Of a stretch of 32,000 nt of DNA, positions 1-32,000 are shown in pieces (within the stretch, counting starts at the first letter, position 1; each line of letters starts with the position of its first letter). The translations under genes were made by a program, and so were the position numbers. This DNA comes from Promethearchaeota archaeon (GTDB lineage: Archaea > Asgardarchaeota > Lokiarchaeia > Sigyniarchaeales > Promethearchaeaceae): positions 4,933 through 36,932 of the forward strand of contig JAFGBS010000036.1 of the NCBI GenBank assembly GCA_016933055.1, given 5' to 3'. The notes under the pieces are model-generated. The model had not been told where the DNA came from. It saw nothing but the letters and a program-made list of their open reading frames with translations, and ran no database searches.

Positions 1-1691
1 TCCTCTTCTTTTCCTTCATAACTTTCTTCATTGTCTGATATGTATTTTTTTATTGCACGAATGATTTCTTCATGGGAAAAATTAACTGTAGCAAAATCGG
101 GATATGGTAAGTAATAGTTTTCTTCAGGTATGCCCTTATCTTTGAGATTTGCTACTTTACCTGGCAGAGATTCTTTTTTATCCAAATCTAAAACAAGGAA
201 GGATCTCTTGCTAATAACTTTGAAATAGTATTCAATGAAAAGGAAGTCTCTACTTTTACCATTTAAAGGAACTGCGATAACTGGTACTCCAATTATATAA
301 TAAACCATATATAACCATTCTCTTAAGAAAATATAATCTGTTGAGCCTTCTACAAAAATAATTACAGAATTTTTTGGGGTTAATCCGTAATCTAGAAGTA
401 GATTATCGAGGTGTTCATAGAATTCTTCTTCTGTATCAAAATAAAAATTTGGTTTCCAAAAATCTGTTGCTTTTTCTTTTTCTGCAGGAAATTGCAATCC
501 ATTTTTTTCCCAAATTTTCGTAAATGCCTCTAAGTATCGGGATATTTGAATGAGGTTCATGAGGTAATTGAGAAATCCTTTAAGTTTTTTTTTTTTGCTT
601 GGTTTGATGATAGACAATATGTCAACAATTTTCTCTAAACCATCGAAATTTCCGACCAAAAGACATTCTATCTTTTTATAGAGATCTCGAAGAGTCTTTA
701 AGTCATCAGTTGAAAAATCAGAGGATAGAGATTTTAGCTTTTTATCATACCAATTATTATACTCCGAAATCCCATCTTGAACATTTTTATTATCATCCCT
801 TACCCAAGGATCGTATTTCCTCCAACTCATATTAACGCGTGGATTACTTCCTAGAGTGTAAAAAAAAGGACGTGTAAAGGATTCCACTCTAATCCATAAT
901 CTCAAAATATCAGGTTTTAGCCAACAATACTGGACGTAAAATATTTCTCTGAGAAGATTATAATTTTTCGCCGAATCGACTTTCATTTGAATAAATTCTT
1001 CTATGGAATTGTTTTTAGATTTCAATGATTCTTTTATTCGATTTATTACGTAGTCATCAAATCGAAATCTGCGTATCCAATAGAATTTCTCAAAATGACT
1101 CCTATTACTTAATAATGATAAAGAATCACCTCTCATTAGGGTCATAGCTTGAATGAACTGGATTGGATGGTAATAATATCGAGTTTCTTCAATAGAAATT
1201 TTTATATATTTCTCTTCAGTAGTTTCAGATATTTCAGTTTTTTTTTCCTCGGGAACCTCAAGGGTATGCTCAATTTTCTGATGATTCCAAAAATCTGTTT
1301 CAATAAAGTTATTTAATTTACTCTCTTCCGTGGTATCAATATTATAAATTTCCTCCGGAAAATCTATAATTCCAAAATCGTCCATTTTTTTCCATGAATT
1401 TAGAGTAACCCTATTAATCAGAACCTCCTTATCGTTGATACATTGAAGGAATGGATGGTTTTTTGGGAATTTTGCAACACAAAAGGGCTTGATCAATCCA
1501 ATAAAGTTATACCATTCCATTAGTATACAAAAATCCTCAAATCTCTCAAATCCTCTTTTTATTTTCAGTTTTGAATACCATATAAACATATCTTTCAAAT
1601 CTATTAACTCTCGAGCATATATGGGGCAGTAATTTAAATATTCTTCGAAAATCTCTCGATAATTGTTAGATTTGGTTTCAGAATCAGCCAT
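1..1691 (-). CDS. TOPRIM-domain protein (OLD/AriB-like nuclease domain at C-terminus, unrecognised ~430-aa N-terminal region); 3'-truncated by window edge
   Basis: Not in ORF track because it lacks a stop. Manual translation from ATG at 1691 (MADSETKSNNYREIF...) stays open to base 3 (>560 aa). Contains VIIFVEGSTDYIFL and FLVLDLDK, the TOPRIM E...DxD signature. Confidence 0.8.
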   Translation of the reverse strand, partial: MADSETKSNNYREIFEEYLNYCPIYARELIDLKDMFIWYSKLKIKRGFERFEDFCILMEWYNFIGLIKPFCVAKFPKNHPFLQCINDKEVLINRVTLNSWKKMDDFGIIDFPEEIYNIDTTEESKLNNFIETDFWNHQKIEHTLEVPEEKKTEISETTEEKYIKISIEETRYYYHPIQFIQAMTLMRGDSLSLLSNRSHFEKFYWIRRFRFDDYVINRIKESLKSKNNSIEEFIQMKVDSAKNYNLLREIFYVQYCWLKPDILRLWIRVESFTRPFFYTLGSNPRVNMSWRKYDPWVRDDNKNVQDGISEYNNWYDKKLKSLSSDFSTDDLKTLRDLYKKIECLLVGNFDGLEKIVDILSIIKPSKKKKLKGFLNYLMNLIQISRYLEAFTKIWEKNGLQFPAEKEKATDFWKPNFYFDTEEEFYEHLDNLLLDYGLTPKNSVIIFVEGSTDYIFLREWLYMVYYIIGVPVIAVPLNGKSRDFLFIEYYFKVISKRSFLVLDLDKKESLPGKVANLKDKGIPEENYYLPYPDFATVNFSHEEIIRAIKKYISDNEESYEGKEE

Positions 1692-1834
1692 CAATATCCC
1701 TATATGATTCTCTTTAAAAATAATTACTGTATCCCGTTTATAAAGGTTTGAAGTCTAAAGAACTTTCATTATCAGGGGATTAATATTTATTATTTCAAAT
1801 TTGTGACGTGATAGTACGATTTTGATTCTATTTA

Positions 1835-1954
1835 GATTCTGTGGACCCGAACCTTTATCCGTCTCACCTACCCGCATGAACTGTTTAAAACTACGTTGTT
1901 AACTATTCAGACAATACTGTTACCTCTTCTACATGTGTTGAGAGAGGAAAAATG
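1835..1954 (+). repeat. Dispersed non-coding repeat, copy 1 (pairs with 8703-8822)
   Basis: Ungapped manual alignment to 8703-8822 gives 101/120 identities; weaker similarity extends to ~1820 and ~1990. Confidence 0.9.
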
Positions 1955-1994
1955 GATGAAAAATTATTTAAATCACTAGATAGATGTTGACTGG

Positions 1995-2174
1995 TTATAC
2001 TGGATTTGGAGGTGGGTTGGGATCATGCATAATTTCAACCACATCTGATTGAGAACTCTCTTCTTGCTCTCCAAACCACTCATTATCATTGTTTTGAGCA
2101 ATAACTTCGAGTGTGGAAGTTTCTATCGAGTCTGGAGTGTCAATGCTATAAACATGGGATGTTTGTCCACACAT
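1995..2174 (-). CDS. Small acidic, Pro-tailed hypothetical peptide (59 aa) or 3' remnant of a lost gene
   Basis: Manual translation MCGQTSHVYSIDTPDSIETSTLEVIAQNNDNEWFGEQEESSQSDVVEIMHDPNPPPNPV*. The frame stays open ~30 codons further upstream without a start codon. Confidence 0.3.
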   Translation of the reverse strand: MCGQTSHVYSIDTPDSIETSTLEVIAQNNDNEWFGEQEESSQSDVVEIMHDPNPPPNPV

Positions 2175-2440
2175 TATTTCTCTCTTGTTGCAGAAATTTA
2201 TACAATTCTCTTGAAGAACATGATTTAGAAGAAAGAGAACACGAAGAGGATGGGAGGGTGTTCGTCATGAAATTGACAAGATTGGGGTAATCTGTTGCCA
2301 TTTTGTTCGTTTAGGTATTCTTTAAAGATATTTTATTGGAATTTTATCGAAAACGAACAATCAGCACTTAAATTCAACAGTAAAATTATATACGAAATTT
2401 TAGATATACAGAATGAGTTCATTTTATTGAGGAGGTTTTT

Positions 2441-3385
2441 TTGGATAAAAATAATCAAGATTACCTATATTTACGTAAATTAGGATTATCACATGAAGAA
2501 ATCATAAATCGAATAAAACGGTACAGTAATCAGGGATTAACCGAAAGCGATGCATTAAAGACTCTAAAAACAGATGAAGAGAGAATCATTGAAATTCATA
2601 TCGAAATCGAAGGATTAAAAGTTTATTTTCTTAAGGTTCTTGCAGAGATTTTAGAGTTTCAAGTGATCCCAAATTTTCGTCAAGAACCTATTGATCTTGA
2701 ACTCTATGGTATAAACAATCAAAAACTGTATGAAATTAATTCATTACCTGTGTTGTTGGCAGTATTAGAAGAGATTAAAGCAGAAAATGAAAAACGAATA
2801 CCTGCAAAATATCCAGATTGGAATGATTATGGATATTTTCCTTATCATCGAAATCAAGCTATATCCAAATTATTAGAAAGTCGTGATTGGTATGTAGGAA
2901 GGTTAAAAACATATAAAAAACAAGGAATTTCAATAGATTTTCCATTCCAATCAGTAAAACCCACGTTTTTTAAAATTCCTGATAAAATCCAAAATACAAA
3001 CTTAATCTCGGTTATGATGCCTTTCAGAGAAGAATTTGATCCTATTTTTCAGGAAATCATGAAAGTTTGTGAAAACTTATCTATGGAATGCAAACGAGCT
3101 GATCAGATATTCGATAACTATATTGCAATTCAAGATGTGTTTGATTTAATATATCTCGCTCGTTGTATTATTGTGGAACTTACAGGAAAAAATCCGAATG
3201 TATTCTATGAGTTAGGGATTTCTCATGCTTTTGGGAAAAAAGTCATTCCGATTATCCGAAAAAGTGGAGAAAAAATTCCATTCGATGTGCAACATCACAA
3301 GGCTATCGAATATGAGGGTGATAAAATGGATGATTTCCGAGAGAAACTGGATAAACGACTAAAAATCATATTGAGTATTGCTTAG
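2441..3385 (+). CDS. Protein with C-terminal nucleoside 2-deoxyribosyltransferase-like (NDT/TIR-like) domain; putative nucleotide-cleaving defence effector
   Basis: SVMMPF...CKRADQI...IIVELTGKNPNVFYELGISHAFGKKVIPI...IPFDV is the characteristic NDT-like pattern; GAGGAGG SD upstream of the TTG start. Confidence 0.75.
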   Translation: MDKNNQDYLYLRKLGLSHEEIINRIKRYSNQGLTESDALKTLKTDEERIIEIHIEIEGLKVYFLKVLAEILEFQVIPNFRQEPIDLELYGINNQKLYEINSLPVLLAVLEEIKAENEKRIPAKYPDWNDYGYFPYHRNQAISKLLESRDWYVGRLKTYKKQGISIDFPFQSVKPTFFKIPDKIQNTNLISVMMPFREEFDPIFQEIMKVCENLSMECKRADQIFDNYIAIQDVFDLIYLARCIIVELTGKNPNVFYELGISHAFGKKVIPIIRKSGEKIPFDVQHHKAIEYEGDKMDDFREKLDKRLKIILSIA

Positions 3386-3508
3386 TTGAATGAGATTTCA
3401 TTCAAACTATCATAATCTTAATGGAATCGAATTTTACGTGAAAAAGGATTTTCAGGTAATTATTTAAGTCTCAATGTTAAAGGAATTCAATGGTATTATT
3501 ACTTTTTA

Positions 3509-6085
3509 ATGGGTCTAGGGGTAAAGATGAGTACGTTAACCAAAATGGGTGTGGAATTATATAATCTGATCAGCAACGTATTACGTTCTTATTCAAATGA
3601 AATCTCACCTTATGAAGCATTTGTCGATGAAATTGCTCAAAATTTCTTTGATTCTGCTAAAAAATATTATAGGTATTGCGTCAAGGAAAATGTAAAACCA
3701 ATAAATTCATCAATGAAAGTTCTTTTTATCGAAGATTATAATGGAAAACCAGCAATTGTAATTAAACAAACCGGTACAACAGGTATTATCCATAGAAAAG
3801 AATATGTCACATATTCTTTAACTCAAAAGGATAAGGATGAAGACGCTGCAGGAAGTCAAGGAGTTGGCTGGAAAATATGGTTTATGATATGCGATGAAGT
3901 GCATACAGAGACTATAGTCGATGGGAGATATTATCAAACTCTCCAAAGGGTAGAAAATAGAGATATAAAGGTCGCCCATAATGACGATAATTGGAGTACA
4001 TATTTTGAACATTTTCAAGACACATTAATAAGTGAAAATGGAGAAACTTCAATAAAGTTCTTGAATGTGAACAATTCACACGGTTTTAACGAAGATGAAT
4101 CAACAACATATTTTCAAGAATTATGGAAATGTTGTGAAAAAGTAATTCAGGAAAGATATTATTGGGCTCTGAAAAAATATCCTACATTTAGTGTTGATTT
4201 GATTTATACAAATTCAAAAAAAACTCAACCATCTCAGAAAGTCACTATCTCCCTTAATGAATACCCTCCTTTATATCCAGGATTAAATGATTCCGATTGC
4301 AGAACCTCAAATAAATTCATTCGTAACAAGACCAAAAATTACGGTGTGGTCAAAGATATCTTTGTTGGATTTACAAATGAAATTCATTCAAAAATAAATG
4401 ATGGAGTAGCAATTATTGTCAGAGATAGGGTAGTTGAATGGTATAATCCTAGGTCACAATGGGTTGGAACGCCTGGTGCTAATGGAAAATTAATTGGTCA
4501 TGTTTGTTGTGATTTTCTATATAAAAAAGACAATATGACTCATGATAAATTAAATGATATTTTTCCCGAAGTAAAACTGACTAGGCATTTCATAAGAACG
4601 TTGATACAGAAACTATACGTAAAAATAAATGAACTTCATGTTGTTGATGTGCCTAAAGTTTCACACGGAAATACAATTTTAACAACAATAAACAACGCAA
4701 TTGCTGAATTTATTGATAGTGAGGATTTGTTTTCAGAAGCAAAATCAGATATTGACTATGAACCTTTGGGAGAAGAACCATTTAATAAAACTCCTAAACC
4801 TGAGAAATTCATTTATATCAAAGGAATTTTATTAACTGAAAAAATTGAAGATGGAATTCCCCAAAAAATGAATGATACTGATCCATTAACTCCGAGTAAT
4901 GAATATAGCGCGTTAGTGGAAATTTTAAACACAAAAGATGAATGTGAAGCTATTGTCAATTACTCTTCATTTCCAAAATATTTTGAAATTAAAAGAGCGA
5001 TAAAAATATCCCCAGGAACCACTAAGGACATTTTTAAATTCCAGATACCCGAAGATGCAATGAGAGGAGCATTTCATTTAAAAAGTATTGTTAGATCTCA
5101 AGATGAAAAACTATTGGAAAAAAGGATCATTTCAAGAGAAATCCTACCTATAATTTCAAAGGTAGAATTATCTGAAAGAAATTTTGAGAGAGGGAATGAA
5201 TATCAAATTTCCTATAAGGTTTGTAGATCCTCTTTGAGGGGAAACAGAGAATTCTCGTGCAAAATATATGACAATGAAAATTTTGAAATTCATGAAGAAG
5301 GACCTATAACTTTAAAACGGGCTGAAACAGATAAAATTGAATCTTTTTATTTTAAAATTCCCCCTCAAGCACTAAGAGGGAGATATACTTTTGAGTATCA
5401 GGTAAAAAATGGACCAAATATCATACAAAAAGGAAGAGAATACTTCTTTGTGGAGTTATTCATCAATAGAATAAAATCATCAAAACGAATTGTAAAGTAC
5501 AATGAAAAATTTGATATTACCGTCGATCTTGAAAATAAAAGACAGATCCCTGTAGAAGATGCAGAATTAACAATAAGAATTGAAAATTCTAATCATTTTG
5601 AAATGAAAAAAGAATTTACAAACATTTCTATTCAGAAAAATTCAGACTTCGCAATAAAACTTGGAGATTTAGAATTTGATGAAGATTGTGATACAGGAAA
5701 ATATAGTGTTATTGTTGAATTCAAGCTAGAAGATGATTTTGCTCCAGAAGTGAAAACAACAAAAATTTTCCTCGAAACAGAAACTAGTACCAAAGATTCG
5801 AAGGGAGCTCTTAGTCATTTTGATTATAATAAGAGCATTAAAGGATATGAGGATAAAAATCTGGCAGTTTCTGTTGAAGGCACAATAATGATCAATACTT
5901 TTCATTATTTATTTAGGCGAATTGAAACTCCTACTGGGATTGATCTCAATCTATTCAAACAATGCATCATTCAAGCATTATGGTTTGCGTTTCGAGATCA
6001 GATAACAAAGGATAATAGATTTGAAGAAATGTGGGAATTTGAGAAATATATACTAGAGGATAAAAAATTGGGGGAGATTTTATGA
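3509..6085 (+). CDS. GHKL-family (MORC/MutL/Hsp90-like) ATPase with three tandem Ig-like beta-sandwich repeats
   Basis: Bergerat motifs: EIAQNFFD (ExxxNxxD), QTGTTGI (variant G1), AAGSQGVGWK (G2), GETSIKF. Three ~100-aa beta-rich repeats with FxIPxxAxRGxY/F-type corners; C-terminal IMINTFHYLF. True start may be ATG 3527. Confidence 0.75.
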   Translation: MGLGVKMSTLTKMGVELYNLISNVLRSYSNEISPYEAFVDEIAQNFFDSAKKYYRYCVKENVKPINSSMKVLFIEDYNGKPAIVIKQTGTTGIIHRKEYVTYSLTQKDKDEDAAGSQGVGWKIWFMICDEVHTETIVDGRYYQTLQRVENRDIKVAHNDDNWSTYFEHFQDTLISENGETSIKFLNVNNSHGFNEDESTTYFQELWKCCEKVIQERYYWALKKYPTFSVDLIYTNSKKTQPSQKVTISLNEYPPLYPGLNDSDCRTSNKFIRNKTKNYGVVKDIFVGFTNEIHSKINDGVAIIVRDRVVEWYNPRSQWVGTPGANGKLIGHVCCDFLYKKDNMTHDKLNDIFPEVKLTRHFIRTLIQKLYVKINELHVVDVPKVSHGNTILTTINNAIAEFIDSEDLFSEAKSDIDYEPLGEEPFNKTPKPEKFIYIKGILLTEKIEDGIPQKMNDTDPLTPSNEYSALVEILNTKDECEAIVNYSSFPKYFEIKRAIKISPGTTKDIFKFQIPEDAMRGAFHLKSIVRSQDEKLLEKRIISREILPIISKVELSERNFERGNEYQISYKVCRSSLRGNREFSCKIYDNENFEIHEEGPITLKRAETDKIESFYFKIPPQALRGRYTFEYQVKNGPNIIQKGREYFFVELFINRIKSSKRIVKYNEKFDITVDLENKRQIPVEDAELTIRIENSNHFEMKKEFTNISIQKNSDFAIKLGDLEFDEDCDTGKYSVIVEFKLEDDFAPEVKTTKIFLETETSTKDSKGALSHFDYNKSIKGYEDKNLAVSVEGTIMINTFHYLFRRIETPTGIDLNLFKQCIIQALWFAFRDQITKDNRFEEMWEFEKYILEDKKLGEIL

Positions 6086-7740
6086 CAGAGAAATTATTAG
6101 ACACCGATAAAGGAAAACAAGATTATATAGATCCTATTGTAGGTGAAGATCCACTACTAAATACAGAAAAATCAGGTAGAGTATCTCAGATAGCTCAAAA
6201 GTTGCACCAAGCTTTGAATTTCAATGATAATGAATGGATTCAACTTGCGTTAGACTTACTCGTTGGGAAGATGATTATGGATTATAAATATCTAGTTATG
6301 GTAAAATATTCAGAGTATATAGGATTAGGAAAACAGAATATTTTTCTGGTTCATGATATCGGGACACTTGTTAATGATTTTGTGTCAAAACGAGAAATAG
6401 ATTTAGAAAATAAAGAGTTTCGAAAGAGCTCAGGATTTACATTTAATCGAGGAAGTGTGATAAATCATCTAACCTCTCTAATAGATTTTTCGTCCAAAAA
6501 TGAAAAAAAATACAATTTCAATCAAACATATCTTCGAAATTTTTCAACTATTGCATATGAGTTTGACAAAAATGAATTGGATCCTGAAATCCCTGTATAC
6601 ATATATAAAGAATTAGTAGAACGAGTTCCAGTAGATATGTTTGAAACCCCTAATCAAAGAAAAAGGTTTCAAAATAATATATTAGAATTGCGTAGAGAAG
6701 AAACTTTCACAGACAGACACTTGAGGATTATAATAAATTTAGTAAGGGAAGATCCTATAAATAGAGCAAAAATTGAGTACATACGTCGAATTTTGCCTGA
6801 TGTAAAAGAAATTAAAACTTCTATGAGTTTTCCTGATGCTTTAAATTATGTCAAATCTATTGAAAAATCTGGTAAGCAGAAAAAAGAACAAGTACTTCCC
6901 AGTTTGGAACAGAATGGAGTGCTTCGTTTACCACAAGCTAATGATGTTTCAAAATTCATCAAAATTGTCCAAGATGTTTCTCATGGAATAACAAAACCAG
7001 AACAATTAGCCGATAATATAGAAATTTCTGAACGCCAGATACATTATTATAAGGATGCAGCTCAAATTCTAAATTTATTAACAGAGAATGGGAGAAATTA
7101 TACATTCACACTCACCTCTATTGGTCAAAAACTTGCTGAGACTAAAGACGAAAACGAACAGAATGAAATTTTATATCACCAAATAATGAAAACCGAAGTT
7201 ATTAAGCACATTTTCTTAATGTTAAAAGAAAGTCAAGAAGATTATATCCTCGTTGAAGAATACTTGAATGATTTAAAGCATAGGAGTGCTCTATCTGATT
7301 CTACGATCGCAAGAAGAACAGCAGCTATAATAAGCTGGATTAGATGGATTGAAAGTTACAATGAATTATTACGGATTGTCGAAGAAAAAATAATAGTTAA
7401 GAACGAATTCTCTTGGAATTGCGTTAAAAAACAAATTCTTGAAATTATCAATAAATATCGAACAATCAATACACTAGCTAATGGAAAACCAAATATTATC
7501 GAAGTATTTGATGATACAGGATTAATGGTAAAGACTGATCACGACTCAGAAGCAAAAAAAGTTTCATTTAACACAATTAAAGATGTATGGTTCAATTTAG
7601 TAGAATATGGAGAATTAGAACTGGATAATCATGAGCTGACCTCTTATAGAAGTTCGTTTGTTTGCTCTTTATTGTCTCAATTACCAATTGTCAATGTTTT
7701 AAAAGAGGGAAAAATCTCGATAAAATTGGTTGGGATTTAA
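6082..7740 (+). CDS. Multidomain putative DNA-binding protein (winged-helix PQAxD...RQxxYY module typical of restriction-associated proteins)
   Basis: ATGA overlap with the upstream stop. LPQANDVSKFIKIV...SERQIHYYKDAAQILNLL...FTLTSIGQKL resembles wHTH modules fused to restriction enzymes and methylases; no catalytic motif found. Confidence 0.6.
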   Translation: MTEKLLDTDKGKQDYIDPIVGEDPLLNTEKSGRVSQIAQKLHQALNFNDNEWIQLALDLLVGKMIMDYKYLVMVKYSEYIGLGKQNIFLVHDIGTLVNDFVSKREIDLENKEFRKSSGFTFNRGSVINHLTSLIDFSSKNEKKYNFNQTYLRNFSTIAYEFDKNELDPEIPVYIYKELVERVPVDMFETPNQRKRFQNNILELRREETFTDRHLRIIINLVREDPINRAKIEYIRRILPDVKEIKTSMSFPDALNYVKSIEKSGKQKKEQVLPSLEQNGVLRLPQANDVSKFIKIVQDVSHGITKPEQLADNIEISERQIHYYKDAAQILNLLTENGRNYTFTLTSIGQKLAETKDENEQNEILYHQIMKTEVIKHIFLMLKESQEDYILVEEYLNDLKHRSALSDSTIARRTAAIISWIRWIESYNELLRIVEEKIIVKNEFSWNCVKKQILEIINKYRTINTLANGKPNIIEVFDDTGLMVKTDHDSEAKKVSFNTIKDVWFNLVEYGELELDNHELTSYRSSFVCSLLSQLPIVNVLKEGKISIKLVGI

Positions 7741-8432
7741 TGAATTCACATGATGCTATTGCTCGGAAATTTGAGAATTATTTCCAAAACGCACGTATGA
7801 CTTCAAGCTATAAACCTGTGATGTTATTGTCAATTTTGTATCATATTAAACAAAGAAAATCCACGTATCTTCCTTCTGCGAATATTTATTTTATTTCATT
7901 GAATGATATCGCACTATTTTTTCTGAAATTCTATTTTTATACGCTTAAGTATTATGATCTTAACCATTTGACCAATAAAAATAACAAAATTGGGATTTAC
8001 AGAATAATTGAGAAATATTTCCGTGATTTCAATACATTCCCAGAGTACTTAAATCATAAAATTATCACAAAAACAATCAACCAATTATTTCGAAATGTTA
8101 TCTTCTTGCTACTGAATGATATATATTTATATGATTTTTACGATGAGCAATTTCAAGAATTTCGATTACCTCACGAGTTTATTGGTAAAGATGATTTTCG
8201 AGTTGTTATCAAAAATAAAAAAATTCGAGTCGAAGAAATTAAGTACTTAGGAATTAAAGAATCAGCATACCTTTATCTTAGTTTAAATTATACGAATCTT
8301 AAAAAGAAGATAAACCTAAATTTGATTCAATTTCTAAAAAAAGTAAATTACTCTTTTGATTCCTTTGATGAAATAGATAGATTTTATGATAATTTATCAA
8401 ATTTGAAAAATATGATGTCAGATTCTAATTAG
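7740..8432 (+). CDS. SBD-like (SYKxxLLxxI) winged-helix reader-domain protein lacking the usual C-terminal HNH nuclease
   Basis: TAATG overlap gives start at 7740 (track extends to 7662). TSSYKPVMLLSIL...ISLNDIALFFLKFY matches the N-terminal domain of many HNH restriction proteins; no CxxC/HNH motif before the stop. Confidence 0.55.
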   Translation: MNSHDAIARKFENYFQNARMTSSYKPVMLLSILYHIKQRKSTYLPSANIYFISLNDIALFFLKFYFYTLKYYDLNHLTNKNNKIGIYRIIEKYFRDFNTFPEYLNHKIITKTINQLFRNVIFLLLNDIYLYDFYDEQFQEFRLPHEFIGKDDFRVVIKNKKIRVEEIKYLGIKESAYLYLSLNYTNLKKKINLNLIQFLKKVNYSFDSFDEIDRFYDNLSNLKNMMSDSN

Positions 8433-8702
8433 CTCAGAAATTCTATTTCTAAAGATATGGTAATTTGTCGTCTTGGACTCTCTGGAAAGAATGGAAACTA
8501 CCGAAAAAGTATTTTTTCAAATTAGGATTAATTCGGTAGAATTTGCTAAAAATATGAATATAATCTTGGAACAGCACTATCGAAATTTTTTATTGTATTT
8601 TAAATCAGTAAAAATGTAAAATGCAAAGTCCAAAGTGTAAACAATAGGAATTGCTATTGGTCCACATCTTTAATGTGATAACATATTTTTGATTCCATTT
8701 TT

Positions 8703-8822
8703 GGTTCTGTGGATACGAGCCTTTATCCGTGCCACCTACCCGCACGAACCGTTTAACACTATATTGTTACCTATTCGGACTATACTGTTACCTCTTTAAC
8801 ATGTGTCAAGTGAGGAAAAATG
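8703..8822 (+). repeat. Dispersed non-coding repeat, copy 2 (pairs with 1835-1954)
   Basis: 101/120 identity to copy 1; ends in GAGG-AAAAATG; weaker similarity extends to ~8687 and ~8848. Confidence 0.9.
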
Positions 8823-8910
8823 ATTTATATCACACGACAGATATTGATAAATAGTGTTTAACCAAATTTCTATTTTTATTTTTTGTGTGTAATGATTATG
8901 GCATCACAAA

Positions 8911-9320
8911 CAAAAACTGCTAAAAACGGTAATTAAGTATGGTGAATTATTCGGTGCTCCCCGTCTTTTGGATATTACCCACAATGCTCACTTCGTAATG
9001 TCGATGGGGGTAGTATTATTTAAGAGATTTTTTGATTTAGTGGAAAACATCGTAGATGCGGGTTTCCCGTAATTATACCACCCTTTACAATTGATCCATA
9101 TCCCATTGATTATAAGAATGTGAAATCGAACAATCAACAAAAAATTGTTGAAAGATCTTGTATAAGAAACAAGATTACCTTGAGAAGATATATAAAAAAT
9201 GGGATTTCAAGGGAAGAATGGATATTCCTGTGTATGTTATCTATCTGAAGTAGGAAATATCCCAAAAAGGGGAGATTTTCTCGTATGGTCCGATTCCACT
9301 GCGATAGTTTATATACATGG
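8911..9320 (+). pseudogene. Aconitase X catalytic subunit (DUF521) N-terminal fragment, multiply frameshifted
   Basis: Pieces in changing frames: KLLKTVIKYGELFGAPRLLDITHNAH; PFTIDPYPID; LYKKQDYLEK; GYSCVCYLSEVGNIPKRGDFLVWSDSTAIVY (cf. AcnX FTCTCYxxEVGNxPxxGDxLSWAESSAVVY). Confidence 0.8.
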
Positions 9321-9650
9321 AAGATATGACTCGTTTTGGTAAAATATTTAGTTTTTCATATTTTCCCTAACTTAACTTTTGATTTTTTCAGGTACTGAGT
9401 GGTTAATAGGTACTCTATTAAATAAATGATTTATTTTGCTTGCCAGCCTATCTCTTTGATCTTTTCCTTAGATTTTGCGATTCTTCTTAAATTTTTGATC
9501 CCATATTGGATAAGCTCATTTACCTAGGCAGTCATTAAAAGTCACACACTCTTCTACTAATTTGTACTAAGTTGTTGAAAAAGTACATTTCATAATAAAC
9601 TTAACAAATGAATAGTAATCCTGAGATGCAGAATAATTCCATATCCGGAT

Positions 9651-10685
9651 ATGAACCCAATGAAAAGTGTAAAAAATAGTTCCAAGCTCCAACGAATGCA
9701 AGATTTAATTAAATTGACTCCAAAACTCATTCAGCATTTCGATGAAATCATGGAAATTCTTATCGAACAGAATACTGTGTTCGAAAAAACGATTCATCAG
9801 GAAATTCTCGGAGGATTTCAATCAGTATTCAATGAAATGTTGAACCATCTCGAATATTGGGCAGAATTGACTCAACTAATCATGTTTTTATCCAACACAT
9901 TTAAAATTCTTCAAAAAACCCTCATTTATTTCGATTATTTACGCTATATTGAAAAGGAATTCAATGATCCAAGTTTCAAAATACTCAAAGAGTACACCAG
10001 CAATAAAATAAGCGAATTTGATGTCGCTTCTGTTGAAAAACAGATGAAACAGAGCTTAGATTTTCTCCAACATCAAAGTGACTTGGACTTATTTGCACAA
10101 GTAAAGAGTGATCCAAACTATCTTGAATATATCAGAGGCAGGGAGCTCTTTTATCTAAAGGATATCTGCTTCAATTTTTGTCACGCATATGAAAGTCTAG
10201 TGGTAATTTTGACGTTTTTTCTAGTCTTGATTCGGTTTCTGCTAAAGGAACCGTCGAATTTAATAGAAAATGCGTTAAAAACTCATAAAAAAATTCCGGT
10301 TTGGCAATTATATGAAGAAAATGGGCAATATCCCTCGGCAGATGTCTTATTAAAGGATGGTCTCAACCGAATATTTGCTACTCCGCCCTCAGCTCTTATG
10401 AATTTTTTGGAAGAGATATTCGGACCGCATGGGTATCGGGAAATTCGGAATCGAATAGTGCATAATATGGAAGAAGAAGGATTTTGTGAAATTCTAAAAG
10501 AATCAAAACTAAAAATTACATTTCCTGATCACATATCGCAGGTTTTTTCCATAGACGATCTCAAACGACTCTATGCGAGATTGTTTTCTATTACAGTTGA
10601 AGTGTTTGTAATGAATGAACGCGGAATTTTCGTTGGAGTGTTTAAGAAAATCCAAGACATTTTGCGAAAAAATAAGGTAGACTAA
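9651..10685 (+). CDS. Hypothetical helical protein with C-terminal HEPN-like RxxxxH motif
   Basis: YREIRNRIVHN near the C-terminus, preceded by an AYESL helix; all-alpha composition. Confidence 0.55.
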   Translation: MNPMKSVKNSSKLQRMQDLIKLTPKLIQHFDEIMEILIEQNTVFEKTIHQEILGGFQSVFNEMLNHLEYWAELTQLIMFLSNTFKILQKTLIYFDYLRYIEKEFNDPSFKILKEYTSNKISEFDVASVEKQMKQSLDFLQHQSDLDLFAQVKSDPNYLEYIRGRELFYLKDICFNFCHAYESLVVILTFFLVLIRFLLKEPSNLIENALKTHKKIPVWQLYEENGQYPSADVLLKDGLNRIFATPPSALMNFLEEIFGPHGYREIRNRIVHNMEEEGFCEILKESKLKITFPDHISQVFSIDDLKRLYARLFSITVEVFVMNERGIFVGVFKKIQDILRKNKVD

Positions 10686-10747
10686 TAACAATTCCAAATT
10701 TTCCATCAAAAAAAATATCATAAAGTAGTTCTATATATTAGATGTAA

Positions 10748-11659
10748 ATGAACTTCAATCCCCAATTACACTTGACAGAAATTAAGGAACATTACCTTAA
10801 TGATTTAAAAACTGCATATTTAGCTTCACGCCAAGCAACCTATGATAATTACGATAATTCTCAGTTTTATAACGAATTGATGAAAGAATGCATTTTAAAT
10901 CCCTCAATTCACGAAATTGTTCGAACTTATTTGTCAAAGTTTCAGATTCCTGGTGTGCAGATTATTTTTGGTTCTGATCCTAAAAAACGAATGGAGGAGA
11001 ATTTGAAAAAAATAGAACCAGATGAAATGATGAGTCAAGAGGACTTAGAGAGGGATGCAGAACAAATTGATCAAGTAATTGAAGATTATAAAAAAGAAGA
11101 AATATCTTGTGTAGTCATGAATTATCTCATAGGGGCTGTAGAAGTAGGAGTACACGAACGTGAAATGAAGTATTATTATGCTCCCACAGAGATTCGAGTT
11201 TCTGAAAGGTTGTTTGTATACTGGGCTTCTAGGCATTTTTATAAAATGCTACACCCATTGAACGATCACTATCTGAAAATGGCAGTTGTCTATCAATTCT
11301 CGTTTTTTGAAGCGTGTTTGAAAGACATGTTGCAACTAGTTGTTGATCATACTGATCACATGGACTTTCTACGATGGGGGGGAGAAATGAACCTTTTACA
11401 TCGTATATTCCTTCGAATGAATATCAATTTAGAAGATTTTCCCAAATGGGAGTTACTTAAGAAATTATACACTAAACGAGTAGTTTTTATTCATTGTTCA
11501 GGAATTTTGGATAAGAACACAGTTAATAATTTGGATTTGGATGAAAAATTGATTGGAGAGCCTTTAAAAGTAGATTTATATGATTTAATGACTCAGCATG
11601 AAACATTGAAAGAATTTTTACAATGGATTCCAGAACGAATTATCCCCTTATTCAATTAA
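10748..11659 (+). CDS. Hypothetical protein with C-terminal HEPN-like domain (RiboL-PSP/MAE_28990-like pattern)
   Basis: FSFFEACLKD...W.LLKKLYTKRVVFIHCSGILD follows the E...W...RxxxxHxxGxxD layout. Confidence 0.5.
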   Translation: MNFNPQLHLTEIKEHYLNDLKTAYLASRQATYDNYDNSQFYNELMKECILNPSIHEIVRTYLSKFQIPGVQIIFGSDPKKRMEENLKKIEPDEMMSQEDLERDAEQIDQVIEDYKKEEISCVVMNYLIGAVEVGVHEREMKYYYAPTEIRVSERLFVYWASRHFYKMLHPLNDHYLKMAVVYQFSFFEACLKDMLQLVVDHTDHMDFLRWGGEMNLLHRIFLRMNINLEDFPKWELLKKLYTKRVVFIHCSGILDKNTVNNLDLDEKLIGEPLKVDLYDLMTQHETLKEFLQWIPERIIPLFN

Positions 11660-11685
11660 TTAGAGAAACTGGAGAGTATGGTATT

Positions 11686-11928
11686 ATGTCAAAGAGAATA
11701 AAAAATATAAAAGAAAGGATAGAAAATGCACTACCTTATTTTGGGGAAATTTTTGAGAATCCCTTTGATCTGAATGTCGATGAACTCGCAAAAAATCCTC
11801 ATAAAATCGAGGATCATGGTAAAACACTTTTTTTGACCAAGAACTTCGTAACTAAATGTCTTAAATTGTTCAAATCCCATAACTCAGAATCCTCAATTTG
11901 CCGTCGATTTGTCAATATCAGATGTTGA
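11686..11928 (+). CDS. Short hypothetical protein, possibly a truncated remnant
   Basis: Track ORF 11623-11928; likely ATG at 11686; no recognisable motif. Confidence 0.3.
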   Translation: MSKRIKNIKERIENALPYFGEIFENPFDLNVDELAKNPHKIEDHGKTLFLTKNFVTKCLKLFKSHNSESSICRRFVNIRC

Positions 11929-12107
11929 ATTTTACTTTTTATGCATGAAATCTTGATCTGTAGAACTTATTGAAAAAATTTTTGTCCTTTAAGCATCATG
12001 AGCTTAATCGATTTTATCCATAAATGAGTTATTAAGACAATTAAGTTCTCAATAGTTAAATGTGCTAGTCGGTTGATCAAGGTCAATTAAGCACCGATAT
12101 GTAAATA

Positions 12108-12329
12108 TTGAGGGAAAAAAACATGGATGAGGATAAATCACTGGAAGAACGTGAAAGAGAGCTACGAGAACGTGAATTGGAGTTAAAAAAGCGAGAACTT
12201 AAACTTAGGGAAAAGCAGAATACTGTTTTAGAGAAATCTACGAATATGTCAACGTGCATATGGGTAATTGTTGGAATTTCCACGGTGATTTCCATAATAT
12301 GGATGCTGATTAGCTGGATTCAATGGTGA
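12108..12329 (+). CDS. Small coiled-coil protein with a C-terminal transmembrane helix (tail-anchored)
   Basis: EERERELRERELELKKRELKLREK then a hydrophobic CIWVIVGISTVISIIWMLISWIQW; likely ATG at 12123. Confidence 0.6.
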   Translation: MREKNMDEDKSLEERERELRERELELKKRELKLREKQNTVLEKSTNMSTCIWVIVGISTVISIIWMLISWIQW

Positions 12330-12439
12330 TATCCATTAAAATAAAATAGGACAGTTATACTGGACACTGAAGAATTTGAGTAATCGACATGCGCAGAACA
12401 ATATAAATACCACATAAGTGGATCTTTAATAGGAGAAAA

Positions 12440-13786
12440 ATGAGTATGTTGAGTCAAAACCTTAAGAAAACCATCCAAAACATGCATACAATCCCTTGGA
12501 AACTATATCTTTCTGTGTTATTGACACATCTTTTACCAACAATTTACGTTACCATTCGCATTTACTTCCTCGGTGATTTACCCAGCGATTGGGGTGTAAA
12601 CATTGCTTCGCAACTAGTTTGGATAAGTTTAGTTTTAGAAGTCATACAGGAAGGTCTCATCCTACCACTTTTTTACATTATTGGTAAGACTTCTAAAGAT
12701 CGGAACGAAACAATCAATAAGGTAAAGACTGGTTTACTAATTACGATTGGAATTCATGTTCTCATTCTCGCAATTGTTGGGATATTCACTCCCGCTTTCG
12801 TACGGGCAATGGCTCAAAATCCCGCATTACAAGACGCTACTGTAGTCTATATTCGCTTAGAACTAATTTCACTACTCATTCAAAGTGTTTTCAAATTTCT
12901 CTTTATCTTATTCATAATTTATGACCAAAGAGTAACCATTTATCTGCTTTTACTCGTGCAGATGATTGGAACGGTGATTTTGGATACATTTTTTGTTAGT
13001 TCGTTTTCATTTTCGCTTAATCTAGGAGTTAATGGCATCGCTTATTCAAATATCATTATCTATTCCCTCTTAGTAGGGATGAGCATTTATCGGGCTATTA
13101 GAACTTTTAAGCTAACGAAAAAAGATTGGCGGGTGCATACCAGCTTTACATGGCTGAAGGAATGGGGACGTGTCGGAGGGTATTCAGCTATGGATTCCTT
13201 CATTCGCAACCTCTTCTATATGGTATTTATTATTCGAATGATGAATATAATAGCCGAACAAGGCACGTATTGGGTTGCGAACGGATTTATTTGGAGTTGG
13301 TTATTACTACTCGTTTATCCGTTGACCGATATCATTAAGCAAAAAATTGCTACAACCCTTCCCGAAAAACTCAAAGGATTTTTAAATCCATATTATCTAT
13401 TTTCAACGATTATTGTTCTTCTTTGGTTTCTGACGATGCCAGGATGGATGTGGTTCATCACAAAAGTTCTCAATGCTGCGGAACCACAAACAGTATTTCG
13501 ATTAGTGCTTTTATTGTTACCAGCCTATATTTCTTTTGTGTATAATACCGTAGCGGATGCCCTTTTCTATGCCATTGGCAAAACTGAATCTCTTGCTATT
13601 CAAACGATTCTAACTAATATTTCTGTGTACGGAATTGCCTTTATCCTCTTTATTACTGGTAATTTCATCCCCACGTTATATTCTATCGCAATTTTGTTTA
13701 GTATAGGCATAGTAATTGACGGGATCTTGACTTTCATACTGCTACGTTATTATATTCGCAAATATGAAATGAATTCCACGCACTGA
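12440..13786 (+). CDS. MATE-family (Na+-driven multidrug efflux-like) membrane transporter
   Basis: 448 aa, about 12 hydrophobic segments; IYFLGDLPSDWGVNIASQL...EVIQEGLILPLF and EQGTYWVANGFIWSWLL family pattern; GGAGA SD. Confidence 0.75.
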   Translation: MSMLSQNLKKTIQNMHTIPWKLYLSVLLTHLLPTIYVTIRIYFLGDLPSDWGVNIASQLVWISLVLEVIQEGLILPLFYIIGKTSKDRNETINKVKTGLLITIGIHVLILAIVGIFTPAFVRAMAQNPALQDATVVYIRLELISLLIQSVFKFLFILFIIYDQRVTIYLLLLVQMIGTVILDTFFVSSFSFSLNLGVNGIAYSNIIIYSLLVGMSIYRAIRTFKLTKKDWRVHTSFTWLKEWGRVGGYSAMDSFIRNLFYMVFIIRMMNIIAEQGTYWVANGFIWSWLLLLVYPLTDIIKQKIATTLPEKLKGFLNPYYLFSTIIVLLWFLTMPGWMWFITKVLNAAEPQTVFRLVLLLLPAYISFVYNTVADALFYAIGKTESLAIQTILTNISVYGIAFILFITGNFIPTLYSIAILFSIGIVIDGILTFILLRYYIRKYEMNSTH

Positions 13787-14063
13787 TCCCAAATTTGAGT
13801 CTAATATGTAAAACTAACGAAATTTTGTTAGGAATATATAATTCAACATTTGCTATAGGTTTTTGAGTAGAAACTTAAAGATGAATGTAGGATATTTATA
13901 TTTACGTATTATTCCACTCCAATCAGTAAAGAGAAATCACGTGAATGATTTTCATCAATTGGTATAAATCTCCAAAAATGCCAATATTTCTAATAACAAA
14001 AAAGATACAGAATAAGGGAAAAAATAATCGTCGGTTGTATTTCACACTAATATATCAATAAAA

Positions 14064-14897
14064 TTAAGAGCATGAATCACACAAAGGATTTTCACGTGAT
14101 ACATTACTCTCCTCTCCACATTTCAAACAAAACTTTCCTTTTTCATGTTTATAATAGCAAACTGTACAAAATGGAGTTTTTACGTTAAAAAAAACGAATT
14201 TTCTACAACCTATACAAAATCCACGTTCTTCAATTGGGCGTAGACTTAGTTTACCACATTCTGGACAAATTAGAGTTTTATTACTATCTGTATTATGCAT
14301 TAACTCAAAACCGCACAATTTACAAAGCCATATTCCTGATCGCTGTTCTTTAAAATTTTCAGGTTTAACTTTTATTTCTTGACTTGAATTCATTATCGTC
14401 CAATCAATTGCAGGTAACAATTTTTCGTCGTATTCATCTGCAGTTTCGTGAATTGGTGTTGTATCTCCTGACCTCCTCATGGTTTCGACGTTTTCTATAA
14501 CCTTGTCATATAAATTCTTATCCTTTATCGAAGTTTCTGGTTCTATTAAGAATCCCATTTCCCAATTTTTTTTCCAGGAAGATTTAAGAAGGTTTAGAGA
14601 TGAAACAACCATTTTATTCTCATTATAATAACATTTCGAATGTAAATTAGCAACACAATAAAGATTAACATATTTCAACTCTTCCGCTACACGCTTTGCT
14701 TCTTGGATAGTCGCTTTTTTCTTACGATAATATATTTCGACTAAAATACCTCTCTCCTTAGATGCATATTTAAGATGAGAGTAGATTTTTTCCGGAAAGT
14801 CCAGAAAAGGACTGATTATAATTATGAACTTCCTCGCATCAATTATAACTTTAACAATCTCACCGCATGCTGCTTCCATAGGTAGAAATTCGACCAT
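14064..14897 (-). CDS. PLD-family (single HxK motif) putative nuclease with C-terminal Cys-rich Zn fingers
   Basis: IISPFL; NLHSKCYYNENKMVVSSLNL...NWEMG; multiple CxxC pairs at the C-terminus. Confidence 0.8.
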   Translation of the reverse strand: MVEFLPMEAACGEIVKVIIDARKFIIIISPFLDFPEKIYSHLKYASKERGILVEIYYRKKKATIQEAKRVAEELKYVNLYCVANLHSKCYYNENKMVVSSLNLLKSSWKKNWEMGFLIEPETSIKDKNLYDKVIENVETMRRSGDTTPIHETADEYDEKLLPAIDWTIMNSSQEIKVKPENFKEQRSGIWLCKLCGFELMHNTDSNKTLICPECGKLSLRPIEERGFCIGCRKFVFFNVKTPFCTVCYYKHEKGKFCLKCGEESNVSRENPLCDSCS

Positions 14898-15214
14898 AAT
14901 TTTTAGCCTTTGTTTGTGAAATTTAATAATGATCCACTGGTGTGCAAAATATATATTTAAATTCTGTTAAACAACATTATCGGAAGATTTTGTGCAAATT
15001 AGATGATTAATTACATATACTAAATATGCAAATTTCATCAGAATAATAACGTTAGATAAGCAACAATAGAGGTATCTTCAAACGATAAAAACTTATTATT
15101 ATCAACAATTAAATTCGGTAGTGTAGAGAAATAATACTGATTTGGTTTCTTATTTCATTGGGCTACACTATTATTGTATTTATCTTCATTTATGCAGTAA
15201 AAAAGGAATTTAAT

Positions 15215-15502
15215 CTAAAAATATTCCAATAATTCATCAAAACACGCCATAACTTCCTTACGCGATTTAAAATTTATTTTTTGCACCTGACTAACTTCCT
15301 TTTTGTATAGAACATCAACATCTACATCAATCCACCGAAAATAATCTTCTTCGTCCAGCTCGAAATATGACTTTAATTTGCATTTTGCCAGACGGACTTT
15401 CGTGGTGTTATTATCATCCACAATTTCCATGATAGCATACCCCCATAAACCACCAATTGATAGGAACTTCATACTCTTATACTCTGTTGTATAACTCATC
15501 AT
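15215..15502 (-). CDS. Hypothetical protein (95 aa)
   Basis: Intact ORF with globular composition; no motif recognised. Confidence 0.6.
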   Translation of the reverse strand: MMSYTTEYKSMKFLSIGGLWGYAIMEIVDDNNTTKVRLAKCKLKSYFELDEEDYFRWIDVDVDVLYKKEVSQVQKINFKSRKEVMACFDELLEYF

Positions 15503-16066
15503 TCAATCCTCTTTTTTATTTTAAATTGTTTGTTTTTACTAGTAGTTAAAAATTAAGAAATGATAATCCCCAGTAATCATTTCAGAATACCATAAATTGA
15601 GGAAAATCCCTATAAAAGTGTTCTGTTGAATATGATTTTTCATCACATTGGTCTGTCGACAGATTTTAGCATTCCAAAAAGGAGACATATACAAAAATTT
15701 GATATGGAGTAAGCTACAAAGCGAAATTTGAAGAGTAATTTTTATAATAAATCCAGAAACTAAAAGATGGGACTGTCCCTGATGACATTTTTGAAGAAAT
15801 TACTACATAATCAGGATGAAAAAGTAGCTAATACAGCACAAGAAATCGGGCAAAATGCGAAATTTCCACGAAAAAATTTACACTTACATAAAATTTTTGA
15901 CGCAGAATGATAGAATACGGCTACTGCACTTTTTTCTCATTTTCGGTCTTTTTTTTATGTGGGAATCGGGTTAAGTCAGTTTATCCTTTCTCATGGATGG
16001 TTTACTCGATTATGACCAGTAAATATAAATCCTCATGGATGTAAATGATATAGTGAGGGATTAAAA

Positions 16067-16438
16067 ATGGAAACAAACGGGAAAGAAAGGGCAAGAAAAA
16101 TCACTATAATTCGCGCATTCCTCATACTAGTTGGAATTTTTTTGGGAGGAATTGGTATGGGTTTTCTTTTTGAAGTAGGCATATTCCTTATCCCAATCGG
16201 TCTTTTATTGATGATAATCGGTAGTTTCATGAAACCACCAGATTTTTGTCCACATTGTTATAAGATAATCGAAAAATATGAGTATCGGATAGATCCTGAA
16301 GATGAGAATAAGAGGATCCTCTCATGCCCATTTTGTAAAGAATATATAAAATGTGAAAGAATTGTTACCGAGGATGAGGCGTCTAGAGGACCATGTGGAT
16401 TACCATGGTGGTGTTGGTGTATAATTTGTTGCGGGTAA
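16067..16438 (+). CDS. Small membrane protein: two TM helices, Zn ribbon, Cys/Trp-rich C-terminal tail
   Basis: Hydrophobic AFLILVGIFLGGIGMG / VGIFLIPIGLLLMIIG; CPHC...CPFC; ends GPCGLPWWCWCIICCG; GTGAGG SD. Confidence 0.7.
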   Translation: METNGKERARKITIIRAFLILVGIFLGGIGMGFLFEVGIFLIPIGLLLMIIGSFMKPPDFCPHCYKIIEKYEYRIDPEDENKRILSCPFCKEYIKCERIVTEDEASRGPCGLPWWCWCIICCG

Positions 16439-16575
16439 TGGTATTAGGGATCCTTTAAACCCAATAATCCATCGAATCAAAAATTTTAGTCACATAAACC
16501 ATTTCGATAAAGTGGGCAATAAATAAGACAGATATCCTAAGAAGAATTTGGATTTTTTAATACACATAGTCTAAT

Positions 16576-16905
16576 GATGCTAGGATGAATGTGATTCTTC
16601 ACAAATGTTCTGAATGCTGCGGAACCAAAGGTAGTATTTCAATTAGTGCTTCTGTTATTACCAGCTTATATTTCCTTTGTGTATAATACCGTAGCGGATG
16701 CCTTGTTCTATGCTATAGGCAAAACCGAATCTCTTGCAATTCAGACAATTGTAACTAATATTTCAGTCTATGGAACAGCCTTTGTTCTCTTCATCACGGG
16801 TAATTTCATCCCTACGGTATATTCCATCGCAATACTGTTTAGTATCGGCATAATTATCGATAGGACTTGACTTTTCTATTATTACGCCATTTTGTTCATA
16901 AACAT
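16576..16905 (+). pseudogene. 3' fragment of a second MATE-family gene, paralogous to 13435-13780
   Basis: 207/246 nt identity over 82 aligned codons, with 24 of 32 changed codons synonymous; 1-nt deletion near 16867; no 5' part. Confidence 0.9.
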
Positions 16906-17025
16906 AAACTTAATTCCAAGATCTTAGATTCCAGATAGCTAGGTTCACTGCAATTCAGAAAAAATAATATGTGATACATGGTGATTAAATAAATTTATAA
17001 CTCTCAATTTTGAATATTTCTTCAA

Positions 17026-17490
17026 GTGGTGGGTGTGGGTAACGAAAATCCTTTTGAGGATTTGCCGGATGCTCTTGTGCATGATATGCTTGAAAGATCC
17101 GACAAAATTAGTAATACTCTAACGAAATCATTTAGCTCAATAATGGAAAAAAAGGATGAAATTCGAAATTTGTTTAAAGGGATGAATTTACTTCATAATT
17201 TTAGTGAACTTAAGGAACGGGTAGACTATCCATTTTATCCATTATCTTGCGGAGTGGATGGTGCTAATGCTATTGATAAATTAGTTTCATCAGACATTTT
17301 TGCAGTTGCGGCAGTAACAGTTCATGGATTTGATCCAAAGGAACGAATTATTGAAAATTTGGAGAAATCTCAGCATAAATTTGAGATTGAACCAATAAAG
17401 CATGAACCAATACAGAATTATTTTGCAAAGCAATCAGGTTCTGTATGGAACTTGTACTAGGAAACAAATCAAAAGAGCATGCTGTTTCTC
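17026..17490 (+). pseudogene. nurA: NurA-family nuclease N-terminal fragment (frameshift ~17408, then truncated)
   Basis: NPFEDLPDALV...SCGVDGANAIDKLVSSDIFAVAAV; a shifted frame continues NTELFCKAIRFCMELVLG (cf. ILRAxMxxMELxLA). Confidence 0.65.
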
Positions 17491-17571
17491 TAACCATTTC
17501 TATCATACCCATTCTTTTAGTTCCATGCTCTTTGGTGTGATATAAGTTCGATTAATTAATGATGTTAAGAT

Positions 17572-18282
17572 TTGAATCGATATGTCAATCTTTTCTTTGG
17601 AAATTCCCCTGGAGCAAGAATATGTAGCCAATCATTAACTCTTTGCCTATATTCTAATACAATATCTATTAATATTTTTGCTTCATTAGGAATAAAGGCA
17701 TCAGGTCGGACGAAAAAACTTCCAAATTCCTATCGAAATTCCAAAAGAGTAGGCGAATTCGCACAATTTATCATGCCCAAAAAATTGAAAGAATTATCAA
17801 AATCACAAGATGAATTTAGATTTCCCGAAAAATATATCGGAATGCATGGAAGTATCAATTATGTAATTGCAAAATCAAAAATTGAGGAATATGATGAAAT
17901 CTTAAAGATAATTCAAGAAGAATTGAAGAATTCGACTAAAGGAAAATCATTTTTAGTTTTATTCCAAAGAAATCCATGGAACGACCGAAATAATAAGTTC
18001 TTTTCACAAGCTATGAAATACGATTTATTTGAAAATTTCCTGGATACTTGTACTTCCAGTGGATATGGGATTGTTGTGACTAGTTTGAGGAAAGCTAAAG
18101 GTTTAGAAGCTGACATCGTGTTCATTCCTGACCTGGAACAATATTATTATCAAGATCGACAACTCCTATATGTAGGAATGACTCGGACGAAAAATAAGTT
18201 GATATTATCATCGACTGAACCGAGCCAACCTAAGTCACTGGTGGAAGAAATCCAAAAATATCCCGATTGGCAAGAAGAATAG
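17572..18282 (+). pseudogene. C-terminal half of an SF1 (UvrD/REP-like) helicase; Walker A/B missing
   Basis: LPNSYRNS, TSLRKAKGLEADIVFI, LLYVGMTRTKNKL (motifs IV-VI); no N-terminal P-loop upstream. Confidence 0.7.
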
Positions 18283-18424
18283 GTAGGAAAATAAAATCAT
18301 GAGTGATAATTTTTCCTCGTATGACTAAACTATACCTATCACAATAACTAATGTTTCTATAAGACAAATAAAAAACCAGCATAAGTAATCCGGAACGTAT
18401 ATATTTCTGGAATACGAGAATGCA

Positions 18425-19657
18425 ATGTGTGTGAATGTGGAGTTACAAAATCAAATTAGAATAAAATTTGAAGATCTTCCAAGAGCAGAATTAGTCTACG
18501 ATGCAATTTATGAGGGAGGCAGCACCGGAAATATTTCAGACGACGTTCTAAGTAATTTGTTTGAGGGTATCGGTAATTCGGGAGGTTTTCGCATATGCAA
18601 AAAAGTCGCTGACCCAGATGAAATTGCATATGTTATTCTCTATACAACAGGTTCTGAAATTGAATGGCCCGATATTTTCGACATATATCTCGGCACATTT
18701 CGTTATTGGGGCGACAATCGCACACCTGGAAAGGATATTCATGATACGCCCAAAGGTGGAAATAAACTCTTATTGGAAGTATTCGAAAAAATTGATAAGA
18801 GTGCTGAGGAGAGAAAATCAATTCCACCGTTTTTAGTCTTTCAAAAGATAGGAATGAAAAGAAATGTCAAATTCCTAGGATTGGCATGTCCTGGAAGAGA
18901 AAACTCGTCGTTAGTCGAGGATCTTCAAGCGGTATGGAAACATACTAATAATCAGAGATTTCAGAATTATCGTGCTTATTTTACAATTCTAAATATTGGT
19001 CCTGATAAAATTCGCAGAGACTGGCTCCAAGCACTGAGAAACGGAACAGATCCCGTACTATATCTAGCACCTAAAGCATGGAAAAATTTTGTGTTAAATG
19101 GACGAAAGGGAATTCATCCTCTAAAATCAGAACGTTTAACAAAATATCGAAATAAAGAAGAACAGCTTCCAAATAAACGAGAAAAATTACCCTTAGTAAA
19201 TGCGATATATAATTATTTTAAAGAGGATCCTTATGCTTTCGAACCTTGTGGCGCAGAACTTGCACAAATGATGGATGAAAACATAATTGATGTAGACATT
19301 ACTCGAACTCATCGTGACGGTGGAAGAGATGCTCTAGCAAAATACAAGATTGGCATTAAGGATAATAACTTACTGGTGGAATGCGCTATGGAAATGAAGT
19401 GCTATTCTCTCGAAAATTCTTGCGGAGTCAAAGAAACTTCAAGATTAATATCTCGTATTCGACATCGACAGTTTGGGATTTTGGTTACAACTAGTTACAT
19501 TGCAGGTCAAGCCTACAAGGAAATTGTGGAAGATGAACACCCCATATTGATTATATCCGCAGGAGATATAGCGGAGATACTTATTAAACATGGATATAAC
19601 AGCGTAGAGAAAGTAAAAGAATGGTTGAAAAAATTCCCACAAATAAGAAATGCATAA
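18425..19657 (+). CDS. AspBHI/MspJI-type modification-dependent (type IV) restriction endonuclease: SRA-like N-terminal domain plus Mrr-type catalytic domain
   Basis: DAIYEGG, GNSGGFR, EWPD, FRYWGDNRTPG (AspBHI N-domain); DGGRDA...EMKCY...RLISRIRHRQFGILVTTS (Mrr_cat PD-(D/E)xK). Confidence 0.9.
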   Translation: MCVNVELQNQIRIKFEDLPRAELVYDAIYEGGSTGNISDDVLSNLFEGIGNSGGFRICKKVADPDEIAYVILYTTGSEIEWPDIFDIYLGTFRYWGDNRTPGKDIHDTPKGGNKLLLEVFEKIDKSAEERKSIPPFLVFQKIGMKRNVKFLGLACPGRENSSLVEDLQAVWKHTNNQRFQNYRAYFTILNIGPDKIRRDWLQALRNGTDPVLYLAPKAWKNFVLNGRKGIHPLKSERLTKYRNKEEQLPNKREKLPLVNAIYNYFKEDPYAFEPCGAELAQMMDENIIDVDITRTHRDGGRDALAKYKIGIKDNNLLVECAMEMKCYSLENSCGVKETSRLISRIRHRQFGILVTTSYIAGQAYKEIVEDEHPILIISAGDIAEILIKHGYNSVEKVKEWLKKFPQIRNA

Positions 19658-19853
19658 TTATGAAAAGATACCCATTTTACTCCTAATACACTCATTAAAA
19701 GAACGAGAAAATCAAAATGAATGATATTTATTCCTTTAAAGATATTTACGATAAAATTGAGAAAGAAAATAAGAAATTCTTCAAGAATCAATACAACAAA
19801 GTAGAAAAAAAATAGCATTTAGCTATTGAAAATTTTAGAGAAGATAAATTTTT

Positions 19854-22700
19854 TCAGTCTTCATAACGCATCCCACCATATTTCTTATAATCTTCCAAAA
19901 ATCGCTCTGCTTTCTTTTTCTCTTTCGCATACCTATTATCTAATTCCCTTTTCCGATGTAAATCTTCCTGCTCATTCTTTACAAACCACTCTTGTATATA
20001 GAAAGTTTGTTCTTCTCCATATTCGAATCCATAACTTGGACGGGTAACACTTTTAGGAAGCCAGATTTCGATGTTCTCTTGAAAATCATTTTTTACCTCA
20101 CAACAAATCGCATCCATAGATGTTCGAATAATTTTACCCTTAATTCTATAGGTTCCAGTATTGGATGTTAAGTTCGCAAAGAATTCCTCTCTAGTGGTCG
20201 GTATTTGGTCTAAGAATTCGGATAAGTTGGGTAGTTGGGCGAAAATGTGCACTTGTTTTTTAGCCCGAGTCAATGCAACATAAAATAGTCTTCTCTCTTC
20301 ATCTAAGTCATCGGGCAGGTCGGGATTGATGAGTTTGTGGTCAAAAGAGGATGTCAATTCCGAGGGTAATCCGTATAAACCTTTATACACATTCATTAAA
20401 ATCACGTATTCAGCTTCCAATCCTTTCGCTTTATGGATAGAATGGAATCGAATCCCGTTTCTGACCATTTCACCTTCCTTCATTAGCGCTACTGGAATTT
20501 CCTTGTCTTTAAGGCAATAATCAAACAGATCTGAGTACCCGAAATTAAATCGGGAGAGAATCATAATTTCCTTGGGATCTACTCCCTCTCGAATCCATTT
20601 CTTAATCAAATCCACAATTAGGTCGTGCTGTTCTTGGGTAAAACTACGTTTACCGCCATACATTCGCTTTAAGAACATCGATGGTTCGTCAGTTCTATTC
20701 ACTGGAACTAAATCTTTCGGAATATAATCTGAACAGGCATTTATATGCGTAGAACTAAAATTAACTATAGGAGGGGGATTACGATAATTCAACTGTAATA
20801 TCGTTTGAGCCACGGGGAAAAAAAATTGATCTAATTTGACCATGTATTTATTAGATGCTCCTGAAAATCCATAAATTGACTGCCAATCATCTCCTACGAA
20901 AAACATATGGCATTCCTTTCCTCTTTTGCGTAATTCTTGGAGTAATCGTAAACGCTGAAACGAAATGTCCTGAAACTCATCGATGAAGATCATGGTATAG
21001 CTACAAAATTCTTTCGCTTCTTCATTCGTTACTGGCCGTTCCAGATATTGTACGGCATGGTTTATCATATCTTGATAATCAATTTTCCCTTGTGCAGCAA
21101 GATAATCCTCATATGCTTCAAATATGGGGAAAACAAGAGTTAAAAAAGCGTGATCTTTCCGATGTAGTTTCTTATTGCGCAGATGGGTAGAAAGAGTCGT
21201 TGAATTATATCCATAAATTTTAGCATCCATGATCGTAGTATGAATCATATCCGAAAGGATCTTCAGACGATGGGGTAAATTGTCTATACGTTTAATAATT
21301 TCTTGATGAGATAGGGGTGCTGCCTCTCGATTTTGGATTTTCCATAATTGCCGAACAAAATCCAATAGTTTTTTCGATAATTTCCCGGTTTTCCAATCCC
21401 AATAATCCGTTTCCAGTAAATTCTTGCCATATTTTCTAAACTGAGCCTTTTTCCATTCCATTTCTTTAAAATATTTAGGCACATCCTCAATAACGGGATT
21501 ATACACGTTTGGAAAATCTTTCGAAATACCCCAGTGCTCAAGATAGGTATCGAATTCTGGTAAATAGAAATCGGGGTGATATTCACGCCCGGACTCATCC
21601 TTATCACACCAATCTACTTTCATTTCATACACAAAATTTATCCCGTGAGTGATAAAGAAGTTCGCAATTTCTTTCTCAGCAACGCTTTTTACTCGACTTC
21701 CATCCAATGCCTCATAGGGTTTATTTTCTTGGTAACTATACATCTTTCGAAGTCTTTCTTCATTTTCTTCCTCCTCAGCGATAAATTCGGAAATATTGCT
21801 ATAGTATTGGATGTATAAATGCTGGTAAATCGGATCATCAGCTTTTTTGATTTCAATTAATTCTCGGATTACATGGGTTGTATTCTCCTCTACCCTAATC
21901 TCTTCTTCCCTATCTTTAAAACGATTAACAATTTTAAATCCCAGACTATGAAAAGTGCGTACTTCCACATCTTGAATTCCATAAATATTCTTCAAGCGTT
22001 CAATTATCTCAGCAACAGCTGTTCGATTGTATGCCATAACCAAAATGCCTTCAGCAGGAATTTCCTTTTTTAATACATAAAAAGCAACTCGATCTACTAA
22101 TACTCGAGTTTTTCCAGACCCAGGTCCTGCTACAACGAGGTTATTGTCATCGTTAACCAAGATTGCCCGAATTTGGTTTTCATTTAATTGAACGGATTGA
22201 TTAAACTCCGTACCATCAAAAAAGGAATGATATTTCTGCCTATGTTTTTTTAAGTAAACTGTATTATATTCTCGGACAAAATTTTCCAAACGGTTAATCT
22301 TTTCTTCAATATGTCTTGTTTCCTCCCTCCATATTCTTCCGAATCCCCTTAATTGGTTTTTATAAGATTTCAAAGTCTTATCTATTGCGTTCTTTTTCGA
22401 AGTAGTGAGATAATTGGAATACTCCTCTAAAAGAGAAAAAATTCCACGATGAAATTCATCATATTCAGTTTCAAATTGTGCAATTTTTTGTATACTCTCT
22501 CGTTCGCGATAGAATTTCCAAACAGACAAGTAAGTATCTCGTAAGAATAGAGCAACAATGCCAATAGATGCAAACAGTGCGAGAATAAACCAAGGATTAA
22601 CTACTATAGTCAGAATAAAGAAACTGATCGTAATTATAACACTCGAGATAACAATCATCCATTCTTTAAGAGGGATATTTAGTTCATTCTCCATGCGCAA
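19854..22700 (-). CDS. UvrD-family DNA helicase IV (HelD)-like protein with N-terminal TM helices and an inserted PD-(D/E)xK-like nuclease domain
   Basis: AGPGSGKT, DEFQD, GDDWQSIY, NYR, HKAKGLE, EERRLFYVALTRA; insert VKSVAEKEIANF...YE...YHPDFYL...YLEHWG; hydrophobic residues ~14-53. Confidence 0.85.
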   Translation of the reverse strand: MRMENELNIPLKEWMIVISSVIITISFFILTIVVNPWFILALFASIGIVALFLRDTYLSVWKFYRERESIQKIAQFETEYDEFHRGIFSLLEEYSNYLTTSKKNAIDKTLKSYKNQLRGFGRIWREETRHIEEKINRLENFVREYNTVYLKKHRQKYHSFFDGTEFNQSVQLNENQIRAILVNDDNNLVVAGPGSGKTRVLVDRVAFYVLKKEIPAEGILVMAYNRTAVAEIIERLKNIYGIQDVEVRTFHSLGFKIVNRFKDREEEIRVEENTTHVIRELIEIKKADDPIYQHLYIQYYSNISEFIAEEEENEERLRKMYSYQENKPYEALDGSRVKSVAEKEIANFFITHGINFVYEMKVDWCDKDESGREYHPDFYLPEFDTYLEHWGISKDFPNVYNPVIEDVPKYFKEMEWKKAQFRKYGKNLLETDYWDWKTGKLSKKLLDFVRQLWKIQNREAAPLSHQEIIKRIDNLPHRLKILSDMIHTTIMDAKIYGYNSTTLSTHLRNKKLHRKDHAFLTLVFPIFEAYEDYLAAQGKIDYQDMINHAVQYLERPVTNEEAKEFCSYTMIFIDEFQDISFQRLRLLQELRKRGKECHMFFVGDDWQSIYGFSGASNKYMVKLDQFFFPVAQTILQLNYRNPPPIVNFSSTHINACSDYIPKDLVPVNRTDEPSMFLKRMYGGKRSFTQEQHDLIVDLIKKWIREGVDPKEIMILSRFNFGYSDLFDYCLKDKEIPVALMKEGEMVRNGIRFHSIHKAKGLEAEYVILMNVYKGLYGLPSELTSSFDHKLINPDLPDDLDEERRLFYVALTRAKKQVHIFAQLPNLSEFLDQIPTTREEFFANLTSNTGTYRIKGKIIRTSMDAICCEVKNDFQENIEIWLPKSVTRPSYGFEYGEEQTFYIQEWFVKNEQEDLHRKRELDNRYAKEKKKAERFLEDYKKYGGMRYED

Positions 22701-22864
22701 TCAAGCCACTATCTCAAATAAGATTCCTTATATAAGCATTTTCGAGGATAAAGTATAAAATTGTTTTCTAGACGAGTGTGAACGGATATCTAACTTAATA
22801 TCCTTAAGAACTCCTTTCTTTTCTATTAGCAAAAATTCACGGTAACCCCCTCCCAAAAACTCTG

Positions 22865-22936
22865 CTAAAAAGCCAAAAATTGCCTTTCTCTCTGTTTCCC
22901 GTGCATTACCCGTAATGGCAATTTTTGGTTTTTTCG
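22865..22936. repeat. Long inverted repeat (18-21 bp arms) in ORF-free DNA
   Basis: AAAAAGCCAAAAATTGCC (22867-22884) versus GGCAATTTTTGGTTTTTT (22917-22934), one mismatch. Confidence 0.8.
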
Positions 22937-23073
22937 CATAGGCAAGCCTTTAACCCATGTGGAAGCGTATGTTCCTAAAACTCTGCCGATTTTTAGAATT
23001 GGGTGCTATATGCCGTTAAAAGGGCAGTATAGATGTTGATTAGAGAAAAAAAATCAATTATCCAATGATTGTG

Positions 23074-23388
23074 TTAAGGACTTAGAGAATATCCACTAAA
23101 CCGTTCGTGTGTTCTCTTCTGATAATCACAGTTAGTGCAATCAACAAAATGGATCTCCAAAGTTCTATTCCCTTCTGTTAATACAGCAGATTCCCCTAGA
23201 AGACCCATTCCAAAAAATGTTTCTCCTATAACTCCACCAAATCCTCGCACTCGAAATTCTCTTAATACTAATTCCGCTCCACATTGAGGGCATGTTTTTG
23301 AGTGACCTCCCCAACATTTTTCTTCGTAAGCATTCCGCTTTTCTTCCCGTTCTTTTTTCCGTTTTTCTCGTGCTTCGCTTCTAAACAT
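23074..23388 (-). CDS. Small Zn-ribbon hypothetical protein
   Basis: CPQC...CTNC pairs, Gly-rich hydrophobic middle, basic N-terminus. Confidence 0.65.
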   Translation of the reverse strand: MFRSEAREKRKKEREEKRNAYEEKCWGGHSKTCPQCGAELVLREFRVRGFGGVIGETFFGMGLLGESAVLTEGNRTLEIHFVDCTNCDYQKRTHERFSGYSLSP

Positions 23389-23729
23389 GAAATAGAAGGA
23401 CTCATTGGATTTATTAAATGTTTCGCCTTAAATCGCGAATTTTACTAAACTCACCTAACTGAGATTTTGTAATTTCAACAAGATTAGAAATTTGGGATAA
23501 ATCGAAATTTAAATTACTCAAAATGAATCCTTCATATTATTGTCGGAATGAATGTACCCACACAACACACTACATTAGATTGAATAATGATATTTTAGTG
23601 GTTTCAGATTATTTAATTACGCAATAGTCTAGCGATAAAAAAGAGTGAACTTAAATAATCTTCAAGTAATCCTCTCGCATTCATTAATCCCAAAGTTAAT
23701 TTAAATCCAATTAAGTTTTATAGAGATAT

Positions 23730-23831
23730 ATGAAAATATTAACACCAACGAAAAATATTACGGAATTTATTGAATATTGGTCAAATTTCTACACATCAAC
23801 ATCTATACGGCTTAACATAATTAAAAATTGA
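23730..23831 (+). pseudogene. N-terminal gene fragment (33 aa), apparently of the same family as 24119-24628
   Basis: MKILTPTKNITEFIEYWSNFY...*; FIxYWSxxY is the N-terminal motif I associate with the family ending LRxIDRALWxxGK. Confidence 0.4.
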
Positions 23832-23935
23832 TCCATTTAATGCTTGACTATCGTAAAACACCGTCAAACTCGTATAATAGAATCAATTTACGAATTTACA
23901 CCAAATTTAATACCGTCCAGATGTAGAATACTTAA

Positions 23936-24033
23936 GTCCGAAGTGCGGGTCCTTGGGCGGAGGAATAAACACCTATCTCGGATAGGTCAAAAGCCGAATG
24001 CGAAGCATGAGGCTTATTCATGTTAAAATGAAT
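23936..24033. other. GC-enriched cluster of consecutive hairpins (structured DNA/RNA element)
   Basis: ACCTATC/GATAGGT (23971-23987); AAGCC-GA-ATGC-GAA-GCAT-GA-GGCTT (23991-24015); ATTCAT/ATGAAT (24016-24033); a weaker stem at 23936-23961. Confidence 0.7.
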
Positions 24034-24118
24034 CTAAATCCACTCCAAATTGACAGAAGTTCGTACTATATACCCCCTATTCCCCTAACGTGGGTATCAC
24101 GGAATAGAATTTTACTAA

Positions 24119-24628
24119 TCAAAATACAGTAACATAGATATTGAATATGATCAGAACATCAGAATTCAAAACAACACATATCAGCCTTTATCAAAGGCTA
24201 ATCTAAAACATCTTCTACATTGGAAAATGGATTGGAAAGGAAATCTGCTCAATAAATGGACAAATAATGTCTCTCAACATCTTTCAGAAATTAATAATCT
24301 ACGAAATGCAAATTCAATCAATGAAATTGTAATTATGAACTTCATAAATACCATTCCAAAGAAAATTGTGAAAAGTGGTAATGTGCTGAGGGTATTTATG
24401 ATGCATTTAGCCCGTCCTTTGGAAGTACCAATCCTTGACCGCTTTGCTATACTCACATATGATGTTGTAACTGGTCAAAACATTTCTTTATTAATAAACA
24501 GAACTAACTTCATATCTTATCATTATCTGGATTATCGTGATTACATATTAAAACTCCAAAATCAAACAGGATCTTCAATTCGAGAAATTGATAGAGCATT
24601 TTGGGTGTATGGAAAGCATATTTTATGA
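24119..24628 (+). pseudogene. 5'-disrupted uncharacterised protein, possibly HhH-glycosylase-like fold
   Basis: Frame open from 24119 (after TAA at 24116): SKYSNIDIEYDQNI...KHLLHWK...VFMMHLARPLEVPILDRF...REIDRAFWVYGK; track start 24227 is internal. Confidence 0.45.
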
Positions 24629-25148
24629 AATAATATTGGTATTATTTACTCGATTCATGAGAATACTAGTAATTTTTCTTTCAATTAACTCACATCCATC
24701 ATTGAATAAGCCTTTAACAGAGCTTCTTTAAAAATTAGATTTACATATTTGAAAATTAGACAAGAAAATGAATGAGATCAGAATTGAAGATGTTTTTAGT
24801 GTAATCAATATCTATCTGAGTTCTTAAGGTTTGGTAGGTATAAGAAAACATGTATTTTTAACGTATTTTAGCGTAAAACGTCAAGCCCGTTATCTAAAGC
24901 AAATTCAGTGGGTTTAGGTGTTCCGTTTTCCAAAAGTGCAATAGTTTGCAGATAGGATACGAAAGCAGATATTCCATTTACTATTAAGTACAATGAGCGT
25001 GAAGAATCAAGTTATGAGAACTTACTGGAATTATGTACCCCTTAATGGAATGAAAAATGGGAACTTGTTAAAAACTGACGATTTGGATAATACTTCATAT
25101 CTTCGTTTCACGATCTTTTCATTATTATTTTTAAATTTTCTGAGTTTT

Positions 25149-25718
25149 TTAAGCGCTTGGATACAACGGTATAAATAAATCCCTTTTTTTCGGGTTTTCT
25201 ATTCTGTCGATACGAGTTTTAAATTGAGGGATGAAAGATCTATAACTGCAAATTGTCTTAAATGAACCATCCGTCAATAATTCCATCGTGTAAGGAGCAA
25301 ATATGTTCCTCTTATTGATTAATCCATGATATGCAAAAACAACCTTAGGAGGATGTTGAAATCTAATGCAAGCTATTTTTATGAGATTTACTTTCGTTTC
25401 GATATATTTTTTTAGGTTTTTTCTGATTTCATTACGGTTACCACGCTTTCGTTTGGGAAATAAATCTACTGTGATAATTTGAGAATTAATATGCTCTTCA
25501 TCCAGAGGATGAGATTTTTCGAATTTAGGATTATATATGAATTTCTTCCAAGATTGTGGATATTCACCAATAATTAAAATCTTGATAGGTTTATTTTTTT
25601 CCTTAATTTTTTCCAAAACTTCAATCCATTTTGCTTCTATCCTAATTATGTCTTCATACTCTATCGTTGTGCAATCTTTGATTAAATTAGCCAAATATTC
25701 TCCAGTGATTTTTTCCAA
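25149..25718 (-). CDS. Uracil-DNA glycosylase-superfamily-like protein
   Basis: KPIKILIIGEYP...FIYNP...ITVDLFP resembles the UDG-like ILIxGExP...FxY and xxDL layout. Confidence 0.45.
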   Translation of the reverse strand: MEKITGEYLANLIKDCTTIEYEDIIRIEAKWIEVLEKIKEKNKPIKILIIGEYPQSWKKFIYNPKFEKSHPLDEEHINSQIITVDLFPKRKRGNRNEIRKNLKKYIETKVNLIKIACIRFQHPPKVVFAYHGLINKRNIFAPYTMELLTDGSFKTICSYRSFIPQFKTRIDRIENPKKRDLFIPLYPSA

Positions 25719-25755
25719 CTCGTATCATCGACCTTATATTCTCTTTATTTATTTT

Positions 25756-26440
25756 TTAATGATAAATAATCTCTCCATTTTCTACCACAATCAACTGCCC
25801 TGGCTTGAAACTCACCCAATTTTCATCCGTCAACGGGCTGGTTGCGATGATCACCCCTTGCTCGTCCGGTTCTTTCTCATCGCTCAAATCTATCCAGAAA
25901 TCATCGTCCATTAATCTGATAGAGCCGAACGGGGATTTTCGAATCAAAAACATTAATGAATTGTATTTTCTCTTGTCAAAATATGAAAATAATCGTACTC
26001 CATCACTCATTAAGCAATTTAAATCCCCATACTCATTGATATCATGGAGTTTCGTTTGCAGCCAATCAAAATCTTCAGAAGACCACACATCAGTCGAATC
26101 CTCGTCGGTTCCAAAACGTTTCTTAATTTGCCCCATTAACCAACAGAACGCCCATTCTGAGTCAGTATCCCCCACGGGTTTAAAATCTCCTAAATCTAAT
26201 CCTCCTTTTTTATCATACCAGAGAAGAGTTTTATTATGAGCAAATACATACTGTTTTCCTCCTAATTCTCTGCAAAAGGGGTGAGTATTCCGATAACAGA
26301 CATCGCTACCGCTTGTTAATCGAATATGCGAAATGAAAATTTGGGAACGAATCTCTTGATATTCACGAATGAATTCCCCCAATTGACTTTTATTGACTTT
26401 TCATCTTTCATATATTTGAAAATCTGAAGAGAAGTTATAT
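25756..26440 (-). pseudogene. Class II glutamine amidotransferase (YafJ/GATase_4-like), N-terminally truncated and frameshifted
   Basis: ISHIRLTS, NTHPF, FAHNKTL (HNGT altered), GDTDSEWAFC, LNCLMSDG, IATSPLTDENW. The catalytic N-terminal Cys segment is absent; the upstream piece (SLQIFK) is out of frame. Confidence 0.75.
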
Positions 26441-26563
26441 GATTTCCATTGGCTAACTGTTAGCAATTCAATATAGAAGGCAAAAAAAAGGAGCCACTAC
26501 TGCTCGAATTTATTAATAATATCTTTCATTTGTTTTAATTTTGTCAGATTTCCTAGAACCATA

Positions 26564-27715
26564 CTAAATCAGCATGAAACAACTATCTTGGCGCACGATA
26601 AGTAGAATCTGTCCTGCAGAATCAAGTAAGCACCGTTCGTATATAGTACATCTAGTTGCAAACAAATCACGTGTACTAGTATACACTATAAACTCACAAT
26701 AAAATAATGGGCCAGTTAAAAAAACAGATGATTCTACTTGTAAAGAGAAATTTATCCCAGGATTGATCCAATAGGAATCTTCATCATCATAAACATACCA
26801 ATTTATCCAAGATTGTTCTGCACTAGTGATCCGTGATTGATTATACGGAAATATTGTGGAATTTAAAGTAAAATTTGTCTGAAGAACCGTAATACGAGAA
26901 ATATAGGAGATATAATCCACTGATACTACAATGAAGCTGGGGATACCCTTATTAGATAACTGCTTTTCAGTAATCACATCCGAAACGTAACTACCTACAC
27001 TCCCGTTATAGAACCAGGAATTATTGAGAGAAAACGAACTGGCATTATCTAAAACCTGTCTTTGGATTTTTTCTGGGTAAATTTGAAAAACTGAAGAATC
27101 ATAGTGAGTTTCTATTTCAACTTCTGTTGTTGTTGTGAGGAAAGAGAAGAAGGGGAGATTTTTTACCAAAAAATGAACTGAAACAGGGGAAAGAAGCACA
27201 GTCACGAGAATTCCTACCCATATTCCTTTTCGTATTTCGAATCTGCGTTCCCAATTTTCAATCGATTTTGGTTCTCTGATAATGAGGAGAAATATAAGTT
27301 CGATAATTAGAAGACACAACAACGGGTATGAAAATAAAAATCCCATTAAGCTTATAGAATAAGAAAATACTATCGTAGGGATAAAAATTACGAACGCCAT
27401 TAAGATATAGTAGACTAATAAATACCTTATTTTCTTGGTTTGAATAAAATCTTTTATCCGTTTGGAGTGCTTGTGCCCTCTTAGTAACCGAAGAAGTAAT
27501 AGAAAAAGAATAATCACAAGAATGCTACCAATTATTAGTACATTTGGAAATAGGAAATATTTTAGAAAATAGGAACCGTACGTAATGAATAAATATATCT
27601 CGTAGCCGAAACAAGCAAGAATGAGAATGATTTTTGGTAGATGGATGAAAATTGCTTTTTTATTTAAACCATTTCTAGGCATTGACATCGTTTTATTACA
27701 ATGTGGTTCCCACAT
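26564..27715 (-). CDS. Hypothetical membrane protein (about 5 N-terminal TM helices, Ser/Asn-rich extracytoplasmic C-domain)
   Basis: Long hydrophobic stretches in the first ~185 aa; several NxS/T sequons later. Confidence 0.75.
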   Translation of the reverse strand: MWEPHCNKTMSMPRNGLNKKAIFIHLPKIILILACFGYEIYLFITYGSYFLKYFLFPNVLIIGSILVIILFLLLLRLLRGHKHSKRIKDFIQTKKIRYLLVYYILMAFVIFIPTIVFSYSISLMGFLFSYPLLCLLIIELIFLLIIREPKSIENWERRFEIRKGIWVGILVTVLLSPVSVHFLVKNLPFFSFLTTTTEVEIETHYDSSVFQIYPEKIQRQVLDNASSFSLNNSWFYNGSVGSYVSDVITEKQLSNKGIPSFIVVSVDYISYISRITVLQTNFTLNSTIFPYNQSRITSAEQSWINWYVYDDEDSYWINPGINFSLQVESSVFLTGPLFYCEFIVYTSTRDLFATRCTIYERCLLDSAGQILLIVRQDSCFMLI

Positions 27716-28185
27716 TAATAAAAATATCTATGCCTCGTTGAATTCGAGGTATGCTTCAATATTTTCCTCACTTTGAGGGTCATTTCCATGTAAACTGTTT
27801 GTGATTTTGTGAGCAAAAACGGAAGAGTCTACATGCAAGGAGAAATTTATCTTTTAAAACGGAATAAGTTCACCAAAAAAATGAATCATGAATAATATAA
27901 GCTGTACGAATTTCTTAATCACCTTATTTCAAATTAATACTAAATCCTGTAATCTCTACACTCATTTTGCTTTTTTTTTTTACGAAATTTATGTCTTCTC
28001 CATTTTATAGACGGAATGGTCTCCAAAGGTTCTTTAGATCCCATCCTTTCATTATAAGATTCCTCATAAATCGCACAAAAAACAGTATTCCCAATCGAAA
28101 TATCTACGCTATAACCATAGATGGTGACTAATCAACAAGCATGCTATCGCTTAGCACGTTGATTTTAGAATATTCTATTCTGTAA

Positions 28186-28242
28186 CTACGCTACAAGCCT
28201 ATTCCTCAGTTCAATAGAACAGATTCATAGGTTATAGCGTAG
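28186..28242. other. Imperfect stem-loop upstream of the pheA-derived gene
   Basis: CTACGCTACAAGCCTAT pairs with ATAGGTTATAGCGTAG; inner GTTC-AATA-GAAC hairpin. Confidence 0.55.
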
Positions 28243-28430
28243 GAGTTCCTTAAACCCCTAAGAAATTCGGTATTTGACGTTTGACGTAGTATTATGATGG
28301 TTTCATGTTAAACGTTTATAGTTTTCACGGGATAGGATGGAATAGGTGTTGATTATTCAAAATTTTTAGTTAACGTTCAAAAATCACAACGGATGAAAAT
28401 AAATAATCCATTCACACCTATACTATATAT

Positions 28431-29162
28431 TTGGTGATTTTTGTGGAAAAGTTAGAGACATTACAAAAAATTATCGATGAAATCGATCTTAAGATAGCAG
28501 ATCTCATCGAAGAACGGATGAACATATCAAAGGAAATAGGATTACTTAAAACGGAGAAAGGGATACCGATAATAAATCCTGAACGAGAAGCAGAAATTAT
28601 TAAGAATATAAAACAAGCAAGTTCTTCCGTTCCTTCAAAATATATCACTGCAATTTGGAATGAGATCATGAAAACTTGTAGAATTAAGGAACAAGGGCAA
28701 TTTCTCACGAAAATTTGTATTGAAAGTTCGTCTGATGGAACGAATATAGAAGCTTTAGACACTCTTATTGAAACAGACATGAAAATTTTTGGCGAAGAAG
28801 TTGTTTTCAACCAATTAGGGGAGTTTGATCCATATTCGTATACACGGTACTTAGTATTATCAAAAAATTCCCACGATCCTACTGAGAGTGATAAAACTTC
28901 CATAATATTCGTCACATTGGATAAGCCAGGACAATTATCGAAAGTAATAGGTTTGTTTGCAGAGAAGGACGTAAACTTGACAAAAATTGAATCTCGATCT
29001 CGAAAGCTGGATTCAGGAGAATTTGAATATGTATTTTTTTTAGAGTTTGACGGAAATAGCAAGGATTCCAAAATCGAGAAAATTTTCGATCGCATGAAAT
29101 CTGTTGTGAAATGGATGAAAGTATTAGGATCCTATCCCAAAGCAGAAGTACGATATGGATAA
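28431..29162 (+). CDS. pheA: Chorismate mutase fused to a vestigial prephenate dehydratase segment and a PheA ACT domain
   Basis: IDEIDLKIADLIEERM...PEREAEII (AroQ CM); DKTSIIF...DKPGQL...VNLTKIESR...EYVFFLEFDG...KVLGSYP (ACT). Likely start GTG 28443 with GGTGA SD. Confidence 0.85.
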   Translation: MVIFVEKLETLQKIIDEIDLKIADLIEERMNISKEIGLLKTEKGIPIINPEREAEIIKNIKQASSSVPSKYITAIWNEIMKTCRIKEQGQFLTKICIESSSDGTNIEALDTLIETDMKIFGEEVVFNQLGEFDPYSYTRYLVLSKNSHDPTESDKTSIIFVTLDKPGQLSKVIGLFAEKDVNLTKIESRSRKLDSGEFEYVFFLEFDGNSKDSKIEKIFDRMKSVVKWMKVLGSYPKAEVRYG

Positions 29163-29598
29163 TTAATATTAATTTCTATGATTATGGTAGTATAATGCTG
29201 ATAAAAAAAGAAAACCAGTTGATCTCATCTTAATTATTTATGGATTCTCTTTTTTATCATCCAATGCGCATATATTTTATACTGCACTATATAACTGTTT
29301 TTTAATCTGGTATACGATGTACCTGAACGATTTATATCCTTTCCATCCAATACCGAATAATTGTCCCTATATTTTGGGAATTCAATCGAAAAGGAAACAA
29401 GAATATAAAATATATTCTTTTTCCCATATCAAGGGGAAAGGCTTAGTATAATATCCTACTCGCCAAAAACTCCTCTATAAGGCATCACTTTATTTCCGTC
29501 CTATACAAATTTTTTAGGCATGTCATCTGGGTTCTATTAAGAATTTAACGTGCATTAGTTTCATTTTTCTTTTATTTTTTTCTGCATACAATTGAATG

Positions 29599-29892
29599 CT
29601 AAATTTTATCTAATCCACCAATGTATGATCCGTGAAATACAGTTAAAAATTCAACTGAATTGTCTTTAATCTGATAAATTATCCTGTAATTTCTGATAAT
29701 CAACTCACTTAAGGTTTCTTTATCAAACTCTGGGACAACTCTACCCATCTTTGGAAATTTTTTTAATGTTTCTACGGAAGTAAAAATCTTTTTCATTAAC
29801 AATGATGCATATTCAGAGGAATCCTTACCGATATAATTAGTGATATATTCTAAATCCTCTATTGCTTGTGGCATCCATATTATTTCAGCCAT
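29599..29892 (-). CDS. Type II TA toxin, RelE/ParE family
   Basis: IIWMPQAIEDLEYI...LKKFPKMGRVVPE...ELIIRNYRIIYQI...ILTVFH-type pattern. Confidence 0.9.
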   Translation of the reverse strand: MAEIIWMPQAIEDLEYITNYIGKDSSEYASLLMKKIFTSVETLKKFPKMGRVVPEFDKETLSELIIRNYRIIYQIKDNSVEFLTVFHGSYIGGLDKI

Positions 29893-30065
29893 TTTTCGAA
29901 CCTTTTTCGAACTTCCTCATGGGGGATGCCTTTCTTCTCTTCACTTTGAGTAATACCCAGCTCAATTTTTTGTTGAAGATAAATTGCTTCGAAAATATCG
30001 TTGTATTCAACATCATTCGGTAATTTTTCTATGATATCGATTACTTTTTTCTTGGTGGATTGCAT
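29880..30065 (-). CDS. Cognate antitoxin of the RelE/ParE toxin
   Basis: MQSTKKKVIDIIEKLP...LQQKIELGITQSEEKKGIPHEEVRKRFEKWLK; 13-nt overlap with the toxin start; ATG at 30065 preferred over track 30125. Confidence 0.85.
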   Translation of the reverse strand: MQSTKKKVIDIIEKLPNDVEYNDIFEAIYLQQKIELGITQSEEKKGIPHEEVRKRFEKWLK

Positions 30066-30580
30066 ATACATATAGTAAACGAAGGAACAGATATTTAATT
30101 TATCGAACAGTGCATATAAAAACATTAAAATAAATCAGAAGGTAACTCATCCGTGTGATATAAATCATTTTTAAACATTTGTAAGCTAAAAGGCATTAAA
30201 ATTGCCAGAATCACGATATCATCTTTTATTCGTAATTTTCCCCATATCATTGTAAACTTAGATGAAGATCTGATCATCACTGCAGGGAAATTAAATGCCA
30301 GCACCGAACCGATTTGTCCTACATTGAATGTATGAGTATTGCGTTTTGTCTAAATAATGACGTAACATTTCACATAACCGAGAAAAACCTCATGAAGATT
30401 CCACAATACACCCTACAACGTTTAAAAGTTGTTAAATGTAATTTTTAAAATAACCTATAAGCGATTCTCATTCTATAATTTAATCAATCTTTTCATTCTA
30501 TTTTTCTTTTGCTCTATTTGCGCTTTTGTCTAAAACGCAAAACTAAATAAGTAGAAAATTCTACTATTCTACTGATAATT

Positions 30581-30847
30581 ATGCAATCTATAAAAGTAAG
30601 TAAGAAAACCAAAGATCGTATTGATAAAACGCAAGCAAAGATCTTGCTTGAAAAAGACCTTAAAATTACACAAGCTGAATTATTGGAAGAAATAGTTACC
30701 GCTGCAACTGAAGATGAAGACTTTTTGGACAAGCTTTTTCCTGCAGAGTCACCTGTTATTAAACCAAAAAAGAAAAAGGTACCAATAGAGATCAAAAGTC
30801 GAAAAAAACCATTTATTCGATTGTATCCAGATGAATGGGGTGAATAA
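30581..30847 (+). CDS. Small RHH/CopG-like protein, putative antitoxin
   Basis: MQSIKVSKKTKDRID...ITQAELLEEIV (beta-alpha-alpha pattern); overlaps or abuts the next ORF. Confidence 0.55.
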   Translation: MQSIKVSKKTKDRIDKTQAKILLEKDLKITQAELLEEIVTAATEDEDFLDKLFPAESPVIKPKKKKVPIEIKSRKKPFIRLYPDEWGE

Positions 30848-31391
30848 TACCGTGTCTAAACAGAAAAATTCAGTTAATTATCCTTGGTATTCGTTGGTTT
30901 CATCCAAAGATGGATTATCACAAGGAGATTTCATTTTCAATAGTCCAATCCTAGAACCCAATTATGATCTTGACGAGAAGAAGATCTTAGCTGATTATTC
31001 TGAGTATAATGTAATAATTATGAGTCAATCCTGCGATTTAATTAACAAGAAACTCAATAATGTTTTAGTATGTCCTTATTGGCAACTTGAGGAAATCGAA
31101 GAACAATATCCGTGGTTTAAATCAAACAAAAATAAAGAAAAATTGCGAAGAGGGGATCAGCCAAATTACCATCTTCTTAATGAATGTCATCTGGAGGAAT
31201 ATGAATTTTCTCATATTGTAGTTGACTTTCGAGATGTTTACAGTGTTCCATTCAGTTATGCAACAGAATATTCACAATCTCAGAAAAAACGGCTTCGACT
31301 TTTATCTCCCTATATAGAACATCTTGCACAAGCGTTCGCACGGTTTTTTATGAGAGTTGGTCTTCCTATAGATATTGACCCATTTGTATAA
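30831..31391 (+). CDS. Conserved SQSCDL-motif protein, putative PemK/MazF-like-fold toxin
   Basis: LSQGDF...VIIMSQSCDL...VLVCP...VVDFRDVYSV...LLSPYIEHLAQAFARFFMRVGLP; possible start GTG 30852 with GGGGTGA SD. Confidence 0.55.
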   Translation: MNGVNNTVSKQKNSVNYPWYSLVSSKDGLSQGDFIFNSPILEPNYDLDEKKILADYSEYNVIIMSQSCDLINKKLNNVLVCPYWQLEEIEEQYPWFKSNKNKEKLRRGDQPNYHLLNECHLEEYEFSHIVVDFRDVYSVPFSYATEYSQSQKKRLRLLSPYIEHLAQAFARFFMRVGLPIDIDPFV

Positions 31392-31401
31392 AAATGTGAA
31401 A

Positions 31402-31737
31402 ATGATGTATGTAACAGTAAGCTTCACTTTATCTGATGACGAAGTAGTAGAATTGGATGAAATTGCAACAAAAGAAAAGATTGATCGGTCTGAGTTAATA
31501 CGTAAATTTTTACTTTAACAAATTAAGGAGTATCGTTTAAAAAATGTTTCGGAGAAGTATCGTAAAGGAATAATTAGTTTAGCTGAAGCTGCAACCCTGG
31601 CGAAAGTAACAATTTACGATATGATGGAGTACTGCAAAAGAGAGCAAATTCACCCAATTGAACCAGATTCCTCCGAACTAGCAAAAGATAGAACAAATGC
31701 TGAAGATATCTTTCGCAAATTGAAGGAGGGGAAATAA
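31402..31737 (+). pseudogene. UPF0175-family (RHH + HTH) antitoxin-like gene with one in-frame stop
   Basis: MMYVTVSFTL...IDRSELIRKFLL*QIKEYRLK...YRKGIISLAEAATLAKVTIYDMME; TAA at 31516-31518. Confidence 0.8.
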
Positions 31738-31756
31738 AATTAAGAAAAAGATAAGG

Positions 31757-31945
31757 ATGAAAAGAGTTGCGGAATCTTATCGGAATGGTGCTCTATCACT
31801 ACAAGAAGCAGCAACAGCTGCAAAAGTATCAATCTATGAAATGATGGAATTTACTGAAAAGCATCAAATTTATCCAAAGGAACTTTCAGATCAAGAGATG
31901 GAAGAGCATTATGAGTATGCGAAAAAAATACTAAGAAAAGATTGA
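31757..31945 (+). CDS. UPF0175-family C-terminal (HTH) half, tandem paralog without the RHH part
   Basis: YRNGALSLQEAATAAKVSIYEMME aligns with YRKGIISLAEAATLAKVTIYDMME of the preceding gene. Confidence 0.7.
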   Translation: MKRVAESYRNGALSLQEAATAAKVSIYEMMEFTEKHQIYPKELSDQEMEEHYEYAKKILRKD

Positions 31946-32000
31946 TGGAGAATCCATCAGAGATAGATCCAATAAGTTTAACTAACTTACATGGGAAAAA

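Follow-up and report, generated by a model that had tools for sequence, protein, structure and literature searches.

The two direct repeats that bracket a candidate defence operon in the window (the whole 32,000-nt stretch of Promethearchaeota archaeon DNA analysed here) are very probably orphan relics of a miniature inverted-repeat transposable element (MITE), whose family is scattered in the host genome, and their bracketing arrangement is incidental on this reading. The original prediction named a MITE relic as one of three options, next to a recombination or operator site and an orphaned 5' leader RNA; it is the option favoured by the anatomy of the element, its dispersal, its TA borders and the existence of near-identical mobile copies.

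The repeat pair itself is real. Positions 1835-1954 and 8703-8822 align without gaps at 101 of 120 positions, and the pair is recovered with a BLAST E value of 7.8e-35 in a search of the whole 3.76-Mb genome. The 120-bp core described originally stands, but not as the full length of the repeat: homology reaches 1794-1991 (copy 1, 198 bp; nhmmer and sequence-only model matches at C13:6726-6924, and alignments) and 8660-8848 (copy 2, 189 bp; BLAST and nhmmer/model matches), both on the + strand. Aligned over their full length, the copies are ~80% identical with one 11-bp indel; an 11-bp tandem duplication within copy 1 (GAAAAATGGAT/GAAAAATTATT) is absent from copy 2. Both window copies are closed by ~20-bp imperfect terminal inverted repeats (TIRs) that had gone unseen. 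In copy 1, the left TIR (TTCAAATTTGTGACGTGATAG, 1794-1814; alignments and TIR scan) has decayed and lacks one base of the family consensus, and the right TIR (TAAATCACTAGATAGATGTTGAC, 1969-1991) is a minus-strand match in the TIR scan with 1 mismatch (C13:6903-6922). In copy 2, the left TIR (TCCACATCTTTAATGTGATA, 8661-8680) has 2 mismatches (C13:13593-13612) and the right TIR (TATCACACGACAGATATTGAT, 8828-8848) is again a minus-strand match with 1 mismatch (C13:13760-13779). The ends (A/G)TCAACATCTGTnnnGTGATA ... TATCACnnnACAGATGTTGAC are present in all copies of the family, every full copy carries the ~20-bp TCAACATCTGTnnnGTGATA repeat at its two ends with 0-3 mismatches, and element size ranges from 187 to 220 bp, with indels of 1 and 11 bp. 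The flanks of the window copies are decayed (AT..TG for copy 1 and TG..AA for copy 2) rather than clean TA.

Most internal features reported originally were recovered, and they recur as traits of the family. The octamer pair TGTTAMCT-N13-TGTTAMCT has just two occurrences, 1897/1918 and 8765/8786, where 100 shuffles predict 0.00; each lies within two tandem 21-bp units of its copy (motif scan): 1890-1931 in copy 1, with octamers TGTTAACT (1897) and TGTTACCT (1918), and 8758-8799 in copy 2 (ACTATATTGTTACCTATT / ACTATACTGTTACCTCTT). The palindrome ACATGT is found at 1931 in copy 1 and at 8799 in copy 2, and no frame of either window copy, on either strand, is free of stops. The GTTRC core at 21-bp spacing is retained in all six copies of the host genome, while in the sister-species subfamily the first 21-bp unit has degenerated. 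Conserved positions cluster to some degree along the element (30 columns fall in runs of at least 8; p = 0.005 by column shuffling). The 21-bp units, ACATGTGT and the A-rich run with TTTAWAT would be family traits passed down from a master copy, and the internal features would not be devices dedicated to the genes that the copies enclose.

The host is an Asgard-type archaeon, and its genome has TBP genes and a full-length actin homologue. Six copies of the element (family 1) lie on five contigs of this genome, 74-86% identical to one another, beside unrelated genes (ldh, a CBM96 surface protein, an aminotransferase and others). Copies spread genome-wide as a plain MITE were the outcome that the original prediction had named as counting against a boundary role, and this is essentially what is found: the six copies, together with ~60 copies of a related family. 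Copy 2 is nearer to a copy on contig C11 (86%) and to a truncated copy, L044, the one found by pattern scan of metagenomes (90%), than to copy 1 (80%). As judged by these identities, neither window copy is the closest relative of the other, and the two probably inserted separately. Pattern scans of genome contigs gave 11 matches of ~20 nt, all attributable to chance, and those of viral contigs gave no match to the element. A solo relic of the family-1 right end is also noted in the window on the - strand (30152-30181), with 21 bases identical to copy 2 (AAAAATGATTTATATCACACG).

Movement of the family is evident in the sister species, which holds 3-5 copies, 3-4 of them 95-100% identical, at different loci and contigs. 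For two of these, on contig C65, the shared homology is exactly 192 bp (TA + 188 bp + TA) and the flanks are unrelated; homology that ends at these borders in unrelated flanks is the signature of recent TA-targeted transposition. The family has been amplified separately in each lineage, as copies cluster by genome (74-86% identity in the host and 95-100% in the sister species, compared to 57-66% between the two), a pattern that points to transposon bursts and not to conserved orthologous regulatory sites. An empty site was sought through the sister-species orthologue and through a paralogous stretch of 650 bp adjacent to the C6 copy, neither of which provided a clean filled/empty pair; in these comparisons homology begins only at or after the last bases of the element.

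Based on these observations, a transposase supplied in trans would bind the ~20-bp ends of the ~190-bp element, excise it and insert it at a TA dinucleotide, which would become duplicated on both sides. Such behaviour would be that of the IS630/Tc1-mariner group, with cut-and-paste as the presumed mechanism and the transposase type likewise presumed. The family has the small non-coding body, TIRs, dispersed copies, TA duplication (in the young sister-species copies) and movement of a MITE, and, as in the IS630/Tc1-mariner group, it targets and duplicates TA. A search of the host and sister-species genomes for a related autonomous element, or a DDE_3/mariner transposase, that shares these ends found none: DDE_3 and mariner domains are absent from the host genome (91% complete) and DDE_3 is absent from that of the sister species (76% complete). 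The sole transposase match is a broken DDE_Tnp_1 relic with different ends. Within the order, 15 of 81 genomes do have IS630-type (DDE_3) genes, and the DNA adjacent to them is without matching inverted ends. Clustering of 246 ORFs near the copies revealed no recurrent gene family, transposase or recombinase, the small clusters being metabolic paralogues. Long parent elements were also considered between inverted TIR-like 12-mers (0.7-6 kb apart); these enclose ordinary genes, and one such match falls within a 664-aa ORF. Since both genomes are incomplete metagenome assemblies (MAGs) and no transposase was found, the family is best termed orphan.

A larger family (family 2) has ~60 copies of 320-450 bp in the host genome, with similar ends (AATCAACATCTATTCCGTGATA...GAATAGATGTTGATTA). 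Among scorable ends, TA flanks are present at 14 of 22 left and 10 of 16 right ends, and three back-to-back elements use one common TA. A full-length copy lies in the window at 23763-24143 on the - strand (nhmmer C13:28695-29075, E 1.7e-83; BLAST). Like family 1, family 2 (e.g., this copy and C27:107254-107597) has ends of the form TA + A/GTCAACATCTA/GT ... GTGATA and an internal CTACCCGCAC block, and some members have TGTTAC motifs at 12- or 21-bp spacing. One copy on contig C36 is a hybrid of the two families. Family 1 differs in being shorter, in its copy number (six vs ~60) and in its own internal sequence, and the two profiles do not cross-match at E 1e-3. The contig holding the window carries further relics in addition to its family-2 copy.

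The bracket itself invites other explanations. A recombination or operator site specific to the enclosed system does not accord with the sister species, where a similar direct pair, 3.2 kb apart, encloses two VIT1 transporter genes and an ORC fragment. Excision or amplification of the module by recombination between the copies, as first suggested, is disfavoured by a longest identical run of only 15 bp. A related scheme, a composite of two MITEs, is quite improbable: with inverted ends on each MITE, a transposase could pair the outer left end (copy 1) with the outer right end (copy 2) and move the 6.7-kb four-gene module as a whole, or homologous recombination between the copies could delete or duplicate it. 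MITE pairs that mobilise intervening genes occur in bacteria (e.g., integron mobilisation units), and here, too, two direct copies of one MITE flank a discrete accessory module, one whose 858-aa GHKL protein was not found in 60 relatives, with the sister-species pair as a comparable case. Unlike such composite units, the outer ends are among the most decayed of the family and the outer flanks (AT and AA) provide no common target duplication, no second location of the module is known, and the transposase is absent; the 80% identity and short identical run of the copies likewise argue against the scheme. The source contig is, moreover, unbroken across both copies, and the genes beyond the bracket are accessory as well (distant homologues in 4 of 20 and 1 of 20 relatives). 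In the sequencing runs, the two metatranscriptomes of the source study gave no coverage of the stretch, a second DNA run contains the same strain in short fragments, and the read joints listed, which have sides of only 20-22 nt, include none that connects copy 1 with copy 2; these runs carry no weight for or against expression, excision or recombination. The contig is a variable region that gathers such insertions, hence the location of two copies 6.9 kb apart.

It is highly improbable that the repeats mark out gene cassettes as targets of site-specific recombination, as integron attC sites or Xer-type modules do. Direct repeats with palindromic ends do surround discrete gene modules in two species, and imperfectly palindromic repeats in direct orientation between accessory modules are also the arrangement of integron cassettes. 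Unlike attC sites, however, most copies are solitary and dispersed, beside housekeeping or surface-protein genes, and neither an integrase nor any other recombinase recurs among the neighbouring ORFs. The copies also diverge by 14-26% with no conserved crossover core besides the transposon-like ends, and the TA+element+TA borders match transposition, not recombination cores. There is a slim chance that the elements belong to an unrecognised, recently active TA-targeting transposon system of Asgard archaea, with a transposase outside the families searched, in which MITEs deliver outward TATA promoters and pairs of them move or rewire accessory (defence) modules; if so, the bracket in the window would be a MITE-built mobile cassette.

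The reading as a structured noncoding RNA or orphaned 5' leader, with the element as a transcript and the three-way junction at 8703-8750 as its functional fold, is hardly credible. Copy 2 is able to form three perfect short helices and the terminal repeats could pair as a closing stem; however, the junction is perfect in copy 2 alone and lacks covariation, as had been suspected from the start. Across the six copies, 79.3% of cells pair compared to 78.2% in shuffles, compensatory cells number 1 of 82, the covariation score is 0.138 vs 0.123 for shuffled alignments, and the G2-C47 pair holds in one of six copies. Neither family 1 nor family 2 matches Rfam, whether at gathering or at relaxed thresholds, the consensus fold (Alifold) is only about -10 kcal/mol on either strand, and the junction region is swapped for unrelated sequence in the sister-species subfamily and the C36 copy. 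The ORFs 3' of GAGGAAAAATG are 12 and 13 codons long, as originally noted, but the accompanying suggestion of a Shine-Dalgarno (SD) sequence and start codon fails in an archaeal host, with the ORF reduced to M-I-stop in two copies and the mini-ORFs not conserved. Bacterial readings of the element (a sigma-70 extended -10 box, a LytTR-type 21-bp operator, SD plus start) are inapplicable because the host is an archaeon. A CRISPR leader was rejected, with no repeat arrays downstream of any copy, as was a small conserved peptide on either strand, the frames being broken in other copies.

A MITE origin is compatible with later exaptation, and it is conceivable, if rather unlikely, that the copies have come to serve as portable signals for archaeal transcription. 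The upstream transcript would terminate at T5 runs close to the left end. Located 24 nt inside the right end, TTTAWATC with its A-rich run would form an outward BRE/TATA promoter for the genes at 2441-8432 (after copy 1) and from 9651 (after copy 2), and a regulator could bind the 21-bp units. The putative TATA-like elements on the + strand are TTTAAATC (1967-1974, outward, following an A-rich run) in copy 1 and TTTATATC (8824-8831, preceded by GAAAAATGA) in copy 2. Their motif matches the TTTAWA type of TATA-like hexamer in this genome, which peaks at -32 to -27 from start codons, and would put the start 3-8 nt past the right end. In six of eight copies the orientation is that of the next gene (one downstream gene in the sister species is convergent), in two the element starts 12-21 nt past the stop codon of a gene that reads in its direction, and the conserved blocks are clumped. 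Against this, TATA-like hexamers are common by chance in a genome of 69% A+T, the distance to the next ORF varies from ~80 to 1350 nt and the orientation bias is not significant. The young mobile subfamily of the sister species, moreover, has TTTCTATC at the TATA-like position, and its C65 pair is antisense to the genes enclosed. Read the other way round, the motif might just as well be what remains of an inward transposase promoter of the parent element. The clumped conservation and co-directional bias leave room for a secondary host function that the MITE copies may have acquired.

With the repeats read as MITE relics, the candidate defence operon (2441-8432) has no dedicated recombination or operator sites at its borders; therefore, both its limits and its regulation need other arguments. 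For the mobile-element catalogue of this Asgard-type genus, a small and precisely bounded MITE family (TA + 188 bp + TA) is an addition, and its recent activity in the sister species with no known transposase provides a search target, an ORF flanked by TA-GTCCACATCTGT... Such repeats break assemblies and mimic 'cassettes'; thus, knowledge of the family aids annotation of other regions of the genome.

TA-targeting MITEs moved by IS630/Tc1-mariner-type transposases are known from other prokaryotes (e.g., Sulfolobus SM1/ISC1048, the Neisseria Correia elements, pneumococcal RUP and cyanobacterial Nezha) and can bear promoter-like signals at their ends. In a full-text literature search, 'Asgard' and 'miniature inverted-repeat transposable' occurred together in no paper. 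The family described here differs from these MITEs in that no parent IS or transposase was found in the two genomes of the genus and in its host, an Asgard-type archaeon. By contrast, it resembles them in size (~190 bp), in its non-coding body, in TIRs with TA on both flanks, and in dispersed intergenic copies that arise in lineage-specific bursts.

The direct repeats that flank the candidate defence genes (2441-8432) are copies of a longer element with defined ends. Alignment confirms the originally predicted gapless 120-bp pair, 1835-1954 and 8703-8822, at 101/120 identical positions, and the two are a significant match to one another in a BLAST search of the whole 3.76-Mb genome (E 7.8e-35). 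The paired octamer TGTTAMCT-N13-TGTTAMCT is found at two sites only within the window, these two repeats (0 expected from shuffles), and the first description also holds for the ACATGT palindrome, the stops in every frame and the ORFs of 12-13 codons. The 120 bp form a core, however, rather than the complete repeat: on an alignment of all copies, homology reaches 1794-1991 (copy 1) and 8660-8848 (copy 2), and the element is closed by imperfect terminal inverted repeats of ~20 bp, (A/G)TCAACATCTGTnnnGTGATA on the left and TATCACnnnACAGATGTTGAC on the right.

BLAST, nhmmer and a sequence-only covariance model agree on six copies of this ~190-bp element (family 1) in the host genome: copies 1 and 2, C11:3988-4176, C17:30460-30647, C6:420165-420363 and C36:103576-103795, the last a hybrid in which the left half differs. 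The adjoining genes are unrelated, and include those for a lactate dehydrogenase, a CBM96/Ig surface protein, an aminotransferase, a TPR protein, a tail-collar-domain protein and a D5-type primase. A terminal-repeat scan of the same genome uncovers a larger related repeat (family 2; 320-450 bp; ~60 nhmmer hits, ~23 full-length), which has ends of the same kind (AATCAACATCTATTCCGTGATA ... GAATAGATGTTGATTA; AATCAACATCTAT...), shares the CTACCCGCAC block with family 1 and carries variable inserted hairpins. The window itself holds a full-length family-2 copy on the minus strand (23763-24143), a partial copy on the plus strand (28265-28355) and, between two minus-strand ORFs, a minus-strand stretch at 30152-30181 that matches the right end of copy 2 exactly over 21 nt (AAAAATGATTTATATCACACG) and is probably what remains, as a solo right end, of a seventh family-1 copy. 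Since one full family-2 copy and several relics fall in the same window, the density of these elements on its contig is several-fold above the genome average. Clustering of the 246 ORFs neighbouring the repeats gives no recurrent gene and no transposase.

Among the relatives searched (41 by family-1 and family-2 DNA; 14 family genomes by the family-1 sequence-only model), the elements are restricted to this genus. The sister species (G001) has five hits to the sequence-only model, four of them mutually 95-100% identical, although two of these four, each at a contig end, may be the two halves of a single copy. Identity is 74-86% within the host genome, 95-100% within the sister species and 57-66% between the two, the pattern expected of separate amplification bursts rather than of conserved orthologous sites. 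Contig C65 of the sister species carries two family-1 copies (loci L080 and L078; C65:27090-30455) that are 97% identical, in direct orientation and 3.2 kb apart; two VIT1-family transporter genes and an ORC/Cdc6-like fragment lie between them, antisense to the elements. The homology shared by these copies is exactly 192 bp, consisting of TA, 188 bp (GTCCACATCTGT ... ACAGATGTTGAC) and TA, with unrelated flanks. In family 2, TA is likewise the commonest flank (14/22 on the left and 10/16 on the right, scorable ends only), and a single TA is common to three back-to-back elements. Such a flank pattern is what insertion into TA with TA duplication predicts. A MITE relic was one option in the original prediction, and the dispersal of the copies beside unrelated genes, their terminal inverted repeats and the TA + 188 bp + TA structure in the sister species bear it out.

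Copies 1 and 2 are thus two decayed copies of an orphan MITE in a variable region rather than a device bracketing the candidate defence system. Five lines of evidence speak for an incidental bracket. Firstly, copies 1 and 2 are 80% identical overall, while copy 2 is 86% identical to the C11 copy and 90% identical to L044, a copy found truncated on an unrelated metagenome contig; therefore, the pair is not a local duplication. Secondly, no identical run between them exceeds 15 bp, so that they offer homologous recombination a poor substrate, which speaks against excision or amplification of the intervening genes by recombination between the copies. Thirdly, the 858-aa GHKL protein encoded between the copies is not found in 60 relatives, and the genes just outside are also patchy (distant homologues in 4/20 and 1/20 relatives, none in the sister species); thus, the copies mark no core/accessory border. 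Fourthly, the sister species has its own direct pair, on C65, around the transporter genes and the ORC/Cdc6-like fragment. Finally, the source-sample contig runs unbroken across both copies.

Other repeats and possible relics are apparent in the window and elsewhere in the host genome. The gene at 7662-8432, a paralogue of C13:3477-4565 on the window's contig, looks 3'-truncated, with a decayed tail ending <=40 nt from copy 2, because the 'intergenic' segment 8509-8622, immediately upstream of copy 2, shares 80% identity with the 3' part of that paralogue's coding sequence (C13:4410-4523, outside the window on its upstream side). Within the window, a second direct repeat (84% identity over 296 nt, copies 3141 bp apart) pairs 13429-13724, within the 3' part of a 448-aa ORF (12440-13786), with 16570-16865, which is located between small ORFs and may be a duplicated gene fragment. 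On C6, 650 bp downstream of the family-1 copy are duplicated 4 kb away at 84% identity (C6:419945-420161 against C6:416153-416358, plus another 450 bp), with homology setting in within the element's final 9 bp. Behind the C11 copy, an ORF-poor gap of 1.3 kb includes a 439-nt stretch (L026; C11:2642-3077) that is 80% identical to C31:3470-3896 and lies beside the D5-type primase gene (C11:705-2366); together, stretch and gene suggest an integrated element next to ldh. At C15:165700-166092, the position that is orthologous to a sister-species family-1 insertion 3' of a conserved gene, the host genome carries different TIR-like sequences (ATCAATCAACACCTATCC, GTCAACATGGAT), which another family may have left there as a relic.

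The host is an archaeon of Asgard type, as its genome has a full-length archaeal SSU rRNA (1461 bits), four loci for TATA-binding protein and a full-length actin homologue (435 bits). A bacterial reading of the element (extended -10 box, LytTR-like 21-bp operator) is void in an archaeal host, as is the 'SD plus start' once proposed at GAGG-AAAAATG. This segment is followed by TTTAWATC, 24 nt short of the right end. Across the host genome, hexamers of the same TATA-like type (TTTAWA) have a sharp maximum at -32 to -27 from ATG start codons, which makes TTTAWATC a plausible outward archaeal promoter. A second peak lies at ~-55, and together the two peaks point to many leaderless mRNAs plus a short-leader class. 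The genome is 69% A+T, however, the distance from the element to the next gene is highly variable, the orientation bias is 6/8 and the motif is weaker in the young copies of the sister species. Read in the opposite direction, TTTAWATC could be a relic of an inward promoter of the parent element.

The predicted three-way junction is perfect in copy 2 only and does not hold up as a functional fold: over six copies, 79.3% of cells pair versus 78.2% in shuffles, with one compensatory cell. The RNAalifold energy is ~-10 kcal/mol on either strand, no Rfam family matches, and the junction region is swapped for other sequence in the sister-species subfamily and the C36 copy. The 21-bp tandem units are characteristic of the family, with a GTTRC core kept in 6/6 host copies; the first unit is degenerate in the sister species, and the inserted modules of family 2 hold related TGTTAC motifs at a spacing of 12 or 21 bp. 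The left end and the right ~75 bp (ATACTGTTA ... ACATGTGT ... ATGATTTnTATCAC ... ACAGATGTTGAC) are conserved between the two subfamilies; these are the parts in which transposase binding or promoter activity would be expected.

The incomplete MAGs of the host (91%) and the sister species (76%) both lack DDE_3 (IS630 type), and the mariner domain is absent from the 91% complete host MAG, which that search covered. The host genome's sole transposase trace, a broken DDE_Tnp_1 relic, has different ends. DDE_3 genes are found in 15/81 genomes of the order, and the DNA around them has no matching inverted ends. For now, the family is best described as orphan, a label that is provisional because both genus genomes are incomplete. 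No paper joining 'Asgard' with 'miniature inverted-repeat transposable' turned up in a full-text literature search, and MITEs receive a single mention in a 2026 survey of archaeal insertion sequences. As a kind, the element is nevertheless ordinary: it has the structural features of a MITE in all but a known autonomous partner, and it behaves like the TA-targeting MITEs that are mobilised by IS630/Tc1-mariner transposases.

What the first reader, a model, noticed from the sequence alone, without database searches (positions are those of the whole stretch)
2441..8432. Candidate undescribed defence system: NDT-like effector + GHKL-(Ig)3 ATPase + multi-wHTH protein + nuclease-less SBD-like reader
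Seen: four co-oriented genes, the last three translationally coupled (ATGA at 6082-6085, TAATG at 7738-7742), intact amid many pseudogenes and enclosed by a pair of direct repeats. Established: prokaryotic MORC-like GHKL ATPases associate with restriction-modification loci; PQAxD/RQxxYY wHTH and SYKxxLL domains are usually fused to restriction nucleases; NDT/TIR-like domains act as nucleotide-depleting effectors in conflict systems. Unusual: I find no nuclease or methyltransferase motif in the operon, and I know no named system with this gene set. Inference: DNA-modification or foreign-DNA readers coupled through a GHKL clamp to an abortive nucleotide-cleaving effector.
Basis: partly seen in the sequence, partly recalled or inferred. 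Interest (0 to 1): 0.85.

Follow-up and report, generated by a model that had tools for sequence, protein, structure and literature searches.

The report
Rare GHKL ATPase–partner defence-like module
In a defence island of an Asgard-type archaeon, a very rare unnamed gene pair (an Hsp90/MORC-like ATPase with three Ig-like domains and a helical partner) lies between an unrelated NDT-like gene and a nuclease gene that has lost its cutting domain; it looks like a new branch of the MORC-type restriction-linked ATPases, not a new four-gene system.

Summary
The four co-oriented ORFs, both start/stop overlaps and the flanking repeat are real. Only g2 and the first ~260 residues of g3 travel together. 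g2 is a GHL-type ATPase by predicted fold (Z 18-19 to Hsp90, MORC3 and SMCHD1), followed by three Ig-like domains. No Pfam, PADLOC or PDB sequence search detects it. Only 14 relatives exist among 1.8 billion representative proteins, and in 6 of 6 loci with downstream DNA a homologue of the g3 N-domain follows directly. Their neighbours vary: HNH, PD-(D/E)XK-like, TIR, DNA methylases and Z1/Mza genes. These are the paraMORC themes of Iyer et al. 2008.

g1 belongs to a large family of stand-alone genes with an NDT-like C-domain, mostly fused to AbiJ_NTD5, so it is probably an independent neighbour. g4 is not a designed "nuclease-less reader". It is an HNH endonuclease gene whose HNH segment was deleted: an intact paralogue lies 8 kb upstream, and the lost gene's tail survives out of frame at 8509-8613. 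The flanking repeat has at least 6 copies in the genome, next to unrelated genes.

Verdict: a new, rare paraMORC-like two-gene module whose likely nuclease arm has decayed here. Its function is untested. Earlier notes of this scan describe comparable unnamed GHKL-plus-partner cassettes in other genomes; I could not link them to this family by sequence.

The parts
1831..1954 (.). Left copy of a dispersed intergenic repeat; not a specific boundary of the cassette
   Evidence: 124 nt, 84% identical to 8699-8822. At least 6 copies in the genome, after unrelated genes.
2441..3385 (+). g1, 314 aa: unique N-terminal region plus an NDT/TIR-like C-domain (about residues 185-314, motif NPNVFYELG with E257). 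Probably an independent single-gene module.
   Evidence: PADLOC TIR 'Effector' PDLC00733 at 1.6e-8. Weak DNPH1/Rcl hits over 231-276. 723 homologues of the C-domain, mostly 257-aa AbiJ_NTD5 fusions. 5 of 21 family members hit PF05014. Homologues are stand-alone genes in unrelated contexts.
3527..6085 (+). g2, 852 aa (858 from ATG 3509): divergent GHL ATPase module (residues about 11-395: Bergerat fold plus transducer/middle domain), three Ig-like beta-sandwich domains (about 435-756) and a conserved C-terminal domain (about 780-858)
   Evidence: AF2 model with pLDDT 72. VIA Z 19.1 to Hsp90, 18.1 to MORC3, 17.7 to SMCHD1. Foldseek matches alpha2-macroglobulin MG domains for the repeats. Conserved motifs DExxQNFxD, QTGxxG, GSxGxGWK and TET. 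No Pfam, PADLOC, NCBIfam or PDB sequence hit.
6082..6870 (+). g3 N-domain (residues about 30-263): all-alpha partner domain, the only part of g3 conserved next to g2 relatives
   Evidence: 20-48% identical to the gene directly downstream of every g2 relative with downstream DNA. AF2 pLDDT 80, pTM 0.73, 12 helices. No fold match.
6958..7356 (+). g3 middle domain (residues 293-425): DUF7226 / AAA_assoc_C winged-helix-type domain
   Evidence: PF23871 at 1.1e-17, 64.7 bits against a cut-off of 27; PF09821 at 1.3e-6. Atlas neighbours are DUF7226 proteins.
7411..7737 (+). g3 C-terminal ~110-aa domain ('SYRSSF' domain), a lineage-specific accretion
   Evidence: 37% identical to the C-end of the HxlR-type wHTH protein L012:211-990. 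Found in 10 of 400 genomes of the phylum, always at the C-end of ~225-310-aa proteins. Atlas shape matches include parts of Mrr_cat, PLD and GmrSD proteins; these are leads only.
7740..8432 (+). g4, 230 aa: N-terminal (target-recognition type) domain of an HNH endonuclease gene; the catalytic domain is deleted
   Evidence: 39% identical over 223 aa to L012:3477-4565, a 362-aa protein with HNH_4/HNH at 246-290. Atlas TM about 0.7 to N-domains of HNH_4 proteins.
8509..8613 (+). Out-of-frame remnant of the C-terminal tail of the former full-length g4 HNH gene
   Evidence: tblastn: paralogue residues 312-346 match at 71% identity, E 2e-11, in another frame. Residues 228-311 (the HNH segment) have no match.
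8699..8822 (.). Right copy of the dispersed intergenic repeat

Best explanation
The functional unit is a two-gene module: g2 plus the N-terminal domain of g3. g2 is a very divergent GHL (gyrase/Hsp90/MutL/MORC-type) ATPase with three Ig-like domains and a conserved C-terminal domain. The g3 N-domain is an all-helical partner that is always encoded immediately downstream. I read this pair as a new, rare branch of the paraMORC-type ATPases that work in restriction-modification-like defence. By analogy with MutL and MORC (inference), the ATPase dimerises on nucleotide binding into a clamp, the partner targets it to DNA, and a neighbouring, exchangeable effector executes. The effectors seen across loci are HNH, PD-(D/E)XK-like and TIR/NDT-like proteins, sometimes with a methylase marking self DNA. 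In this archaeon the partner has acquired two DNA-reader-type domains (DUF7226 and the 'SYRSSF' domain). The translationally coupled downstream gene was an HNH endonuclease of a type that also accompanies a SYRSSF-domain protein 8 kb upstream. Its HNH segment has since been deleted, so the nuclease arm of this copy is dead. g1 (NDT-like) is most likely a separate single-gene abortive-infection-type module that merely sits next door. Shown: the folds, the motifs, the conserved pairing, the variable neighbours and the g4 deletion. Inferred: complex formation, DNA clamping, defence function and which protein was the effector.
For: GHL fold: model residues 11-395 align to Hsp90 (Z 19.1, 316 aligned), MORC3 (Z 18.1, rmsd 3.9, 297 aligned), SMCHD1, TopoVI-B and GyrB (Foldseek). 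Motifs I, III and IV are conserved in register with the model's secondary structure. The protein language model places it near HATPase_c_3/MORC clusters. Rarity and pairing: there are 14 hits in 1.84e9 representatives. In the window, L007, L008/L009, L010, L011 and L013 the next gene is a homologue of g3 residues 30-260, with a gap of -23 to +13 nt. Defence/R-M neighbours: TIR_2 and an N6_N4 MTase (L007); a NERD/PD-(D/E)XK-like gene (L008); two C5 MTases and an EcoRII-N-like gene (L010); Z1/MzaC (L011); HNH and a SAM-MTase (L013). A distant relative lies after MzaC-MzaD in a genome of the same family. The window is itself a defence island. These themes match the published paraMORC contexts: paraMORC1 with HNH, paraMORC4 with TIR, plus C5 MTases and Z1 helicases (PMC2292703). 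g4 as a former HNH nuclease. The link between the SYRSSF domain and g4-type HNH genes. g1 as independent.
Against: There is no experimental or expression evidence. g2 is not detected by any sequence model of GHKL, MORC, Mza or Tiamat, so assignment to the paraMORC radiation rests on predicted fold and context. The adenine-contacting Asp of motif II is an invariant Gln (Q87) in the family, so ATP binding itself is uncertain. The partner domain has no recognisable fold. With only about 6 loci on short contigs, the neighbour statistics are anecdotal. A TIR gene abuts the pair in L007 and paraMORC4 is TIR-linked, so g1 could still be a recruited effector. With the HNH domain gone, the present locus may be inactive.
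Confidence: 0.55

Rival explanations
1. One reading: all four genes form one system. The g3/g4 readers detect foreign or modified DNA, the GHKL clamp transmits the signal, and the NDT-like g1 depletes nucleotides or NAD as an abortive effector.
For: The genes are co-oriented and adjacent. g1 has an effector-type NDT/TIR-like domain with the Glu motif. A TIR_2 gene abuts the homologous pair in L007. paraMORC4 is fused to or neighboured by TIR (PMC2292703). With the HNH gone, g1 is the only enzyme-like candidate left.
Against: None of the five related loci carries a g1 or g4 homologue. The L007 TIR protein is not homologous to g1 and is convergent. The g1 C-domain family has 723 members, mostly 257-aa AbiJ_NTD5 fusions that stand alone in unrelated contexts without any GHKL gene. 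A 123-nt gap separates g1 from g2, whereas g2-g3-g4 overlap. g4's 'nuclease-less' state is a deletion scar.
Confidence: 0.17
2. The locus is a decaying remnant. The system lost function with the HNH deletion, and g2 and g3 are still open only because the loss is recent.
For: The g4 deletion left a still-recognisable out-of-frame tail. Helicase fragments elsewhere in the window (17026-18282, next to a full-length UvrD-like gene) suggest gene decay in this island. The only same-genus genome held has no copy, though it is only 76% complete.
Against: g2 (2.56 kb) and g3 (1.66 kb) are uninterrupted and full length relative to homologues in a 31% G+C genome, where stops arise easily. All family-invariant motif residues are retained. 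Relatives such as L007 also lack a coupled nuclease downstream.
Confidence: 0.18
3. A non-defence role: an Hsp90-like chaperone or scaffold with Ig-like domains, acting on protein or cell-envelope substrates.
For: The top structural matches are Hsp90/TRAP1/HtpG. The Ig/MG/CARDB-like domains are typical of surface and protease-inhibitor proteins. Motif II is atypical.
Against: The Z scores for MORC3 and SMCHD1 are tied with those for Hsp90. Every locus has R-M or defence-type neighbours. In the window the partner is fused to DNA-reader-type domains. The family is extremely patchy and rare, unlike housekeeping chaperones.
Confidence: 0.07

Closest known systems
Prokaryotic MORC / paraMORC1-5 GHKL+S5 ATPases of restriction-modification-type operons (Iyer, Abhiman & Aravind 2008, PMC2292703)
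   Same: An N-terminal GHL ATPase plus middle/transducer module with lineage-specific C-terminal extensions. It is patchy and rare. Neighbours include HNH nucleases, TIR proteins, cytosine and other DNA methylases and Z1 helicases. The function is proposed, not demonstrated.
   Different: No sequence model links g2 to them. Motif II has Gln in place of Asp. It has three Ig-like domains and a distinct C-terminal domain, and an obligate all-helical partner gene directly downstream. No SF2 helicase is present in most loci.
Mza system (PADLOC MzaA-E: MutL-like GHKL, Z1, DUF4420, AIPR)
   Same: L011 has a Z1/MzaC-like gene directly upstream of the g2 relative. A distant g2-like gene follows MzaC-MzaD in a genome of the same family (G141).
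   Different: The window has no Z1, DUF4420 or AIPR gene. g2 and its relatives do not match any Mza model.
Tiamat and GHKL-Shedu (VcSduA): single-protein GHL ATPase-nuclease defence proteins (bioRxiv 10.64898/2026.09.30.754977; PMC12137116)
   Same: A GHL ATPase coupled to a nuclease as a defence principle, with predicted clamp-like dimers.
   Different: Those proteins are fused to PD-(D/E)XK nucleases (NOV_C/DUF3883, DUF4263). g2 has no nuclease domain and no hit to their models, and it works with a separate partner gene.
AbiJ_NTD5-NDT-like single-gene proteins (g1's family) and nucleoside 2-deoxyribosyltransferase/DNPH1-type hydrolases
   Same: The g1 C-domain is 45-50% identical to this family. 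Some members match PF05014. The Glu-containing motif is conserved.
   Different: g1 has a different, unique N-terminal region. Neither its catalytic activity nor that of the family has been tested.
HNH type IV-like endonucleases with an N-terminal recognition domain (HNH_4 family; ScoMcrA-SBD-type architecture)
   Same: g4 equals the N-domain of such a protein: the intact paralogue shares 39% identity and Atlas TM is about 0.7.
   Different: The HNH segment is deleted. g4 gives no Pfam hit to the ScoMcrA SBD model, so what the domain reads is unknown.

Membership tests
GHKL/GHL ATPase superfamily | Bergerat ATP-binding fold followed by a transducer/middle domain | tested here: met
   The AF2 model aligns over residues 11-395 with Hsp90 (Z 19.1), MORC3 (Z 18.1, rmsd 3.9, 297 aligned), SMCHD1 (17.7) and GyrB (14.7). 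This is a predicted, not solved, structure.
GHKL/GHL ATPase superfamily | Motif I (ExxxNxxD), motif III (GxxGxG) and motif IV (Thr) | tested here: met
   E41-N45-D48, G115-S-x-G-x-G120 and T133 are invariant or nearly invariant in the family alignment and sit on the expected helix, lid end and strand of the model.
GHKL/GHL ATPase superfamily | Motif II DxGxG with the adenine-binding Asp | tested here: not met
   The family has QTGxxG with an invariant Gln87 at the Asp position. The position was assigned from motif order and model secondary structure, not from a residue-level superposition.
GHKL/GHL ATPase superfamily | Match to curated sequence models (Pfam HATPase_c, HATPase_c_3 and the like) | tested here: not met
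   No Pfam, NCBIfam or PADLOC hit at E<=1. The family profile finds no GHKL chain in the PDB.
MORC/paraMORC R-M-associated ATPases (Iyer 2008) | Conserved neighbourhood with nucleases, DNA methylases or SF2/Z1 helicases | tested here: met
   L007 has TIR_2 and an N6_N4 MTase. L008 has a NERD/PD-(D/E)XK-like gene. L010 has two C5 MTases. L011 has Z1/MzaC. L013 has HNH and a SAM-MTase. The window has an HNH remnant. Only about 6 loci were available.
MORC/paraMORC R-M-associated ATPases (Iyer 2008) | Sequence membership in MORC or one of paraMORC1-5 (family-specific motifs) | not testable with these tools
   No profiles of paraMORC1-5 are available here. The Pfam MORC-type models give no hit.
Mza defence system (PADLOC) | Presence of MzaB-E type genes (MutL-like, Z1, DUF4420, AIPR) in the locus | tested here: not met
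   None of the four window proteins hits an Mza model. Only relatives (L011, G141) sit beside MzaC/MzaD genes.
Tiamat | Hsp90-like ATPase fused to a NOV_C/DUF3883 PD-(D/E)XK nuclease | tested here: not met
   There is no PADLOC or Pfam hit, and the C-terminal half consists of Ig-like domains.
Nucleoside 2-deoxyribosyltransferase-like (PF05014) / TIR-like effector domains (g1) | Match to the family model and a conserved catalytic Glu | tested here: inconclusive
   g1 itself gives no Pfam hit. It matches the PADLOC TIR 'Effector' model at 1.6e-8. 5 of 21 close homologues hit PF05014, best 1.6e-9. DNPH1/Rcl matches have E of about 1-2. E257 in NPNVFYELG is invariant in the family.
DUF7226 (PF23871) (g3 middle domain) | Score above the Pfam gathering threshold | tested here: met
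   64.7 bits against a cut-off of 27, E 1.1e-17, residues 293-425.
ScoMcrA-type sulfur-binding domain (SBD) (g4) | Match to the SBD model | tested here: inconclusive
   No Pfam hit at E<=1. Only a 0.82 feature-score lead to a cluster with PF26340 on 30% of members. What is shown is homology to the N-domain of an HNH_4 endonuclease.

The most novel reading that the evidence does not exclude
g2 and its partner define a previously unclassified class of GHL-ATPase immune module, found in Asgard archaea and a few uncultured microbes. Its nucleotide pocket has been remodelled (Gln for the adenine-binding Asp), so it may bind or sense a nucleotide other than ATP. Its Ig-like domains and fold-less helical partner would recognise invader components. 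It would then license exchangeable effectors (HNH, PD-(D/E)XK, TIR/NDT), with g1 serving as the surviving effector in this genome.
Probability: 0.2. Interest if true: 0.75.

Novelty: new variant of a known kind. Interest (0 to 1): 0.55.

Why it matters
GHL ATPases (MORC, paraMORC, Tiamat, GHKL-Shedu) are emerging as immune engines shared by prokaryotes and eukaryotes, yet almost none of the prokaryotic branches has been tested. This family is invisible to current sequence catalogues. It has an obligate partner of unknown fold and an altered nucleotide-binding motif, and it occurs in an Asgard archaeon, the lineage nearest to eukaryotes. If it is active, it would add a distinct architecture to this class and give a handle on how GHL clamps are coupled to exchangeable effectors. 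The case also carries a caution. An apparently designed 'nuclease-less reader' turned out to be a deletion scar, and an adjacent effector-like gene belongs to an independent family.

Tried and rejected
1. Sequence-model searches of g2, g3 N-domain and g4 against Pfam, NCBIfam and PADLOC gave nothing for g2 and g4. Single-sequence and profile searches of the PDB gave nothing for g2, g3 and g4.
2. The word-indexed homologue search found only one relative of g2 and none of full-length g3.
3. The pattern scan of 185,579 species genomes for g2 relatives found none. tblastn against plasmids and phages found none. A profile search of 400 genomes of the phylum found one distant relative.
4. Complex prediction used g2 residues 1-400, g2 residues 640-858 and partner residues 25-270. 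It gave no verdict: the score was 0.57, but 0.64 when the g2 N-part was replaced by an unrelated protein, and 0.00 when the partner was replaced. It counts neither for nor against binding.
5. Fold searches for the partner N-domain (Foldseek PDB, AFDB clusters, ESM Atlas and VIA-align against 48,161 chains) gave no match above noise: best E 0.077 and best Z 6.7. Weak rows for ParB/Spo0J/KorB DNA-binding domains recur and are only a lead.
6. I rejected the idea that the flanking repeats delimit a mobile cassette, because copies lie after unrelated housekeeping and surface-protein genes. No Rfam family and no tRNA was found in the window.
7. The attempt to name the organism through a housekeeping protein in genome contigs found nothing. 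The domain and phylum type were instead inferred from TBP, actin and Vps28.
8. The bacterial promoter/terminator scan gave chance-level counts and is not applicable to an archaeon.
9. Literature searches found no paper mentioning DUF7226 and no description of a GHKL-Ig-partner system.
10. I tested whether the genes downstream of a g1 homologue (L017/L018) match window ORFs. They do not.


Full report
OBSERVATION. The window is contig C13:4933-36932 of a 3.76-Mb, 36-contig, 31% G+C genome. The four + strand ORFs exist as described:
- g1 is 2441-3385 (TTG start with GGAGG 6 nt upstream).
- g2 is 3509-6085. The public protein starts at ATG 3527, which has an AGGGG upstream.
- g3 is 6082-7740.
- g4 is 7740-8432.

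The overlaps ATGA (6082-6085) and TAATG (7738-7742) are present. g1 and g2 are separated by 123 nt. A 124-nt direct repeat (84% identity) lies at 1831-1954 and 8699-8822. No tRNA or Rfam family lies in the window.

The host is an archaeon of Asgard type. It has four TBP genes, an actin at 435 bits to Pfam Actin and a Vps28 match that none of 14 control genomes gives. The bacterial promoter/terminator scan is therefore irrelevant, and it was at chance level anyway.

THE REPEAT. It has at least six copies on five contigs. The other copies follow unrelated genes: a malate/lactate dehydrogenase, surface proteins and an aminotransferase. It is a dispersed intergenic element, not a specific boundary of this cassette.

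g2. No Pfam, NCBIfam or PADLOC model matches it, and neither the protein nor a family profile finds any PDB chain. An exhaustive HMMER scan of 1.84 billion representatives gives only 14 hits, of which 6-7 are full length.

The family alignment conserves DE(I/L)xQNFxD, QTGxxG, GSxGxGWK and TET. An AlphaFold2 model (pLDDT 72) places these motifs on the helix, strand end, lid end and strand expected for GHKL motifs I-IV. Residues 11-395 superpose on Hsp90 (Z 19.1), MORC3 (Z 18.1, rmsd 3.9 Å, 297 residues), SMCHD1 (17.7), TopoVI-B and GyrB (Foldseek). These scores are tied, so the fold does not say which GHL branch is nearest.

Residues ~435-756 form three beta-sandwich domains that match macroglobulin MG and CARDB-type domains. 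A conserved ~80-residue C-terminal domain follows. The protein language model search independently places g2 near HATPase_c_3/MORC and Big_2 clusters.

One defining feature fails: the adenine-binding Asp of motif II is an invariant Gln (Q87). AFDB holds uncharacterised proteins of 778-872 aa with the same overall architecture, so a wider unnamed superfamily probably exists.

WHAT IS CONSERVED AROUND g2. Every relative for which downstream DNA is available has a homologue of g3 residues ~30-260 as the very next gene:

| Locus | Partner length | Identity to g3 N-domain (longest local match) |
|---|---|---|
| L007 | 278 aa | 41% |
| L008/L009 | 456 aa | 37% |
| L010 | 300 aa (cut) | 32% |
| L011 | 229 aa | 22% |
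| L013 | 269 aa | 48% |

The gaps between the two genes run from -23 to +13 nt. None of these loci has a homologue of g1, of g4, or of the g3 C-terminal half. So the conserved unit is a pair: the ATPase plus a ~250-aa partner domain.

The partner domain folds confidently (pLDDT 80, pTM 0.73) into 12 helices. It has no convincing structural relative: best Foldseek E is 0.077 and best VIA Z is 6.7. Weak rows for ParB/KorB DNA-binding domains recur and are only a lead.

NEIGHBOURS OF THE PAIR:
- L007: a convergent TIR_2 protein and an N6_N4 methylase.
- L008: a convergent NERD/PD-(D/E)XK-like protein.
- L010: two C5 methylases and an EcoRII-N-like gene upstream.
- L011: a Z1/MzaC-like gene 30 nt upstream.
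- L013: an HNH endonuclease and a SAM methyltransferase upstream.

In a genome of the host's own family, a distant 782-aa relative with degenerate motifs follows MzaC and MzaD homologues. The window also carries AspBHI-like, PLD-like and UvrD-like genes. These are the contextual themes that Iyer, Abhiman and Aravind described for prokaryotic MORC and paraMORC ATPases: paraMORC1 with HNH, paraMORC4 with TIR, plus cytosine methylases and Z1 helicases (PMC2292703). A recent preprint restates them for GHL defence proteins (10.64898/2026.09.30.754977).

g3 C-TERMINAL HALF. Residues 293-425 are a DUF7226/AAA_assoc_C winged-helix-type domain (1.1e-17). No paper mentions this domain.

Residues 444-552 are 37% identical to the C-end of an HxlR-type wHTH protein at C13:211-990, upstream of the window. 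This domain occurs in 10 of 400 genomes of the phylum, always at the C-end of ~225-310-aa proteins. Those proteins sit beside homologues of the upstream 468-aa and 98-aa genes, and sometimes beside a g4-like HNH gene. The g3 fusion thus looks like a lineage-specific graft of reader domains from another local cassette.

g4. Its 230 residues are 39% identical to the N-terminal 227 residues of C13:3477-4565, a 362-aa protein with an HNH domain at 246-290. The Atlas model matches N-domains of HNH_4 endonucleases at TM ~0.7.

Downstream of the g4 stop, at 8509-8613 and in another frame, lies a 35-codon stretch that is 71% identical to residues 312-346 of the paralogue (E 2e-11). Paralogue residues 228-311, the HNH segment, have no counterpart. 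g4 is therefore a truncated HNH endonuclease gene. An earlier first-reader note of this scan (e1-5415322) gave me this lead, and I verified it. The absence of a nuclease from the operon is secondary.

g1. The C-terminal ~130 residues match PADLOC's TIR 'Effector' model (1.6e-8) and weakly match DNPH1/Rcl. They are 45-50% identical to a family of at least 723 proteins. Of 21 sampled members, 9 carry AbiJ_NTD5 and 5 match PF05014 nucleoside 2-deoxyribosyltransferase (best 1.6e-9). The motif NPNVFYELG with E257 is invariant.

These homologues are stand-alone genes, lying among housekeeping genes or in other defence islands, and never beside a g2-like gene. g1 is best read as an independent sensor-plus-NDT-like single-gene module.

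MECHANISM (inferred). By analogy with MutL, MORC and Hsp90, nucleotide-driven dimerisation of the g2 N-domains would close a clamp. The partner, here armed with wHTH-type reader domains, would target it to DNA. An adjacent exchangeable effector would execute, with methylases marking self DNA in some loci. In this genome the coupled effector was most likely the HNH nuclease g4, which is now dead. The pair may therefore be inactive, or it may use another effector.

Confidence:
- Two-gene paraMORC-like defence module: 0.55.
- Decayed remnant: 0.18.
- Non-defence chaperone or scaffold: 0.07.

The complex prediction gave no verdict and is listed only under things tried.

NOVELTY. The kind is known: a GHL ATPase in an R-M-like defence context. 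This family is not, having no model, no name and no literature. It differs in four ways: three Ig-like domains, an obligate fold-less partner, Gln in motif II and an Asgard host. I class it as a new variant of a known kind.

Earlier notes of this scan report several other unnamed 'GHKL(+Ig) ATPase plus coupled partner (+methylase)' cassettes in other genomes. They agree in theme. A look-up by shared short words with g2 and with relative P0007 found no look-alike of this family in other scanned genomes; that look-up finds only proteins of about 60-70% identity or more.

Noticed in passing
L012 (contig C13:1-4932, just upstream of the window): 211-990, 1102-2508, 2539-2835(-), 3477-4565: A second cassette holds an HxlR-wHTH protein with the same C-terminal 'SYRSSF' domain as g3, a 468-aa protein with two GIY-YIG-like 'YIG' motifs (read by eye), a 98-aa gene and an intact HNH endonuclease paralogous to g4. 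The first three genes recur together in at least 6 related archaeal genomes (L036-L043), sometimes with a g4-like HNH gene. This may be another unnamed defence-type system.
   Followed up: partly
whole genome G000 (C15:133360-133863, C10:20448-20957 and 56421-56936, C17:723776-724291; C6:299695-300807; C17:630243-630536): The host is an archaeon with four TBP genes, a eukaryote-like actin (435 bits) and a Vps28 homologue, which is an Asgard-type gene set.
   Followed up: partly
window 1831-1954 and 8699-8822; L002, L004, L005, L006: A 120-200-nt intergenic repeat has at least 6 diverged copies (73-84% identity), each just after the 3' end of an unrelated gene. It has no Rfam match and its nature is unknown (3' UTR element, small RNA or MITE remnant).
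   Followed up: partly
L022 (G141:C42:138-4661, minus strand): The genes run MzaC(Z1), then MzaD(DUF4420), then a 782-aa distant relative of g2 whose ATPase motifs are degenerate (no N-box Asn, no GxxGxG). It may be an inactivated GHL-Ig protein in an Mza-like operon.
   Followed up: partly
window 3509-6085, residue Q87: An invariant Gln replaces the adenine-binding Asp of GHKL motif II across the whole family, while motifs I, III and IV are kept. This may mean altered nucleotide specificity.
   Followed up: no
window 14064-14897(-), 17026-18282, 18425-19657, 19854-22700(-): The rest of the window is a defence island. It holds a PLD-like nuclease with a zinc ribbon, an AspBHI-N plus Mrr_cat restriction enzyme, a 948-aa UvrD-like helicase and two short UvrD C-terminal fragments that look like pseudogene pieces.
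   Followed up: no
L010:621-9865: Upstream of a g2 relative lie a 1352-aa RVT_1 reverse-transcriptase protein, an EcoRII-N-like 195-aa protein and two C5 DNA methylases.
   Followed up: no
window 1960-2180 (minus strand): A small acidic ORF of about 59 aa, read by eye, lies between the left repeat and g1. It was not examined.
   Followed up: no

What the first reader, a model, noticed from the sequence alone, without database searches (positions are those of the whole stretch)
4860..5780. Three tandem Ig-like repeats inserted inside a MORC-like GHKL ATPase
Seen: three ~100-aa beta-rich repeats with matching corners FQIPEDAMRGAF (~5033-5077), FKIPPQALRGRY (~5351-5390) and FDEDCDTGKY (~5669-5707). 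They lie between an acidic/Pro linker and the C-terminal IxINxxHxxF domain. The protein has no signal peptide or TM, so the repeats are cytoplasmic. Established: eukaryotic SMCHD1 combines a GHKL ATPase with a predicted run of Ig-like domains. If the host is an Asgard archaeon (inference), this is a notable parallel or precursor architecture. The G1 box has Q where the ATP-binding Asp is expected (QTGTTG).
Basis: partly seen in the sequence, partly recalled or inferred. Interest (0 to 1): 0.7.

Follow-up and report, generated by a model that had tools for sequence, protein, structure and literature searches.

The report
Rare archaeal GHKL ATPase with Ig-like arms
This gene encodes a very rare cytoplasmic ATPase of the Hsp90/MORC type with three immunoglobulin-like domains between its motor and a small tail domain; it always has the same partner gene and sits among anti-virus genes, so it is probably part of an undescribed archaeal defence system.

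Summary
Gene 3509-6085 (+) encodes an 858-aa soluble protein.

- **Linker (379-439):** acidic and modelled with low confidence.
- **Repeats (440-545, 549-648, 652-756):** three homologous 7-strand beta-sandwiches. The model has pLDDT 86. Repeat profiles match each other at E 1.7e-7, 8.2e-8 and 2.2e-5.
- **C-terminal domain (~786-858):** small and conserved.

So the repeats lie between the ATPase module and the tail, not inside the ATPase fold.

The Gln at the G1 position (QTGTTG) is real. It aligns with the adenine-binding Asp of HtpG and TRAP1 and is invariant in all 13 homologues checked. The catalytic Glu, the Mg-binding Asn and the G2 glycines are also invariant.

The family is tiny, with 14 representatives among 1.84 billion proteins and no Pfam, NCBIfam or PADLOC model. 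It is patchy (3 of 101 related genomes) and lies next to restriction, DISARM-like, TIR and glycosylase genes. A helical partner gene follows it in all 10 loci examined.

The host looks like an Asgard archaeon. The parallel with SMCHD1 is architectural only, and descent is not supported.

Most likely it is a nucleotide-driven clamp or switch in a new two-gene defence module. That function is inferred, not shown.

The parts
3509..6085 (+). CDS of the GHKL-(beta-sandwich)x3-CTD protein, 858 aa. An alternative start at Met7 (nt 3527) gives 852 aa.
3542..4642 (+). GHKL (Bergerat) ATPase domain plus S5-like transducer, residues ~12-378.
3626..3652 (+). N box D40-E41-x-x-Q44-N45-F-F-D48. Glu41, Asn45 and Asp48 are invariant.
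3767..3784 (+). G1-like box QTGTTG. Gln87 is invariant and sits where the adenine-binding Asp of other GHKL proteins lies.
   Evidence: hhalign to E. coli HtpG puts Q87 opposite D80. HMMER alignment to TRAP1 agrees. Invariance.
3851..3874 (+). G2 box G115-S-x-G118-x-G120-W-K122, invariant glycines.
4403..4435 (+). S5-domain strand GVAIIVRDRVV (residues 299-309), which resembles the MORC signature GhXhhpXXRhl.
   Evidence: alignment; motif definition from PMC2292703
4643..4825 (+). Acidic, low-confidence linker, residues 379-439. Net charge is -5 to -11 in all seven full-length members.
4826..5143 (+). Beta-sandwich repeat 1, residues 440-545.
5153..5452 (+). Beta-sandwich repeat 2, residues 549-648.
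5462..5776 (+). Beta-sandwich repeat 3, residues 652-756.
5864..6082 (+). C-terminal alpha/beta domain, residues ~786-858: a beta-hairpin, the motif IxINxxHxLF, then helices. It is the best-conserved part of the protein (36% mean pairwise identity). N796 and F802 are invariant; H799, W842 and E845 nearly so.
6082..7740 (+). Partner gene, 552 aa. Its ATG overlaps the stop of the upstream gene (ATGA).
6199..6861 (+). Partner N-terminal helical domain (residues ~40-260), conserved directly downstream of every homologue.
   Evidence: Profile hit to PDB 8wth_A, a Cas3-type HD domain, at E 2.5e-4.
6958..7356 (+). DUF7226 (PF23871) domain of the partner. It is present only in this locus's version.
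1831..1954 (.). Left copy of a 124-nt direct repeat that brackets the four-gene block 2441-8432.
8699..8822 (.). Right copy of the direct repeat (84% identical, 6868 nt from the left copy).

Best explanation
The gene encodes a cytoplasmic protein of the GHL class: a GHKL ATPase plus an S5-type transducer, as in Hsp90, MORC, SMCHD1 and MutL. After an acidic flexible linker come three homologous Ig-like beta-sandwich domains and a small conserved C-terminal domain. It belongs to a very rare, horizontally scattered family that always travels with one downstream partner gene, a helical protein that may be a degenerate Cas3-type HD fold. The pair lies in defence islands.

I propose, by inference, that the pair is the core of an undescribed anti-virus or anti-plasmid module that works like other GHL machines. 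In this model, nucleotide binding would close the two N-terminal ATPase heads of a dimer. The tail and/or the partner would hold the other ends together. The three beta-sandwiches would form stiff arms of about 10 nm that enclose or sense a target, either DNA or an invader protein. Hydrolysis would reset the clamp. Output would go through the partner's variable C-terminal extension (here DUF7226 plus one more domain) or through neighbouring nucleases or TIR-like effectors.

The invariant Gln in place of the adenine-binding Asp, beside otherwise intact catalytic residues, suggests a working active site with altered nucleotide recognition rather than a dead one.

Shown: the domain anatomy, the homology of the repeats, motif conservation, the conserved gene pair, the genomic context and the rarity. 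Inferred: dimerisation, clamp action, the role of the repeats and the defence function.

For: **Repeat homology.** hhalign E 1.7e-7, 8.2e-8 and 2.2e-5.

**Active site.** E41, N45, D48, Q87, G115, G118, G120 and K122 are invariant in 10 of 10 sequences and in three further loci. The register against HtpG is supported at E 8.6e-4.

**Rarity.** 14 representatives in 1.84 billion proteins. No Pfam, NCBIfam or PADLOC model matches.

**Patchiness.** 3 of 101 related genomes.

**Conserved partner.** It lies within 0-23 nt downstream in the window and in L001, L002, L004, L005, L007, L012, L015 and L024.

**Binding prediction: weak support.** Partner against the two halves scored 0.52, with best control 0.00. 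That mark was reached by 58 of 80 solved complexes and 2 of 110 mismatched pairs. At 0.60 or under, however, it was reached by only 7 of those 80 and by both mismatches that passed. The runs agree in at least 30% of contacts and the partner's pLDDT is at least 70. The score fell to 0.00 when the C-terminal half was replaced.

**Defence context.**
- Window: TIR-like gene (PADLOC TIR effector, 1.6e-8), plus PLD nuclease, UvrD and AspBHI/Mrr genes.
- L012: between DISARM-like genes and an N6 methylase.
- L015 and L017: HNH, methyltransferase, HpaII endonuclease, C5 methylase and HhH-GPD genes.
- L001 and L004: TIR_2 and DNA methylases.

**Precedents.** Prokaryotic MORC and paraMORC GHKL+S5 proteins with family-specific C-terminal extensions occur in restriction-modification neighbourhoods (PMC2292703). 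Cytoplasmic Ig-like AGS-C domains tune phage specificity in CBASS and Pycsar (bioRxiv 10.1101/2023.05.21.541620). The SMCHD1 BAH-IGL-1 region binds DNA and stimulates the ATPase.
Against: - There is no experimental datum for any member.
- No recognisable effector is conserved. The HD dyad of the partner is kept in only 2 of 9 aligned partners, and the neighbouring genes differ between loci.
- L007-L009 lie in a neighbourhood with no obvious defence genes (ABC2 membrane protein, PAP2, peptidase).
- The repeats are the least conserved part (17-22% mean identity) and carry no consistent positive charge. A passive spacer role is therefore as likely as sensing, and DNA binding by the repeats is not indicated.
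- From general knowledge of Hsp90 and GyrB, replacing the G1 Asp abolishes ATP binding, so this protein may not bind ATP.
- The binding prediction is only weak support.
Confidence: 0.5

Rival explanations
1. It is a nucleotide-independent scaffold, a pseudo-ATPase. The Asp-to-Gln change at G1 abolishes nucleotide binding, and the protein acts only as a structural adaptor through its Ig-like array and tail.
For: Gln87 sits at the adenine-contacting Asp position. From general knowledge, Asp-to-Asn mutants of Hsp90 and GyrB lose ATP binding. No invariant Lys or Arg was found in the transducer; the invariant residue there is His345.
Against: The catalytic Glu41, the Mg-binding Asn45, Asp48, all G2 glycines and Lys122 are invariant across sequences that are only 17-49% identical overall. 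A dead site would not be expected to keep them. Gln87 is itself invariant, which points to selection for a specific contact.
Confidence: 0.15
2. It is a divergent Hsp90/HtpG-type chaperone (N domain, middle domain, C domain) that acquired three beta-sandwiches. It would work in protein folding or stress response rather than in defence.
For: Foldseek ranks Hsp90, TRAP1, GRP94 and HtpG first, with about 400 aligned columns. The profile hits TRAP1 at E 0.24 and HtpG at E 8.6e-4. It has an acidic linker like that of Hsp90. The tail motif IxINxxHxLF aligns in register with HtpG ELNPDHVLV. The host genome gave no HtpG among its HATPase_c_3 matches.
Against: The tail similarity is not significant: 84 of 2000 shuffles score as high, and hhalign does not find it. 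No Pfam HSP90 match was found. A housekeeping chaperone would not be present in only 3 of 101 related genomes, nor consistently beside restriction, DISARM and TIR genes with a dedicated partner gene.
Confidence: 0.1
3. It is an archaeal chromatin organiser related by descent to eukaryotic SMCHD1 or MORC, so that the GHKL plus Ig-like architecture predates eukaryotes.
Against: SMCHD1, MORC3 and GRP94 are tied within 1 Z unit. No UBL, BAH or SMC-hinge domain is present. Sequence profiles reach TRAP1 and MORC3 only at E 0.2-0.3, and do not reach SMCHD1. The family also occurs in a Methanophagales MAG and on metagenomic contigs whose organisms were not identified. It is patchy among relatives and sits in defence islands. 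Ig-like arrays are added to proteins very often, so convergence is the simpler reading.
Confidence: 0.05

Closest known systems
Prokaryotic MORC / paraMORC GHKL+S5 ATPases of restriction-modification and defence loci (Iyer, Abhiman and Aravind 2008, PMC2292703)
   Same: An N-terminal GHKL domain plus S5 transducer, followed by a family-specific C-terminal extension. Sporadic distribution consistent with lateral transfer. Neighbours are methylases, helicases, HNH, PLD, restriction-fold nucleases and TIR genes. An S5 strand resembles the MORC motif.
   Different: No HATPase_c_3 Pfam match. Gln instead of Asp in G1, whereas paraMORCs are described as having intact ATP-binding motifs. The extension is three Ig-like domains plus a small tail, not a nuclease or TIR domain. 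It has its own conserved helical partner rather than an SF2 helicase.
SMCHD1 (eukaryotic GHKL ATPase - BAH - Ig-like domain(s) - SMC hinge)
   Different: No UBL, BAH or hinge. About 860 aa against about 2000 aa. Asp-to-Gln change at G1. No specific sequence signal. Prokaryotic defence-island context.
Hsp90 / HtpG / TRAP1 / GRP94
   Same: Top Foldseek matches across the N and middle domains. The only GHKL proteins reached by sequence profile. Acidic linker. A possible resemblance of the tail motif.
   Different: No Pfam HSP90 match. Three beta-sandwiches replace most of the middle and C region. Rare and patchy, with a dedicated partner gene.
Tiamat / sacsin-like GHL defence ATPases (bioRxiv 10.64898/2026.09.30.754977)
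   Same: A GHL ATPase used in prokaryotic defence, with substrate-binding folds placed after the ATPase and with methylase, helicase and nuclease neighbours.
AGS-C Ig-like domains of CBASS/Pycsar cyclases and the AlkC Ig-like domain

Membership tests
GHKL (Bergerat-fold) ATPase superfamily | Bergerat alpha/beta sandwich fold | tested here: met
GHKL (Bergerat-fold) ATPase superfamily | N box ExxxNxxD (catalytic Glu, Mg-binding Asn) | tested here: met
   E41, N45 and D48 are invariant and align to HtpG ELISNASD.
GHKL (Bergerat-fold) ATPase superfamily | G1 box DxGxG with the adenine-binding Asp | tested here: not met
   QTGTTG: an invariant Gln87 lies opposite HtpG Asp80 and the TRAP1 Asp. Gly92 is invariant.
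GHKL (Bergerat-fold) ATPase superfamily | G2 box GxxGxG (ATP lid) | tested here: met
   G115, G118 and G120 are invariant and align to HtpG GQFGVG.
GHL subclass (GHKL + S5 transducer: MutL, Hsp90, topo II ATPase, MORC) | S5-fold transducer domain directly after the GHKL domain | tested here: met
GHL subclass (GHKL + S5 transducer: MutL, Hsp90, topo II ATPase, MORC) | Conserved basic residue from the S5 domain that reaches the gamma-phosphate | tested here: inconclusive
   No invariant Lys or Arg in residues 201-378. R216 is kept in 8 of 9 and H345 in 8 of 8. Residue-level superposition was not available.
MORC family sensu Iyer et al. 2008 | S5 motif GhXhhpXXRhl | tested here: inconclusive
   Residues 299-309, GVAIIVRDRVV, fit except at the polar position. 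The Arg is His in 2 of 8 homologues.
MORC family sensu Iyer et al. 2008 | Sequence match to the HATPase_c_3 (PF13589) model | tested here: not met
   No hit at E<=1 for this protein or 9 homologues. Only language-model features point to HATPase_c_3 clusters.
SMCHD1 | C-terminal SMC hinge domain; BAH domain after the ATPase; N-terminal UBL | tested here: not met
   No Pfam hit. The modelled tail is an alpha/beta domain of about 75 aa. The protein begins directly with the GHKL domain, and an acidic linker follows the transducer.
Hsp90 / HtpG | Pfam HSP90 middle and C-terminal domains | tested here: not met
   No PF00183 hit. The tail motif resemblance to HtpG is reached by 84 of 2000 shuffles, and hhalign is negative.
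Tiamat | PADLOC/Tiamat model match; DUF3684 core; C-terminal nuclease | tested here: not met
   No PADLOC hit and no such Pfam domains. The architecture differs from that described in the paper.
Ig-like / macroglobulin / CARDB-type beta-sandwich | 7-strand Greek-key beta-sandwich of about 100 aa with a Gly-x-Tyr corner | tested here: met
HD domain, Cas3 type (the partner protein) | His-Asp metal-binding dyad and further His/Asp ligands | tested here: not met
   The profile hits 8wth_A at E 2.5e-4, with the HDIGK motif aligned. HD is kept only in the window's partner and in L007; the others have YE, WE, WK or YK. No invariant His or Asp.

The most novel reading that the evidence does not exclude
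The pair (GHKL-Ig3-CTD protein plus degenerate HD-like partner) is the core of a new archaeal immune system. Its GHKL motor has a re-specified nucleotide pocket, with an invariant Gln replacing the universal adenine-binding Asp. It might therefore read GTP or a signalling nucleotide instead of ATP. The Ig-like array would be the invader-sensing surface.
Probability: 0.15. Interest if true: 0.75.

Novelty: new variant of a known kind. Interest (0 to 1): 0.5.

Why it matters
GHKL+S5 ATPases are molecular clamps that recur in DNA repair, chromatin silencing and immunity (MutL, MORC, SMCHD1, Hsp90, Tiamat).

This family adds three things. It has a new architecture, with three tandem Ig-like domains between motor and tail. 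It has a dedicated partner gene. It also carries a family-wide replacement of the Asp that all well-studied GHKL enzymes use to hold adenine, while every other catalytic residue is kept.

If the site is active, it would show how the Bergerat pocket can be re-tuned. If the module protects against viruses, it would add a defence system from Asgard and ANME archaea, whose immunity is poorly charted.

The architectural parallel with SMCHD1 is worth noting, but it is most simply explained by convergence.

Tried and rejected
- **Self-BLAST of residues 431-800:** no internal hit. Single-sequence local alignment of R2 with R3 was out of register. The repeat homology only emerged with family profiles.
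- **Family libraries:** Pfam, NCBIfam and PADLOC scans of the protein gave nothing above threshold. Scans of all homologues gave only single faint hits (SACS 0.0087, MG2 0.069, MG3 0.11).
- **PDB by sequence:** phmmer against PDB sequences gave nothing.
- **Word-indexed profile searches:** no new members for the protein or for the partner.
- **Genome collection scan:** the scan with the full alignment failed for lack of a conserved stretch. It was repeated with the N-terminal half.
- **Viral contigs:** none encodes a relative.
- **Upstream gene:** the TIR-like gene P0003 is not conserved with the family. It shows no similarity to the upstream genes of L015 or to the TIR_2 gene of L001.
- **Tail domain against Hsp90:** the idea came from memory. 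HtpG aligns in register, but the score is matched by 84 of 2000 shuffles. hhalign and the PDB profile search do not recover it. It is kept only as a lead.
- **Partner fold:** Atlas feature and structure searches were uninformative (TM <= 0.30).
- **Literature:** searches for DUF7226, for 8WTH, and for Asgard with MORC or GHKL found nothing relevant.
- **GHKL phylogeny:** At 10-15% identity, and without reference sequences obtainable through the tools, it would not be reliable.
Full report
**The gene and the observation.** The window has about 31% G+C. A single ORF at 3509-6085 (+) gives an 858-aa protein. The copy on record starts at Met7. The protein has no hydrophobic segment or signal-like N-terminus, and neither do six homologues. 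It matches no Pfam, NCBIfam or PADLOC model and no PDB sequence.

**The family.** An exhaustive HMMER search of 1.84 billion representative proteins found only 14 relatives. Six are full length (802-874 aa), at 17-40% identity over the whole alignment. Further members came from three sources:
- a Methanophagales MAG (L012);
- two metagenome contigs (L015 and L017);
- a genome of the same order as the host (L024).

No member was found on viral contigs. Among 101 related genomes only 3 carry it, including the host, so the distribution is patchy.

**N-terminal half.** AlphaFold2 on a 10-sequence alignment gave pLDDT 70.6. The core is well modelled, and residues 379-450 are modelled with low confidence.
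- Foldseek ranks Hsp90 proteins first (E 6e-12).
- Atlas searches point to prokaryotic HATPase_c_3 and HtpG clusters.
- By sequence, the family profile reaches TRAP1 (E 0.24) and MORC3 (E 0.32). hhalign against E. coli HtpG gives E 8.6e-4, with the N box, G1, G2 and the following strand in register.

The protein is therefore a GHL-class ATPase module. MORC, SMCHD1 and Hsp90 cannot be told apart as its nearest relative.

**Active site.** Invariant in every sequence are E41, N45 and D48 (N box), Q87 and G92 (G1 position), G115, G118, G120, W121 and K122 (G2), E134 and Y141. Gln87 lies opposite Asp80 of HtpG and the corresponding Asp of TRAP1. The change is a hallmark of the family, not decay in one copy. 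In the transducer the invariant residue is His345, and no Lys or Arg is invariant there. The strand GVAIIVRDRVV (299-309) resembles the MORC signature GhXhhpXXRhl of Iyer et al. 2008 but does not fit it strictly.

**The repeats.** The model of residues 440-858 has mean pLDDT 86, and about 90 over the beta region. It shows three units of about 7 strands at 440-545, 549-648 and 652-756.
- Foldseek aligns all three at once with the tandem macroglobulin domains of CD109, TEP1, alpha-2-macroglobulin and complement C3 (E 6e-12), and with RbmA.
- Atlas matches are again macroglobulin or CARDB arrays.
- Family profiles of the three units match each other in register (E 1.7e-7, 8.2e-8, 2.2e-5).

The units are therefore homologous, from an old triplication that all full-length members share. 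They are the least conserved part of the protein: 17-22% mean pairwise identity, against 32% for the GHKL domain and 36% for the tail. They carry no consistent charge, and R3 is mostly acidic. The linker before them is acidic in every member.

**The tail.** Residues ~786-858 form a beta-hairpin, the motif IxINxxHxLF and three or four helices. N796 and F802 are invariant, and H799, W842 and E845 nearly so. From memory the motif recalls the ELNPDH strand-helix of the Hsp90 C-terminal domain. HtpG does align in that register, but 84 of 2000 shuffles score as well, and hhalign does not find it. This remains a lead only.

**The partner.** The next gene (6082-7740) starts on the ATGA that ends this one. 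Its N-terminal ~220 residues are conserved in the gene directly downstream of every homologue: nine aligned loci and L024 (hhalign E 2.2e-9).
- The partner family is as rare as the ATPase family.
- Its profile hits one PDB chain, a Cas3-type HD domain (8wth_A, E 2.5e-4), with the HDIGK motif aligned. The His-Asp dyad survives only here and in L007. If the partner has an HD fold, it is mostly a degenerate, probably non-catalytic one.
- Only the window's partner carries DUF7226 and a further C-terminal domain.
- A complex prediction, with the partner against the N and C halves as separate chains, gave weak support: score 0.52, best control 0.00. The mark was reached by 58 of 80 solved complexes and 2 of 110 mismatched pairs. 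At 0.60 or under it was reached by only 7 of those 80 and by both mismatches that passed. The runs agree in at least 30% of contacts and the partner's pLDDT is at least 70. The score dropped to 0.00 when the C half was replaced.

**Context.** The window holds several defence-type genes:
- a TIR-like gene upstream;
- a PLD-type nuclease, UvrD helicases and an AspBHI/Mrr type IV restriction enzyme;
- a 124-nt direct repeat (84% identical) that brackets the four-gene block.

Homologues lie in comparable settings:
- between DISARM-like genes and an N6 methylase (L012);
- beside an HNH nuclease and a methyltransferase (L015), and beside HpaII, a C5 methylase and HhH-GPD (L017);
- beside TIR_2 and an N4/N6 methylase (L001);
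- beside two C5 methylases (L004);
- beside DNA glycosylases (L005).

One group (L007-L009) has no obvious defence neighbours. Apart from the partner, none of these neighbours is conserved.

**Host.** The genome (3.76 Mb, 91% complete) has an archaeal SSU rRNA. It also has three actin-family genes, the best at 435 bits over the whole Pfam Actin model. This fits an Asgard archaeon. Its other GHKL proteins are ordinary: MutL, GyrB and histidine kinases.

**Interpretation.** The anatomy matches the general plan of GHL clamps: an ATP-gated N-terminal head, a flexible linker, and a distal domain that holds a dimer or an effector. It also matches the paraMORC pattern of GHKL+S5 proteins with family-specific extensions in restriction and defence loci (PMC2292703).

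I therefore read the pair as the core of an undescribed defence module. Nucleotide-driven closure would be coupled, through Ig-like arms and the tail-partner contact, to variable effectors. Cytoplasmic Ig-like domains have precedents as specificity or DNA-binding elements: AGS-C in CBASS and Pycsar, and BAH-IGL-1 in SMCHD1, which binds DNA and stimulates the ATPase.

The function is inferred. No conserved effector is evident, and the Gln at G1 may change or abolish nucleotide binding.

The SMCHD1 resemblance is a real architectural parallel. Patchy distribution, presence outside Asgard archaea, the missing UBL, BAH and hinge domains, and tied structural scores all argue against descent.

**Verdict.** This is a new, rare family and a new variant of the known GHKL+S5 defence-associated kind. 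Interest is moderate.

Noticed in passing
window 1831-1954 and 8699-8822: A 124-nt direct repeat (84% identical, 6868 nt apart) brackets the four co-oriented genes 2441-8432. It could mark a cassette boundary or a duplicated regulatory region.
   Followed up: partly
window 2441-3385: A 314-aa protein whose C-terminal part (residues 221-303) matches the PADLOC TIR effector model (1.6e-8) but no Pfam family. It is not conserved next to other family members.
   Followed up: partly
window 6958-7740: Only this locus's partner protein carries DUF7226 / AAA_assoc_C (residues 293-425) plus a further ~125-aa C-terminal domain. Partners elsewhere are 229-456 aa and lack them.
   Followed up: partly
window 6199-6861; L007:2662-3540: The partner profile hits a Cas3-type HD domain structure (8wth_A, E 2.5e-4). 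The HD dyad is retained in only two of nine aligned partners, which suggests a mostly inactivated HD fold.
   Followed up: partly
window 14064-14897 (-), 17572-18282, 18425-19657, 19854-22700 (-): Defence-island content: a PLD-type nuclease with a zinc ribbon, a short ORF holding only a UvrD C-terminal piece (possibly a gene fragment), an AspBHI-N + Mrr_cat type IV restriction enzyme, and a 948-aa UvrD-family helicase.
   Followed up: no
L012:24-13479 (Methanophagales MAG JAFNKG010000034.1): The GHKL-Ig gene and its partner lie beside a divergently oriented gene set that looks like DISARM (PLD, MZB/DUF1998, SF2 helicase, UvrD) and upstream of an N6 DNA methylase.
   Followed up: partly
L017:780-2791: Here the homologue is split into two adjacent ORFs (237 and 430 aa), and the partner-like gene lies 478 nt further on. 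This is possibly a decayed copy, next to an HpaII endonuclease and a C5 methylase.
   Followed up: no
host genome G000: C6:299695-300807, C2:259727-260785, C27:50776-51723: Three actin-family genes, the best at 435 bits over the full Pfam Actin model, in a genome with an archaeal SSU rRNA. This is consistent with an Asgard archaeon.
   Followed up: partly
window 5864-5920: The tail motif IxINxxHxLF aligns in register with E. coli HtpG ELNPDHVLV, but not significantly (84 of 2000 shuffles score as high). It needs a structural comparison of the tail alone.
   Followed up: partly
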